From positions 192,001 to 256,000 of the forward strand of contig CAWIIQ010000003.1 of NCBI GenBank assembly GCA_963836185.1: a stretch of 64,000 nucleotides of DNA, in the 5' to 3' direction. This stretch comes from Candidatus Krumholzibacteriia bacterium. Lineage in GTDB: Bacteria; Krumholzibacteriota; Krumholzibacteriia; Krumholzibacteriales; Krumholzibacteriaceae. How positions within the stretch are numbered: position 1 is the stretch's first letter; each line of letters opens with the position of its first letter. The translations under genes were made by a program, and so were the position numbers. The notes beneath the pieces were generated by a model, which made no database searches, was not told where the DNA came from, and saw nothing but the letters and a program-made list of their open reading frames with translations. Positions 1-64,000 of the stretch are shown here, piece after piece.

Positions 1-280
1 TCCTCCCGATATCTGGACCCTCTATCTGATCCGGAACGGCACGATGCCGGCCCGGAAATTCCCTGCTCGTCTCAACCTGTCTCAAACCGGCAGGATATCG
101 TCCACCTGCCTTTGACGCAATGACAGTCCCTCTTGCGGCGCGATTCCCCGAAAGTGCCTGCCGGACGGGGAACCCGGTCATTTCACCCGTATCTTAAATC
201 GTGCTTTCCCGGTACTGTCAACAGGTTTTTCACAGGGGACTTACAAGATGCATGCCAGCGGCCCGGCGGAATCTACTATG

Positions 281-1288
281 TCACTTTTCCAGAAGACGTT
301 CCGCGCGCTTCATCAGCTCGGGGATCGGAAGGTTGTAGGGGCATTTTTCAAGGCACTCGCCGCATTCGGTGCAGTCGCTGTATTTCATCTTCTGGGTCTC
401 CATCCTTGAGATTGCCCAGTCTTTAAGCTCGTATCGGTTGTAGTACCCCTCGAGCAGAAGAAGGAATGGTATGTTCAGGCCGGACGGGCAGGGCATGCAG
501 TATCCGCACCGGCGGCAGAAAAGCTCACCCCACGCCTCTTTTTCCGCGACGAGCCTGTCGAGCTCTCCCGTGGAGGGGGGCGCGAGGTCTCCAGCCGTTA
601 TGTTCTCGTCGACCTGTTCGACTGCATCCATGCCGGGGATAGATATGTCTATCCCCCGGGTGAGAGTGAACCTTATCGCGGGGGCCACATCGGCCAGGGC
701 TCCGCCTGCGACAGGCTTCATCCCGATCGTGCCCATCCCCGCTCTGCGCGCGGCGGGAAGGACCTCGTCCTCCCACTCCGTCTCTATCGCGTTGAACGGG
801 AGCTGGACCGTGTCGAACTTTCCAAGGCCGGCCGCGTGGAGAAGGATGTCCCTCGAATGGCCGGTGATACCGATCCATCTGACCTTGCCTTCCTCGCGCG
901 CCCTGGCCAGTGTCTCGTAGGCGCCGCCTGGACCCAGGACCCTCTCGAGCTGCTGCATGTTGCCGACCGCGTGGAACTGGTAGAGATCGATCATCTCCGT
1001 CCGGAGGTTCCGCAGGCTCGTTTCCAGCTCGCCCCTCATCCCCGCCGCGTCTCTTGACATCGCCTTGGTCGCTATCCAGACCGAGTCCCTGTGACGGGCG
1101 AGGGCGCGGCCGATCTTTTCCTCGCTGTCTGTATATCCCCTGGCGGTATCGTAAAAATCTATCCCCTTGTCGAAAGCGTGCAGGAGAACGCGCTCAGCAT
1201 CGGCGAATGAGAGCCCCTGCAGGGGGATGCCGCCGAATCCGACAACGGATGCCTTTATATCAGTCTTCCCGAGTGTCCTCTTCTCCAT
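281..1288 (-). CDS. Aldo/keto reductase with C-terminal 4Fe-4S dicluster domain
   Basis: MEKRTLGKT..GFGG, YDTARGY, IATK and DLYQFH motifs; C-terminal CRRCGYCMPCP and CTECGECLEKCP. Start placed at ATG 1288, behind a GGAGG SD. Confidence 0.9.
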   Translation of the reverse strand: MEKRTLGKTDIKASVVGFGGIPLQGLSFADAERVLLHAFDKGIDFYDTARGYTDSEEKIGRALARHRDSVWIATKAMSRDAAGMRGELETSLRNLRTEMIDLYQFHAVGNMQQLERVLGPGGAYETLARAREEGKVRWIGITGHSRDILLHAAGLGKFDTVQLPFNAIETEWEDEVLPAARRAGMGTIGMKPVAGGALADVAPAIRFTLTRGIDISIPGMDAVEQVDENITAGDLAPPSTGELDRLVAEKEAWGELFCRRCGYCMPCPSGLNIPFLLLLEGYYNRYELKDWAISRMETQKMKYSDCTECGECLEKCPYNLPIPELMKRAERLLEK

Positions 1289-1411
1289 CTGCCTTCCTCC
1301 ATTGTTTTTCTTCGTTGTGACTTTCGATGGTGGTAGTATACAGGGTAAGGTTGCGGTTACGCAATGAGGAGACGACGGCTGCATGGAACGGTCAAAGAGT
1401 GGAGGTCGCCG

Positions 1412-2818
1412 GTGAAAAGGGCAAAGATCGTCTGTACGATCGGACCTGCCTCGAGAGACAGGGTAACGCTGGAAAGACTCGCCGCGGCGGGCATGAACGT
1501 CGCGCGGATCAATTTTTCACACGGAAAACACGAGGAGCACGCGGAGGTCTGCGGCCGGGTAAGGGAGCTTGGCGCCAACATCGCGGTTATGCAGGACCTT
1601 CAAGGGCCGAAGATCCGCGTGGGAGAGATCGAAGGCGAGATGGAGCTCGTCCGGGACGCGGGGCTCGTCCTGACCGCCGGGGATCCCGCGGGAAGGCCGG
1701 ACGTCATACATATCGATTATCCGAAGCTCGCCGACGAGGTGAAACCGGGGAACGACATCTTTCTCGCTGACGGCATCATCCATCTTACGGTCGTGGGGAT
1801 CGAAGGAAGAGACGTTCGCTGCAGCGTGGTCCACGGGGGGCTCCTTACCTCGCGGAAGGGGGTAAATCTTCCTGGCGTCAGCATAAGCGCACCGGCCCTT
1901 ACCGACAGGGACAGGAAGGACCTGGAATTCGGGATCGGGCTCGGCGTCGATTTCGTCGCTCTGTCCTTTGTCAGGAGTCCCGATGAGGTCATCGAACTGA
2001 GGCAGATCCTCGAGGCCGCCGGCTCGACCGCGAAGATAGTGGTGAAGATAGAGAAGCGAGAAGCTATAGACAACCTTCCCGGCATCCTTGCCGCGACTGA
2101 CGCGGTGATGATAGCGCGCGGGGACCTCGGCGTGGAGATCCCCGCCGACCAGGTCCCGGTAGTGCAGAAAGAGTTGATCGGCAAGTGCCTGTCTGCGGGA
2201 AAGCCGGTCATCACGGCGACGCAGATGCTCGAATCGATGACTGTTTCAGAGCTTCCAACGCGAGCGGAAGCGAGCGACGTCGCTAACGCCGTGCTCGACG
2301 GCAGTTCGGCTTTGATGCTCTCTGCCGAGACAGCTACCGGGAAATATCCCGTCGAGACGGTAAAGATGATGAGCCGGATAATAGAGACCGCGGAAGAATA
2401 CGCGTTAGTATCTCGGTGCGAAGAGCCCCCGGCAGGTTCCCTGGCGATGCCCGGGGCCGTGGTAGACTCGGACACCGATGCCGTCATGGCAGGAGCGGTG
2501 ATAACAGCGCGGGAAGTCGGAGCGAAGGCGATCGTCGTGCTGAGCCATTCGGGCAGGACGGCGAGGCTCGTGGCCCGGCGTCGCCCGTCGGTTCCCATTG
2601 TCGCCCTGACCGATCTCGAGCATGTCGTCAGGCAGCTATCTCTCGTCTGGGGTGTGGAGACGATCCATATAGACAACATAGCGGGAACGGAGGAGATCTT
2701 TGCCGTGATCAGGGAGAAGGTCACAGCGGCCGGCTACAGGGGGCGGATAGTGCTTACGGCCGGGATACCGACCGCGGAAAGGGCGCCCACGAACACCGTT
2801 CACGTTGTCGACGTCTGA
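1412..2818 (+). CDS. pyk: Pyruvate kinase
   Basis: KIVCTIGPAS, ARINFSHG, DLQGPKIR, MIARGDLGVE, ATQMLESM and PTRAEASDVANA motifs. GTG start after GGAGG at 1401-1405. Confidence 0.96.
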   Translation: MKRAKIVCTIGPASRDRVTLERLAAAGMNVARINFSHGKHEEHAEVCGRVRELGANIAVMQDLQGPKIRVGEIEGEMELVRDAGLVLTAGDPAGRPDVIHIDYPKLADEVKPGNDIFLADGIIHLTVVGIEGRDVRCSVVHGGLLTSRKGVNLPGVSISAPALTDRDRKDLEFGIGLGVDFVALSFVRSPDEVIELRQILEAAGSTAKIVVKIEKREAIDNLPGILAATDAVMIARGDLGVEIPADQVPVVQKELIGKCLSAGKPVITATQMLESMTVSELPTRAEASDVANAVLDGSSALMLSAETATGKYPVETVKMMSRIIETAEEYALVSRCEEPPAGSLAMPGAVVDSDTDAVMAGAVITAREVGAKAIVVLSHSGRTARLVARRRPSVPIVALTDLEHVVRQLSLVWGVETIHIDNIAGTEEIFAVIREKVTAAGYRGRIVLTAGIPTAERAPTNTVHVVDV

Positions 2819-3042
2819 GGAAAGAAAGTTTACGCGAGAGAGGCCTCCGTCAAATTATTTAATAACCGGGTCCGGTTCGCTTTCCTCCCGCCGGTCAAGG
2901 TATTACCTCTCCAGAACAGCCTCAATCCCAACGCCAGAATCTTCGCTTATGCTTGTCAGGCAGCAGGTTACACCGTTTTTCAACAGGAAGCCGGCGGCTC
3001 CCCGCGCACCGCCCGGTCGGGCTCCTCGCCATTGCCGGAAAT

Positions 3043-3058
3043 TGGCACGGATATTGAT
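3043..3058 (+). promoter_or_regulatory. Putative sigma54 (-24/-12) promoter
   Basis: TGGCACG-GATA-TTGAT versus consensus TGGCACG-N4-TTGCW; one mismatch, at -12. Confidence 0.55.
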
Positions 3059-3069
3059 GATAAGGTACT

Positions 3070-3245
3070 GTTAACCTGTGGTTGAGCCCGCGGAAACTCT
3101 TTGATGAACGGGGCCTCCCCCCCCTACGTTAAGAGAAGGCTCTTCAGGTTGTCACATAGCCGAAGGGGGCAAGAGCAGCAGGAACGCAAGACTAAGCCTT
3201 CGGGACCTGGGGACGGACTCTATTTGGGTCCGTCCTTTTTCTTTG
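3070..3245 (+). ncRNA. Candidate structured small RNA (family unknown)
   Basis: Lies between the sigma54-like promoter and an intrinsic terminator. Nested stems AACCTG/CAGGTT, GAGCC/GGCTC, CTCTT/AAGAG, AACG/CGTT, plus a second stem CCGAAGG/CCTTCGG. No credible ORF. Confidence 0.5.
3211..3244 (+). terminator. Rho-independent terminator
   Basis: GGACGGAC..GTCCGTCC hairpin followed by TTTTTCTTT. Confidence 0.8.
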
Positions 3246-3272
3246 CCCCGGCCAATTTTTTCCCTGAACCTG

Positions 3273-3301
3273 TAGACAAATGGGGCTGTATTGTTTAGAT
3301 T
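3273..3301 (+). promoter_or_regulatory. Putative sigma70 promoter of the cit-pck operon
   Basis: TAGACA-17 nt-TAGATT. Confidence 0.35.
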
Positions 3302-3430
3302 ATCGGCTGGTACGGCGGCCGGCCGGTCGCTGACTGCGATTTCACCTTGTGAGGAAGGGAATGGACTCCCCCTTATCACGAAGGAAGAAGTGGCTGACTC
3401 ACCCTTTACGATCAATCCCGGAAGTGGACA

Positions 3431-4648
3431 ATGAGTGATTCTGTGCAGACCCGTGCCGGCAGGGAAGGCAAGAAAAGCGATCTTGCTGTTCTTCTGACGG
3501 AAAAGGACGCCGGCGGCATCGACGTATCTGTCAAAAGCTCCGTCGGTCACATGTTCGGAAGCCAGATCGAGAAGACTGCGGTGGATACACTCGTGGCTCT
3601 CGGCATCGAGAACTGCGAAGCGGTTATCGACGACATGGGGGCATTCGATTACGTCATCATGGCGAGGATCGAAGCAGCCGCCAGAAGAATGCGGAAGATA
3701 GACGGTCCCGGGTGCATCCCGGAACGCAAGGTCGAATACGGCCCGCCCAGGAAAGAGATGCTGCGCAGGACCCGTCTCTACATGCCGGGCAACAACCCGG
3801 ACCTGATGCGCAATGGCGGTCTCTACGGCGCCGACAGCGTTATCCTCGACCTGGAGGATTCTGTCTCTCCGGGCGAGAAGGACGCCGCGAGGATACTGGT
3901 CCGCAATACTCTCCTCACGATCGACTATTTCGACTGCGAACGCATCGTCAGGATCAACCCCCTCTCTACAGAGTACGGGGCTGACGATATCGAGATGATA
4001 GTCCCTTACGGCGTCGATACGATTCTCGTGCCGAAGTGCGAGAGCGCCGGGGATATAAAGGCCGTCGAAGAGATGATCGCGGAACAGGAAAAGAAACATT
4101 CACTCGGATACGAAGTCCTTATAATGCCGCTTATCGAGACGGCCAGGGGAATACTGAACGCATACGAGATCGGAGCCGCAAGCGACCGTGTCGTAGCGCT
4201 CTGCTTCGGGGCGGAAGACTTCACAGCCGACATCGGCGCCGAAAGGACGAAGGAAGGGAAGGAGAGCTTTACTGCCAGGTCGATGCTCGTGCTCGGAGCC
4301 AAGGCGGCGGGAGTACAGGTAATAGACACGGTCTTCTCCGATGTCCAGGACGAGGAGGGCCTTATCGCCAGCACGCAGGAGGCGATGGCTCTCGGGTTCG
4401 AAGGCAAGGGGGTCATCCACCCGGCCCAGATCAAGCCGATACATGCCGTTTTCAGCCCGGCCCCCGAGCGTATCGAGTACGCCAGAAAGGTCGTGGCGGC
4501 GATAGAAAAGGCCCGCTCGGAAGGGAGCGGAGTTGCGACAATAGGAAGCAAGATGATAGATGCGCCTATCGAGACGAGAGCCAGGAAGATCCTGAGACTT
4601 GCCGAGGCGCTGGGGCTGCTCGAAGACGAGACAGGGGGAGGATCATGA
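3431..4648 (+). CDS. citE: Citrate lyase ACP (CitD-like) fused to citryl-CoA lyase beta subunit (CitE)
   Basis: N-terminal ~87 aa resemble CitD (S.VGHMFG..I, DDMGAFDYVIMARIEAA). The rest has CitE motifs: RRTRLYMPGNNP, ILDLEDSV, VRIN, LIETARG, FGAEDF, GKGVIHPAQI, MIDAP. Confidence 0.9.
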   Translation: MSDSVQTRAGREGKKSDLAVLLTEKDAGGIDVSVKSSVGHMFGSQIEKTAVDTLVALGIENCEAVIDDMGAFDYVIMARIEAAARRMRKIDGPGCIPERKVEYGPPRKEMLRRTRLYMPGNNPDLMRNGGLYGADSVILDLEDSVSPGEKDAARILVRNTLLTIDYFDCERIVRINPLSTEYGADDIEMIVPYGVDTILVPKCESAGDIKAVEEMIAEQEKKHSLGYEVLIMPLIETARGILNAYEIGAASDRVVALCFGAEDFTADIGAERTKEGKESFTARSMLVLGAKAAGVQVIDTVFSDVQDEEGLIASTQEAMALGFEGKGVIHPAQIKPIHAVFSPAPERIEYARKVVAAIEKARSEGSGVATIGSKMIDAPIETRARKILRLAEALGLLEDETGGGS

Positions 4649-6195
4649 AGATGGTCCCTAACTCTCTGGGACGCATGGTCCCCGAGGAAATAGACGGCAG
4701 GAAGCTCAAGCCCTTCATGGGCGCGCACGCTGATCACGGCGGCGGCCGCAAGGCGGCACCCCCGATAAAGGCGGTCCCCGATTACGCGGACAAGATGAGG
4801 GCCTCGCTGGACGAAGCGATCGACGCGTGCGAGATAAAGGACGGGATGACAGTCTCGTTCCACCATCATCTGAGAAACGGCGATTACGTGATCAATATGG
4901 TCGTAGACAAGCTCGCCGAACGCGGGCTGAAAGACCTCAGGATCTTTCCCTCGGCGCTTTTCCCTGTCCACGAGCCGCTTATTAAGCATATTGAGAACGG
5001 CGTCATCTCCCACATCGAGGGATCGATGAACGGCCCGGTCGGGCGAGCCTGCTCGCTCGGAAAGATGTCGAAGACATGTGTTCTCCGCTCGCACGGCGGA
5101 AGGTACAGGGCCATCCAGGATGGCGATGTGCATATCGACGCGGCCTTTATCGCCGCGCCGGCCGCCGACCATTTCGGTAACTGCAACGGGCACAGCGGCC
5201 CTTCGGCCTGCGGCGTGATGGGATACGCGCTTGCCGATTCGCTCTACGCCGAGAAGACGGTCGTCCTCACAGACAACCTTCAGCCCTTCCCCGTATTTCC
5301 ATGGGTGATCAAGGGCGGGAACGTCGACCATGTCTGCACCGTTGACAGGCTGGGGGATCCGGAGCAGATAATCTCCGGTACGACAAAGATAACACGCTCC
5401 CCGACCAGGCAGCTGATCGCCGAATACGCGGCGAGATTCGTGAAGGACATCGGCTTGCTCGATGAGCCCGATTTCACGTTCCAGTCAGGCGCGGGCGGGA
5501 TATCGCTGGCCTTCCTCAAATATCTCGGCGACATCATGAGGGAAACGGGCGTCGTGGCGAGGTTCGCTCGAGGCGGATCGAACAAGTACCTCGTCGACAT
5601 GCTCGAGGAAGGGCTGATAGAGTACATCCTCGACGGTCAGTGTTTCGACCTCGTAGGGGTAAGGTCGCTCGGTGAGAACCTGAGGCATCTTGAGACCGAC
5701 CCGTTTACGTCTTACTGTTATCATACGAAGGGCAATTTCGCGCCTCTGGTAAAGCTCGGTATCCTGGGTGCGACCGAGATAGACACGGATTTCAACGTCA
5801 ACGTCAATACCCACACCGACGGCTGGCTTCTGCACGGCATCGGCGGCTTCACCGATGTGACCGACTCTCAGATCACCATGATAACGGCCCCTCTGCTTCG
5901 AGGGAGGCTGCCGGTGATCACGGACAGCGTCACGACGGTAACCGCTCCCGGCGAGGTCATCGACGTCCTCGTCACGGAACGAGGCGTGGCGGTAAACCCG
6001 GCGCGCGAAGATATACTCGCGCGGCTCAAGGGGAGCGACCTGCCCGTAAGGACGATCGATGAGATGAGAGATATGGCTGTCGGCCTCTCCGGCCTTCCCG
6101 ATAAACCGGAGTACGAGGACAGGGTCGTGGCTCTGATCGAATGGCGGGACGGCACGGTTATTGATACGGTCAGACAGCTTAAGGCGCAGGAATAG
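4645..6195 (+). CDS. citF: Citrate lyase alpha subunit / citrate CoA-transferase
   Basis: DGMTVSFHHHLRNGD, RSHGGR, FQSGAGG, LGATEIDTDFNVNV, VTERGVAVNP and WRDGTVID motifs. ATGA overlap with the citE stop codon. Confidence 0.93.
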   Translation: MKMVPNSLGRMVPEEIDGRKLKPFMGAHADHGGGRKAAPPIKAVPDYADKMRASLDEAIDACEIKDGMTVSFHHHLRNGDYVINMVVDKLAERGLKDLRIFPSALFPVHEPLIKHIENGVISHIEGSMNGPVGRACSLGKMSKTCVLRSHGGRYRAIQDGDVHIDAAFIAAPAADHFGNCNGHSGPSACGVMGYALADSLYAEKTVVLTDNLQPFPVFPWVIKGGNVDHVCTVDRLGDPEQIISGTTKITRSPTRQLIAEYAARFVKDIGLLDEPDFTFQSGAGGISLAFLKYLGDIMRETGVVARFARGGSNKYLVDMLEEGLIEYILDGQCFDLVGVRSLGENLRHLETDPFTSYCYHTKGNFAPLVKLGILGATEIDTDFNVNVNTHTDGWLLHGIGGFTDVTDSQITMITAPLLRGRLPVITDSVTTVTAPGEVIDVLVTERGVAVNPAREDILARLKGSDLPVRTIDEMRDMAVGLSGLPDKPEYEDRVVALIEWRDGTVIDTVRQLKAQE

Positions 6196-6218
6196 GACCC
6201 TGTGCGGGAGGAAGTCAA

Positions 6219-8156
6219 TTGAGCACCAGTGACGGTGCCCTCGCGAGGGTGCTTGCCGCGAAGATCAATGCCCTGGCCGAAGAGAAGGGCAGTTTCATAA
6301 GCGACCGTGACGAGATATTCAAGCTCGCCCTGAAGGACAAGGTCACGCTGGAGACAAGAGGGACCGAAGACACCCTCGACAGTTTCGGCAGCCCGGCGTT
6401 CGTCACGAAGAAGACGAGCAGGTCGGCCGCGATGACCGAGATATTATTCGGCGATCCCGATGAGCGCCAGGCGAATATCCTCCGCGGGGCCTTCGAATAC
6501 CTCGAGAAGCATATCGAGGCGGGCGGCAAGCTCCTCGTGATGGACAAGCTGATGGGCCTGCATCCCGAGCATTCATATCACTGCAGGACGATACTCACTC
6601 CTGAATACGCGCGGCTCCTGGTAATGTGGGACAAGCTGATCTTCGACCTCCCCGCCGACCGCGCCGGGAACGAACCGGACCAGGTCCAGGTGATGATACC
6701 CGAATGGGGAGAGTACGCCGCAGGGAAAGAGCTGCCTGCCGTAAGCATACTTGCCGACGCGGAAAACATGGCCACGTGGGCACTGGGCAGCGACTATTTC
6801 GGAGAGATCAAGAAGGGCCATCTGCGGATGGCGATGTACCGCGAGAAGGTCCTCATGAAAGAGGGCAGGGGCGGCGGCCTCGGCATCCATGCGGGCGGCA
6901 AGCTGATAAAGGCGAGAGACGAGGCCAGCGGAGAGCTCGTCGAGAAGGGCGCGATCTTCTTCGGCCTCAGCGGAACGGGAAAGACGACACTGTCGGTCCA
7001 CCATTTCTGGCTCGACCCCGAAAAGGGCGAGACAGTCGTGATAAGGCAGGACGACTTCTTCTCCCTCTCCCCTGACGCGCAGGCGTTCGGTACCGAGGAC
7101 AACGCGTATATCAAGACCGAGGGGCTCGAGGGAGAGGGCCAGCCCCTTCTCTACGCAGGGGCAACCAGCCCCCATGCGGCCCTCGAGAATGTATATGTCG
7201 ACCCGGAGACGAAGGAAGTCGATTTCTTCAGGTACGATCATCCTTTCGTGCCGGGCGGCAAATGTCTTAACGGCCGGGGCGTCGTTATCAGGCGCGAACT
7301 CGATTTCACAGACGACAAGGTAGACCTCGATCATGTCGACATGATCTTCTTTATCACCAGGCGCGAGACGATAGTCCCGCCCCTTTCCAGGCTCAGCACC
7401 AGACAGGCGGCGGCCTTCTTCATGCTCGGCGAGTCGATCCTCACTTCGGCGGCCGATCCGACGAAGGCGGGCCAGTCGGTCCGGTCTGTCGGGACAAATC
7501 CCTTCATCGTCGGTTCGGAAGGCGAGGAGGGAAGCATCTTCTACGATATCCTCAAGAAGAACCCGGGGATACAGTGCTTCCTCTTCAACACGGGCGGCTT
7601 CGGTGGCAGGCAGGTCGATGTAGAGAGGGAGCTTCTTTCCAATCCCGGCGCGATGGAGATCCTCCGCAGGTACCTCGGCGGCTTCTGGCACCTCGACAAG
7701 GGCCTGGGAATAAAGAGAGAGCTTCTCGACAATACCGAGGAGTGGTTCCGCGTCAATCAGGTACGTTTCGAACTGATCGACCACGGCGAGACGCGCCTGT
7801 CGATGAAAGAGGATATCGAGAGAGTCTTCGAGGATATCGAGAGCGGCCGGAAGGACGCAGCCGATTACGAGCTTGTAAAGACGTACTGTCTCGCCGGGCA
7901 GAAGGTCCGGATCCAGGATTCCGCCGCGCTGATCAGGGAGATCGCACGAGGAAGGATCAAATGGACCACGGAGGACTACTGGGGGTATGAGGTACCGACC
8001 GAAGTGCCCGGCCTCGACCTGCACCGGTTCGACGAGCACCGTTACTATCACGACGGCGAGATAAAGAAGCTCAAGGACCAGCTGAAGGAAGAGCGCCTCG
8101 AGTGGCTCCACTCCTTCGACGATCTCGATCCTGAGATAAAGAATATATTCGGGTAG
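6219..8156 (+). CDS. pckA: Phosphoenolpyruvate carboxykinase (ATP), with a ~96-aa insertion
   Basis: YFGEIKKG, HAG, FFGLSGTGKTTLS (P-loop), QDD, ENV, NGR and FNTG motifs. TTG start. Confidence 0.85.
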   Translation: MSTSDGALARVLAAKINALAEEKGSFISDRDEIFKLALKDKVTLETRGTEDTLDSFGSPAFVTKKTSRSAAMTEILFGDPDERQANILRGAFEYLEKHIEAGGKLLVMDKLMGLHPEHSYHCRTILTPEYARLLVMWDKLIFDLPADRAGNEPDQVQVMIPEWGEYAAGKELPAVSILADAENMATWALGSDYFGEIKKGHLRMAMYREKVLMKEGRGGGLGIHAGGKLIKARDEASGELVEKGAIFFGLSGTGKTTLSVHHFWLDPEKGETVVIRQDDFFSLSPDAQAFGTEDNAYIKTEGLEGEGQPLLYAGATSPHAALENVYVDPETKEVDFFRYDHPFVPGGKCLNGRGVVIRRELDFTDDKVDLDHVDMIFFITRRETIVPPLSRLSTRQAAAFFMLGESILTSAADPTKAGQSVRSVGTNPFIVGSEGEEGSIFYDILKKNPGIQCFLFNTGGFGGRQVDVERELLSNPGAMEILRRYLGGFWHLDKGLGIKRELLDNTEEWFRVNQVRFELIDHGETRLSMKEDIERVFEDIESGRKDAADYELVKTYCLAGQKVRIQDSAALIREIARGRIKWTTEDYWGYEVPTEVPGLDLHRFDEHRYYHDGEIKKLKDQLKEERLEWLHSFDDLDPEIKNIFG

Positions 8157-8172
8157 GTTCCGCCGGCCGCGC

Positions 8173-8706
8173 TCAGGCTTCGGCGGCGATGATGGCGTTG
8201 ACCTTCTCGATGATCTCGTTCGCGACGCGCTCGGCGTCCGCCATGACGGAGGCCGACGTCACCGCGTCAAACTTCAGCCCCTCCATGTCCGGTTTCCAGT
8301 CCCCGTTACCTGAGGTGAAGAGCACCACCATGCCGGTGAGCTCCGCGTTCTTTTTCAGGAAGGCTTCCGTCGTGGAGTCGACGCCCCAGGCGATGCACTT
8401 TGTCATCACGATTATCGCTGAGTATTTCGAGACCTCCTCGTTCTTGAGCTGGTCTATGCCGATAAACTTGACGTAGACAGGCCTGTTCCGCAGCGATTCC
8501 CCGATCCTTCCGGCGACCTCCACCTTGAAATCGCTGTCTCGTGACGCGATAAGGATCTTTGTGACTGACACATCCTCGCCGACCTCGTACGCGGCGATAT
8601 CGGACTGCGGCACGACCTTGCGCCCGACAGAGCAGGCTGTCATCAACAGAGGAAAAATCAGTAACAATGGGATGAGTACGGGAGTTTTGAGCCTTGTTCT
8701 CTTCAT
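8173..8706 (-). CDS. Lipoprotein, flavodoxin-like alpha/beta fold
   Basis: Lipobox LMTAC; KILIAS, VLFTSGNGDW and DAVTSAS segments. Confidence 0.65.
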   Translation of the reverse strand: MKRTRLKTPVLIPLLLIFPLLMTACSVGRKVVPQSDIAAYEVGEDVSVTKILIASRDSDFKVEVAGRIGESLRNRPVYVKFIGIDQLKNEEVSKYSAIIVMTKCIAWGVDSTTEAFLKKNAELTGMVVLFTSGNGDWKPDMEGLKFDAVTSASVMADAERVANEIIEKVNAIIAAEA

Positions 8707-8718
8707 CGCCCGATTCCA

Positions 8719-11679
8719 TTAAAACAGCGTGTGTATACCGACCGTCAATCTCGGGGCCAATTGCTCTTCCTCGCCGGAGAGCTCCGGATGGCTGAGCCAC
8801 AGCGGCATCTCCGCCTTGATGACCCAGATCTTGATGCCGATACCGAAGTCCTGCAGCCAGGCGTCGAAGAAGTTGTGGTCGAGGCTTGCGGCCAGGTCGG
8901 CCGGCAGGGCCTCGAACGGCTTTGCGTCGAGGACGGTGCCGACATCGTAGAAGAGGTAGAGCTGGCGGCCGCTTAGCGACTTTTTCAGGAACCGCGGCAC
9001 CCAGAAGGGAAGGCCCAGCTCGGCGTTCGCCGCGAACGTTTTCCTGAACGAATAGTTGCCGTCGAAATAGCCCCTGAGGTTGGAGTTTCCCGGCAGCACC
9101 CAGTTGTTGTAGTAGTCTTCGGGGAAGGCGCCGACACTGCGGAGCCAGAAATACTTCTCTTTCTCGAGGATACCGGCTCCGGCGAGGTTGAGCTGCTCCT
9201 GCTTCGGCGGATCGACGGCGCTGCTTCCGTACCAGAGGCGGAGTTTCGGTTTCAGCCACCCGTCGAACCTGTGCGTAGGCCATATTCGGGTATCCACTGA
9301 GAACTTTTCGTAGTCGTCCTTGCTTCCCCAGAACGATGTGTCGAAATCGAACTTGAACGAAGTGGCGAATATATCCATCTTCGGCTTGAGCTCGAGGCTT
9401 CCGCCGATCTTGAGGTTGGTGCCCTTCTCGTACGTGCCGGGATAGACGTAGCTGTCGTCAAAGAGATCGTAATAGACGAATCTCAGCTGCCAGTATTTCG
9501 GCATCGGGTCGCTGAGGCTTTTTCTCTGTATCTTGTCGAGGACGAACGATCCTCCACCTCTTCCTTCACGGTAGAACCCCTCAAGTGTCAGCGTGTTCTC
9601 CCGGCCGAGCCATGAGACAGGCTGGTTGTATTTGAGGTAGCCGTCGATCGCTTCGCTGTCGATACTGTATGTGCCCTGGAGGATCAGCCTGCTGTACCTG
9701 TTATCATAGCTGCTTTTCAGCCTCAGGCCGGCCTTGACGCCGTCGACGTCGTTGTACCAGCCTATCGGGACGAACTCGAGCAGTCTTGAGGCGCGGGGCC
9801 ATTCGGTGCGCCACGGGTTCTCGATGGCGAGTTTTGTCTTTCCGGAAGAGTTGTTGTTGAGCTGGTAGATGTCGAGAATCTCGTTATCCGGGTTGATCGA
9901 TACCGATTTCGGTTTCGAGTCGAAAGAGTACGATTTTATCTATCTGTCTCGATATTCCGTCGACTTGTTCCTTCACGATGCTGCCGCTCTTCAATTTGAA
10001 TTCGAGGGTAAGGGGCATGATCATCTCGCCGGCGCGTCTTATCGTTACATCGGCCCAGTTGACCCCGTCCTCTTTCCTTGTCTCGAACTTCTCGAGAACG
10101 TAATCGCAGTTCTTGACCGAGTTGACCCACTGCTGTGAAGAAATCGTCGAGGTCGGCTCCCGTCACATCCTCGCAGACGGCGAGAAACACCTCCTCGTCG
10201 ACATGCTTGAATTTCCAGATCCTGAAATACTCCTGCATTATCCGGTTGAAATTATCCTCGCCGACCCGGTACTTCAGGGCACGCAGGAAGAGAGCACTCT
10301 TGTTGTAGGCCATCGTCCGGCCGCCGCTCTCGAATTCGTGGTACGGCGTGGCCATCGGTTCCGCGAAGCCGCTGCGGTGAAGATCGATGACCGAATCGCT
10401 TATCTTTTTCCAGAGGTCTTTCTGGCCCCTGTTCTCGATGATCCAGTTGAACATCTGGTACTGGGCGGGGCCCTCGTCGAGCCATGCGTCATCCCGCTCG
10501 TTATTGGCGAGCATCCCGTAGAACCACATGTGCGCGACTTCATGGACGATAAGCGCCATGTCGGGGCTGCCGTTCATCACGAGCATCGGGTATTCCATGC
10601 CGCCGTGCGTGGGGGAGTCGACGATGCTGATCTGCGGCCATTCGTAAGCGCCGATCATTCTTTCGTTCCGCTTCATCGTTGTCACCGTGCGGGCAAGGAC
10701 GGAATCGGCCCATGCGCGGTTCCACTGGCGGTAGAAACTTCTTACTGAGTATTCGCCGATCTTTGTCTCTTCCACTACGTAGAGGGGATCGGCACACCAG
10801 GCGAAATCATGGACGTCGACGGCACGGAACTTGACCGTCTTGAGCGAGAGCGACAGGGCGGCGTCGTCCCGGCCGCGTTTCATCCCGCTGGCGTCGGGCT
10901 GGGCGCCTCCGCCCGGATGGCCGCCGGGGTGTCCCCCGCCGCCGCTGCTTTTGTGCTCTGGCTTCTCGTTCCGGGTCCAGCCCGGATCTCCCTCGATGGG
11001 CACGCCGGTCGCCGCGATGACGTACTGGTTGGGAATCGTTATGCTGACGTCGTAAGTGCCGAACTCGCCGTAGAACTCACCCATCCTGAACTGGTCGTGA
11101 TGCCAGCCGGTCTTGTCGTATACGACGATCTTCGGGTACCACTGCGCCATGTCGTAGTGGTTGCCGATATATCCAGCGCGGCCGACCCGTCTTCGGATCT
11201 TCTCGCGGAAGCTCATGTCGAACACGACAGTGCCGCCTGGCGGCAGCGGCTTCGCGAATGTTCCGCTTAGGATCGTGCCCTCGACGAGGTAGTCGCCGGG
11301 CACGCCGCCGACCGTCATCGAATCGATGTCGATCCAGCTCGTGCTCTCCTCGGGCAGGCTCGTGAGGAAGGACCAGGTCCCCGGGAAAAAATCCCGGTAA
11401 AGCTTCGATTCCCTGCTCCTGTACGCGTTAGGGTACAGATGGATGAAATACCTTTTAAGGGTATCGGGAGAGTTGTTCCTGTAGGTTATCGTCTCCGTCC
11501 CGGTGAGCATCTTCCCCTCTATATCGAGGGTGCACCGTATGTCGTAGTCGGCCTGCTGCTGCCAGTAGTCGGTGAGCAGGTCCTGGACGGCCGGCCCCTG
11601 GGCGGCAGCGGTGCCTTGAAGCACAGCCAGGGCTATGAAGAAGGCTGAACAGGGCATTTATGACTGACTTCGGCATCAT
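8719..11679 (-). CDS. Secreted M1-family aminopeptidase with C-terminal beta-rich (probable outer-membrane) domain; frameshifted in the assembly
   Basis: YWQQ, HLYPNA, QWYPK, GGMEY and HEVAH..WLDEG motifs. Reading continues through frame shifts near 11640, 10135 and 9940 (..QQWVNS..MIMP..INPDNEILDIYQLNN..WYNDVDG..) into ORF 8719-9504, which ends in F. Confidence 0.8.
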
Positions 11680-11898
11680 TGTCCTTTCGAGGGGTCTCGG
11701 CGGCGATATCCGGCATAACCGCCCTGGATACCAGCCTGCTCAAGTTAGCACATAGCCCCGCCTCCAGCAAGAGCCGGATAGGGCGGTTTCGGGTTATACC
11801 CCGAAATCGATTGAATGATTCCCTCCGGACTGTTAATGTTTTTTCCTCAAAAAAGCCTTCAGAAAGACACGGATACGAACTTGCAGAGAGGAGGAAGC

Positions 11899-13821
11899 AT
11901 GAGCTTGAAACGCAGAGGCCTTACGATCCCTGTAGCGACCATACTGGGAGTCCTGCTGCTGACAGCAGCGGTTCTGGCCGGCTCGCTCGAGGACAAGGTC
12001 AACGAATTTGAGCTGGATAACGGGATGAAATTCCTCGTTGTCGAGCGAAAGGAAGCTCCGGTGGCATTCATGTCCATCGTCTTCAACGTCGGCTCGGCGA
12101 ACGAGTGGCCGAACGTTACCGGGATATCCCATCTGCTCGAGCACATGATGTTCAAGGGCACGCAGATGATGGGGACTACCGATTACAAGAAGGAGATCCC
12201 GTATATCGAGAAGACCGATGAACTCGGCGGGAAGACGATAGATCTCCGCAAGGCGATCGGTGAATGGCGCTTCGAGAAATTCGAAGAGCTTCGCAAGGAG
12301 GTCCTCGCCACCTTCACCGACGAGGAGAACGAGGCGATAGGGACCGACAAGTATCTCCAGAACAAGCTCGTCGTCGAGAAGATCAGGGGGATGGAATCGT
12401 ACCCCGGCGACCTCGAGTCGGAGAAGTACCTCATCGCGGAGGGTGAGAGGGATTACCTTGCCCTCTATCTCGAGTATCTAGAGACCTGGGGCGAGATCGT
12501 CAGGCTCACCGATGAGCAGCGCACGAAGTACGTGGTGAACAACGAGCTCTGGGAACAGTACATGAACAACGGGTCCCGCATGCTCAACGCCGGTACATCG
12601 AACGATTTCACGGTCTACTTCGCATATCTTCCGTCGAACCGCCTCGAGCTCTGGATGACGATGGAGTCCGACCGCATGGACACCCCGGTATTCAGGGAGT
12701 TCTGGATCGAGAAAGATGTCGTGATGGAGGAGCGCAGGCTCGCCGACAACGATCCTGACGATGTTCTTGACGAGGCTTTCAACTCGGTAGCGTTTACCGC
12801 CTGCCCGTACAAGTGGCCCGTCCTCGGATGGATGAGCGACCTGCAGACGATCGACCGCTTCGAGCTCGCCGATTACCATCAGAAGTACTACGCGCCTAAC
12901 AACGCCACGGCCTGCATCGTCGGCAATGTCGACGTCGAGCAGGTAAAGAAGATGGCGAAGAAGTATTTCGGATCGATAGACGCCCAGGATCCGCCGAACC
13001 CGGTAGAGACGAGAGAGCCGGAGCAGCGGGGCGAGCGCAGGGTCATCGTCGAGCACGATGCGAACCCTGCCCTGATGATAGGCTGGCACAAGCCGATAAA
13101 CCCCGATCCTGAAGCGGTCATCTTCGACGTCATCACAAGCGTGCTTTCAGGCGGCCGCACATCACGTCTGTACAAGTCGATATACGAGGAGCAGCAGCTC
13201 ACCGCGAGCCCGCCCGCCGCGTACACCGGCCCGGGCGACCGTTACGACAACCTGATGATCATTTCGGCAGAGCCGCGGAACCCCCATACCCTCGAAGAAG
13301 TCGAGGAAGCGATATACGTGGAGCTCGAGAAGCTCAAGACCGAACCGGTCGAGGAGAGGGAGCTGCAGAGGATCAAGAACCAGATCGACGCCAACCAGGT
13401 GCGTCAGCTCGGCTCCAACCTCGGCATCGCCTTCACGCTCCTGATGGGCGAGATCTACATGGGTGATTACAAGGCGATGTTCCGATACATCGATATGATA
13501 AAGGAAGTAACGGCCGAGGACGTCATGAGAGTCTCGGAGAAGTATCTCACCGAGCAGAACAGGACCGTCGGATGGCGCGTCCAGGTCGTGGATGAAAAAG
13601 AAGAATCCGAAGGGGGATCGGCTGAAGAGGATGAGATGATGAAGTACCGCGCGGTGCTGATGCAGTACATCCAGTCTCTTCCCCAGGATGAACAGATGGC
13701 GATCTTCCAGAAGTTCCAGTCGATGCGTTCGGAGCAGGAACAGATGGAATACGCGAAAGAGCTTATCCAGCAGGCGAAAGACGCCGGGTTTATCAAGGAA
13801 GACAAGACGGAGGGCGAGTGA
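11899..13821 (+). CDS. M16 (pitrilysin) zinc peptidase, catalytic subunit
   Basis: Signal peptide, LDNGMK, GISHLLEHMMFKG (HxxEH), NAGTS, ESDRM, EERR and YYAPNNA motifs. Confidence 0.92.
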   Translation: MSLKRRGLTIPVATILGVLLLTAAVLAGSLEDKVNEFELDNGMKFLVVERKEAPVAFMSIVFNVGSANEWPNVTGISHLLEHMMFKGTQMMGTTDYKKEIPYIEKTDELGGKTIDLRKAIGEWRFEKFEELRKEVLATFTDEENEAIGTDKYLQNKLVVEKIRGMESYPGDLESEKYLIAEGERDYLALYLEYLETWGEIVRLTDEQRTKYVVNNELWEQYMNNGSRMLNAGTSNDFTVYFAYLPSNRLELWMTMESDRMDTPVFREFWIEKDVVMEERRLADNDPDDVLDEAFNSVAFTACPYKWPVLGWMSDLQTIDRFELADYHQKYYAPNNATACIVGNVDVEQVKKMAKKYFGSIDAQDPPNPVETREPEQRGERRVIVEHDANPALMIGWHKPINPDPEAVIFDVITSVLSGGRTSRLYKSIYEEQQLTASPPAAYTGPGDRYDNLMIISAEPRNPHTLEEVEEAIYVELEKLKTEPVEERELQRIKNQIDANQVRQLGSNLGIAFTLLMGEIYMGDYKAMFRYIDMIKEVTAEDVMRVSEKYLTEQNRTVGWRVQVVDEKEESEGGSAEEDEMMKYRAVLMQYIQSLPQDEQMAIFQKFQSMRSEQEQMEYAKELIQQAKDAGFIKEDKTEGE

Positions 13822-15236
13822 TGAAACGCAGGATCCTGGTTACAGTACTTGCGGTGGTACTCGTGGCGGCCCTCGCGTCGCCGCTCCTTGCCGGGAAGCG
13901 CAAGCACCCGAGCAAGTTGAAGTACCCCCCCATAGAAATAACATCCCCCGAGGTGATAGGCATCGCTCTCGGCAACGGGATGGAGGGCTTTCTCATCGAG
14001 GATCACGAGGTCCCCGTGGTGGATATAGTCATCCTCTTCCCGACCTATTTCCCCGAAGAGGGCAAGTACGGCCTGAACGAGATGGCGCAGTGGGTAATCC
14101 GGAACGGCGGCAGCGAGAACTGGCCGTCAGACAAACTGAACGAGGAACTCGAGTTCCTCGCCGCTAGCGTAGAGGTCTACGGCGGCAATCTCAATACGAG
14201 CGTCGCGATCAACTGCCTCACAAAAGACCTCGACGCCGTCCTGGCGATAGCGGCCGACCTGATCATGAATCCCGTGTTTCCCGAGGACAAGATCGGGAAC
14301 AAGAGGGGTGAGATGCTCGAGGAGATCCGCCGCAAGAACGACCAGCCAAGGGCTATCGCGCGGCGCGAGTACTACAAACTCATCTACAAGGGCCACCCCT
14401 ACGGATGGGATACGACAGTCGGCTCGGTCGAAGCGATCACGAGGGATGACCTCACATCGTTCCACGCCGCTTATTTCCATCCAGGCAAGGCCATTCTCGG
14501 CGTCAGCGGTGACGTCACAAAAGACGAGATCATCACCAAGCTTGAAAGCGCGCTCGAGGGCTGGGCGCAGGCCGAAGTCGTTATCCCCGAGGTCCCGGCC
14601 GTCGAACCGGTTTTGGAACAGAACTGGAACTACGCCTACAAGGACATCAGCCAGGCCTACATGATGCTCGGACATTACGGTATCAACTCGAAGAATGAGG
14701 ACCGCTGTGCCCTCCAGGTCATGAACTTCATCCTCGGAGGGGGCTCGTTCACCTCCTGGATCGTGACAGAAGTCCGTGAGAAGAAGGGGCTGGCCTATTC
14801 TTCAGGTTCGAGGTTCGGAACGGACGCCTTCACGCTCGGCGCCTTCTATGCTTACGCCCAGACGAAGGGCGAAGAGTACAGCAGGGCGATGCAGATCATG
14901 GTCGAGCAGATCGTGCGGATGCGCGATGTCGGCCCGACCGAGGAAGAGTTCACCAAGGCTATCGACTCGTACGTCAACAGCCAGGTCTTTGACTATGACT
15001 CGAAGAGCGGTATGGTGCGCCGCCTCGTAAGACTCAAGTTCGAGGGCAGGCCGCTCGACACACCCGAGAAGGACATGGAGAAGTACGCGAACATGACCCT
15101 CGAGGATGTCAGGGCGGTCGCGGGTAAATACCTGCACCCCGACAAGATGACAGTCTTCGTTGTAGGCGATGAAGCGACCTTCGACAAGCCGCTCAGCGAC
15201 TTCGGAAAGGTCAACGTCATAGACATCAAGGAATAG
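13818..15236 (+). CDS. M16 peptidase, non-catalytic partner subunit
   Basis: LGNGM..EDHEVP and [18 protein letters not shown] motifs; no HxxEH. Overlaps the upstream stop codon. Confidence 0.88.
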
Positions 15237-15249
15237 AAGATGCGCAGAA

Positions 15250-15275
15250 GGCCCCGGAGGTTCTCCTCCGGGGCC
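15250..15275. terminator. Strong hairpin (terminator or mRNA stabiliser)
   Basis: GGCCCCGGAGG-TTCT-CCTCCGGGGCC, 11-bp stem, no U tract. Confidence 0.5.
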
Positions 15276-15293
15276 GCCGCACGGGAGAGGACA

Positions 15294-16572
15294 ATGGACG
15301 ATATTACCGCGGTGGTCCTTGGTGGCGGGAAGAGGGACGAGACTCTATCCCCTGACGAGTAACAGGTCGAAGCCGGCCGTCCCGCTGGCGGGAAATTACC
15401 GTCTGATCGACGTTCCGGTGAGCAACTGCATCAACGCGGACATCAACAGGATATACGTCCTGACCCAGTTCAACTCGGCCTCTCTCAACCAGCATATCTC
15501 AGAGACATACCGGTTCGACACGTTCAGCAGGGGCTTCGTCGACGTACTGGCGGCCGAGCAGACCCTCTCGTCCTCGGACTGGTTCCAGGGGACCGCCGAC
15601 GCAGTCCGCCAGGTCCTGCCCCATCTGGAAGACAAGAACGCGAGGGATGTCCTGATCCTCTCCGGCGACCACCTCTACAGGATGGACTATCGCGAATTCG
15701 TAAGGCACCACAGGGAGTCGGACGCCGACATCACGATCGCCGTTCATCCCGTGCCGGCATCGAAGGGCCCCGACCTGGGGATCCTCCACGCCAATAAAAA
15801 AGGATGGATCACCGAATTCAGGGAGAAGCCGAGCGGCAGGGCGCTGACCGAGATGAAGACGGATACCCGCGCGCTCGGTCTCAGCGCGACAGAGGCGCGC
15901 AAACGTCCCTATCTCGGCTCGATGGGGATCTATGTCTTCAAGGCCGATGCTCTCGCGAAATGCCTCAGCAGCGACCCGTCGTCGATAGATTTCGCGCGCG
16001 AGATCATTCCGGACGCCCTGAAGAAGATGAAGGTCAGCGCCTACGTCTTTGACGGGTACTGGGAGGATATCGGGACGATCCGTTCATTCTACGACGCCCA
16101 CATGGAGCTCCTCGCACCTGTTCCGAAGATGAACCTCTTCGACGCCGACGCGCCGATCTACACGCATCCGAGGTTCCTGCCCGGATCGAAGATAAAGAGG
16201 GCCGACATCAGGCGCTCGATGATCAACGCGGGCTGCATAATCGACAGGGCGACGATCAGGCACTCGATCATCGGGCTGCGCTCGAGGATAGAAGCGGGGG
16301 CCATGATCGAGGACTCGTTCATATTCGGAGCCGATTTCTATGAACTGGAAAAGGGCCGGATCAAGAAGGGTGTCCCCCCGATCGGCATCGGAAAGAGAGC
16401 GGTCATACGAAAGGCCGTGATAGACAAGAACGTCCGTATCGGCAGCGATGTCGTTCTCGACAACGCGAGAAGGCTGAGAAAGTACGACGATCCGCAGGAG
16501 AGGTTCTTCGTGCGGGACGGGATCATCGTCGTGCCGAAGAACGCCGTCATCCCCGACAGGACCAGGTTCTGA
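15294..16572 (+). CDS. glgC: Glucose-1-phosphate adenylyltransferase (5' frameshift in the assembly)
   Basis: [12 protein letters not shown] joins (R)[13 protein letters not shown] across an indel near 15330. [21 protein letters not shown] and YWEDIGT motifs. Confidence 0.93.
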
Positions 16573-16598
16573 CCTCCCCGGTCCATTTCTGCGAAAAG

Positions 16599-19511
16599 TC
16601 ACGGGATATTCTTAAGAACCGTGAGCCTTTCTTGTGTGTAATCAATCTCCGGCAGTCCCTCGTCGGCACCTTGCCACATCTCTAGAAATCTTTCGTAGTG
16701 TCGGATCGCTTCGGGATTCATCCCGGTTTTTTCATACAACATGCCCAGATGATAGTATGAAAGGGCATGACCCCTGAAATAATGCAGCAGTTTCTGGTGC
16801 TGGTCGATGGCGGAGTCGAAATCTCCCGCCATCTCATGTATTTCAGCGATCTTCTCCCTCGTGAACATCTGCAATCCGCCGGCCCCGCCCATTCTGGATT
16901 CCAATGCAGCAGTCAGCCTGGCTACAGCTTCAGCGTAACCGCCATTGTGTATTTCGATCTCCGCTTCGAGTATCTCGATTACAACAATCAGGTAGCCTCC
17001 CGCATAGTCGATCAATCCGCGAAGCTCCTCCAGCAATTCAGACATAGCCTGAATAGAATCGAGTGCTGCATAGCCCCTGGCTCTATGTGCGAGATTGCCG
17101 GTCAACCCGGAAAAAGGCTCCCCGGTATTATTACCTGCAATAGGTGATATCTTCAGAATCTCTTCGCCCTGCCCCAGTCTCTCCAGCAGATAGATTCGTT
17201 CTCGATTGAGCCTTGATAGTTCACGAGGTGTCTGAACGTACTCTTCAGCCTCTTCAAATGCTTCGACAGCCTCTCTGTATCGCCCCGCCTCAAGATAGTA
17301 GTACGCCAGACCCGGCGTTTGACGCATGGTGGCGAGAGCATCTCGCTTCTCACTTCGAGACAACTCCAGCTCCTCCAGAGTCAGTTCTGTGCGAGTGATA
17401 GCCCCGTCGAGATCGCCTCTGCAGTAATTGCTGAAGGCGAGTCCCTGGAGTGATGCATAGAATTCCGGATCGATTTCGAGCGCTTTCCGAAAAGCCAGGT
17501 CGGCGCTGTCAGGATTCGCCACCTCCAGATAACGGAGTCCCATTTCGTCCCAAATGTTTTCATTGGATGGAAACAGGCCCGTATTGACTCTACCTTCTTT
17601 TACGGCGAGTTCGTTCTGCCCTGAAGCAGCTAACGATGTCGCCAGGTATATTCGCAAATCAGCGTCATCCGGATAGAACTCGAGCCCTCGCCTGGCAACC
17701 CGGACTGCATCGGAAAAGTACCATTCGTAGAGATTCACCCAGGTTATATCTCTGTGAGTCTCGAGATCGTCCGGCCAGAGATCGAGAAGTCGTTCATATG
17801 TATTGTTGATCCCACTGAAGCTGGCGGTCCCCCCGCCATAATTTGTCTTCCAGATCTCTATTCTGAGCCTGTCCTTCGGGCTCACCCTGGACTTGTACGT
17901 TACGGCCATATCGGCATAAGCATCTACGGGCCCTCCTCTTTGGCCCGCACGAAATAACACCTTACTAAGTTCGAGGTATGCCAGTGCAAAAGTAGAGTCA
18001 AGTTCAACAGCATTTTCCAGGTGGGCGATCGCCTCATCGAGTGAGAATGTTTGCCATGCGGCAATCCCAGCCATATATGCATCATAGGCTTCGGGAACAT
18101 CCGTAGTCACTGCCGTGACGGACACGATCGGCTCGTCCCGGACGCTTCCGATTATCTCGCTGAGGGCAATGATCGATTTGTCCTTGATCTCGTCGGCGAT
18201 GACGAACAGGTCCGCACCTCTTGATGCTCCTCCAGTAACATTATCACCCGTTCTGACGTCCACAAGGCTCCATGTCGCGAACCTTTTCCCGTCGACCTCG
18301 TTGATCTCACCAGACAAGAAATAGATCGCCCTGCATCTTTTAGTTATCTCTATCTTCTGATGGGCCCCGATCGGCTCATCAGACTCACCGAACACCTTGT
18401 GTCTGCTGTACTGGACCATTTCCTCACTGACCACGCGGATTGGACAGGGCTCGATAAGACCTTTATTGAGAAGGCTCGTCAGAGTCTGAGCAAGGCGGTT
18501 ATCTTCCGATCCACTCAGGTCGCCGAATTCAATCACTGCAAGAGCAAGTTCGTCGGTCCTGGCTTCGCTTCCACCGAATTTGCCCTTCAGCGCGAATATA
18601 GCTATGAGAGCGATTACAATGATGCCCGCAGCTACAGGAATCCAGCGGGGGTGAGATGGTCTGTCGGTGTGTACTTTTTCGCATGCTGTAGAAATGCCGC
18701 CTTCCCTGACAGCATCAAGATCGCTCTTCATATCAGCGGCCGCTTGATACCTCTCGTCCTTATCCTTATTCAATGCCCTGTCGATGACAGCACACAGCTC
18801 CGGATCGATCTGCCCGCATTTTTCCGAGATCTTTTCAGGCTCCTCGTGAACGATCCCGTAGAGCATCGCAGCCTCGTGCTCCCCCTTGAACGGCGGCTCC
18901 CCGGCGAGCATCTCGTACAGCATCGTCCCCAGTGAGAAGATATCCGAGCGATGGTCGATATCTTCCCCCCTCGCCTGCTCGGGGGACATGTAGGCTGCCG
19001 TACCGAGCGTATTCCCGTCTCTGGTCAGCTTCGTCCTGCCGGCGAGCTTCGCCAGGCCGAAGTCGATTATCTTCGCTTCTCCGTCCCTCGTCAGAAGAAT
19101 GTTCTGAGGTTTTATATCGCGGTGGACAATACCTTTCTCGTGGGCCCTGGCGAGCCCCGAGGCTATCTGTGAGGCGATTGTAACTGCCTCGCCTGTGGTC
19201 AGGCTTCCTCTGTCCATCTTCTCCCTCAGTGTCCCGCCTTCGTAGAGAGCCATCGCGATGAAGGTCTGGCCGTCCTCTGTCTCGTCTATCTCGTGGATGA
19301 CGCCGATTGCGGAGTGGTTGAGCGCAGAAGCTGCCCTGGCTTCGTGAACGAACCGTTTCACCGCCCCGGGATCCGAGTTCAGGTGCGGCGGCAGGAGCTT
19401 GATTGCAACCTCGCGGTCGAGCCTGGTATCGCGTGCGCGGTAGACCACGCCCATCCCGCCCTCACCGAGCTTCTCGAGTATCTGATAATGAGAGATGGTT
19501 TCCCCTGACAT
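16599..19511 (-). CDS. Hanks-type Ser/Thr kinase with transmembrane helix, TolB-N-like region and TPR repeats
   Basis: LGEGGMGVVY, VAIK, HRDIKPQN, DFG and GTAAYMSPEQ motifs; TM helix WIPVAAGIIVIALIAIFAL; TPR-like helical repeats. Confidence 0.92.
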   Translation of the reverse strand: MSGETISHYQILEKLGEGGMGVVYRARDTRLDREVAIKLLPPHLNSDPGAVKRFVHEARAASALNHSAIGVIHEIDETEDGQTFIAMALYEGGTLREKMDRGSLTTGEAVTIASQIASGLARAHEKGIVHRDIKPQNILLTRDGEAKIIDFGLAKLAGRTKLTRDGNTLGTAAYMSPEQARGEDIDHRSDIFSLGTMLYEMLAGEPPFKGEHEAAMLYGIVHEEPEKISEKCGQIDPELCAVIDRALNKDKDERYQAAADMKSDLDAVREGGISTACEKVHTDRPSHPRWIPVAAGIIVIALIAIFALKGKFGGSEARTDELALAVIEFGDLSGSEDNRLAQTLTSLLNKGLIEPCPIRVVSEEMVQYSRHKVFGESDEPIGAHQKIEITKRCRAIYFLSGEINEVDGKRFATWSLVDVRTGDNVTGGASRGADLFVIADEIKDKSIIALSEIIGSVRDEPIVSVTAVTTDVPEAYDAYMAGIAAWQTFSLDEAIAHLENAVELDSTFALAYLELSKVLFRAGQRGGPVDAYADMAVTYKSRVSPKDRLRIEIWKTNYGGGTASFSGINNTYERLLDLWPDDLETHRDITWVNLYEWYFSDAVRVARRGLEFYPDDADLRIYLATSLAASGQNELAVKEGRVNTGLFPSNENIWDEMGLRYLEVANPDSADLAFRKALEIDPEFYASLQGLAFSNYCRGDLDGAITRTELTLEELELSRSEKRDALATMRQTPGLAYYYLEAGRYREAVEAFEEAEEYVQTPRELSRLNRERIYLLERLGQGEEILKISPIAGNNTGEPFSGLTGNLAHRARGYAALDSIQAMSELLEELRGLIDYAGGYLIVVIEILEAEIEIHNGGYAEAVARLTAALESRMGGAGGLQMFTREKIAEIHEMAGDFDSAIDQHQKLLHYFRGHALSYYHLGMLYEKTGMNPEAIRHYERFLEMWQGADEGLPEIDYTQERLTVLKNIP

Positions 19512-19520
19512 CGTAAGGAG

Positions 19521-19550
19521 ATTCTATCCAGGTGCGATTGAATATGTCAA
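19521..19550 (-). promoter_or_regulatory. Sigma70 promoter, near-leaderless kinase transcript
   Basis: TTGACA-18-TAGAAT, 9 nt before the ATG. Confidence 0.6.
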
Positions 19551-19598
19551 AGGAATAAGGACAGTTATCGTATAGCAGCAAAGGGAATATCTGCGCCG

Positions 19599-20078
19599 TC
19601 AGAGGGCCATCGTAAAATATCTCTCGATGCTACCCGGATTGACAGGGTCGATGGCGCGCGTCTTCTCCGCCGGGGAGAATCCGCAGAGGATGTAGACCTC
19701 GCGGGCCGCCTCGAACTTTATGTCGGACCAGAGGCAGAGCTCTTTGCACCCCTTTTCACGGCACCACGAGATGGCCGTCTCGATCAGCTTACGGCCGAAT
19801 CCCTTTCCCCTGCAGGACGGCAGGAGATAGAGGCGGTGCAGTTCGCATTTTCCGGCCGTCTCCCTGGTCACTCCGACGCATCCGGTCACCTTCCTCTCCT
19901 CCTCGAGGACCCAGAACTCCCCGCCGCTCTCCTGGTACGTCTCCGGGATGGAGTCGAGGTCGCAGTCGAACTCATCGAAATCCATCGTGTAGCCGAGGGT
20001 GTCATATGATGCCTTCACGACATCGATGACTCCCGGGCCGTCTTCGGGGAGATAAGGCCTGATCAGCATGGGGATCAC
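19599..20078 (-). CDS. GNAT N-acetyltransferase
   Basis: [20 protein letters not shown] acetyl-CoA-binding motif; Y..CGF. Confidence 0.88.
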
Positions 20079-21819
20079 CGGCCCTCCGGCCGGTACCTGT
20101 TCGTGATGGGAAGCCTGCGGTCGCGCCCGAAGGCCTTCGGGGTGATCTTGATCCCCGGAGGGCCCTGCCTGCGCTTGTATTCGCTGAAGTCTATCATCCG
20201 GATGACCCGCCGGACGGTAGCCCGGTCGATGCCGGCCGCGACGATCTCCCTGACAGAAAGGTCGCCCTCGACGTAGAGCTCGATGATCCGGTCGAGGACG
20301 GGATACGGCGGGAGGGAATCCTCGTCCGCCTGTCCCGGCTTCAGCTCTGCCGAAGGTTTCCGCCTGATCGTGGATGCGGGGATGACCGCACTGCCCGCCT
20401 CGCGGTTCCGCCAGCGGCTCAGGGAGTAGACCGTCGTCTTGGGGACATCCTTGAGGACGGCGAATCCTCCGACCATGTCACCATAGAGGGTGCAGTAGCC
20501 GACGGCGATCTCGCTCTTGTTTCCGGTGGCCAGCACGAGCCAGCCGAACCGGTTCGACAGCGCCATCAGGATATTCCCCCTGATCCGCGCCTGGATGTTC
20601 TCCTCGGTGACCCCGATCTCCCCCTTCGGGACATCGGGGCTGAGAAGGTCGCGGTACGATTCGAAGATATCCGATATCGGGTATTCGTAGAGGTCGATGC
20701 CCAGGTTATCTGCCAGCCTGAAAGCGTCGCTGAGCGTTCCCCTCGAAGTGAACCCCGAGGGCATCGTCACGCCGTGGCACTCTGCCAGGCCCTATGGCGT
20801 CAACCGCTATGGCCGCGGTGAGGGCGGAATCGATTCCTCCGCTGAGCCCGAGCACAACTCCCCCGAACCCGTTCTTGACGATGTAATCGCGCGTGCCCAT
20901 CACGAGAGCGTCGTAGATCTCCTCGACGGGACCGGGGTGATCGGCCTTTCTCCTCGCGTGGCAGCGGCACGGCTTTTCTCTTCGGAAGGGCTGGAAGGGG
21001 TATCGTCTCGACCGTGATCGCCGCGCAGGTGGTTCCGCGGCTGTCCGGCCTTTTCCCCCTGCGGACGGGGACATCGGCGATGATCATCTCCTCGCTGAAG
21101 GGGGCCGCCCTGGCGACCGTTTCTCCGCGCGGCGAGCAGATCACACTGCTTCCATCGAAGAGAAGCTCGTCCTGGCCCCCGAGGAGGTTGATATAGCAGA
21201 GCCAGACGTCGTTTTCGCGCGCCCTTCTCTGCATAAGCTTTTCTCTCTCGGGCCCCTTGCGGCGGTGGTAGGGCGAGGCCGAGATGTTGACGGCTATTCC
21301 CGCGCCTCCGGCTCCGGCCTGGCACCCGATCGGGCCGTCATCGACCCAGACGTCCTCGCATATGTTGATTGCTATCTTCGTGCCGTCGAAATCGAGTATG
21401 GTCGCAGACGAGCCGCTCGTGAAATATCGCTTCTCATCGAAGACGCCGTAGTTGGGGAGGTTTATCTTGCGGTAGCGGCGGCGACCTTACCTCCGTAGAG
21501 GAGCACGGCGTCGTTGTAGAGGGGGCCGCCCTTCTCTCGGGGCCTCTCCGGGAGAGCCGACGATAACGGCTATCCCGCTTGCTGTCTTTGCGAGGGATCT
21601 CAGCTCTTTCTCGCAGTCCCTGAGGAAGGCGGGTTTGAGAAGAAGGTCCTCGGTCGGGTAGCCGCAGAGGACGAGCTCCGGGAAGGCGAGAAGCTGGACC
21701 CCGCGCTTTTTCGCCTCACGGATCCATCTTCGCACCAGGGCGGCATTCCCCTTGAGGTCCCCCACGGTGGGGTTTACCTGGGCCAGCCCGATACGGACCT
21801 TATTCTGCCTGTCGCTCAT
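20075..21819 (-). CDS. nadE: Glutamine-dependent NAD+ synthetase (several frameshifts in the assembly)
   Basis: Pieces in different frames: [71 protein letters not shown]. Confidence 0.92.
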
Positions 21820-21848
21820 ATCGGGATTATTGTAACACCCGCCGGACC

Positions 21849-21872
21849 GGCCGGTGAAACAAAATCGCCCCC
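21849..21872 (+). repeat. 24-bp direct repeat, left copy
   Basis: GGCCGGTGAAACAAAATCGCCCCC, identical to 23124-23147. Confidence 0.95.
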
Positions 21873-22065
21873 ATCTCGCTGGCAAAAAAAATCACGATGT
21901 TGATGAATGGCAAGAGGCACTGTATCCGCCCATTTACCGTTGATGTTAAAATCGAAATTCTTGCTACTGGTACAAAAATTGACGCCCATTCAGCCTGCCT
22001 TTGTGTTAAATTCATTTTTGGCAGAGAGGCGACGACAGGGCAAAAACAGTCGGGGGAACGGATAA

Positions 22066-23034
22066 ATGGATGAATTGAGATTCGAGCAGCTGACGGTTGG
22101 AATATTGATTAAGCGTGAAGGTGGCATGTTTGCGTCTTGCGGGCTGGGTGTATTCTATGACCCGACTAAAAAGAGAGAAAAGCCTGAAATCAAATCTGCT
22201 TACGGGGAATATGAAGAAGAAACCATCTATGGAAAGAACAGCAGAATCGGCGGCAAGCATAAATATCCAAATGTCGACCCGGCGACAGCCGCAGAAATAT
22301 TTTTTGAAACAATGAACATGGCTGGCGTCAAAGCCGAAAAGCCGGTTGAAAGGCAATTAAGGCTGGACCTCGAGGGCAATCTGGGTTATCTGGTGCGGTT
22401 TCCGAAGGAAGACCTTGAAAGGGGACGCTCAATATTTGAGTTCCTGTCGACTCTGTATTATAACCATCGAAATGTGCTGACATCTTTTAAATATCTTGAT
22501 AAGGCCAAGAAAGAAAATCTGGGGCAGGCAACGGTTGTGACACTCTGCCCTCATGTAAGAATGTTGCACACGGAAAGGTTCCAGCCGATCTACATTGGAG
22601 GAACCCAACTGTTGGACAATGCAGAAGTTGATAAATCAACAATCGCTCTCAATTTTTATGGTGTTAAATTACAGCGACTCAAGCAATTTAAAGACGAGAT
22701 CGATTCCCGCTTCACTATCCATTCCATCTCTTTTGAAGATATGCCGGCTGATCAGGTCGCCTATACGCATTCTGTGATTTGGGACAACAAAGATCTGCCA
22801 AGAGGGTACAGGGCAAATCTGATAAGGAGAGGACTGGTCGGATTTCAGGACAGGGATTCGGGCAAGTTGGTTGCTTACAGTCTGTTCCCGGCGGAAATGG
22901 AGACAAGACTTCTCGAGTCGCTGGAATTGTTTCAAAAAACGTCCCTTGATACGAACGGGCTGCTGCAGAAATACATAGCTGTAAACAAACTTATCAAACA
23001 GGTTGTGAAAGACGAGTATTTCGCCGATTTTTAA
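22066..23034 (+). CDS. Hypothetical protein (322 aa) on an AT-rich insert
   Basis: Long ORF with atypical, AT-rich codon usage; no recognisable motif, signal peptide or TM segment. Confidence 0.75.
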   Translation: MDELRFEQLTVGILIKREGGMFASCGLGVFYDPTKKREKPEIKSAYGEYEEETIYGKNSRIGGKHKYPNVDPATAAEIFFETMNMAGVKAEKPVERQLRLDLEGNLGYLVRFPKEDLERGRSIFEFLSTLYYNHRNVLTSFKYLDKAKKENLGQATVVTLCPHVRMLHTERFQPIYIGGTQLLDNAEVDKSTIALNFYGVKLQRLKQFKDEIDSRFTIHSISFEDMPADQVAYTHSVIWDNKDLPRGYRANLIRRGLVGFQDRDSGKLVAYSLFPAEMETRLLESLELFQKTSLDTNGLLQKYIAVNKLIKQVVKDEYFADF

Positions 23035-23123
23035 ATGAGGCACCTTCTGAACATCCCGGCCGCCGAAATTCTATATCTCACCGATCCATATCCTCATGTT
23101 CCCCTATCTGCTTCCGCGGCTAA

Positions 23124-23147
23124 GGCCGGTGAAACAAAATCGCCCCC
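23124..23147 (+). repeat. 24-bp direct repeat, right copy
   Basis: Identical to 21849-21872. Confidence 0.95.
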
Positions 23148-23156
23148 TCTCTCGTA
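23130..23156 (+). promoter_or_regulatory. ECF sigma (SigW/SigM-like) promoter
   Basis: TGAAAC-17 nt-CGTA, upstream of a DUF4097 gene. Confidence 0.6.
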
Positions 23157-23192
23157 AACCGGAATATGAAGGGTAACGGAAAGGAGTTCCAG

Positions 23193-24434
23193 ATGAAGAG
23201 ATCCATGGTTATCGTGGTGGCCGCGTTGCTTGTCGTGATGCTGCCGGCGATTGTACTTGCGGGCGGGGACGTCCGGAAGGTCGAGAAGACATTCGAGCTG
23301 AAAAAGGGCGGAAGTCTCAATATCGAGATCAAGGTCGGCGGTGACATCATCATCGAGGGCTGGGACCGCAACGAGGTCTCCGTTAAGGCGAAGATCAGCG
23401 GCAGGGACCGTGACGATGTCGAGCTCGATTTCGAGAAGAAAAGCAAGGGGCTCGAGATAAACGCGGAAATCGACGATAGAAGGGACAAAAAGGCGAGCTG
23501 CGATCTCTACATCATGGTTCCCGAGAAATTCGACATAGAATTCGAGACTATGGGCGGCGACGTTTCCATAAAGGGCGTCGAAGGGGAGGTCACCGGCCAG
23601 ACGATGGGCGGCGACGTCGATTTCGAGAAGCTTTCGGGTTATCTCGCAGTGACGACGATGGGCGGGGATATCACGGTCCTCGACTCCGAAGTAGACGGCA
23701 AAGTCAAGACGATGGGCGGTGACGTCGAGATAATTGACGTCAAGGGCGACCTGAGGGGATCGACTATGGGCGGCGACGTCACTTACGAGAATGTCGAGCG
23801 CACCGGCGATAGCGATGATGAGATAGTCATCTCATCGATGGGCGGTGACCTCGCGCTCGACTACGCCGGCAAGAGCATAAAGGCTAAGACTTACGGCGGC
23901 GACATCGAAGTATCGAAGGCCGAGAAGGTAAACGTAACGACTATGGGCGGCGACATCAGTGTCGAAGAGGCCCCCACGGGCGCCAGGATGAAGACGATGG
24001 GCGGGGATATAGAGATAGGCAAGGCCGGCGAGTATGTCGATGCCGAGACGATGGGAGGCGACATCACGATCGATGATATCGACGGCTGGGTCAAGGCCGT
24101 TACGATGGGCGGAGATGTCGAGGTCACCATGACGGGCGATCCCGACAAGGGAAAGCGCGATGTCGAGATCAAGTCGATGGGCGGAGATGTCGACCTTACG
24201 GTCCCCAAGGGGCTTTCGATGGAGTTCGACATAGAGATACAGTGGACGAAGAACCACGATCGCAAGCCGAAGATCGTCTCCGATCTCAGTATCGATGTCG
24301 AAGAGACGAAGGAATGGAAGAAGAAGAACGGCAGCAAGAGAAAATACATCTACGGCACCGGCAAGACAGGGAGCGGAAAGCACACCGTCAAGATCAGGAC
24401 GATCAACGGCAACGTGCACATCAACGAGGAATAA
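23193..24434 (+). CDS. Secreted DUF4097 beta-strand repeat protein
   Basis: Signal peptide; 12 (T/S)(M/Y)GGD(V/I/L) repeats; C-terminal IRTINGNVHI. ATG follows AAGGAG. Confidence 0.88.
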   Translation: MKRSMVIVVAALLVVMLPAIVLAGGDVRKVEKTFELKKGGSLNIEIKVGGDIIIEGWDRNEVSVKAKISGRDRDDVELDFEKKSKGLEINAEIDDRRDKKASCDLYIMVPEKFDIEFETMGGDVSIKGVEGEVTGQTMGGDVDFEKLSGYLAVTTMGGDITVLDSEVDGKVKTMGGDVEIIDVKGDLRGSTMGGDVTYENVERTGDSDDEIVISSMGGDLALDYAGKSIKAKTYGGDIEVSKAEKVNVTTMGGDISVEEAPTGARMKTMGGDIEIGKAGEYVDAETMGGDITIDDIDGWVKAVTMGGDVEVTMTGDPDKGKRDVEIKSMGGDVDLTVPKGLSMEFDIEIQWTKNHDRKPKIVSDLSIDVEETKEWKKKNGSKRKYIYGTGKTGSGKHTVKIRTINGNVHINEE

Positions 24435-24488
24435 AGGCGCGGGAAACCAGCGACCGCGTTTTTACGGACCCGCTGCGGCGTTAAGAGG

Positions 24489-24528
24489 CAGAGAGGGGGA
24501 CGGGCCAGGAGCCCGGCCCCCTCTCTGT
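24489..24528. terminator. Hairpin between convergent genes
   Basis: CAGAGAGGGGG..CCCCCTCTCTG inverted repeat. Confidence 0.6.
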
Positions 24529-24531
24529 ATC

Positions 24532-25344
24532 CTAAAGCTCCGGATATATATCGGGCAGGCGCGATGGAAGGAAGAACCTGCGGGCATTGCTGCTCTCGAT
24601 CTCGGAGAGGTCGACGTCGCAGTAGAGGATATGGTCCTCCCCTGCTGGTGACTGGGCCAGGACCCGCCCGTCGGGCCCGACGACGTAAGATTCCCCGGCG
24701 AAATCGAGACAGTCCTCTTTGCCGACCCTGTTGGCGAGGGCGGCGAAGTAGCCGTTCTGGAAGGCGGCGACGCGGAGCTCGGCCTCGTAGAGGCCCTCGG
24801 GCCATTCGCCGATCGAACCGGCCTGCGGCACCACCACTATCTCCGCCCCGTTAAGGGCAAGGGCGCGCATGTACTCGGGGAAATGGCGGTCGTAGCATAT
24901 CGCCACCCCGACCCTGCCGGCGCTCGTCTCGAAGACCCCCGCACCGAGGTCGCCGGGGGCATAGTACCCCTTCTCGCGAAAGCAGGGGAGATCGGCGACG
25001 TGGACCATCCTGTTCTTTCCGGCGATCATCCCGTCTGAATCTATCACGGGTGAGCAGTCGTACGTCTTATTCCCGTCCCGCTCGAAGAGGTTGAGGACGA
25101 CGACTACGCCGAGCTCCTTCGCCTTCGCGCAGAAAGCATCGGTGACAGGGCCGGGAACCGTCTCGGCCAGCTCGAGGACATCTCCCTGCGCCTCGTGCTG
25201 GGGGAGAAACCAGCTGAACGCGAGCTCGGCGTACGCGACGAGGTCCGCCCCGGCACGGGCCGCTTCCTCGAGTGCCGCGAGCCCCCTGTCGATATTGTTC
25301 CTCATATCCCTTTCGGCGTGCTGCTGCACGAGCGCTATCTTCAT
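24532..25344 (-). CDS. Carbon-nitrogen hydrolase (N-carbamoylputrescine amidase / beta-ureidopropionase-like)
   Basis: YAEL, FREKGYY.PG, ICYDRHFPE, NRVGKE and FAGES motifs. Confidence 0.88.
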   Translation of the reverse strand: MKIALVQQHAERDMRNNIDRGLAALEEAARAGADLVAYAELAFSWFLPQHEAQGDVLELAETVPGPVTDAFCAKAKELGVVVVLNLFERDGNKTYDCSPVIDSDGMIAGKNRMVHVADLPCFREKGYYAPGDLGAGVFETSAGRVGVAICYDRHFPEYMRALALNGAEIVVVPQAGSIGEWPEGLYEAELRVAAFQNGYFAALANRVGKEDCLDFAGESYVVGPDGRVLAQSPAGEDHILYCDVDLSEIESSNARRFFLPSRLPDIYPEL

Positions 25345-25455
25345 GTCATATCCCTTCTAAACGCGGTTAGGCCCCTTTTCACCATTCTAGCACCCTCTGT
25401 CCGGCGCTTAAACATGAATTATCCACGGAATTGTTGTTGATAGCATTAATAAAAG

Positions 25456-25484
25456 TTGACAATTATCGACAATTTCCTTACTAT
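25456..25484 (+). promoter_or_regulatory. Sigma70 promoter of the Lrp operon
   Basis: TTGACA-17-TACTAT. Confidence 0.7.
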
Positions 25485-25530
25485 CTTCAGCCTGAACGCA
25501 GATATCCCTAATAAATCAAGGAGAATCGCG

Positions 25531-26079
25531 TTGGCAGCGGAAGTAGTGGAAATGCATCCGGTCGACAGGCAGATCGTCGAGATCCTGCAGGAGCAGGGCC
25601 GTATCTCGAACGTGCAGCTCGCCGAGCGTGTAGGCCTCAGCCCTCCCGCCGTCCTCGAGCGCGTAAGGAAGCTCGAGGAGAAGAACGTGATCACGGGGTA
25701 CACGGCGCTGGTCGACAACAAGAAGGTCGGCATGGGCACCGAGTCGTTCGTCGCGGTCTCGCTGAACCTGCACCAGAAGGATTCGATGGAGAATTTCCAC
25801 GAGTTCGTCGATGCCTGTTCGAGCGTCCGGGAGTGCTACCACATCGCCGGGACCGACGACTATCTCCTCAAGGTCTATACGAGGGACATCGACGATTACG
25901 AGAACTTTCTCCTTCATTCTCTGACGAGGATAAAGGGGATAGACCGCGTGAAGACGATGTTCGTTCTCTCGACCGTCAAACGGGAGATCAGCGTTCCGAT
26001 AGAGGAATCGGGCTGCACCGGCCCGAACGGAAACGGGCAGAAGAAAAACAGCAGGAAAAACGGAAAGTCACAGCCATAA
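25531..26079 (+). CDS. Lrp/AsnC family transcriptional regulator
   Basis: DRQIVEILQEQGRISNVQLAERVGLS..ERVRKLE HTH; ECYHIAGTDDYLLKV. TTG start after AAGGAG. Confidence 0.93.
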   Translation: MAAEVVEMHPVDRQIVEILQEQGRISNVQLAERVGLSPPAVLERVRKLEEKNVITGYTALVDNKKVGMGTESFVAVSLNLHQKDSMENFHEFVDACSSVRECYHIAGTDDYLLKVYTRDIDDYENFLLHSLTRIKGIDRVKTMFVLSTVKREISVPIEESGCTGPNGNGQKKNSRKNGKSQP

Positions 26080-26089
26080 GGAGGCGGAA

Positions 26090-27280
26090 ATGGAAGAGAA
26101 GGATCTGAGATTCGACACACTCGCCGTAAAGGGCGGGTACCCCTGGGAAGAGCAGCTGCGGTACAACACGATGCCCCCGCCGCTGATCCAGAGCTCGGTA
26201 TTCCCGTACGAGTCGGCTGAATGGGCCGCGGAGCTCTACAGCTACAAGAGGGAAGGATTCGCCTACGGGCGTATCAACAACCCGACATGCGACATCTTCG
26301 AGAAGAGGATGGCCCTGCTCGAGGGTACCGAGGCGGGCCTGGGCACAGCTTCGGGGATGGCGGCGATCTTCATGGTCGTACATCATCTTGTCGAATCGGG
26401 AGAAGAGATAGTCTCGTCGCAGAGGGTGTACGGCGGGACGCAGCAGCTCTTCGCTACGTCGTTCCCCAGGATGGGCATAAAGACGAACTGGGTCGTCGAG
26501 CCCGACAAGATCGAGGAATGGGAAAAGGCGATAACTCCGAAGACGAAACTGATGCACGTCGAGTCGCCGAGCAACCCGAACCTCTTTGTCGCCGACATCC
26601 CGGCGATCGCAGAACTGGCGAAGTCGAAGGGGATCCCCCTGATGGTCGATAACACGATCTGCTCGCCGGCCCTGATGAGGCCGGCAGAGATGGGCGCCGA
26701 CATAATCATCCACTCCGCGACGAAATATATCAGCGGAAACGGGACGAGCCTCTCCGGAGTGATCTGCGGGAAGAAGGAATTCATCGACCATGTAAGGCAC
26801 ATCGGCTACAGGAACATCGGTCCTTCGATCGCTCCGTTCAACGCGTGGCTCTGTCTTCTCGGACTCGACTCATTGTCGCTGAGGCTGAGAAAGCACTCGG
26901 AGAACGCGATGGCCATTGCGAAGTTCCTCGAGAAGCACCCGAAGATCGAATCGGTCAGGTATCCCGGCCTGCCGAGTCACCCGCAGCACGAGGTGGCGAA
27001 GAAGACGATGTCCGCCTTCTCATCGATGATGAGCTTCAACGTGGTGGGCGGCCTCGAGTCGACGAGAAATGTGATCGATAACCTGTCGGTCGCTGTTCAC
27101 ACGACGCATCTCGGTTCGTCGCAGACCGTGGCGATCCAGCCGGCGGCGACGACCCACTATCAGCTTGGCCCAGAAGAGAGGGCGAAAGCGGGAGTCCCCG
27201 AGAACATGATCCGTTACTCGGCCGGGCTCGAGGATGAGAACGATCTGATCGAAGATCTCGATCGGGCGCTGAACGCGTAA
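26090..27280 (+). CDS. PLP-dependent Cys/Met metabolism enzyme (gamma-lyase / gamma-synthase family)
   Basis: YGRINNPT, SGMAAI, YGGT, ESPSNP, VDNT, HSATKYISG (PLP lysine) and IRYSAGLE motifs. Confidence 0.9.
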   Translation: MEEKDLRFDTLAVKGGYPWEEQLRYNTMPPPLIQSSVFPYESAEWAAELYSYKREGFAYGRINNPTCDIFEKRMALLEGTEAGLGTASGMAAIFMVVHHLVESGEEIVSSQRVYGGTQQLFATSFPRMGIKTNWVVEPDKIEEWEKAITPKTKLMHVESPSNPNLFVADIPAIAELAKSKGIPLMVDNTICSPALMRPAEMGADIIIHSATKYISGNGTSLSGVICGKKEFIDHVRHIGYRNIGPSIAPFNAWLCLLGLDSLSLRLRKHSENAMAIAKFLEKHPKIESVRYPGLPSHPQHEVAKKTMSAFSSMMSFNVVGGLESTRNVIDNLSVAVHTTHLGSSQTVAIQPAATTHYQLGPEERAKAGVPENMIRYSAGLEDENDLIEDLDRALNA

Positions 27281-27308
27281 CGAACGATACGAAACGAGGG
27301 AGCAAACG

Positions 27309-28332
27309 ATGCAGAAACTCGCATTCATAGGATTCGGTGTCGTCGGGCAGGGCCTGGCGGAGATCCTGATAAAGAAAAAGGATGAGCTGAAGGCAAAGTA
27401 CGGGTTCGACTATTCGGTCGTCGCGGTGAGCGATTTCAAACTAGGTTCGGCGCTCGACAATAACGGGCTCGATCTTGGCAAGGTCCTCGAGCTCGCCGCG
27501 GACGGGAAGATCTCTGAGTATCCCGGCGCGACGACGGGGCTCGATGCTCTCGAAACGATAAAGCAGAGCGACGCCGACACGGTGATCGAGGTCTCGTACA
27601 CCGACATCAAGACTGGCGAGCCGGCCAACAGCCACTTCAGGGCCGCTCTCGAGGGAGGCAAGCACCTCATCACGACGAACAAGGGCCCGACGGCCCTCTT
27701 CTTCAAGGAGCTCGCCGCTCTCGCCGAAGAGCAAGGGCGTGCAGTTCCGCTACGAGGGAACGGTCGTAGCCGGTACACCGGTCCTCAACCTCGGCGAGTT
27801 CACGCTCGCGGGGAACGAGATCACCGAGATCCGCGGGATCCTCAACGGTACGACGAATTTCATCCTCACAAACATGGAGGCTGGAAGAGCGTACGACGAG
27901 GTCCTCAAGGAGGCGCAGGAGCTCGGGTTTGCCGAGGCCGATCCGACAGCGGACGTCGAGGGATTCGACGCGCTCGCCAAGGTCGTGATCCTCGCCAAGT
28001 CCGTGATGGGCGCCGACATCTCGCCCGAAGACGTCGACAGGACAGGGATCACCCAGATCTCCCTCGATGATGTCGCGGCGGCAAAGGCCGACGGGAAGCG
28101 CTGGAAGCTGATCGGCAAGGTCACCCGTGACGGCAGTGGCGTAAAGGCTTCGGTCAAGCCGGAGAAGGTCGCCCTGACAGATCCGCTCGCGGCGGTCGGC
28201 GGAGCGACGAACGCTCTTACCTTCGTCACCGATCTTCTCGGTGAAGTCACGATCGTCGGCCCCGGCGCCGGTAAGATCGAGACGGGATACTCGCTCCTCA
28301 TAGATATGCTGGCAATAGACAGGATGGTATAG
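27309..28332 (+). CDS. hom: Homoserine dehydrogenase, no ACT domain (frameshift near 27735)
   Basis: GFGVVG and ITTNKGP in the first frame; YEGTVVAGTP, GILNGTTNFIL, AEADPTADVEG and GPGAG in the second. Confidence 0.9.
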
Positions 28333-28334
28333 AT

Positions 28335-29747
28335 ATGAAGATGCTTATCGCGGGGAAATGGGTCGAGGGCAAGGAGACTATCGAGGTCCGCGACCCGTTC
28401 GACAACTCGGTGATAGATACGGTTCCGAGCGGGACCGCCGACGATATCAGGGCGGCGATCACCGCTGCCGAGGAAGGCTTTCGCGTCAGCCGCGCCCTGC
28501 CCGTCCACGAGAGGGTCAGGATCCTCAAGAAGGCCGCGGAGATCATCGACGCCAATGCCGAGGAGTTCGCCGTCATCATCGCGAGGGAAGGGAGCAAGAC
28601 GATCTCCGAGGCCCGCAAGGAGGTCTACCGCGCCGCCCAGACGATGACGATATCGGGCGAAGAGGCCCGCAGGATAAACGGCGAGACGATCCCGTTCGAT
28701 ACGAACATAGGCTCGGAGAACAGGCTCGGGTATTATTTCAGGTTCCCGATCGGGATCATCGCGGCGATCACACCGTTCAACGATCCGCTCAACCTCGTCG
28801 CCCACAAGCTCGGCCCGGCGATCGCCGGCGGCAACTCGGTCGTGCTCAAGCCAGCGACAGTGACACCCCTGTCGGCGCTGAAGCTCTGCGAGGCGCTGAT
28901 GGAGGCGGGCCTGCCCGACAACATCCTCAACTGCGTGACAGGCTACGGCTCGAAGATCGGCGATCCCCTCGTATCTGATCCCAGGGTCAGGATGGTCAGC
29001 TTCACCGGCGGCGTCGAGGCGGGACAGGAGATCATGAAAAAGGTCGGCCTGAAGAAGGTCGGCATGGAGCTCGGCTCCAACACGCCGGTCATCGTCTGCG
29101 ACGACTGCGATCTCGAGCAGGCCGTGGAGAACACCGTATCGGGCGCCTTCTGGGCGGCCGGGCAGAACTGCATCGGTGTCCAGCGGGTCTATATCGAGGA
29201 AGGGATCTACAAGAAATTCGAGACACTCTTCGTATCACGGACGAGGCAGTACAAGGTCGGCCCCAAGCTCGACGAGGACTGCAACATGGGCCCGATGATC
29301 GCCGAGGGAGAGGCGAAGAGAATAGAAAAGTGGGTCAACGACGCCGTCAAGAAGGGCGCGAAGATCCTCACCGGGGGAACGCGCAACGGTGCGATCTACG
29401 ATCCGACCGTTCTGGCCGACGTGCCCGAAGGGTGCCGCATCGACAAGGACGAGGTCTTCGCCCCGACGGTGAACCTCTATCCCGTTAAGGACCTGGACGA
29501 GGCTATCGCCAGGGCCAACGCTGTCGACTTCGGCCTGCACGCCGGTATCTTCACGAAGGATATCGGCAAGGCGTACAGGGCGATCCAGGAGCTCGAGGTC
29601 GGCGGTATCATCATCAACGACTCGTCCGACTACCGCGTCGACATGATGCCGTTCGGCGGAGTGAAGAAGAGCGGCCTCGGGCGCGAGGGGATCAAGTTCG
29701 CCCTCCAGGAGATGACAGAGCCGCGCGTCGTCTGCTTCAACCTGTAG
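28335..29747 (+). CDS. NAD(P)-dependent aldehyde dehydrogenase
   Basis: ITPFNDP, LKPA, FTGG, MELGSN, AGQNC, EVFAP and PFGGVKKSGLGREG motifs. Confidence 0.93.
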   Translation: MKMLIAGKWVEGKETIEVRDPFDNSVIDTVPSGTADDIRAAITAAEEGFRVSRALPVHERVRILKKAAEIIDANAEEFAVIIAREGSKTISEARKEVYRAAQTMTISGEEARRINGETIPFDTNIGSENRLGYYFRFPIGIIAAITPFNDPLNLVAHKLGPAIAGGNSVVLKPATVTPLSALKLCEALMEAGLPDNILNCVTGYGSKIGDPLVSDPRVRMVSFTGGVEAGQEIMKKVGLKKVGMELGSNTPVIVCDDCDLEQAVENTVSGAFWAAGQNCIGVQRVYIEEGIYKKFETLFVSRTRQYKVGPKLDEDCNMGPMIAEGEAKRIEKWVNDAVKKGAKILTGGTRNGAIYDPTVLADVPEGCRIDKDEVFAPTVNLYPVKDLDEAIARANAVDFGLHAGIFTKDIGKAYRAIQELEVGGIIINDSSDYRVDMMPFGGVKKSGLGREGIKFALQEMTEPRVVCFNL

Positions 29748-29770
29748 GCAGGAACTGCACCTGGTTAATA

Positions 29771-29808
29771 AAAGGGCGCTCCGCGTGGAGCGCCCTTTCT
29801 GTTTTGTT
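29771..29808. terminator. Bidirectional intrinsic terminator
   Basis: AAAGGGCGCTCC-GCGT-GGAGCGCCCTTT with A and T flanks. Confidence 0.85.
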
Positions 29809-29821
29809 TCGAGGCCCCCGG

Positions 29822-30587
29822 TCAGAGTCCGAGCACATCCGACATCTTGTAGAACCCGGCCTGTTTCCCGGCGATGAACCTTATCGCGCGGAGCGTGCCC
29901 ATCGCAAAGGTCTGACGTGAGTGGGCCCTGTGGGTCAGCTCGACACGTTCGCCCTCGCCGGCGAATATGACGGTATGCTCGCCGGTGACGTCGCCGCCTC
30001 GCAGCGAATGCATGCCGATCTCTCCCTCGGGCCTCTCGCCGACCATCCCCTGCCGCCCGTGGACGACGTTCGCACCGGCCCTTGCCTTCAGCGCTGCTTC
30101 TGCCAGCTTGACGGCCGTGCCGCTCGGAGCGTCCTTCTTCCTGTTGTGATGGATCTCGGTGATCTCGATGTCGAACCCGGGCAGGGCCTTCGCGATATCC
30201 TCGGTGACCTTGAAGAGGAGGTTTACGCCAAGCGACATGTTCGGGCTTACAAGTACGGGTATGGAGCCGGAGATCTCCCTCGCGCGGGTGACCTGCTGTG
30301 CGACAGCCCCGTCGTTCCCGTTATCGCCGCGACTCCGGCAGCGGAGCAGGCTTCGAGGAAAGCGGCGGCCGATTCGGGAGCGGTGAAGTCGACGGCGACG
30401 TCGGCGCCCGCGAGGGCTGCCGTCAGATCGCCGGTCGCCTCGATCCCACAGACGAGGCTCCCGATACCTTCATGGTCACCGTGGCATCGACAGCACCGGC
30501 AAGGGTGAGATCGTCCGCCGCGTCGATCTCACAGGCGACGATGCCGCCCATCCTGCCGAGGGCGCCGTTTATAACTACCTTGATCAT
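29822..30587 (-). CDS. dapB: 4-hydroxy-tetrahydrodipicolinate reductase (frameshifted in the assembly)
   Basis: MIKVVINGALGRMG, VDFT, PNMSLGVN, EIHHNRKKDAPSGTA and RGGDVTGEH motifs. Confidence 0.9.
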
Positions 30588-30596
30588 TTCGTGCCC

Positions 30597-31490
30597 CTAT
30601 GCCGGCGGGTTCTTTACCTCGAGGCCGTAATCGGTCAGCGCGGCCGCGAGCTTGACGAGATTGCCAGGGAGCATCCTGACAAGCGGCAGGCGGACGTTAC
30701 CTACGCCCATGCCGAGCATGTTCATCGCTTCCTTGACCGGCATCGGATTCGTCTCTATGAACATCGACTGGTTGAAGGGGAGGAGCTTGTAGTGCAGCTC
30801 GCGGGCCTTGTCGTGGTCCCCCTTCTCGAACGCCGATATCATCGCGCGTATATCCTTCGGGATGATGTTCCCCGAGACGCTTACGACACCCGTTCCGCCG
30901 ATCGTCAGGATCGGGTAGGTTATCGCATCGTCGCCCGACAGGAGGTTTATTCTTCCTTCGCAGAGCATGATGATCTCGGCCATCTGCTCTACCGAACCGC
31001 TCGCCTCTTTCACCGCCACGATAAGGTCGTGGTGCGAGAGCCTGGCTACGGTGGCCGGCTGCATGTTAAGGCCGGTCCTCCCGGGTACGTTATAGAGCAT
31101 CAGCGGAAGCTGGCCGTCGTCGGCGAGCTTCATGAAGTGCGCGTACAGCCCTTCCTGCGTCGGCTTGTTGTAGTAAGGGGTCACTACCATGGCGCCGTCC
31201 GCACCGAGTTCCTTGGCCTTCTGTATGTTCTCGATCGATTTTGTCGTCGAATTGGTGCCGCATCCGGCTACGACCTTGAGCTTTCCCGCCGCTTCCTCGA
31301 CGACGATCTCGATGATCCTGAAGTGCTCCTGCCAGGTATACGTGGGATTCTCGCTGGTGGTAGCGCAGGGGACCAGCCCATCGGTGCCGGCATCGATATG
31401 GAACCGGACCAGCTCGCGGAGCTTCTCTTCGTTCAGGTCTCCGTTCTCTTTAAATGGCGTAACGAGAGCAACATACAGACCTTTGAGCAT
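30597..31490 (-). CDS. dapA: 4-hydroxy-tetrahydrodipicolinate synthase
   Basis: ALVTPF, ATTSE, PYYNKP, YNVPGRT, VKEASG, LSGDD and ETNPMPVK motifs. Confidence 0.94.
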   Translation of the reverse strand: MLKGLYVALVTPFKENGDLNEEKLRELVRFHIDAGTDGLVPCATTSENPTYTWQEHFRIIEIVVEEAAGKLKVVAGCGTNSTTKSIENIQKAKELGADGAMVVTPYYNKPTQEGLYAHFMKLADDGQLPLMLYNVPGRTGLNMQPATVARLSHHDLIVAVKEASGSVEQMAEIIMLCEGRINLLSGDDAITYPILTIGGTGVVSVSGNIIPKDIRAMISAFEKGDHDKARELHYKLLPFNQSMFIETNPMPVKEAMNMLGMGVGNVRLPLVRMLPGNLVKLAAALTDYGLEVKNPPA

Positions 31491-31654
31491 AACACCCTCC
31501 TCCTTCATTCACAGCCCTGTCCGTGCAGTCGCGGACGCCCTCAAGCGGCTTTTCACCGCTCTCGGGCAAGACAGACTCTATTCCCACTCCAGTGGCGATG
31601 TCAAGATTAAGAGGAAGATATCCGACATAAAATGCCGCCGCTCGAAATTTCCTC

Positions 31655-31688
31655 TTGACAATAACCTAATATTATGATATCATGATAT
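31655..31688 (+). promoter_or_regulatory. Sigma70 promoter overlapped by a palindromic operator
   Basis: TTGACA-17-TATCAT; near-perfect 20-bp palindrome ATATTATGAT/ATCATGATAT at 31669-31688. Confidence 0.7.
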
Positions 31689-31692
31689 CGTT

Positions 31693-32030
31693 ATGAGAGA
31701 GATAATGAAAGAAACGAAGGGAGCGGCGGTGTCGCCGGGACCGCTCAGGGAAGACGAGATCGAGAAGTCGGCCGAGATCCTCAAAGCTCTGGCCAACCCA
31801 GCGAGGCTTCGGCTCGTCAATATCCTTGTCGGTGGCGAAAGGACCGTTTCCCAGCTCTGCGAGATTTCCGGCCTGAAGCAGTCATGGTATCACAGCAGTT
31901 GAAAAATTTGAGGCTTAACGATATCGTAGAGCGCAGAAAAGAAGTTTCGAGGGTCTATTACAGGCTCAAGGAAAAGAACGTTGTAAACATGCTGAACTGC
32001 CTCGGCAGATGCGGGTGTTCCGGCATCTGA
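31693..32030 (+). CDS. ArsR/SmtB family regulator (frameshift near 31885)
   Basis: LKALANPARLRLV..GERTVSQL continues in another frame as VSQQLKILR..RVYYRL..NCLGRCGCSGI*. Confidence 0.85.
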
Positions 32031-32045
32031 CGGCAAGGAGGAGAA

Positions 32046-32372
32046 ATGAGCGACAAGGTACTTCATGTGGGCGAAGATGAATTCCAGGCACAGGTGCTCG
32101 ACTCGGCTGTTCCGGTAGTAGTGGATTTCTGGGCGCCGTGGTGCGGCCCCTGCCAGATGATCGGACCGATCATCGATGAGCTGGCCGGCGAGTATGAAGG
32201 AAAGGTCTCTTTCGCCAAGGTCAACACGGACGACGCGAAAAGCATCGCTATCAAGTACGGCATCATGGGGATCCCGACGCTCAAGATATTCAAGGGCGGC
32301 GAGGAAGTAGCTTCCGTGTCGGGTGCGCTTCCGAAGGAACATCTCAAGCAGTGGATCGACGAGGCCGTATAG
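32046..32372 (+). CDS. trxA: Thioredoxin
   Basis: VDFWAPWCGPC and GIPTL motifs. Confidence 0.96.
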   Translation: MSDKVLHVGEDEFQAQVLDSAVPVVVDFWAPWCGPCQMIGPIIDELAGEYEGKVSFAKVNTDDAKSIAIKYGIMGIPTLKIFKGGEEVASVSGALPKEHLKQWIDEAV

Positions 32373-32524
32373 CGGCACTAATAAAGAAAAGCAGGCAGAC
32401 GGCGGGCCGCTGAAGATGTATGTTTTTGCATCGGGCGGCCCGTCTGCTATATACTCCACCTGCGCGAAGAGACCTCGCGCGGGGATACGATAAATACTAG
32501 ATGGAAAGAGAAGGAGACCGGTTG

Positions 32525-33951
32525 ATGAAGATCAAAGGATGGATAGCTCGCGGCGGCGCTGGCGGCCCTGGTCGCGGCGGGATGCTCGCGGCAGGCCGAC
32601 ATAGGAGGCAAGGGGCTGGTCCGGCTCGATGAGAGGGTCTATGCCCTGATAGCGTACGGGCCCGCGTCGGCTGAGGGCCTCGGCGCGAACTCGGGTTTTA
32701 TCGTGGGGGATGAGTCGGTCCTCGTGGTCGATTCGAGATTCACCTACAACCACGCGAGGCAGCTGCTCAAGGCGGTCCGTTCCGTCACCGACCTTCCCGT
32801 CAGGTATCTCGTCAACACGCACTATCATCCCGATCACGTCTGGGGCAACTCGATCTTCCGTGCCGAAGGAGCGATCATTCTCGCCAGGCCGGAGACGAGT
32901 ATCGAGATGGAGAGGTACAGCCCGGTCTATATGGATTATTACAGGGGCCGAAAGCCCGATGTCTACGAGATGATCAAGGAAGTCGAGCCCGCCCTTCCCG
33001 ACTCGTTCGTTACCGATGAGCTCCGTCTCGATCTCGGGGCGATAGAAGCGGTCGTCAGCTTTCTCGGGACCGGCGCATACGGCAGGCGATCTCGTCGTCT
33101 CTGTCCCGTCGAAAAGGATCGTTTTCACCGGAGGACTGGTCAGCAACGGGTATCATCCGAACATGGGCGACCAGGGCGCGGATTTCGTCGAACTGGCTCG
33201 TCATGCTCGACAGGCTCGGCGACAGCGCAGCCGAAGATCGTTGTCCCCGGGCAGGGGCCGGCCGGAGATGCCGGTATGATCGAAATTCAGAAAAGTTATC
33301 TCGTGGACCTGACCGCCTTGACGGTCGATGCGATGAGAAGGGGGCGCCCCCTTTCCCGGGCGATCACTCGAGATCAAGATCCCCGGGACAGAGGGATATC
33401 TGCAGGACAACCTTCTTCCCTTCAATATCCAGGCAATATACCGTACGAAGGCTCTCGAAACGGTCTCACCCCGCGTCGAGATGGATATCCCCGCCGTGAT
33501 GGCTGTAAGCGATGCCTACGGGGGACCCGATGCCGGCATGGTCCAGTGGGTCGTGCAGTCGGACGAAGGATATCTCGAGCTTGAGATGAGCTGGCAGCCG
33601 ACGAGCAGGAACGAGGTGATCCTCGAGGACATCCACGACAGGATAGCCCGGTATGAGGGATCCAGTGACGGGCTGTACAAGCTTACCCTGGAAGGCTCGA
33701 AGAAGCTGATAGTGGGAGAAGATACCGCTCCGGCGGCATACGGCAAGTGGGCATATCGGAAGGGTATGGGGGCGAGCGGCGGTGGAGCCTGGTCGTGGAC
33801 GATGATCCTGATGGACGGGAAGAGCTACTCTTTCAGGATGCTCACAAATACGGGGGGCGACTCCGGGCTGGAAGAACGGAACATCGCCGCCCTGGAACAG
33901 ATCATCTCGATGGTCAGGAAAAAGCAGGGCGTCACGCGCCGTACTTCTTGA
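32525..33951 (+). CDS. MBL-fold metallo-hydrolase, probable lipoprotein, with extra C-terminal domain (several frameshifts)
   Basis: ANSGFI, NTHYHPDHVWGN, FTGGL and VVPGQG pieces across frames; VAAGC lipobox-like segment; C-terminal part is ORF 33481-33951. Confidence 0.7.
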
Positions 33952-35141
33952 GCCTGCCCGCGTTTGCCAGCGCCAGCGTCATGATGTCTACGGCCGGGAA
34001 TATTCCCAGCCCTCCCCGGTCGCATTCAGCTTCGCTGAAGGCTGCCGCGCCGTCTATGCCGCAGAATTCCGACTTCAGGACAAACGGCAACGGGATGCCA
34101 CGAGTGGCTCTTCATCGCGCATGGAGTGGAGTGGTCGCCCGTGACGATCAGCACGTCTGGCTCGAGGCCGAGCAGGACCGGCAGGCAGGCGTCGACCTCC
34201 TCGATGACCCCCTTCTTTCCCTCCAGGTTGCCGTCCTCTCCGTAAGAGTCGGTCTTCTTTATATGGATGAAGATGAAATCATGTTCTCCGCGGCGGAAGA
34301 TCTCCGAGGCCGTCTCGAACTCCTCCTTGACAGAGAACCCGGTATCGGCCAGCTCCATCCCGCAGAGCTTTGCCACGCCTCTATAAAGCGGGTAAGCGGC
34401 GACGGCGGCGCCCGAAAGCCCGTACCTCTCTGAAAAGGGCTCGATGGCCGGTTTGCTCGATATCCCTCTCATCAGGACAGCGTTGGCTTTTTCTTCGTCG
34501 GCGAGGACCTCTCCGGCCATCTCGACAAAACGGGCGATGATCGCGGCCGTTCTCTCCGCGGCGGGAACCATGGCAACCGGCGGCAGGGGTTTTTTGCCCG
34601 TCACCTGGGGGTCGGTCTCCTCGACCTCGGGGGAGAGGCCCTCTCCCCTGAGGACAACGCCGAACCTGTATTCCCGAACCGGCATGACGATTACCTCGAT
34701 GCCGTCGATCTCCCTGATCCTTTCGCCGAGCTTCGCGCAGATCCTCATCCCTTCCTCGTGCGGGATCCTTCCGGCCCGCCGGTCGGTCAGAACGCCTTCG
34801 GCATCGACCGTCGCGAAGTTGCCCCTGATGGCCACATCGCCCGGGAGGAGATCGTACCCTGTACCCGTGACTTCGACGACTCCCCTGCCCGCGTCATTTT
34901 CAGGCGCCAGCGGATCATATCCGAACAGCGAGAAATGAGCAGGTCCGCTTCCCGGCGTTATCCCCCTCGCTATCGGAAGGGATCTGCCGCATATGCCGCC
35001 GGCGGCGACTGCGTCGAGGTTGGGAGTGACAGCTTCGTCGAGTGCGGTCCCGGGCATGGACGGCGTGCGTATCCCGCCGAGGCCGTCCATCACGAGGAGG
35101 ATTATCTTCGAGTCGTTCGCGCTGATCAGATGGCGGAGCAT
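33932..35141 (-). CDS. apgM: 2,3-bisphosphoglycerate-independent phosphoglycerate mutase, ApgM type (frameshift near 34085)
   Basis: MDGLGG, PGSGPAH, DRRAGRI, HIKKTD and TGDHSTP..HSWHP motifs; ends LANAGRLKKYGA* in the shifted frame. Confidence 0.9.
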
Positions 35142-35296
35142 ATCGGTTCTCCTTTTCGTTAGTGTTCCAGATTACAGCCGCCTGCCGCCCATGTCAACCG
35201 GCCGATGCGGCCGGCCCTCCTCAATCGGTTTGGGAATGAGGCGGAACAATGTTACAATACGAGGGTAGAGGATATTCTGACGTAACAGATGGAGGA

Positions 35297-36814
35297 ATGA
35301 TGATATCGACAAGGATTAGGGCCTGGTTGTCAGCGGGTGTGCTCATCGCGCTGGCAGTTGCGGCGGGGTGTGGGCAGAGATCCTCCGTCGTGCTCGAGAA
35401 GCCGCTGCGAAAAGTGGTCAAGACCGAGAGCAATTCGCAGACACTGATGGCCTGGGCGGAAGCGGGAGTAAGAGCAGATGTGCTCATCCATATTGACGGC
35501 ACCGATGACCTGGCCATCTTCCCGACAGCGCTCCACGAAACGATAGAGAATACGGCCGATCACCTCGAGAGGAAAAACGCCGAGGTCGTCTACAGGATCG
35601 CGACGATCATCGAGAAGGGCGGCACGGTAAATATCGGCATGAAGGCCGGGATGTACGACAGGGTCATCTGGGTCCTTCCATCTCCCGCCTCCGTGACCGA
35701 TCTTTCACTCGAGAACTTCAAACAGGTGCTGATGACAACGCGCGGATATCCCGCACAGGAGCTGGCCGACTTCGCCATATCGGGCAGGCATATCACCGGA
35801 ACGATCGCCGGGGTGCCGCTGACGATAACTAACATCGAGGATCTCGAAATAAACGACGAGACAGCGCTGCTCGATATCGATCTCGCGTATTTTACAGGGC
35901 TCCAGGCAGCATCGGCCGAATATAGACCGGGCACGGCGGCCCTGCTCGATTTTCTCAGGGTCCTGAAGAGCAAGAGAGTCTCCGCGGTCATGGCCACTGT
36001 CAACCGCACGGCAGGGTTCCAGCCGGTGCCGCTCGATATCAGGTATTTTGCCACTGTCATAGAGGAGACGCTTGCCGACCCCTCTCTTCTGGAAAACGCG
36101 TTTTCGGGGAAGTACGGCATGATGATGGAGGCGGAGAAGTCACTCACTGAAGGAGACTTCAGCAAGGCGGCCGCTCTGTACACGGGACTGACTGGAAGCT
36201 ATCCCGATGATGCGGGGCTGCACTTCTCGCATGCGGTAGCTCTCGGGTTCCTCGACAAGGGTACAGAGTGCCGCGAAGCGATGGTCAAGGCTTACGGTAT
36301 CGACGCCGTCTACCTGAAGGGCTTCTTCCAGCTTGCCAGGGTCCTCGGGGCAGGTGGCCGTATAAGCGCCGGAGAAACGCTGCTTGATACAGCCGACCTG
36401 TACAAGACCCTTTCCACGGAAGACATGAAATATCAGAGGGCGCTCTTTTACATGCAGGCGGGCCTGCCCGACAAGGCTTCGCAGTTACTGGCCGAGGTGG
36501 CGCAGACCAGGCCCAAAGATTTCGCCGTCAGGACGGTCCTTTACCGCGCGTACGAGGAACTCGGGAATACGCAGGAGATGTATCGCGTCCTTGAAAATCT
36601 CTTCAGGCTCGACAGGGAAAGGTTAGTGCGCGACATGCCCTGGGCCTTGAAAAAACTCGGTGATCTGGCGAGGGACGTCCGCACCGATCTGGTCGCGGCA
36701 TCCTGGTATGCGAGGTATCTCGTGCACGTCCCCGATGATCCCGATGCCGGGATGATGCGCGAGTTTATCGAAGAGCAGGGGTATGTCAACCCGCGCACGT
36801 CAAACGTCGAATAG
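35297..36814 (+). CDS. Lipoprotein with UPF0489/arginase-like N-terminal domain and TPR C-terminus
   Basis: Lipobox VAAGC; LIHIDGTDDL and LLDIDLAYF motifs; TPR-like helices. Confidence 0.6.
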   Translation: MMISTRIRAWLSAGVLIALAVAAGCGQRSSVVLEKPLRKVVKTESNSQTLMAWAEAGVRADVLIHIDGTDDLAIFPTALHETIENTADHLERKNAEVVYRIATIIEKGGTVNIGMKAGMYDRVIWVLPSPASVTDLSLENFKQVLMTTRGYPAQELADFAISGRHITGTIAGVPLTITNIEDLEINDETALLDIDLAYFTGLQAASAEYRPGTAALLDFLRVLKSKRVSAVMATVNRTAGFQPVPLDIRYFATVIEETLADPSLLENAFSGKYGMMMEAEKSLTEGDFSKAAALYTGLTGSYPDDAGLHFSHAVALGFLDKGTECREAMVKAYGIDAVYLKGFFQLARVLGAGGRISAGETLLDTADLYKTLSTEDMKYQRALFYMQAGLPDKASQLLAEVAQTRPKDFAVRTVLYRAYEELGNTQEMYRVLENLFRLDRERLVRDMPWALKKLGDLARDVRTDLVAASWYARYLVHVPDDPDAGMMREFIEEQGYVNPRTSNVE

Positions 36815-36848
36815 CTCCCCGCGCGGGCGGCACAGACATCATACTTAC

Positions 36849-36873
36849 AGGGCGGCCGCCGGCCGCCCTTTTT
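36849..36873 (+). terminator. Intrinsic terminator
   Basis: AGGGCGGCC-GCC-GGCCGCCCT followed by TTTT. Confidence 0.75.
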
Positions 36874-37052
36874 ATCATAAAGATGTAACAATACAGCGCT
36901 GGCCGCCGTATTTGAAGATAGATGGCGGCATAAGGAACAGGAACGTCCCGGTCTTGCCGAGCATAAAAGATATTGAGGGGGCGCGTTGTTCAGTTGAAAG
37001 CTGACTGAATACCCGGAACGCTCAGCCCAGCGCGCGCCCCCTCATTTTCATG

Positions 37053-38033
37053 TCAGGACCTGCCCCGCAGCGCTTCGAGAATACTTTCCACAAGGCCGTC
37101 CTCGAGCGCCTCGTTGAGCCGCGAGAGTGAGATCCGCAGATCGTCCCCCTCACGGACCCTTATTTCCACACTGAAGCAGTTTCCCTCGAGGTTTTCAGGG
37201 AAGTGCACGGATGCCGCCGGCGGGAGCTCGATCTCCGAGACTGTGCGCTTCAGGAACGAGATGTCGTCATTCATCCTGGGGTGAGTGATGCTTCTGACAG
37301 CTTCGTCGAGCGGCGCCTCCTGCGGATCGTACTCCTCTGCGAACCGTGCGAAGAGATCCCGGCCGTTGTCAGCCATGCTGAGCATTCCCCGGACAGCTTC
37401 GCGCCTGCCGCTCCTGCTCAGGCCGCTTCCGGCGAGCATGCGGGCGGCATCCTCGAGATCGATCCCCGGGTGAACGCCGAGCTGGAGCAGGTCGCCGGGA
37501 GATACCCTGCCCTCGTGAATGGCCAGCCTTACATCCGCGTCAAGCCGGGAGAGGCCGGCGAGTCTGTCGAGGAAGTCCGGCGTGATCTTCCTGCCGAACA
37601 ACCGGGAGAGGAGCGGGAGGGACTCCGCGATCCGGTCGCCAGCGATGGCTAGTGTCTTCGATGCGAGGATCAGCTTCTCCATCTCCGACAGGGGATGGCC
37701 GTGGGGTGAGGATTCGAGCCAGACTGGAAGGGCCGCGAAGCGGCCTTCAGCCCGGGTGTCGATCACGAGCGCCCTGATCTTCCCGAGGCCGGCCGCACGC
37801 GCCGCCGCTATCCTTCTGAATCCCGAGACGACATCGAGTGAATTCCCTGTCCCGGCGAGGACCGGAGGCGAGATCATCCCGAGCCGTGTGATCGATTCTG
37901 TCAGTGCGGCATCCGGGGCGGCGCTGCCTTCCTCGCCAGGAAGCGTCCACCTGAACCTGAAGGGCGCATCCGGGCCGAGCTCGAGGGCGCAGATATCTGA
38001 AGGCATGTATTCCATTTCGAAGGGCTTTGTCAT
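37053..38033 (-). CDS. ParB/Srx N-terminal domain protein
   Basis: LTESITRLGMISPP..VVSGFRRIAA ParB/Srx signature. Confidence 0.7.
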   Translation of the reverse strand: MTKPFEMEYMPSDICALELGPDAPFRFRWTLPGEEGSAAPDAALTESITRLGMISPPVLAGTGNSLDVVSGFRRIAAARAAGLGKIRALVIDTRAEGRFAALPVWLESSPHGHPLSEMEKLILASKTLAIAGDRIAESLPLLSRLFGRKITPDFLDRLAGLSRLDADVRLAIHEGRVSPGDLLQLGVHPGIDLEDAARMLAGSGLSRSGRREAVRGMLSMADNGRDLFARFAEEYDPQEAPLDEAVRSITHPRMNDDISFLKRTVSEIELPPAASVHFPENLEGNCFSVEIRVREGDDLRISLSRLNEALEDGLVESILEALRGRS

Positions 38034-38681
38034 TCAGCGCTCTCCATTTCCGACGAAGGGGCAGAGGGCAGAGATCCCGCATTCGCCGCAGCGTGGCTTC
38101 GGCGCTTTGCAGACTGTCCGTCCGTGGTTCTTCAGGTAGAAGGGGAGCCATTTCCATTCGGATGGGGCGAAAAGGGCCATGAGGTCACGCTCGATCTTCA
38201 CGGGGTTTTTCTCGCCGGTCCAGCCGAGCCTCCCTGCGACCCTGATCACGTGTGTATCGACTACGATCCCTTCCGTCTTCGAGAATCCATGCTGAAGGAT
38301 GGCATTGGCCGACTTTCTCGCTATGCCGGGAAGCCCGGTGAGGCTGTCCATCTCTCCGGGGACCTTGCCGCCGTACTTTCCGGCAATGATCTCGCTCGCG
38401 CCCTTTATCGATTTCGCCTTGTTTCTGAAGAAGCCCGTCGGCCTCACCGCCTCCTCGATATCCTCCAGGGGAGCGGCCGCGAAGGCCGCGGCGTCGGGGT
38501 ATTTCCCGAAGAGAGCGGGTGTGGTAAGGTTGACCCTCTCGTCCGTGCACTGAGCCGAGAGGATAGTAGCGACGAGAAGCTGGAACGGTCCATCGAACTC
38601 GAGATAATGCCTGGGCTCCGGATAGATCTTCTTAAGGCTGCCGAGCGCCTTTTCAGCAGCCTTTTCATTTCCTGATGCCAT
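38034..38681 (-). CDS. nth: Endonuclease III
   Basis: FQLLVATILSAQCTD, LPGIARKSAN (HhH), VDTHV and CKAPKPRCGECGISALC motifs. Confidence 0.95.
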   Translation of the reverse strand: MASGNEKAAEKALGSLKKIYPEPRHYLEFDGPFQLLVATILSAQCTDERVNLTTPALFGKYPDAAAFAAAPLEDIEEAVRPTGFFRNKAKSIKGASEIIAGKYGGKVPGEMDSLTGLPGIARKSANAILQHGFSKTEGIVVDTHVIRVAGRLGWTGEKNPVKIERDLMALFAPSEWKWLPFYLKNHGRTVCKAPKPRCGECGISALCPFVGNGER

Positions 38682-38860
38682 CTTTTCTCCATCGGGGGAT
38701 GCGCGTGTGATATTGCTGCCCGCATTGTATTGGAGGCCGGCCGGCATTTTCAATATCGAAGATGAATTAAAAAGGGCGAATCGGGCGGGGAGCGGTGTAT
38801 CACTGATTTGCACGCCGAGGATTGATTTTTAACCCTTTCGGCTTTATATTGACTGCCGAT

Positions 38861-39385
38861 ATGAGATTAAAGAGAGCAATAGCGCAGGCTGCGGCACTTA
38901 TCCTTTTGGGGACGGCTGCCGGGCTGATCAACAACAGTTTCTCGGTCAACGGGATCGATCCGTTCCGCAGTCTCGATGATATCCCTGTCTATGAGAACGG
39001 GGATACCCTGGCGACGGGATCGGATTCTCACGATCACGACGGTATCTGCTTCGTGTCGTTCGAGGAATTCCGCCGGATGATAGCCGCCGGATACCCGATC
39101 CTCGATTCGCGGACCGCCTCCGAGTACGAGGCCGGCCATATCCCGGGCGCGATCCTCTGTGACTATTTCGAGATGGGCCGCTATTTCGAGACCGTTCTGC
39201 CTCGCCTCGACATCGGTGGCAGGATCGGCGTCTACTGCACCGGCCCCGACTGCGACGATTCCGAGATGCTCGCGAAGGAGCTCTACACGCTGGGGTACAC
39301 GAAGCTCTGCGTCTTCAAGGGTGGTATCGAGAAATGGGAGGAAGCGGGGCTGGAGCTCGAGTACGGGCCGGAGGAGGAATGGTGA
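38861..39385 (+). CDS. Membrane-anchored rhodanese-like protein
   Basis: N-terminal TM helix; DSR..EYEAGHIPGA, YCTGPDC and GGIEKW motifs. Confidence 0.85.
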   Translation: MRLKRAIAQAAALILLGTAAGLINNSFSVNGIDPFRSLDDIPVYENGDTLATGSDSHDHDGICFVSFEEFRRMIAAGYPILDSRTASEYEAGHIPGAILCDYFEMGRYFETVLPRLDIGGRIGVYCTGPDCDDSEMLAKELYTLGYTKLCVFKGGIEKWEEAGLELEYGPEEEW

Positions 39386-39897
39386 TGGACCGGCAGGCCG
39401 ATACGGGACTCTTTTTCGAACTTTCCGCCGGTACGGGGCGCAGGCAGCTGCTTCTGCTCGCCTTTCGCATAATCCTTGCCGCCGTATTCATATATGCCGC
39501 CCTGCAGAAGATCGGCCGCCCCCTGATGTTTGCCGATGAGATCGAGATGTACAGGGTCATCGGTTACGGTCCCCTGCTTTACCTCGCGGCGATCATCCTC
39601 CCCTGGGTGGAGCTGTTGTGCGGATTCGCGCTGCTGACCGGGATCTTCATGAGAGGCGCCGCCCTGATACTCTCGGCGATGAACTTCGCTTTTATCATTG
39701 TCATCGCATACAGGACTGCTGGTATAATGTCCGCCGAAGGGACGCCGCTGAGCCAGGTCTACTTCGACTGCGGCTGCGGGTTCGGCGCCACCTACGCATG
39801 GAAGAAACTGATCGAGGACGCGATCCTGCTCGTGTTCTCGATTGTCATACTGTTTTCATCGTCTTACCGATTTGTCATCGGAAGAAAGAAGGGGTAG
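39379..39897 (+). CDS. MauE/DoxX family membrane protein
   Basis: RIILAAVFIYAALQKI, LPWVELLCG and DCGCG motifs. Confidence 0.85.
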   Translation: MVMDRQADTGLFFELSAGTGRRQLLLLAFRIILAAVFIYAALQKIGRPLMFADEIEMYRVIGYGPLLYLAAIILPWVELLCGFALLTGIFMRGAALILSAMNFAFIIVIAYRTAGIMSAEGTPLSQVYFDCGCGFGATYAWKKLIEDAILLVFSIVILFSSSYRFVIGRKKG

Positions 39898-39900
39898 GAA

Positions 39901-40410
39901 ATGAATATGAGGAAAGTGGTCCCGGCGGCGCTGATCGCTCTTTTATGTGTGTTCTCGATGGCTGCGGCCGTCTCGGCTCAGGATGATACGGCGGGCGCTA
40001 CAAAGCCCGCGTCGAGCTTCGAGCACGGCAAATTCGGCATCGGCGTGATCTTCGGAGAGCCGTCCGGCCTGAGCGCCAAGATGTGGACGACGAATACCAC
40101 CGGGTTCGATCTCGGGCTGGCCTGGTCGTTCTCGGGAGATGGGAATTTCCATATCCACGGCGACTATCTCTTCCACAACTTCGGCGTTTTCGACGTGAGC
40201 AAGGGATCGCTGCCGGTATATATCGGTATCGGCGGCAGGATACTCTTCCAGGATAACACGAAGGTAGGCATAAGGCTTCCGATCGGGCTCGAGTATTACT
40301 TTGCCGACTGGCCGCTCGCCGTCTTCGGCGAGATCGTACCGATCCTCGACCTCGCGCCAGACACGGAATTCGATATAAACGGCGGCATCGGCCTGCGGTT
40401 CTATTTCTAG
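39901..40410 (+). CDS. Small outer-membrane beta-barrel protein
   Basis: Signal peptide; GIGVIFGEPSGLSAK; C-terminal GGIGLRFYF. Confidence 0.8.
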   Translation: MNMRKVVPAALIALLCVFSMAAAVSAQDDTAGATKPASSFEHGKFGIGVIFGEPSGLSAKMWTTNTTGFDLGLAWSFSGDGNFHIHGDYLFHNFGVFDVSKGSLPVYIGIGGRILFQDNTKVGIRLPIGLEYYFADWPLAVFGEIVPILDLAPDTEFDINGGIGLRFYF

Positions 40411-40441
40411 GGACGGCAGCCATATGAACTGAGATTTCGAG

Positions 40442-40468
40442 GGCCCGGCCTGTTGAGCCGGGCCTTTT
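40442..40468 (+). terminator. Intrinsic terminator
   Basis: GGCCCGGC..GCCGGGCC followed by TTTT. Confidence 0.75.
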
Positions 40469-40605
40469 CATGAAATACTTGCCTGAGGCCCTGCATGTTT
40501 CATATTTTCCATAAAGTTGAATTATCTGCCGATAGCGAACGGCAGCGTCGGCACATTTGTCTGAAACGCGTTATTGCTCAGGAAGTTACGTCAGGAGGTC
40601 CCTGG

Positions 40606-42330
40606 ATGAGCACCGAGAGAAAAAGCATTTCCAAGGTCGGGAAGAGCTACGTCTTCGTTGGTTCCGACGAGCCCCTCATCGGGGAGACGATCGGGTTCAT
40701 GCTCGAGCGGATCGTCAGGACATACCCCGAGAACGACGCACTCGTATTCGTTCCCGATGGAAGGCGCTGGACCTACGCGCAGTTCTACAGGGAGTGCCGG
40801 ACGGCGGCGAAATCATTCATGGCTATGGGGGTCCAGCGCGGCGACCGCGTCGCGATATGGGCGACGAACCATCCCGAATGGGTGATCGCGCAGTTCGCTA
40901 CGGCGCTTATCGGCGCGGTGCTCGTTACGGTCAATCCCGCTTACCGTACGCATGAGCTCAGGCACGGCCTCGGCGATTCCGAGGCTCAGACGCTCGTGAT
41001 GATCCCTTCTTTCAAGTCTTCCGATTACGTGAAGATGCTCGGCGAGGTCGTTCCCGAACTTGCCGCGAGCGAGCCGGGAGCCCTCGATTCGAAGACGCTT
41101 CCTCTTCTGAAGAACGTCGTGCTGATCGGGGCGGAATCACCGGGTATGCGATCATGGGAGGAGTTCATGAAACTCGGCGCCGAGGTGAGCGAAGATGATT
41201 ACGAGAAGCGCCGGCGTGAGCTCGACTTCGATGACATCATCAACATACAGTATACATCGGGCACGACGGGGATGCCGAAAGGCGCGAGCCTGACACATTT
41301 CAATATCCTCAACAATGGTTACCATGTCGGCGAGACGATGAAGCTTACCCACCGCGACAGGCTCTGCATACCGGTACCTTTCTACCACTGCTTCGGCATG
41401 GTCCTCTCGAATCTCGCCTGCGTCACCCACGGAGCGACGATGGTCGTCCCCGGCGAGTACTTCGAGCCGAAGACGGTGCTCGAAGCGGTCGAGAAGGAAA
41501 GGTGCACCGCGCTGCACGGCGTCCCGACCATGTTCATCGCCGAACTGGCTATGCCCGAGTTCGGCGACTATGACCTCGGTACGCTGAGGACCGGGATCAT
41601 GGCAGGCGCCCCGTGCCCGGTCGAGATCATGAAGAGGGTCAATGACGAGATGAACATGAAGGAGGTCACGATCGCCTACGGCCAGACCGAGACCTCGCCG
41701 GTGATCACGCAGACGCCTTACAATGGTTCGCTGGAGATGCGTACTACGACGGTCGGCCCTCCGATACCTCACACCGAGGTGAAGATCATATCGCCCGATA
41801 CGGGAAGGACAGTTCCTGTCGGCGTTCAGGGAGAGTTGTGCTGTCGCGGCTATCAGGTAATGCGCGGCTACTACAACAATCCCGAAGCGACCGCCGAGAC
41901 GATAGACGAGGCGGGGTGGATACATTCGGGTGATCTCGCACTGATGAAAGAGGACGGTACCTTCAAGATCACCGGCCGGATCAAGAACATGATCATCCGC
42001 GGCGGGGAGAACATCTACCCGCGTGAGATCGAGGAGTTCCTATATACGAACGAGAAGATCCGCGACGCCCAGGTCTTCGGGGTTCCCGACAGGAAGTACG
42101 GCGAGGAGATCGCAGTCTGGATCCAGCTTCACGAGGGAGCGGAATCGAGCGAGGACGATATAAAGGCCTTCTGCAAGGGAAAGATCGCCCACTACAAGAT
42201 CCCCCGCTACATAAAGTTCGTCGATGAGTACCCGATGACAGTGACGGGCAAGATCCAGAAGTTCAAGATGAGGGATGTCTCGATCGCCGAGCTCGGCCTC
42301 GAGGAGGACGCGGGTATTGAGACGGCGTAG
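40606..42330 (+). CDS. AMP-binding acyl-CoA synthetase
   Basis: QYTSGTTGMPKG, YGQTETSP, HSGDL, IIRGGENIYPREIEE and TGKIQK motifs. Confidence 0.92.
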   Translation: MSTERKSISKVGKSYVFVGSDEPLIGETIGFMLERIVRTYPENDALVFVPDGRRWTYAQFYRECRTAAKSFMAMGVQRGDRVAIWATNHPEWVIAQFATALIGAVLVTVNPAYRTHELRHGLGDSEAQTLVMIPSFKSSDYVKMLGEVVPELAASEPGALDSKTLPLLKNVVLIGAESPGMRSWEEFMKLGAEVSEDDYEKRRRELDFDDIINIQYTSGTTGMPKGASLTHFNILNNGYHVGETMKLTHRDRLCIPVPFYHCFGMVLSNLACVTHGATMVVPGEYFEPKTVLEAVEKERCTALHGVPTMFIAELAMPEFGDYDLGTLRTGIMAGAPCPVEIMKRVNDEMNMKEVTIAYGQTETSPVITQTPYNGSLEMRTTTVGPPIPHTEVKIISPDTGRTVPVGVQGELCCRGYQVMRGYYNNPEATAETIDEAGWIHSGDLALMKEDGTFKITGRIKNMIIRGGENIYPREIEEFLYTNEKIRDAQVFGVPDRKYGEEIAVWIQLHEGAESSEDDIKAFCKGKIAHYKIPRYIKFVDEYPMTVTGKIQKFKMRDVSIAELGLEEDAGIETA

Positions 42331-42372
42331 GGCCGCCCGCGTAGCGATATCCGATCAAACGGGGCGTTCCAG

Positions 42373-43509
42373 TCAGCCGGAGCGCCCCATTGTTATGCCC
42401 AGAGCTTCGGCGGTCTTGACGAGCTGACCTTCGGGATCGACCCAGTTGATCTGCTTAATCGCCTGCTTGATCTCCTTGCTGACTATTTTGGTCCCCTTCA
42501 GGCAGACCATGTGGCCGTAGTATCCGAGGGCAATGTAATTGATCGCCTCGACACCGAATCTCGTCGCGAGGATCCGGTCGTAGGTGGTCGGGGTGCCGCC
42601 TCGCTGCATGTGACCGAGGACCGCGGTTCTGATCTCGGCCTTTGTGACCTCGCCGATCCTGGCGGCGACCCACTCTCCGATGCCACCAAGCCTTCCCGGG
42701 GAGCCCTCGTCCGGTTCCTTTTCGTAGATCTTCCCGCCGCCCTTCGGGAAAGCCCCCTCAGCGACGACCGCTATGCTGAACCTGCTGCCCGTCTTCTTCC
42801 TCTTTTTCAGATGAGCGATCACCGAGCCCATGTCGAACGGGATCTCGGGGATCAGTATGACGTCGGCCCCGCCTGCTACGCCCGCCTCCAGTGCTATCCA
42901 GCCGCTGTCGCGTCCCATCACTTCGAGTATCATGATCCTGTGATGACTCTCCGCGGTAGTGTGCAGCCTGTCGAGGGCCTCGGTGGCGACCGATACTGCG
43001 CTGTTGAAGCCGAAGGTCACCTCGGTCGCTTTCAGGTCGTTGTCGATCGTCTTGGGGACCCCCATCACAGGCACGCCTTTTTCGAAGAGAGCCTGGGTGA
43101 TCTTCATCGTGCCGTCGCCTCCGACCGAGATCAGGACGTCTATCTTGAGCTTCTTTATGTTTTTTACAATAGTGCCGGTGACGTCCTTGTATACGATGCC
43201 GTTCTTTCCCTCTACGGGGTAATGGAGCGGATTGCCCCTGTTTGAGGTTCCCAGTATGGTCCCTCCGCGCGCCTGGAGCCCGCGGACATCCCTCGAGGTG
43301 ATATTGCGGCTCTTTCCTTCGATGAGCCCGTCGAATCCATCGAGGATGCCGGTCACTTCCCAGCCGTGCAGGTTGACGGCGGCCCGGACCACGCCTCTTA
43401 TCACGGCGTTCAGGCCGGGACAGTCGCCGCCGCCGGTCAGAATCCCTATCTTCCTTATATCTTTCAGAGCGGGCATCTTCTGTGAGGATTTCCTTGTTTT
43501 TGGTGACAC
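42373..43509 (-). CDS. pfkA: 6-phosphofructokinase (PPi-type signature)
   Basis: TGGGDCPGLN, GGTILG, GGDGT, PKTIDND, EVMGR and LGHMQRGG motifs. Confidence 0.92.
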   Translation of the reverse strand: MSPKTRKSSQKMPALKDIRKIGILTGGGDCPGLNAVIRGVVRAAVNLHGWEVTGILDGFDGLIEGKSRNITSRDVRGLQARGGTILGTSNRGNPLHYPVEGKNGIVYKDVTGTIVKNIKKLKIDVLISVGGDGTMKITQALFEKGVPVMGVPKTIDNDLKATEVTFGFNSAVSVATEALDRLHTTAESHHRIMILEVMGRDSGWIALEAGVAGGADVILIPEIPFDMGSVIAHLKKRKKTGSRFSIAVVAEGAFPKGGGKIYEKEPDEGSPGRLGGIGEWVAARIGEVTKAEIRTAVLGHMQRGGTPTTYDRILATRFGVEAINYIALGYYGHMVCLKGTKIVSKEIKQAIKQINWVDPEGQLVKTAEALGITMGRSG

Positions 43510-43709
43510 GTCAGGTCCTTTCTGCGTCGGATCGTTTCTGCCAGCATATACGGTAACGGGATTCCCGCAGTGAGGCGATTTTACACCAACGCCTCTTCTC
43601 TCTCAAGGACAAGAAAAAGGTCCCTTCTGCAAGTCCGGTACCCTTGACTGATACAGGCTAATCTGTTATCTTCGCCGTGCCTGAACAATGTGAACTGGAG
43701 GTATGCAAG

Positions 43710-43979
43710 ATGAAAAAACTACTAGTGATCTGTCTTGCGCTTGTCATTTTTGCTTCGGTGGGATGCGGCAACAAGCCTGACAGCGCCAGGGAATCGTCCG
43801 AGACGGATACCGAAACCGCGAGACTGGTCCATATCTGTGACCCGGTAGACGGAAGCGAGCTAAATCCGGGTATCGATTCGAAGTACATGTACGTCTACAA
43901 GGACACCGAGTACCACTTCAACAGCAAGGACAACTACGAAGCCTTCAAGAAGGACCCCGAGAAGTATGTGTCACAGTGA
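43710..43979 (+). CDS. Small YHS-like lipoprotein
   Basis: Lipobox SVGC; DPVDG..YKDTEYHFNS..FKKDPEKY. Confidence 0.75.
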   Translation: MKKLLVICLALVIFASVGCGNKPDSARESSETDTETARLVHICDPVDGSELNPGIDSKYMYVYKDTEYHFNSKDNYEAFKKDPEKYVSQ

Positions 43980-44041
43980 TCGAGGCGGGTGCTTCCATGA
44001 AGTAATTCGTGTTCTGACAAGTCCCTGAATGGAATTCATCC

Positions 44042-44070
44042 ACGGCCCCCTTCGCGGGGGCCGTTTTTTT
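44042..44070 (+). terminator. Intrinsic terminator
   Basis: ACGGCCCCC-TTCGC-GGGGGCCGT followed by a T run. Confidence 0.88.
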
Positions 44071-44087
44071 ATCCCCCCTCTTCCTCG

Positions 44088-44127
44088 TCGTTCTCCATCG
44101 TTCCTTGTCGTTCCCTTACGTTCCTTC
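44088..44127 (+). repeat. Four 10-bp-phased direct repeats (CGTTC core)
   Basis: TCGTTCTCCA TCGTTCCTTG TCGTTCCCTT ACGTTCCTTC. Confidence 0.75.
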
Positions 44128-44234
44128 ATTTCTTAATTGCCGCTGAAATAGTCAGTTAGGTCCATGATGCCCTGGGAATCCTTTTAGGGTGTTACCCCTG
44201 TTTTGCCCTCCAGGCCGCTTGAAACGGCCCGGTT

Positions 44235-44249
44235 CGGCATATCCCTTGC
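44235..44249 (+). promoter_or_regulatory. Putative sigma54 promoter of the DUF11 locus
   Basis: CGGCATA-TCCC-TTGC with exact GG-N10-GC spacing. Confidence 0.55.
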
Positions 44250-44393
44250 GCAATGGCCCGATCGTAGGAGTTTTCCGTGACCGCCGTCCAGGCGGAACAC
44301 GGATCTTGAAATCAGACCTCCATAGACGAGATGTCCGTGCATCACCGCGTGCGAACTCCATTCGGACTGGAGGAAAACAAGGAGGACAGCCAG

Positions 44394-44885
44394 ATGAGAA
44401 GGAGTCTTTCCGTAGCGATCCTTCTTCTCTTCGCAGCCGTCTCCGCAGGCGCCGCCTTTGCCCAGGGCCCCGAGCTCAAGGGTGAGATGGCAGCCGCGAA
44501 GATCGTTGTCGATGAGGAAAAGGGAGAGATCGCTCTGCCCGCCGAGCAGGTCTACCCGAACGATATGGTCGAGTATACGCTGAAGTATACGAACTCCGGC
44601 ACCGCTACGGCGGCCGGTGTCGACCTGATCGGGCCCGTTCCGGTCGGAACGGTCTACATCGAGAAAACAGCAACCGACATCCCCGGACTCAAACCCATGT
44701 ACAGCATCGACCAGGGCAAGACCTGGCATGAAGCGCCGGTAATAGTCGAAGTCGCCCGCAAGGACGGGACGGTCGAGAAGAAGAAGGCCGACCCGGAGTT
44801 GATCACTCATGTCAAGTGGTCGATGGCGGAGAACCTCGATGTCGGGGAAGAGATCATGGTCAGCTACCGCGTCCATGTGAAGTAG
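44394..44885 (+). CDS. Small secreted DUF11-like protein (incomplete fold)
   Basis: Signal peptide (AFA); YPNDMVEYTLKYTNSG, GPVP, YSIDQGKTW and THVKW motifs; ends YRVHVK. ATG after GGAGG. Confidence 0.8.
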   Translation: MRRSLSVAILLLFAAVSAGAAFAQGPELKGEMAAAKIVVDEEKGEIALPAEQVYPNDMVEYTLKYTNSGTATAAGVDLIGPVPVGTVYIEKTATDIPGLKPMYSIDQGKTWHEAPVIVEVARKDGTVEKKKADPELITHVKWSMAENLDVGEEIMVSYRVHVK

Positions 44886-44987
44886 GCCGCAGAGGCTTCA
44901 GAAGTTTCGTTTTTCAAGTTCCCCGCGAGGGGATAGTTCCGTTTGAGGATGCTCTCCGTACGGAGGGCGGAAGGATGGTGATCAGGC

Positions 44988-47676
44988 ATGACTTTCAGAA
45001 AGTCAGCTGGGCTCCTGGTGCTCCTGGCGATAGCGCTTGTCGTATCGTCGGCTGCCAACGCCCAGACGCCTGCCGGAACATTGATTCAGAACCAGGCTTC
45101 GGCCACGTTCCAGGATCTCTCCGGCAACACTTACACGGCGACCTCTAATCAGGTCACCACGATCGTACTCCCGGTATACGGGGTATCAGTCCTTCCGGAT
45201 GGTACCGTGGCTGCCCCGGGTATGGTCGGAACCTCGATACCCGGACAGACGGTATACTACAGCTACAACCTCACCAACACGGGTAATGACCCTGAAGATT
45301 TCACGATCGTACCTATTATCGACGCGGCCACGACGATGACGCTCGGGCTGGGCGATATAGACATCTACCATGATGTCAATGGTAACGGCGTGCTCGATGG
45401 CGGCGAGCCCGTTATCTCGGCTGGCGGCGTGGCGGGCAATACCGGCCTCGTTGCCGCCGGTACGACGATTCAGCTTCTTGTCGAGTATCAGGTCCCCGCG
45501 CTGGCTGCCGCCGGCGAGGTCGCCTATGTCGGCATGACGGCTACATCGGTCACCGACATCACCCAGGTAGATACGGGAAACATCCACCAGACAGACGTAG
45601 TGAGCGATGCTTCGCTGACCGCGACGATGTCCGGCCTTCCGGCCAGCCTCGATCCCGGCGACATCGCGACCTACACGATCACCGGACAGAATGTCGGTAA
45701 CGACATCGCCAACGGCGTCACCGTAGCTTCGGTAGGCCTGACCGGCGTTCTCGTATATGACATCCTCCCGACCGATCCTTCGACCGGTAACCCGCTGGCT
45801 CTCTCCGGCGCTCCTGCCGGCGCTCCCGCGGGCGGCACGGTACTGTACCTGCCTGCCGGAAGCCCGACAGTCGGTAACCCCGAGACGTGGGCATGGTCGA
45901 CCTCCGCCGCTGCCGGCGACATAGCGGTTGCTTATGTCACCAACGGCGGCCTGACGATCGGCATGAACTACAACTTCACCTATGACGTGACCGTTCCTCT
46001 GACGATGCCTGCCGGTATCATCAACAACTTCGGCGATGTCGCCTACGTGGACAACAACGCCGGCACGGCCGATCCGACGATCGTCACGACAAACAACACG
46101 CAGATCGATGTGAACGTCCTTGCCGACGTCCTCGTCGGTCCGAACGGCGTCCCCGATGCTGGAACGCCTCCTGCGTATAACGACGATTCACAGGCTGTCG
46201 CGAACGCCTACGCGAACGAGACGGTCGACTTTATCAATACTGTAAGGAACGACGGCAACGCCGCGGACGTTATCAATATCGTCCTCGATGCCGGCGCTTC
46301 GACATTCCCTCCGGGATACGGCATCCAGTTCTTCCGTATTGACGGTGTCACTCCTCTGAGCAATACCGGCGCGGACGCGATCCCCGATGTCGGCAACATC
46401 AACCCCGGCGCGACGCAGGACTTCATCGTCCGAGTCACCATACCGGGTAACGCCGTTGCTGGCGGCCCCTACCTGGCCGTAATCAACGCCGTTTCAGAGA
46501 ATGTCCCGGCCGAGCTCAACGTCACCACCGACGAGATCACCGCGGTCAACCCCGCGTCGGTCGATATCGGCAACTATGACGGACTGGTCGGAACCGACAA
46601 CAACCCGCTTAACATCGATACCGATCCGGGCCTGTCGGTCGACTTCGCTCTCGACGTGATCAACACAGGTGGCTCGAGCGACAACTTCGATCTGTCCGCG
46701 ACCATCCCGGCCGCCTGGACAGTTACTTTCTATCTCGATGCCAACGGTAACGGCATTCTCGACAACCCCGAGCTCACCCCGATCGCGAATGTCGGGCCGG
46801 TAGCCGCGGGCGGCGAGGTCAATGTTATCGCGCGCGTCGATGTTCCCGCCGGCGAGGTTCCCGGCGTGAACGCTACGACATTCAGAGCCGCTTCGGCTCT
46901 CAACGCAGGCATCTTCGACGAGATCGCCAACACTGTGACCGTGCTCGGCGCGGCCGCCGTGACGATCACGCCCGACAGAAACGGTACCGGTACCGCTAAC
47001 GGAACGATCCGTTACCAGCATACCGTGACCAACACGGGTAACGTCGACGATACCTTCATGCTCAGCGCGCTCAGCTCGAACGCGTGGAGCTACGCCTTCT
47101 TCGATCTGGCCAACAACCCGATCCCTTCGGTCACCCTTGTTGCCGGCGCCACCCAGGACATTATCGTCCAGGTGTCGATCCCCGGAGGCGTGGCTGTTGG
47201 AACGATCGAGACCGGCACGATCACAGTTACCGGTAACGGTACAGGCGCCACCGATTCGGCTGTCGACGTCACGACGATCGTCGCCGGAAACCTCGTACTC
47301 GCGAAGTTCGTCAATCCTGTGGGCAATCAGCTTCCCGGAACGGAACTGACCTACCGCACGGACTACTCGAACGTGGGTGTGGCGGACCTGACAAGCATAG
47401 TCATCTATGACGCGATCCCTGCCTGGACCCAGTTCAGGGTCGGCTCGGAGTCCGACGGCACACTGGCTCCCGGGATCACAGCGATGACGATTGAGTTCTC
47501 CAGATGACGGCGGCGCGACGTGGGTATACGTGCCTGTCGAGCGGCGGCAGGCGGAGCCCCCGCGGGCTTCGACGCCACTCGTGACCAACGTACGGTGGAC
47601 CCTCACCGGTACGCTGGCCGGCGGCGACAGCACTGTCGACGGCGTCTCCCTCATAGTGAGGATCATCGCGGAGTAG
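44988..47676 (+). CDS. Large secreted multi-Ig / DUF11 protein, putative major filament subunit (frameshifts near 47500-47580)
   Basis: Signal peptide; mature N-terminus QTPAGTLIQNQASATF; repeated TNTGNxxD Ig modules; C-terminal LVLAK..IYDAIP..FS.DDGGATW..GAPAGFD..VTNVRW..VRIIAE*. Confidence 0.85.
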
Positions 47677-47689
47677 CAGTACGCAAAAA

Positions 47690-47778
47690 TAAGGCGGGAG
47701 GGGCCGCAAGGCCCCTTACGCCTTACAGTTAAATGACGTATTCAGAGGCAGGTCCCCATGGCGGGGCCGCCTCTGAAT
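47690..47778 (+). terminator. Tandem hairpins (partial terminator or mRNA stabiliser)
   Basis: TAAGGCG..GGGGCC-GCAA-GGCCCC..CGCCTTA and ATTCAGAGGC..GCCTCTGAAT. Confidence 0.65.
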
Positions 47779-47891
47779 CAGTAAAAGGGGAAAAGGCGGA
47801 AAGACGGAAGGCACAAACGCAGCAACTGCAATAAACAGAGAGAGTTATGAAGTAAGGCACATACAGGAAAGTTAACCGGCGAGGCGGCGCC

Positions 47892-50800
47892 GTGAAGAGA
47901 AGGAATTACATCACTGATTTTTCCACCGGGTCCACCGGCAGGGGGATACTCCTGTGCGCGCTGGTCCTGGCCGCCATTTTTGCGCTTTCCTCGCCCGCAT
48001 TCTCCCAGATCCCCCCGGCCGGCACGGTAATATCGAGCCGGTCGTCCGCATCGTACGTCGACAACGGCAATCAGCTCACGATCCTCTCCAACGAAACAGC
48101 GTTCAGCGTTCTGCCGATGTTCGGGCCCCTTCTGACGCCTGACGGCACTTCCGCCGCGCCTGCCGCCACACGGACGGCGTTCAGCGGGGAGACGGTCTAC
48201 TACCCGTTCACACTGACCAACACGGGAAACGCCGACGATACGTTCGGATTGGCAACGGTCCTGGCGGCGCCATCCGATTTCGTTCCCTCGGCCACGGCGG
48301 TCTATCTCGATGGAAACGGTGACGGAGACGTCGACCCCGGCGAACAGGAGATCACAGAGGCCGGACCGCTCGCTTTCGGGGAGACGGTGCAGCTCGTCAT
48401 GTCCGCCACCCTTCCTTCCGGCCTGACCGGGGGAGAGATCGCGCACATGGATCTCGAGGCGAGATCGCTCGGCGACACATCGCAGGTCGATCGCGGGAAT
48501 GTCGTACGCGTCACGGCACGCGACGAGGCGAGAGTGGAACTTGCGCTCGAATCGGATGTCTCATCCGTCATGCCCGGCGGATTTGTGACATACACGATGC
48601 GGTACGTAAACACCGGTGAACGGACCGCGACCGGTGTCTCGATCACCAGCATGATCGACACCCTTGGATTTATCGATGGAACAGAATACCTGGCAGGAAG
48701 CGCGTCCGCCGTGCCCGCCGGACTGATCGAATATTTTGACGGCGAGACGTCGGCCTGGATCGATGTCGCCCCGCCGGAGAACAGGGTAAAGGGCGCCCGC
48801 CTGCGCCTCGATACCCTCGCCCCCGGAGAGGCGGGATCCTTCTCACTGACCGTCCGCGTCGACGACGATCATGCCCGCGGCAATATCGTGAACACGGCCA
48901 CGGCCGGATTCACGGGAGGCGACGGGTTGCCCTACCAGCTTCTTTCCAACGAAGTGACGGTCCTCGTCGGCATGATAAGCGAGGTCTGGCTTGGACCGCT
49001 CGGGGATCCGCTCGCGACGCCCGGGTCGGATGACGACAGGGTCGTGATCTCACTCGGCGCCGCGGATTCGGTCTGCGTCTTCAGGCATGAGATCCTCAAC
49101 GCCGGTAATTTCGCCGACACCTTCAGCCTCGTGCTTTCCGACTCGGTGATGATCCCGTCCGGCTGGCAGGTCGAGTTCCTCGGTCCCGGCGACGTGGTCC
49201 TTCCATCCCTTTCGGCGTGGTCCGCGAGGCTCGGTCCGATCGAGATCGGAGGAACCAGGGAAGTCGCGGTAAGGATATCGGCCAGCGCCGAGATACTCCG
49301 CAGCTTCACGGGCCGGGAATTCGCTTTCGATGTCGATGCGAGATCGCTTGTCGACGATGCGGCGCGTGACGAGGTGCGGAACGTGCTCGTCAAGGGGGAC
49401 ATGCCTCTGCTGTCGGTCAAGCAGTCGATCCGCGAGCCGAACGCGATGATCGGCGACGTCGTCAGTTTCATCATCACTGTCGAGAATATGACCGAAGAGA
49501 CGGTCATCGACAGTGTCAAGCTCGTCGAGAACTTCCCCTCAGGGCTGAAATTCTCCAAGGGGTACGAGCAGCCCGTCATCGAGAACAACAAGCTGATATT
49601 CGATCTCGGGCAGCTTCTGCCTGGAGCGAAGAGAGACATCGTCATCAGGGCGACAGTCGCGGCGGGGCAGGAGAAAGACGAGCTCGTAACGACCGCCTAC
49701 GTCTACGGCTCGACGCAGTACGGCGAGGCCGCTGAAGACGGTCCTGCCTACGCGTCCGTCAGGCTCTACGAGGGAGAGTTCACCAGGCGCGGGATCGTGA
49801 TGGGAAGCGTCTTCATCGACCGTGACGGAGACGGGATTCGCGGTCGGGAAGAAGAGGGTGTCCGCGGGGCGGCCGTCTTCTACGAGAAGGGCACATACGC
49901 AGTAACTGACTCGAGCGGGCTCTGGTCGATACCGGGCGTCGAGGAGGGAAGGCACGTCTTCCGTGTCGATCCCAAGTCGCTGCCCGATTCGCTTGTGCCC
50001 GGTCCGGCTGGACATTTCGGAATGGGTATCGCGGGGCAGTATCTGATCGATCTCGCCCCGTCGGGCAACCGCCGTGTTGATTTCCCTCTGCAGGTGACCG
50101 AGGTCGCTTCGGACGGGGACGCTTTCGCCGCCATTGAAAGCGACAGCGCGGCGGTTACCCGACAGGGCTCCGTCGGTACCGAGACCGCTGCGGCATCAAC
50201 ATCACCGGAGAGCAACGGCGCGAGCGATGACGCGGTGTCCGGGCCGGCGGGGCCGGAGAGTTCAGCCGATACGTCAGGTACGTATGATGCCCTTAACCTT
50301 CCGGGAACACTCTTCGCCGCGGGAAGCTCCGTGATGGAGGAGATCCCGCTGCGCGAGGTGGCGGCCCTGAGTCTCTGGGTGCGCGAGCATCCCGGCTGGA
50401 AGATTGAGATCGCGGGACACTCGGACAGCACGCCGATCAGGACGGCGGATTATCCGTCCAACTTCGAGCTTTCACTCGCCAGGGCGCGGAGCGTATACCA
50501 GCTCCTGCGGATGAACGGGATCCCTGAGGGCGTGATGGACTACACCGGATACGGCGCGAGGTTCCCCATCGCGAGCAACGACACGGCCGATGGAAGGGCG
50601 AAGAACAGGCGAGTCGAGATACGCGCCCTGCCGCCTGAGGGTTACGCGGGAGTCGATCCCGACATTCCTGCCGCGCTCGCGATGCCCGACACGACGGCGC
50701 CGAAGGAGTTCCAGCTCGCAGACGACGCAGGCCTCTGCGCCGAGATCGTCAAGCCGGCCGAGGGAACGATCTTCACTGAGAGGGACGGGATCGACATCGA

Positions 50801-53730
50801 AGTCGTCGCTCCTCTCGTCTCTACGGTGGAGCTCTACGTTAACAATATCCCTGTCGGCAGGGAGAAGATCGGGCAGAAGCAGATCGACATCGGCGAAGGC
50901 ACGCTCGGATTCATATTCTACGGTGTCAAGATCTCTCCGGGACTGAACAATATCCTCGTCGTCTGCCGATCACAGGGTGAGAAGAATGTCTGCGTCCGCC
51001 ACGTATATCTCGCCGGCAAACCCTCCCTGGTCGTTGCCGAGCACAGGGATGTAGAGGTGCCGGCGGACGGCAGATCGAAACCCGGGCTCGTGTTCCTCGT
51101 CAGCGACGAGCACGGCCTGCCCGCCAGGGACGGACTGTTCCTCACCGTGTCGGGCCCCGGCGACCTGATCGACAAGCTCGACGTCAATCCTCAGGTAAGG
51201 GGCGTACAGGTAGCCACGAAAGACGGCCGCGTCTCGGTCGATCTGCCGCCCTCCGATTATTCGCGCAGGGAGAAGATAGCCGTTACGCTTGAGGATCTCA
51301 CCGCCGAGAGCCGCCTCGAGTATGTCTCGCCGATGCGCGACTGGTTCCTCTTCGGATTCGGCGAGGGGGACGTCGGATACAGCAGCCTGACGGGGACCGG
51401 TTCTACACACAGGACATACGAGCGGTATCCCGACGGTTTCTATGCCGAGGGCAAGCTCGCCTTTTACGGCCAGGGCGAAGTAAGCACGGGCCATCTCCTG
51501 ACGATGGCGATCGATACGAGGCCGATAGTCGAGGATAAGCTCCTTGACCGGATCGAACCGGAAAAATACTACCCGATATACGGCGACGCCAGTGAACTGA
51601 GATTCAACTCGTACTCGAAATATGGTACCTACGCGAGACTCGAGCACCGCAGCTACAACGCGATGATCGGGGACTACAAGACAGAGTTCGGCACGATGGA
51701 GTTCACCAGATACGACAGGACCTTCTCCGGATTCAGGGGATGGGGGCGTCGCGGCCGGTTCGATGTCGCCGGGTTCATGTCTTACAGCGACCAGATCACC
51801 GTCCAGGACGAACTGCGGGCGAACGGGACTAGCGGATTCTACTTCCTCCACAGGTATCCGCTTCTCGAGAACAGCGAGAAGATCAGGATAGAGGTCCGTG
51901 ACAGGTACCAGCCGGAGAAGATCGTCCGCGTCGACTATTACAGCATCAACAAGGATTACGACATCAATTACCTGGACGGCTCGATACTGTTCAAAAAGCC
52001 GATCCTCGCCTTCGACGAGAACTTCAACCCGAGGCATATCGTCGTGACATACGAGTGCCGCTCGGCCGATGACAACAATGTCATCGCCGGTATCCGGCCG
52101 ACCATCGAACTGGCCGACTCGCTGATGATGGGAGTCACGGCGGTCATCCAGGACGAGGGCGAACACAATTACTCGCTTGTCGGCGTCGATCTTGCCGGGC
52201 ACCTGTACAAGGATCTGTTCATCGAGAGCGAATACGCGCACAGCGAGAAGTTCATCGTCGGAAGCGGAGACGCCTTCAGGTTCAAGCTTATGGGACGGCA
52301 CGACCGGATGCTTCGCTGGAGCGCCTACTACCGTGATATCGACGAGAGCTTCTTCAATCCCTCATTCTCCGGAGGAAAGACAGAGCTGGGCAGCAGGAAG
52401 ATCGGCGGCGGACCTCGACTGGAGGATCGGACGCGGATGGTCGCTGATCTCGAACGGATTCGGACACAGGTACGCACAGCGAAACGAGAAGAAAAGTTAC
52501 ATCGACGTAAAAGGAAACTATCGCTCCGGCGCGCTCGATGGATCCTTCGGCCTGGCGCACGCGACGTTCAGCGATTCGAGGGACGGCTCCTCCGCTTCAG
52601 GGCTTCTCGTCGCGGCAGGAGGGTACGGCAGCGAGAATACGAAGGCCGAACTGCAGCTCGACAAGAACGTCACCGGCGATGAAGTGCCCGATTATCCCGA
52701 CCGGATACAGGCGAAGCTGACACAGAAGATATGGAGATGGCTCAACGGTGTCCTCTCATACGAATACAGGTCGGGTAGCCGCTCCGGCTCGAGGCATCTT
52801 ACTCAGCTCGGTATCGAGTCGAGCATAACAGAGAATCTCAGCGCCTACTCACGCTACCGGATGGAAGGCGCGATGAGCGGTGAGCGCTCGCAGGCGATGA
52901 TCGGGATGAAGAACAGGTTCAGGCTCTCCCCCGGGCTGACATCGACCCTCTCGGTCGAGAAGCTCGCTACGGTAAGCGGGACTGATCTCGAAGACTTCAC
53001 GGCGTTTGTGACAGAGTGGCTCTTTACGCCGCCGGGTAAGGATTACAAGTTAAGCGGCGGGTACGAGATCAGACTCGACAGGCAGAGGACGAAGCATCTC
53101 GTAGGATTCGCGGCACTCAAACGCCTCAGCGAGACCTGGGCGGGTCTCATCAAGGTCGATGCCTGGCTGTCCGATGAAAAAGAGGGGATGAACCAGTCGA
53201 AGAGCTCGGGAAGGCTCGGCTTCTCGTACAGGCCGGCATACAAGCCACTGACTGTTCTTTCGATGATAAAGGGTGTTTATGAGAAGAACAGCCCCGCTCA
53301 TCCGTTCGGGGTAGACAAGGCCCTTACCGTGATGACCGAGGCGAACTATCACCTCAACGACAGGTGGGAGATCGAGGGCAAGGTCGTCGGCCGGTGGGTC
53401 GAGAACACCTTCAGGCTGCTTACGGTCAGCTCATCTTCGTACATGTACCAGGCCCAGCTGATCAGGATGTTCGGCAAGGCCTGGGACGTAAGCGTCGCCG
53501 GGCGCGTCGTGCAGCAGATAGAGACGGGCACCCTGAGATACGGCGGCGGGATCCAGGCCGGCAGGATGATCCGCGAGAATGTCTGGGTCGGCGCCGGGTA
53601 CGATTTCGGCGGTCACAGGGACGAAGACACCGAACTGAACGAATTCACGCAGAACGGGTTCCATATAGGCGTCAAACTGAAATTCGACGAGAAGCTGCTC
53701 GGCTATTTCAACGGCAGCTCGGGAGATTGA
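47892..53730 (+). CDS. Giant outer-membrane protein: Ig/DUF11 + SdrD-B-like + OmpA-like + C-terminal beta-barrel (frameshift near 52405)
   Basis: N-terminus paralogous to the 44988 protein; GSVFIDRDGDG; AGHSD..NFELSLARA..NRRVEI (OmpA); DPEKYY-like PEKYYPIYGDAS; amphipathic strands ending KLKFDE. Confidence 0.82.
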
Positions 53731-53759
53731 GATAGAGAACACGGAGCACTGAAAAAGAA

Positions 53760-56660
53760 ATGATGAAGAGAAGTATCAAAAGTAAGACATTCAGAACGGC
53801 AGCACTCTTTGCCGTCCTTGTCATATCGGCAGCTGGAAGTGCCGGCTCTGGCGAGACAGTGATCGAAGGCGGGTTCGAGGGTGGATCGTTCGGTGCGGGC
53901 TGGGTGCATGGCGCGGCAAGGCTCAACGGGAATGAGAACGCCTTATGGGCCGACCATGATGTCGTTCTCGACCTTCCGTACACGGGAACCTGGTCTGCGC
54001 TGCTCGGCTACAAATACACAGCGGTCGCGAAGGACCGCTATGGATACATGTACCAGGAAGTCACGATCCCCGCGGACGCCTCCAGCGCAGTGTTCACCTT
54101 CCGTTACAGGCAGCAGGGATTCGATGGGCGCGCAAACGATCCTTTCGTGGCGGCAGTACGCGACCTGGCGGGCAACGTCCTCGCTACGATCGTCGATGTC
54201 GCCTTCGACGATCAGAGCAGCCACTACAAGGACAGCGGATGGGTCGATGTCACCTACGACATGAGCGCGTTCGCAGGCCAGACGGTACGTCTCGATTTTC
54301 GCCAGCACAACCTCCAGGACAACAGGTTCGAGACGTGGGTCTTCGTCGATGACGTCTCGTGTATATACAGGAAACATGTGGACCTTGCCGTCGACGGAAA
54401 CGGCGACGACGAATTCGGGGCCCCCGGAACAGGATCCGGGGGAATATCTGTTTCCAGCGGCGTGGCGGGTGGGACGGTTACCTACCTCATAGATATCGAG
54501 AACGAAGGTCTCGATATCGACTCCTACACAGTCTCCGCCTCACCCCCCGCCGGCTGGAGCGCCGTAATAAGATACGGCGGGGCCGACTATACCTCTCCAT
54601 GGACCACTTCGGCTGTCGCGCCGGGAACGACGATCTCGGCCGAGGTCATTTTGACTATATCAGCTGGTGCACCGGCAGGCAGCTATTCATCGATAGTCGA
54701 TGCCGTTTCGGTGTCCGATGGAACGAGATACGACAGCGTCACGCTCGGCACCACTATCACTTTAGTCCCGTTCGTGGCCGACCTCGTCATCGACGGTGAC
54801 GGACTGGGCACGATCGATCCCGCCGGAGGAGGCGGATCGTCGTCGGGAAGTGCCTATCCCGGAGCCTTTGTCGACTACGCTATCGAGCTTGTGAACGGCA
54901 GCAGCCAGCAGGACGATTTCACGATCAGCTTCGATTTCGATCCGGGAATAAGCGCAGTAATTATAGACGGAGCCCTGACCCATACGGCTTCGTTCAGTTC
55001 CGGGACGGTCGATTCCGGCGACTCGCGGACATATACGCTTCGCGTGACGGCCGATCCGACCTTTGCAGGAGGGGATTATCTCTCACACGTCTACGCCGCA
55101 TCCTCCGGCGATCCCTCCTCCGTGGACGGCGTCACGGCGACACTGACGGTCATCGCTCCCGTGCTCGACCTGGTCATCGACGGTAACGGAGACGGGATAT
55201 ACGATCCTTCCGGCAACGGCTTCGGTGGTGCGTACACCGTCGACGGCCTTCGTGGCACGACCGTTTATTTTTCGATCGCAGTGCAGAACGAGGGGGGAGT
55301 AGCGGATTCCTACACATTTACCTGGGACAGGCCTTCCGGCAACTGGTCCGCCGTGATCAACGACGGCACAACGGACCACGCTTTCCCGTGGACCTCTCCA
55401 GCCTTCGCTCCGGGTGAGGAGCGGACGTACACGCTCGCCGTCTCTATACCGAATAACGCGGCTTTCAATACCTGGGTATCGATCCTCGATGCAGTATCGG
55501 TCAGCGACGGCAGGATCGCGGAGAGTGTCTCGGCCGTCATCATGGTAAGCGACAAGATCGGGGTAGATGTCATCATCGACGGTAATGGTGACGGGGTTTA
55601 CGGTGGCCAGGGGACGGGAGCGGGCGGGTTGTCCTCCATTATGGCGGCGCCCGGCGACACGGTGACATTCGCGATAGTGGTCGAGAACGAGGGCGGAGTG
55701 GACAGCCACGACATCCAGTGGAACACTCCGGCAGGATGGTCGGTCCTTCTCGATGGGCAAGTCTCCCCGGTAGCCTCGGCGCCGGCGGGAGCCTACACCC
55801 TGCAGGTGATAGTGCCGCTGATGAGCCCGGTCGGGACCTTCGACATAATCCTCGACGCCATAAAGAGCAACAAGAACTTCTATGTCGACAGCGCGACCGG
55901 GCGGATCACCGTAACGGCCTCGCGACTCGTCGACGGTGTGATAGACGGGGCCGGCGACGACATCTTCGGCTCGGCGGGCCTCGGTGACGGCGGAACGTCC
56001 ACGCGCGGGACGGTGGCTGGAGTGGCAGTCGCGTTCATCGTCGAGATCCAGAACCAGGGGACGTTCGATGAGAGCTATACGGTAACGTGGAGCGAGCCGG
56101 CGGGCTGGACCGGGATCCTGGATGGATCGGTGCAGCCTTTCTCGACCGGTGTGATTCCCTCCGGAGGATCCGTGTCATACATCTTCGGGGCGACTGTGCC
56201 ACTGAGCGAGGTGCCTGGAGATTTTGATTATATCATCGATATAGTCTCAATCGACGATCCTCTGAACACGGAGAGCCTCACGGCACGTGTGACGGTTTAT
56301 CCTCCGCCGACGGTCGACCTGGTCAAGGCTGTCGACCTGGCCGCTGCCCAGCCGGGCGAGGTGGTCACCTATACACTTACATACTCGAACCCGAGCGCGG
56401 CGCCCATCATCGAGATCGAGATCGTCGATCCGGTACCGCCCGAGATGGAGCTCGTCCTTGACGCGTACGGCGCGGGGAGCGATATCTCCTGGACGACAGG
56501 GGCGGGCACAGTCTACCTTACGGCCGACCCTGCCGACGCAGATGAGGCCCTCTTCGACCCTGGCACGGGCGTCCTGCAGGTCATCCTCTCGCGGCAGGCA
56601 CCGTACATGCTCTCGACGGGTGAATCAGGCGTCATCGAGTTCCAGGTTAGAGTCAGGTAG
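53760..56660 (+). CDS. Secreted adhesin-like protein: jelly-roll-like N-terminal domain, 5 Ig repeats, C-terminal DUF11
   Basis: GGFEGG..W, YQEVTIP and FAGQTVRLDF..VDDV; five D.vIDGxGD repeats; VDLVK..PGEVVTYTL..IVDPVP..FQVRVR*. Confidence 0.82.
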   Translation: MMKRSIKSKTFRTAALFAVLVISAAGSAGSGETVIEGGFEGGSFGAGWVHGAARLNGNENALWADHDVVLDLPYTGTWSALLGYKYTAVAKDRYGYMYQEVTIPADASSAVFTFRYRQQGFDGRANDPFVAAVRDLAGNVLATIVDVAFDDQSSHYKDSGWVDVTYDMSAFAGQTVRLDFRQHNLQDNRFETWVFVDDVSCIYRKHVDLAVDGNGDDEFGAPGTGSGGISVSSGVAGGTVTYLIDIENEGLDIDSYTVSASPPAGWSAVIRYGGADYTSPWTTSAVAPGTTISAEVILTISAGAPAGSYSSIVDAVSVSDGTRYDSVTLGTTITLVPFVADLVIDGDGLGTIDPAGGGGSSSGSAYPGAFVDYAIELVNGSSQQDDFTISFDFDPGISAVIIDGALTHTASFSSGTVDSGDSRTYTLRVTADPTFAGGDYLSHVYAASSGDPSSVDGVTATLTVIAPVLDLVIDGNGDGIYDPSGNGFGGAYTVDGLRGTTVYFSIAVQNEGGVADSYTFTWDRPSGNWSAVINDGTTDHAFPWTSPAFAPGEERTYTLAVSIPNNAAFNTWVSILDAVSVSDGRIAESVSAVIMVSDKIGVDVIIDGNGDGVYGGQGTGAGGLSSIMAAPGDTVTFAIVVENEGGVDSHDIQWNTPAGWSVLLDGQVSPVASAPAGAYTLQVIVPLMSPVGTFDIILDAIKSNKNFYVDSATGRITVTASRLVDGVIDGAGDDIFGSAGLGDGGTSTRGTVAGVAVAFIVEIQNQGTFDESYTVTWSEPAGWTGILDGSVQPFSTGVIPSGGSVSYIFGATVPLSEVPGDFDYIIDIVSIDDPLNTESLTARVTVYPPPTVDLVKAVDLAAAQPGEVVTYTLTYSNPSAAPIIEIEIVDPVPPEMELVLDAYGAGSDISWTTGAGTVYLTADPADADEALFDPGTGVLQVILSRQAPYMLSTGESGVIEFQVRVR

Positions 56661-56686
56661 TCGGCCGCAGCCGACCGGGCTCTTCA

Positions 56687-56715
56687 TTGCCGACACCCGT
56701 TTTCTGTGCTATAAT
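56687..56715 (+). promoter_or_regulatory. Sigma70 promoter (extended -10)
   Basis: TTGCCG-17-TATAAT with a TGn extension. Confidence 0.65.
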
Positions 56716-56819
56716 CCCTATGTAACACCACGGCAGCTTATCCTTTTATTCGGCCCGCGCCAGTGGTCCCTCGACCCTTTACGGCCGGATTACAGTTTCT
56801 GTCATTGTCTGGAGGGGTG

Positions 56820-59800
56820 ATGATGAGACGCGCCCTCGTTCTATTTATTCTCCTGGCTATAATTCCGTCCACAGCACCGGCCCAGTCTCCTGAAATCGGG
56901 CGTATCGCGCTCTACGCCGATTCATTCAGAACATCCAGTGAAGTCGACCTGCCCGAGGCCTACACCTCGTTCGATCTCTACATCTTCTGCCAGCCGAGCG
57001 AAAACGGCATGTCATGCGCCGAGTTCGCCCTGGCCTCTACGACAGGATCGATGGTCGTTGCCGGGGGTGACTGGCACGATGGGTTGTCCGTGACGCTCGG
57101 GGATCTGATGACCGGAGTGAGTGCGTGTTTCGAGGAGTGCCAGACCGACTGGGTCTGTTTAGCCAGGGTGACGATGCTGAACTCTGATACGGACCCGGCT
57201 GTGATAGAGGTAGTGAGACATCCGGAGGCAGGTTACTACCAGTTCAGCAGCTGCCTTCCCGACCGTCCGATCGAACCGGTCTTCTTCGGGCCGGGCCTCT
57301 GTGTCAACTCTGACTGCACGCCTGATACAGATCCTCCCGTACCTGTAAGCATAGCTGTCGAGGACGATCTTCACATGACCCTGTACTTCGATGAAAAGGT
57401 ATTCGAGCCCGACGCTCTGGATCCGGGCAGCTACATCGTCTATTCGACAGAGGGCACACCGGATTCCATCCCTGTCATCTATGCGCTGCTGCGGCCCGAG
57501 GAGGACAGGGTGTGGCTGGTGCTCGGCGAGCATCTCACCGCGGACCCTTACAGGCTGGAGATAAGGGATCTCAGGGATGTCACGGGCAACCCCTCCCTGC
57601 CCGGAACCGGGATAGCGTTCGGCGGCGAGGATACTACTCCTCCCGATCTTCTGTACGCATACGCTCCGGACGATTTCAATGCGATCCTGGTCTTTACCGA
57701 AACGCTCGATCTAGTCTCGGCTGTTGATATCTCGAACTATACGACCGGTTGCGATGGTTGCCCCTCTGTCCCTCAGCCTGTCTCCGTGTCGATGAGGTCC
57801 GACGGCAGAAGTGTGTCACTGGCCCTCGACCGGCAGATGGACCAGGAGTGGATATACAACGTCACGGCCGGGGGTATCTTCGACATCTCGGGTAATGAGA
57901 TGGCTGCGCCTGTAACGGTCTTTTTCAAGGCGCCCGATACGACCCCGCCATCTATCGGCGAGGTATCGATCTCGTCGGATACCACGTTGAGGATACTCTG
58001 GAGCGAGACGCTCGATCCCGCATCGGCGGTCGATCTGGAGAACTACTCCTTTTTCAGGGACGGGCCGCCGGCCGAGCCGATGAATCTTGTATCAGCCGAA
58101 CTTTTCGGCGGCATCCATGTCAGTCTCGATTTCGAGCCCGCGATAGAGATCGATTGCGGGTATACACTGTTTGTAAGCGGGGTGACGGACAGCTCGATGA
58201 ATGTGATGCTTCCCGACACCTTATATGTAACACCTCTGGATACGATCCCTCCGGTCCTGCTCGGCGCTGAATGCATGGGGCTCCGGGACGTCGACCTGAC
58301 ATTCGACGAACCGGTCGATCCATCGGTGGCGGGAGCGACCGGATTTTTCCAGGTCTATCCGGCGGGAGATCCGGGGACTCTCCTTGATATAGACGGGATC
58401 TCTCTCTATCTCGGTGATACGGTAACCCGCCTTCATCTGATCGATGACCTCGCACACGGGATGAGTTACACGGCCCGCGTCATCAGCATCCGTGACCCGG
58501 CCGGGAACTCACTGCCCTCTCAGCAGCGCGATTTTACCTGTTACGACATATATTCCCCCGAAGTCCTCGAGATATTCCTGTCCGACCTCACGCATGTAAA
58601 TATCCGGTTCGATGAGATGGTCGATGGCGCGGCGGAACAGACGGCCAGCTATATCCTCCGTGAAGCGGCCGATTCCACTGCCGTGGTCGATCTGGCCTCT
58701 GCCGCCCTTTTCGATGGAGCGACGCGGGCAGTGCTGATAACGGCGGCGCCCCTCGGTATTGGCGAGATGTATATCCTGAAGATGAGCGGGATAGGGGACA
58801 TGATCGGGAATATGGTCGACCCGGACACTTCTTGGACCTTTATCGCTGAAGATACGGTCGATCCGGTCCTTCTCGGCCTTACCGTGACCAGCGACAGCAT
58901 CATCCATCTGGAATTCAACGAGCCCCTCGACCCGGCGGCGGCTGAGGATATCGCGAAATATGCCGTCGTGGAAACGGGCGACACATCAGTCAGGCTGCCG
59001 CTCCAGTCGGCATCGCTCGATCCGGCCGGCACTACGGCAGATCTCGAGATCGACGGGCGCGCAGCGATCGGGACGACGTACGCCGTCTGGATCGCCGGTG
59101 TGACGGATGTAGCGGGAAACGCATTCTACGGGGCCTCCGGCGACTTCCAATTCATCGACGACATCCCTCCGCGCCTGCTCTCCGTTGCCGGGGTGACGAC
59201 GAGGGATGTCATCGTCTTTTTCGATGAAGCGGTCACGGACGCCACGGCCGGTGACGAGCTCAACTACAGGCTGTATCCGACGGGCGACCCGGCATCAGAG
59301 GTCGGCATATTCCAGGCCGACAGACTCGCGGACCAGGTGACCGTCAAGCTCATGCTTTTCGAGGACCTCGCTCAGGGTACGGACTACACCCTCGATGTCG
59401 CCGATATCATGGACCTTGCCGGACATGCCATCGAGCCGGTTTCGATCGAGTTTCATTTCCTCGACCTCTTTCCGCCGGGGATCGTGGATGTGGACCTGAT
59501 CGACCCTTCGAGGCTGTCGATAGAGTTCGACGAACCTGTCGATTCGGTGACGGCAAGTGATATCAGGCAACTACGATGTATATCTGAGTTCTGATCCATC
59601 TGAGCTGATATCTGTGAATTCGATAGACTGGATGACCGGCGAGGTCCGGCTGAACCTCGCTACCGAGCCCCAGCCGAACGTTGACTACACGGTAAGGATC
59701 GATGGGGTCGAGGACCGGTTCGGCAATGCCTGCAGTGGACTCTACGGAAGCTTCAGGCGTGATGTCCTCGCGCCGTCGACAAAGATGTACCTCTTCGCCG

Positions 59801-60771
59801 ATGAATACAGGAGCACACACGATGTAGATGCCGATGTTCTTTACCAGCCTTTCAGTTATTACGTCTGGCTCGAGCCCGGCGGCAACGGAGTCTTCAGCGT
59901 CGATTACTCCCTGAGCGGGCCGGAGACGTATGTCCCGATAGGTATAGAGATGAATCCTGCCTGTGTGTCCGGGGTCCTTGGGGACCCCTGGATCGGGCAC
60001 ACCGTCGAGCTGTCGGTCTGTGAGCACGACTGGCTCTGGATCGCCCGGATCGACTGTATCTGTATCGATCCTGGAGAGCAGGAGGTAGTATGGATCGTGC
60101 CGCATCCCGGCGAGGGAGCGGTACAGGTCGCTTCATGCCTGGCAGGAAATCCGGTGGAGCAGGTGGTGGCGACATACCCGCTGCTCATAAACGCTGTTTA
60201 CATAGGCACGATGCTGGAGAGCTGGGACGTATCGCTGAGTGGCGGCGGTATCGAGCTGACCTGGTCGATCCTCCAGGCGGCGGGTTCGCCGGGGTTCGAG
60301 GTCTCACGAAGTTCCGAAGGCGCTGATATGTGGCAGAACCTCGACAGCGAGCTGATCCGCGGCGACGGCCTGAACTATTCGATGCTCGACATCGATGTCG
60401 AGTTCGGCCTGTCGTACAGGTACCGGGTCGAATGTGTCGAGGATGACGGGCGAAAGATCCTTTTCGAAACAGGTCCGGTCGCGACCCCGGCCATGCCGCT
60501 CACGCTCAGGCAGAACAATCCCAACCCGTTCAATCCTTCGACCCGCATCGAATTCCTCCTGCCGCGTCCCGGCCACGTCCGCATCGAGGTGTTCGATGTC
60601 AACGGGAGGCTGATCAGGGTCCTCGCCGACGGGCACTTAGCGAGCGGCGGGCATTCGGTCGACTGGGACGGACGGGACCGCACAGGCACGATGGTATCGT
60701 CGGGAGTATATTTCTACAGGCTGACGGCGGGGAAAGAGAGCCTGTCGCGGAAAATGGTGCTTCTGCGGTGA
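56820..60771 (+). CDS. Surface protein with 8 Big_5/SbsA-like Ig repeats and FlgD-Ig/T9SS-like C-terminal domain (frameshift near 59565)
   Basis: Signal peptide; DTxPP..FdE.vD...A....Y..D..GN repeats; LRQNNPNPFNPST..WDG..SGVYFYRL..KMVLLR. Confidence 0.82.
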
Positions 60772-60774
60772 TGA

Positions 60775-61908
60775 TCAGACCGAGCCGACTGTCTCCCTGA
60801 CAGCCTCGATCACGTACTCGACCTCTTCGTCGGTCAGCTTCGGGTAGAGTGGAAGGCTGATCGTCCGCACGCCGATCTCCTCGGCCACCGGGAACATCCC
60901 CTCCCTGAATCCGAACCTCTCCCTGTAATAGGTCATCTGGTGGACAGGGACGAAGTTTATCGATACGCCGACTCCGCGCTCCTGGAGGCCGTTCATCACG
61001 GCGTCCCTTTTGGCGGGATCGACGAGGATCGTCAGAAGGTGGTAGGCGTGCATGGCCTCGGGCCTTGTCGTATGGAGATCGATCCCGTCGATAGCGGAGA
61101 ACGCCTCGGTGTACCGGTCGAATATCTCTTTTCTCCGGGCGCTGTACCCGCCGATCTTCTTGAGCTGCTCGATCAGTATCGCTGCATGGATCGAGTCCAT
61201 GTTGTATTTCCAGCCGAACATGCCGATGTCGTACTTCTCGTAATTACTCGTGTACCTGTCGACGGCGAGCTGGTTGAACCCGTGAAGGCGCAGCATGTTG
61301 ACCAGTTCGTACTGCTTCTCGTCGGCGACTGTTACGGCGCCGCCCTCTCCCGAGGTGATGTTCTTTGTCGCGTAGAAGCTGAAGGCGGCATATTCGCCAT
61401 AATGCCCCGGCGCTTTCCCGTTCCATTTCGCCTCGATAGCGTGAGCGGCGTCCTCGACGATAAATAGGCCGTGCCTGTCGGCCACCGCCCTGAGTGCGTC
61501 CATGTCGCACATCTGCCCGTAGAGATGGACGGGGATTATCGCCTTCGTGCGCTCCGTGACTGCGGCTTCGACTGCCTCAGGGTCGATATTACCGGTGCCC
61601 CGGTCGACGTCGGTGAGAACAGGCGTCGCTCCTGCCATCAGCGCCGCGTTGGGAGAGCCGATGAATGTGAGCGTAGACGTGATGACCTCGTCGCCCGGCT
61701 GAACGCCGCCGGCGAGCAGGGCGAGCTGCATGGCCGCGGTGCAGCTCGTCACCGCGACTGTATGCGGCAGATCGAGATACTTCGCGAAGTCGTTTTCGAA
61801 TTCGTAGACGGCTTTGCCTGTCGTGATGAACAGGGAGCCGAGTACTTCACGCAGCCTGTTGAGCTCCTCTTCTTCGATGCCATGTTTGAAAAACTCGACC
61901 TTTTTCAA
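60775..61908 (-). CDS. DegT/DnrJ/EryC1/StrS aminotransferase
   Basis: IPVHLYGQ, EDAAHA, SFYATKNITSGEGG and SLPLYP motifs. Confidence 0.93.
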   Translation of the reverse strand: MKKVEFFKHGIEEEELNRLREVLGSLFITTGKAVYEFENDFAKYLDLPHTVAVTSCTAAMQLALLAGGVQPGDEVITSTLTFIGSPNAALMAGATPVLTDVDRGTGNIDPEAVEAAVTERTKAIIPVHLYGQMCDMDALRAVADRHGLFIVEDAAHAIEAKWNGKAPGHYGEYAAFSFYATKNITSGEGGAVTVADEKQYELVNMLRLHGFNQLAVDRYTSNYEKYDIGMFGWKYNMDSIHAAILIEQLKKIGGYSARRKEIFDRYTEAFSAIDGIDLHTTRPEAMHAYHLLTILVDPAKRDAVMNGLQERGVGVSINFVPVHQMTYYRERFGFREGMFPVAEEIGVRTISLPLYPKLTDEEVEYVIEAVRETVGSV

Positions 61909-62849
61909 TCCGTGCTCCCTTTCTCCCCGTCAACGCGATGTTCTTCAGCGAACGCGCCTCTGTCCGGGTCAACATGAACGAGGACCTTGTCGACGTCCTC
62001 GAATTTTCCGGTTATCACCTCGACTACATCGTCGATGATATCATGAGCCTCTGCAACGGTCATGCCGGGATCTACCACAATATGCAGTTCCATCCGTATC
62101 CGCCGCGCGTAATATCTCGCCATGATGTCGTGACACTGCCGTACGCCGGGCACCCGTTCCACGCTGATCCTGACCGCGCCTATGAACTCGGCCGAGGGTG
62201 CCGTGTCGACTATCTTCCGCAGCGCGCTCCAGAGGATGCCGGCCGCTACGCGCACGATGAAGAAGGACACAAAGAGCGCCGCGTATGAATCGAGCACCCG
62301 CAGGCGCGGCACGAAGACGGCGGCCGATACTCCGACGAGAGTGACGACCGATGACCACGCGTCGCTGCGGTGGTGCCAGGCGTTGGCGATCAGCGCTTCG
62401 CTTCCGACGCGCCTGCCGATCCTGACGGTGACCTGGTAGAGGGCCTCCTTGGCGACGACCGAGAGGCCCGCGATGATTATCGTGAAAAGGTGAGGCGCCG
62501 AGATGTCGCCCCTGTAGATCGCTATGGCCGACTCATATCCTATCTTCGTCGCGGCGGCGAGAAGAAGCAGGCCGACTCCGACAGCAGCGAGGGTCTCGAT
62601 CTTGCCGTGGCCGTAGGGATGCTCCTCGTCCTCCTCCTTGCCGAGGAAATGAAGGCCGACGAGCACGATGAAGTCCGATACGAGGTCGGAGATAGAGTGG
62701 ACCGCGTCGGCGATCAGGGCGCGGCTCCGTCCTGCCAGGCCGCCCCACAGTTTGAGCGCAATAAGGACGGCATTGACGCCTATCCCCACCCAGGTGATCC
62801 TTCGGCCTTCCTCGAGGTCGTGATGATGATCGTGTGAGTGCCCGCCCAT
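61905..62849 (-). CDS. Cation diffusion facilitator transporter (FieF-like)
   Basis: His-rich N-terminus; ADAVHSISD, HPYGHGKIE, HHRSD and VHVDP motifs. Confidence 0.93.
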   Translation of the reverse strand: MGGHSHDHHHDLEEGRRITWVGIGVNAVLIALKLWGGLAGRSRALIADAVHSISDLVSDFIVLVGLHFLGKEEDEEHPYGHGKIETLAAVGVGLLLLAAATKIGYESAIAIYRGDISAPHLFTIIIAGLSVVAKEALYQVTVRIGRRVGSEALIANAWHHRSDAWSSVVTLVGVSAAVFVPRLRVLDSYAALFVSFFIVRVAAGILWSALRKIVDTAPSAEFIGAVRISVERVPGVRQCHDIMARYYARRIRMELHIVVDPGMTVAEAHDIIDDVVEVITGKFEDVDKVLVHVDPDRGAFAEEHRVDGEKGSTD

Positions 62850-62876
62850 TCATTCTCCGTAAGCTTCTATAATGCA

Positions 62877-62900
62877 GGGCCGCCCTGTAAGGGGCGGCCC
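62877..62900 (-). terminator. Hairpin downstream of the CTD protein
   Basis: GGGCCGCCC-TGTAAG-GGGCGGCCC. Confidence 0.6.
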
Positions 62901-62938
62901 GTTGTTATGGTCTCGTTATGCGGATTCTACAGCCCGTA

Positions 62939-64000
62939 TCAGCGGAGGTAAACCATCTTTCTCGTCTGCGTGAACTTGCCGGTGCTGATCTTCGCGAAGT
63001 AGACCCCGGAGGTCACGGCTCTTCCGGCATCGTCCTTGCCGTTCCATTCGGTGACGTGCCTGCCTGACGGCCTCGATACCGCCGTCTCGACCGTTTTGAT
63101 AAGCCTTCCAGCCGTATCGTAGATACGCAGGTCGACGACCCCGGCTTCGGCCAGGGTATACGCGATGTTCGTCACGCCGTTGAACGGGTTGGGGTAGTTC
63201 TGTTCGAGAGACGTTACGTATACAGGCGTCTCTTCCTCTTCCCCCTCTTCTTCGCCGATCGAGGTCTGGTCCTTCACGGAGAAGTATTCCTCGCTGATCC
63301 CTTCGCCCGTATTGAGCGACGGATCATAGGCGACGATCCTGATCACGCACGAGTCGGCGTCCATCATCGGGATCACCCACTCGCACAGCGAGTCGTTCGG
63401 TTCGCTGCTGAAGAGGATCTCGTAGTCGGCGCCGGCGTTGACCGACAGCCAGATGCTGACCGAATCGACAGCGTCGTTATCGGTCGCTATCCATTCGATC
63501 CCCATCGTATGCCCGACGTAGAATCTCTGTGATCCGTTCGGGTGGACGACCTGTACTACGGGATCGATATCATCGCCGGATGTGCAGTCGCCGGTGATGT
63601 TCGACCAGCCGCCGCTGTATCCCGCCGCGTTGACCGCGGCGATCCGGTAGTACGTGCAGACGGTCGGCGGCACATGGTCGAAGGTAGCCTCTGTCGACGG
63701 GACCGTCCCGAGCAGGGTCGCTACGCCTGGTGTAAAGCTGGACGAAGGTGATCCGTATATGTGGTAAAGGTCCGCATCCGGGAGCCCTGTCCAGCTGACC
63801 TGCAGGGTCGTATCATCGAGGGTCGAGGCCTGAAGGTCGCTGACGAAGGTGGGAGCGGCGAAATCGGCCGCCGGCCCTCCGAACGCTCCCTGGTCCGCTC
63901 TCGATCCGTCGGGGTCGGAAGGTCCCGCTGGGTCGCCCGCGTCGATAGCTCCGGAATGAGATCCGAGATGATAGTCGAAAGCAGTCGTGTCGGCATAGAA
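62939..64000 (-). CDS. Secreted protein with FlgD-Ig/T9SS-like C-terminal domain (partial, frameshifted; 5' end outside the window)
   Basis: YYRIAAVN (FN3-like), HPNG..IEW and LEQNYPNPFN..SGVYF..KMVYLR; upstream DAGDP..DPDGS-like segment in other frames. Confidence 0.75.
   Translation of the reverse strand, partial: FYADTTAFDYHLGSHSGAIDAGDPAGPSDPDGSRADQGAFGGPAADFAAPTFVSDLQASTLDDTTLQVSWTGLPDADLYHIYGSPSSSFTPGVATLLGTVPSTEATFDHVPPTVCTYYRIAAVNAAGYSGGWSNITGDCTSGDDIDPVVQVVHPNGSQRFYVGHTMGIEWIATDNDAVDSVSIWLSVNAGADYEILFSSEPNDSLCEWVIPMMDADSCVIRIVAYDPSLNTGEGISEEYFSVKDQTSIGEEEGEEEETPVYVTSLEQNYPNPFNGVTNIAYTLAEAGVVDLRIYDTAGRLIKTVETAVSRPSGRHVTEWNGKDDAGRAVTSGVYFAKISTGKFTQTRKMVYLR

Follow-up and report, generated by a model that had tools for sequence, protein, structure and literature searches.

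A lysine-less acceptor half-domain encoded with a predicted isopeptide-locked fibre in Krumholzibacteriota: a candidate acceptor-mimic pilus chaperone

The window analysed here is a stretch of 64,000 nucleotides from a Candidatus Krumholzibacteriia bacterium (GenBank assembly GCA_963836185.1, contig CAWIIQ010000003.1, positions 192,001 to 256,000, forward strand), and all positions refer to it unless stated otherwise. It contains a four-gene cluster with the genes of a small protein, a major (shaft) subunit, an OmpA/barrel protein and a tip-like protein, in this order (Table 1), and a fibre with an intermolecular isopeptide bond is predicted for it. The upstream gene is closed by a terminator-like hairpin and the small gene therefore opens the cluster; no sigma-70-like promoter was found on the plus strand. 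The small gene sits 5' of the stem-loops between the major and the barrel genes, which are a possible expression step-down after the major subunit. The major and the barrel genes are each broken by a 1-nt frameshift (47504/47506 and 52406/52408), but these are likely assembly errors, because both genes are intact in relatives (the major gene with 894-899 aa in L001, L004 and L005) and splits are seen in further genes near it, while the frames with RpoB, RpoC and EF-G motifs have only 634, 350 and 438 aa. Together with further single-base frameshifts at 33380, 34090 and about 59560, and also in G000 contig C1 at 79000-86000, they point to indel errors throughout the assembly, and gene breaks are not to be taken as pseudogenes here. 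Directly 3' of the tip gene, at 56763-60771, there is apparently one frameshifted gene whose product combines Big_5 repeats with a C-terminal sorting domain of the FlgD/Por type; it is found downstream in genome G065, too.

Table 1. Features of the cluster, in positions of the window.
Feature	Position	Strand	Remarks
Terminator-like hairpin ending the upstream gene	44042..44070	+	
Shine-Dalgarno-like AGGAGG	44380..44385	+	8 nt 5' of the small-gene ATG (sequence)
Small dead-acceptor gene	44394..44885	+	163 aa: leader and 7-strand CLIPPER/DUF11 half-domain without the last two strands
Putative Sec-type signal peptide of the small protein	44394..44462	+	basic start, hydrophobic core and AFA|Q, recognised by eye; without lipobox
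Met32 codon	44487..44489	+	isopeptide Lys position (Lys715 of 9IFR; Lys7 of the acceptor alignment)
Family-specific inserted hairpin 1	44499..44537	+	small-protein residues 36-48
Gly80 codon GGG	44631..44633	+	catalytic Asp position
Family-specific hairpin 2	44739..44786	+	residues 116-131, V-x-Y...DG...
Major (shaft) subunit	44988..47676	+	N-terminal donor hairpin, C-terminal acceptor
Donor hairpin of the major subunit	45063..45170	+	predicted ligand
Key residues of the major subunit	45090; 47304; 47409	+	Asn35 (donor); Lys773 and Asp808 (acceptor)
Two strong stem-loops between major and barrel genes	47691..47783	+	-60.9 kcal/mol over 122 nt
Predicted outer-membrane barrel protein with an OmpA domain	47892..53730	+	about 1950 aa in relatives
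Barrel N-terminal donor hairpin	48006-48125	+	Ser replaces Asn
Complete internal domain of the barrel protein (control)	48522..48971	+	small-protein fold and donor-like hairpin in one chain
Tip-like protein	53760..56660	+	no N-terminal donor; C-terminal acceptor Lys856 (56325), Asp890 (56427)

The translated small protein contains the motifs YSIDQGKTW, THVKW and LIGPVP and ends with YRVHVK*. The original prediction, made from the DNA alone, had described it as a stand-alone single DUF11-like domain, and this is borne out by the 163-aa reading frame and by matches to Pfam DUF11 (PF01345; 24.9 bits and thus barely above the gathering cut-off of 24.6, E 2.8e-5, residues 51-94) and NCBIfam TIGR01451 (29.9 bits against a cut-off of 24, E 4.2e-7). 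There is no PapD family among its Pfam and NCBIfam matches at E<=0.1, and it has a single 140-aa domain, not two; by its sequence, it is a member of the DUF11/CLIPPER family and not a PapD-family chaperone. The motifs that it was said to share with the acceptor of the major subunit (there FS.DDGGATW and TNVRW) do exist, but beyond the frameshift at 47504/47506. Its named relatives, with 57-91% identity, belong to Ca. Krumholzibacteriota. A lipobox-like motif was found in only 1 of 104 leaders of the family, where it lies upstream of the probable start, and C-terminal tails have a few residues at most, two tandem duplicates excepted. In P0060 and P0139, the dead acceptor is tandemly duplicated within one chain of 319-320 aa, and both copies lack the Lys. 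A search for longer homologues, and thereby for fused forms, yielded nothing but 13 generic proteins with DUF11 repeats, in which 23-62% of the query is covered, and this is weak evidence; the ESM Atlas returned only DUF11 or hypothetical clusters, and a metagenome scan with a distant homologue as query gave three uninformative loci. D. radiodurans DR_0685, which is listed as DUF11 and has been detected in proteomes, is at most a candidate for the same protein.

The model of the small protein, based on 66 sequences, reached a pLDDT of 96.7, and the CLIPPER structure 9IFR is its tied-best structural match among 48,161 chains. Only residues 19-109 of 9IFR are covered (Z 8.1, rmsd 2.1, 90 aligned), the Z being middling because two strands are missing, whereas the control, an internal barrel-protein domain that is complete (pLDDT 96.9), covers residues 19-140 (Z 13.2, rmsd 2.0, 120 aligned). 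The small protein is thus modelled as a CnaA-like Ig beta-sandwich without the last 31 residues, which form two strands including the isopeptide Asn; Asn806 of 9IFR, the isopeptide residue named in the available part of PMC12617251, falls in the missing stretch. In profile-profile alignments, the small family and the terminal acceptors of the cluster subunits match each other (prob 99.3, E 1.6e-20) and stop at the same strand, and together with the different coverage of 9IFR this agrees with the earlier claim of a truncation at the strand where the acceptors end. The small family matches residues 11-118 of the control domain (E 3.7e-22) and the N-terminal donor hairpins match its residues 121-149 (prob 89, E 2.3e-6), and this control is a natural fusion of both halves, a Rosetta stone in which a small-type part and a donor-like hairpin are joined. 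As read from the secondary-structure strings of the models, strand C in its first half and the short A' strand have a pairing partner in the control but none in the small protein, and the two extra hairpins of the small protein therefore leave its groove unfilled. The donor-hairpin profile has no counterpart anywhere in the small family (prob 0.9). A PDB sequence search with the family gave nothing at E<0.1 and a Foldseek search with the model nothing at E<=0.001, and no solved chaperone was prominent among the 48,161 chains, from which novelty of the fold does not follow. From the models and motifs, the small protein is predicted to be open-grooved and to have neither an anchor motif nor a donor-like strand.

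The residues of the isopeptide reaction were compared in 164 homologous domains, selected by E<1e-12 and a coverage of at least 95 profile positions; below 70% identity, 106 of them remain. Met32 falls on the acceptor Lys in a global hhalign alignment, and also on Lys715 of 9IFR when the structural ranges are combined with its sequence (model residue 1 being chain residue 19 and Met32 chain residue 27), if the first strand is ungapped; the acceptor profile aligns its Lys and Asp with those of 9IFR, the Asp count being one residue off the numbering in PMC12617251. Lys is found at position 32 in none of the 159 homologues without a gap there and at positions 28, 30 and 34 in none of 158, while position 32 is hydrophobic in 91% of the homologues and the core positions remain hydrophobic. 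Because the nucleophilic Lys is always absent, the small protein is unable to form a Lys-Asn bond. This loss adds to the original prediction, which had called the domain catalytically dead for the Gly at the place of the acceptor Asp. The Gly itself (in LIGPVP) was confirmed as Gly80 by profile-profile alignment, but the Asp is not consistently absent from homologues as had been expected: among the 106 non-redundant homologues, position 80 is Gly in 56, Asp in 24, Asn in 11 and another residue in 15. A quick tree of 103 rows, without the 3 that are gapped at position 32, needs about 10 changes to account for the Asp80 forms, and a same-phylum clade of 12 rows keeps Asp80 (support 99), with intact clusters that encode Lys/Asp acceptors. 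Homologues that retain the Asp had been named in the original prediction as an outcome that would speak against it. "Catalytically dead" stands with regard to the bond, but the loss of Asp is not diagnostic. A Lys that is always lost, beside an Asp that drifts, would be expected under selection against covalent capture. All CLIPPER isopeptide features, namely the complete fold, the first-strand Lys and the catalytic Asp, are absent from the small protein of the window.

Lys36 was considered as a shifted nucleophile and rejected; it sits in inserted hairpin 1, is Lys in 46/106 homologues, and occurs together with Asp80 in 14, about 10 being expected if the two were independent. Met32 tends to go with Gly80 (41/49) and Ile or Val32 with Asp80 (17/22), a co-variation that fits a contact but is confounded by kinship. 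In the acceptor alignment A3, Lys is present in 23/23 by construction, as the selection pattern required it, which is not the case for the invariant Asp; in a profile-based set of 40 shaft acceptors, both residues are present in 31, only Asp in 7 (mostly due to a cut that began after the first strand), only Lys in 1 and neither in 1. In the internal complete domains of the major protein (domain 2, 45620-46110) and of the barrel protein, the Lys is replaced by Met or Leu, too, and such domains often retain Asp and Asn.

The small gene is tightly linked to donor-bearing subunits. It is present in full length in 65 of 151 genomes of the phylum (66 loci with E<=3.4e-19; acceptor domains, which matched partially and more weakly, were excluded), and the donor motif in 68; 64 genomes have both, 82 neither and only 5 are discordant, although the genomes belong to six related families and the counts are thus not independent. 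The discordant loci lie at assembly breaks, with a contig end in G038 and a contig start within 1.4 kb in G062, G133 and G146. The fifth discordant genome, G065, was considered as a natural loss of the small and major genes, which was rejected for a run of N just 5' of the barrel gene. In 65 of the 66 loci, the donor motif follows 89-215 nt 3' of the small gene. The cluster also occurs in Thermus (in T. thermophilus HB8 as TTH_RS10905-RS10925, with TTH_RS10905 as the small gene and TTH_RS10910 as the gene of a subunit with donor and acceptor), Deinococcus, cyanobacteria, Pacificitalea, Novosphingobium and Acinetobacter. In a plasmid cluster of Acinetobacter haemolyticus (L096:5867-8722), the small gene is intact and the shaft gene is in several pieces. 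In Thermus and Deinococcus (L038, L061, L062, L064, L104, L106), two genes encode what is elsewhere one barrel protein, the first a donor-bearing N-terminal part and the second the barrel, and D. gobiensis has three such clusters on three plasmids.

With the barrel as query, 26 records of a plasmid collection were obtained, 12 of which were examined. The small gene is present in 5/5 split-domain clusters and absent from 7/7 loci with a single-chain adhesin and a barrel (the whole record was searched for 4 of these), and no N-terminal donor match was found at these seven loci either, one start lying outside the stretch examined. These seven loci, from Ralstonia, Sinorhizobium, Loktanella, Devosia, Eleftheria, Vibrio and Croceibacterium (L097-L103), encode the barrel along with a giant DUF11-repeat adhesin of 1,860 to more than 4,000 aa, possibly an undescribed two-partner-like export system that shares the barrel. 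The P1 cluster of D. gobiensis, with shaft, barrel and tip, has no small gene anywhere on its 433-kb plasmid, and the gene is therefore not required in cis; the sister plasmids P2 and P3 have one small gene each, directly 5' of a subunit with donor and acceptor, and on P2 no barrel-sized gene is found within the 6 kb examined near it. As judged from this gene content, the small gene follows the self-polymerising subunit, and its product may act in trans.

Some hints also come from composition and codon usage. The charged fraction is 0.20-0.29 in 36 small proteins and 0.07-0.18 in 40 shaft acceptors, but that of tip acceptors (0.08-0.26, n=6) overlaps with the small proteins, and composition therefore does not set the small protein apart from a tip. 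Codon usage percentiles are 92-95 for the small gene, 91-98 for the major, 71-84 for the barrel and 60-66 for the tip gene, with a weak reference set of 10 motif-picked genes, some of them fragmentary. The first-gene position, the strong ribosome site and the codon usage suggest that the small protein is made in subunit-like amounts.

Fibre subunits that bond spontaneously and covalently need some means to stop this reaction in the periplasm, and the best reading of the small protein, to which we give slightly more than even confidence, is that of an acceptor-mimic chaperone which binds donor hairpins non-covalently in the periplasm. The role given to the protein in the original prediction, a reversible hold on donor hairpins as the inverse of PapD, is thereby partly supported, with the Lys instead of the Asp as basis. 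The small protein would be exported by Sec into the periplasm and would likely stay there. The donor hairpin of a subunit would leave the translocon first and fill the groove of the small protein, where, without the Lys, no amide with the donor Asn could form and the grip would remain reversible. Such masking would keep the subunits from locking prematurely, on their way to the predicted outer-membrane barrel. There, the acceptor at the fibre base, with its Lys and Asp, would take over the hairpin as the fibre grows, and the formation of the covalent bond would make this exchange one-way without ATP. For the reversible binding there are possible precedents: a catalytically dead SpyCatcher (SpyDock) binds its tag 1:1 and reversibly with a Kd of 0.07-0.75 uM, as given in the available part of PMC6465384, and BsaA N35A still oligomerises non-covalently, according to what is available of bioRxiv 10.1101/2024.11.04.621531. 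Points against the chaperone are the P1 cluster of D. gobiensis, with no small gene on its plasmid, and the subunit's own acceptor groove, which masking of the donor would leave uncovered.

The same groove evidence would also serve a non-covalent cap or initiator that takes the distal free donor hairpin of fibres without a tip adhesin and leaves the cell along with these fibres. This is unlikely, yet it survives best among the alternatives. The acceptor-only architecture that the small protein has in common with tip adhesins and caps is exactly that of the tip position, some tip acceptors are equally charged, and in archaeal threads the gene of a putative cap adjoins that of the major subunit (PMC9715654). 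That thread cap is, however, expressed below its subunit according to the same source, whereas subunit-like amounts are suggested here; the clusters seen in full encode Lys- and Asp-bearing tip proteins besides the small one, and a permanent cap would gain nothing from the loss of a Lys that has nevertheless been lost in 159/159. By such indirect evidence, namely the tip genes already present, the Lys loss, the charge and the codon usage, a chaperone is favoured over a cap. Termination of the fibre at its base cannot be expected from a protein that, by its predicted features, has no donor, no lipobox and no tail; the base terminators PapH, TafF and ElrB have a donor strand and/or an anchor, and the small protein neither.

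A main task at the barrel, either as a cover of the donor hairpin there or as a catalyst of hairpin transfer, is improbable for the small protein. The barrel protein does have a donor hairpin, with Ser for Asn here and in 14/25 of these proteins, and docking on a partner is conceivable for the two extra hairpins, which are conserved, but the small gene adjoins the shaft gene and not the barrel gene, on P2 of D. gobiensis it even lies beside a shaft gene without an adjacent barrel, and the barrels with single-chain adhesins have no small gene, though no donor match either. A slightly poorer case can be made for a PapD-like donor chaperone, in which one of the two hairpins that protrude from the model would fill the acceptor groove of the subunits. 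It would shield the otherwise open acceptor groove, and the pilus chaperones in the available parts of PMC11821415 and bioRxiv 10.64898/2026.10.17.759780 all donate a strand; the donor hairpins, however, lack profile similarity to the small family, the inserted hairpins are mostly charged and variable except for turn glycines, and the conserved open groove and the targeted loss of Lys would be left unexplained. Least probable of all is a role unrelated to donor hairpins, with the groove closed by self-association or another ligand, for although some DUF11 domains lack isopeptide residues for a reason not known (PMC12617251, available part), as do internal domains of this cluster, the protein is cut precisely at the acceptor boundary and is linked to donor-bearing genes across phyla.

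Anti-polymerisation chaperones that bind or shield a polymerisation segment until export are known from curli (CsgC) and flagellin (FliS), but these have unrelated folds and are not known to be paralogues of the subunit's own acceptor. Among the systems compared here, each from the available parts of the sources, CLIPPER/DUF11 domains (PF01345, 9IFR, PMC12617251) share the CnaA-like Ig fold, the sequence family and the strand order; the small protein differs by being stand-alone, by lacking the last 31 residues with the Asn, by the replaced Lys and by two inserted hairpins, and the CLIPPER bonds known there are intramolecular and found in adhesin stalks. The proposed principle is that of SpyDock (SpyCatcher2.1 E77A S49C, PMC6465384), an unreactive split isopeptide domain with non-covalent peptide binding, which is, however, engineered, has a CnaB fold, binds a single strand and has the catalytic acid removed, whereas the small protein is natural and CnaA-like, has a two-strand hairpin as predicted partner and has lost the nucleophile. 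PapD and FimC (PMC11821415, PMC9715654) and the WxL chaperone ElrE (bioRxiv 10.64898/2026.10.17.759780) are likewise encoded with a strand-exchange pilus and proposed to prevent premature polymerisation, and chaperone-usher pili have the same polarity as the predicted fibre, with an acceptor-only tip and a donor-only base, but these chaperones donate a strand to the groove of the subunit whereas the small protein is itself the groove, and ElrE is, unlike the small protein, membrane-anchored. A donor strand with an isopeptide lock, as predicted for the subunits here, is described for BsaA of C. perfringens (intermolecular; bioRxiv 10.1101/2024.11.04.621531) and for the archaeal thread protein Saci_0406, which has Saci_0405 as putative cap (PMC9715654); those systems are monoderm or archaeal, belong to other families and have no barrel, and no acceptor-mimic chaperone is described in the available parts of these papers.

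In the literature searched, to which subscription journals and supplements did not belong, neither the cluster nor an acceptor-mimic chaperone was described. If the chaperone reading is true, the logic of this pilus chaperone would be opposite to that of PapD/FimC and ElrE, and it would solve the control problem of an apparently widespread, undescribed pilus class that is found in Krumholzibacteriota relatives, Thermus, Deinococcus, cyanobacteria, and alpha- and gammaproteobacteria. It would also be the natural counterpart of the engineered SpyDock, with a natural set of tag, catcher and dock for protein engineering.

The donor of the barrel protein suggests a second disarmed part. It has Ser in 14 of 25 proteins, Asn in 10 and Gly in 1 (six were read by eye), and the donor Asn is present in 28/28 proteins of 600-999 aa, four of which are N-terminal halves of split barrels; with the Ser donor, the basal link of the fibre to the barrel may be non-covalent. 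A wider view, which is tentative and rather doubtful as a whole, is that of a phylum-spanning diderm pilus with autocatalytic covalent assembly, in which a dead socket masks the plugs, a dead barrel plug holds the basal socket in many lineages, and a double hand-over is driven only by isopeptide formation. The Ser donor was noted in the lineage of this window, with L001, L004, L005, L053-L060 and L065, and in clusters of family f6 one of two short subunits often has Ser or Thr, too.
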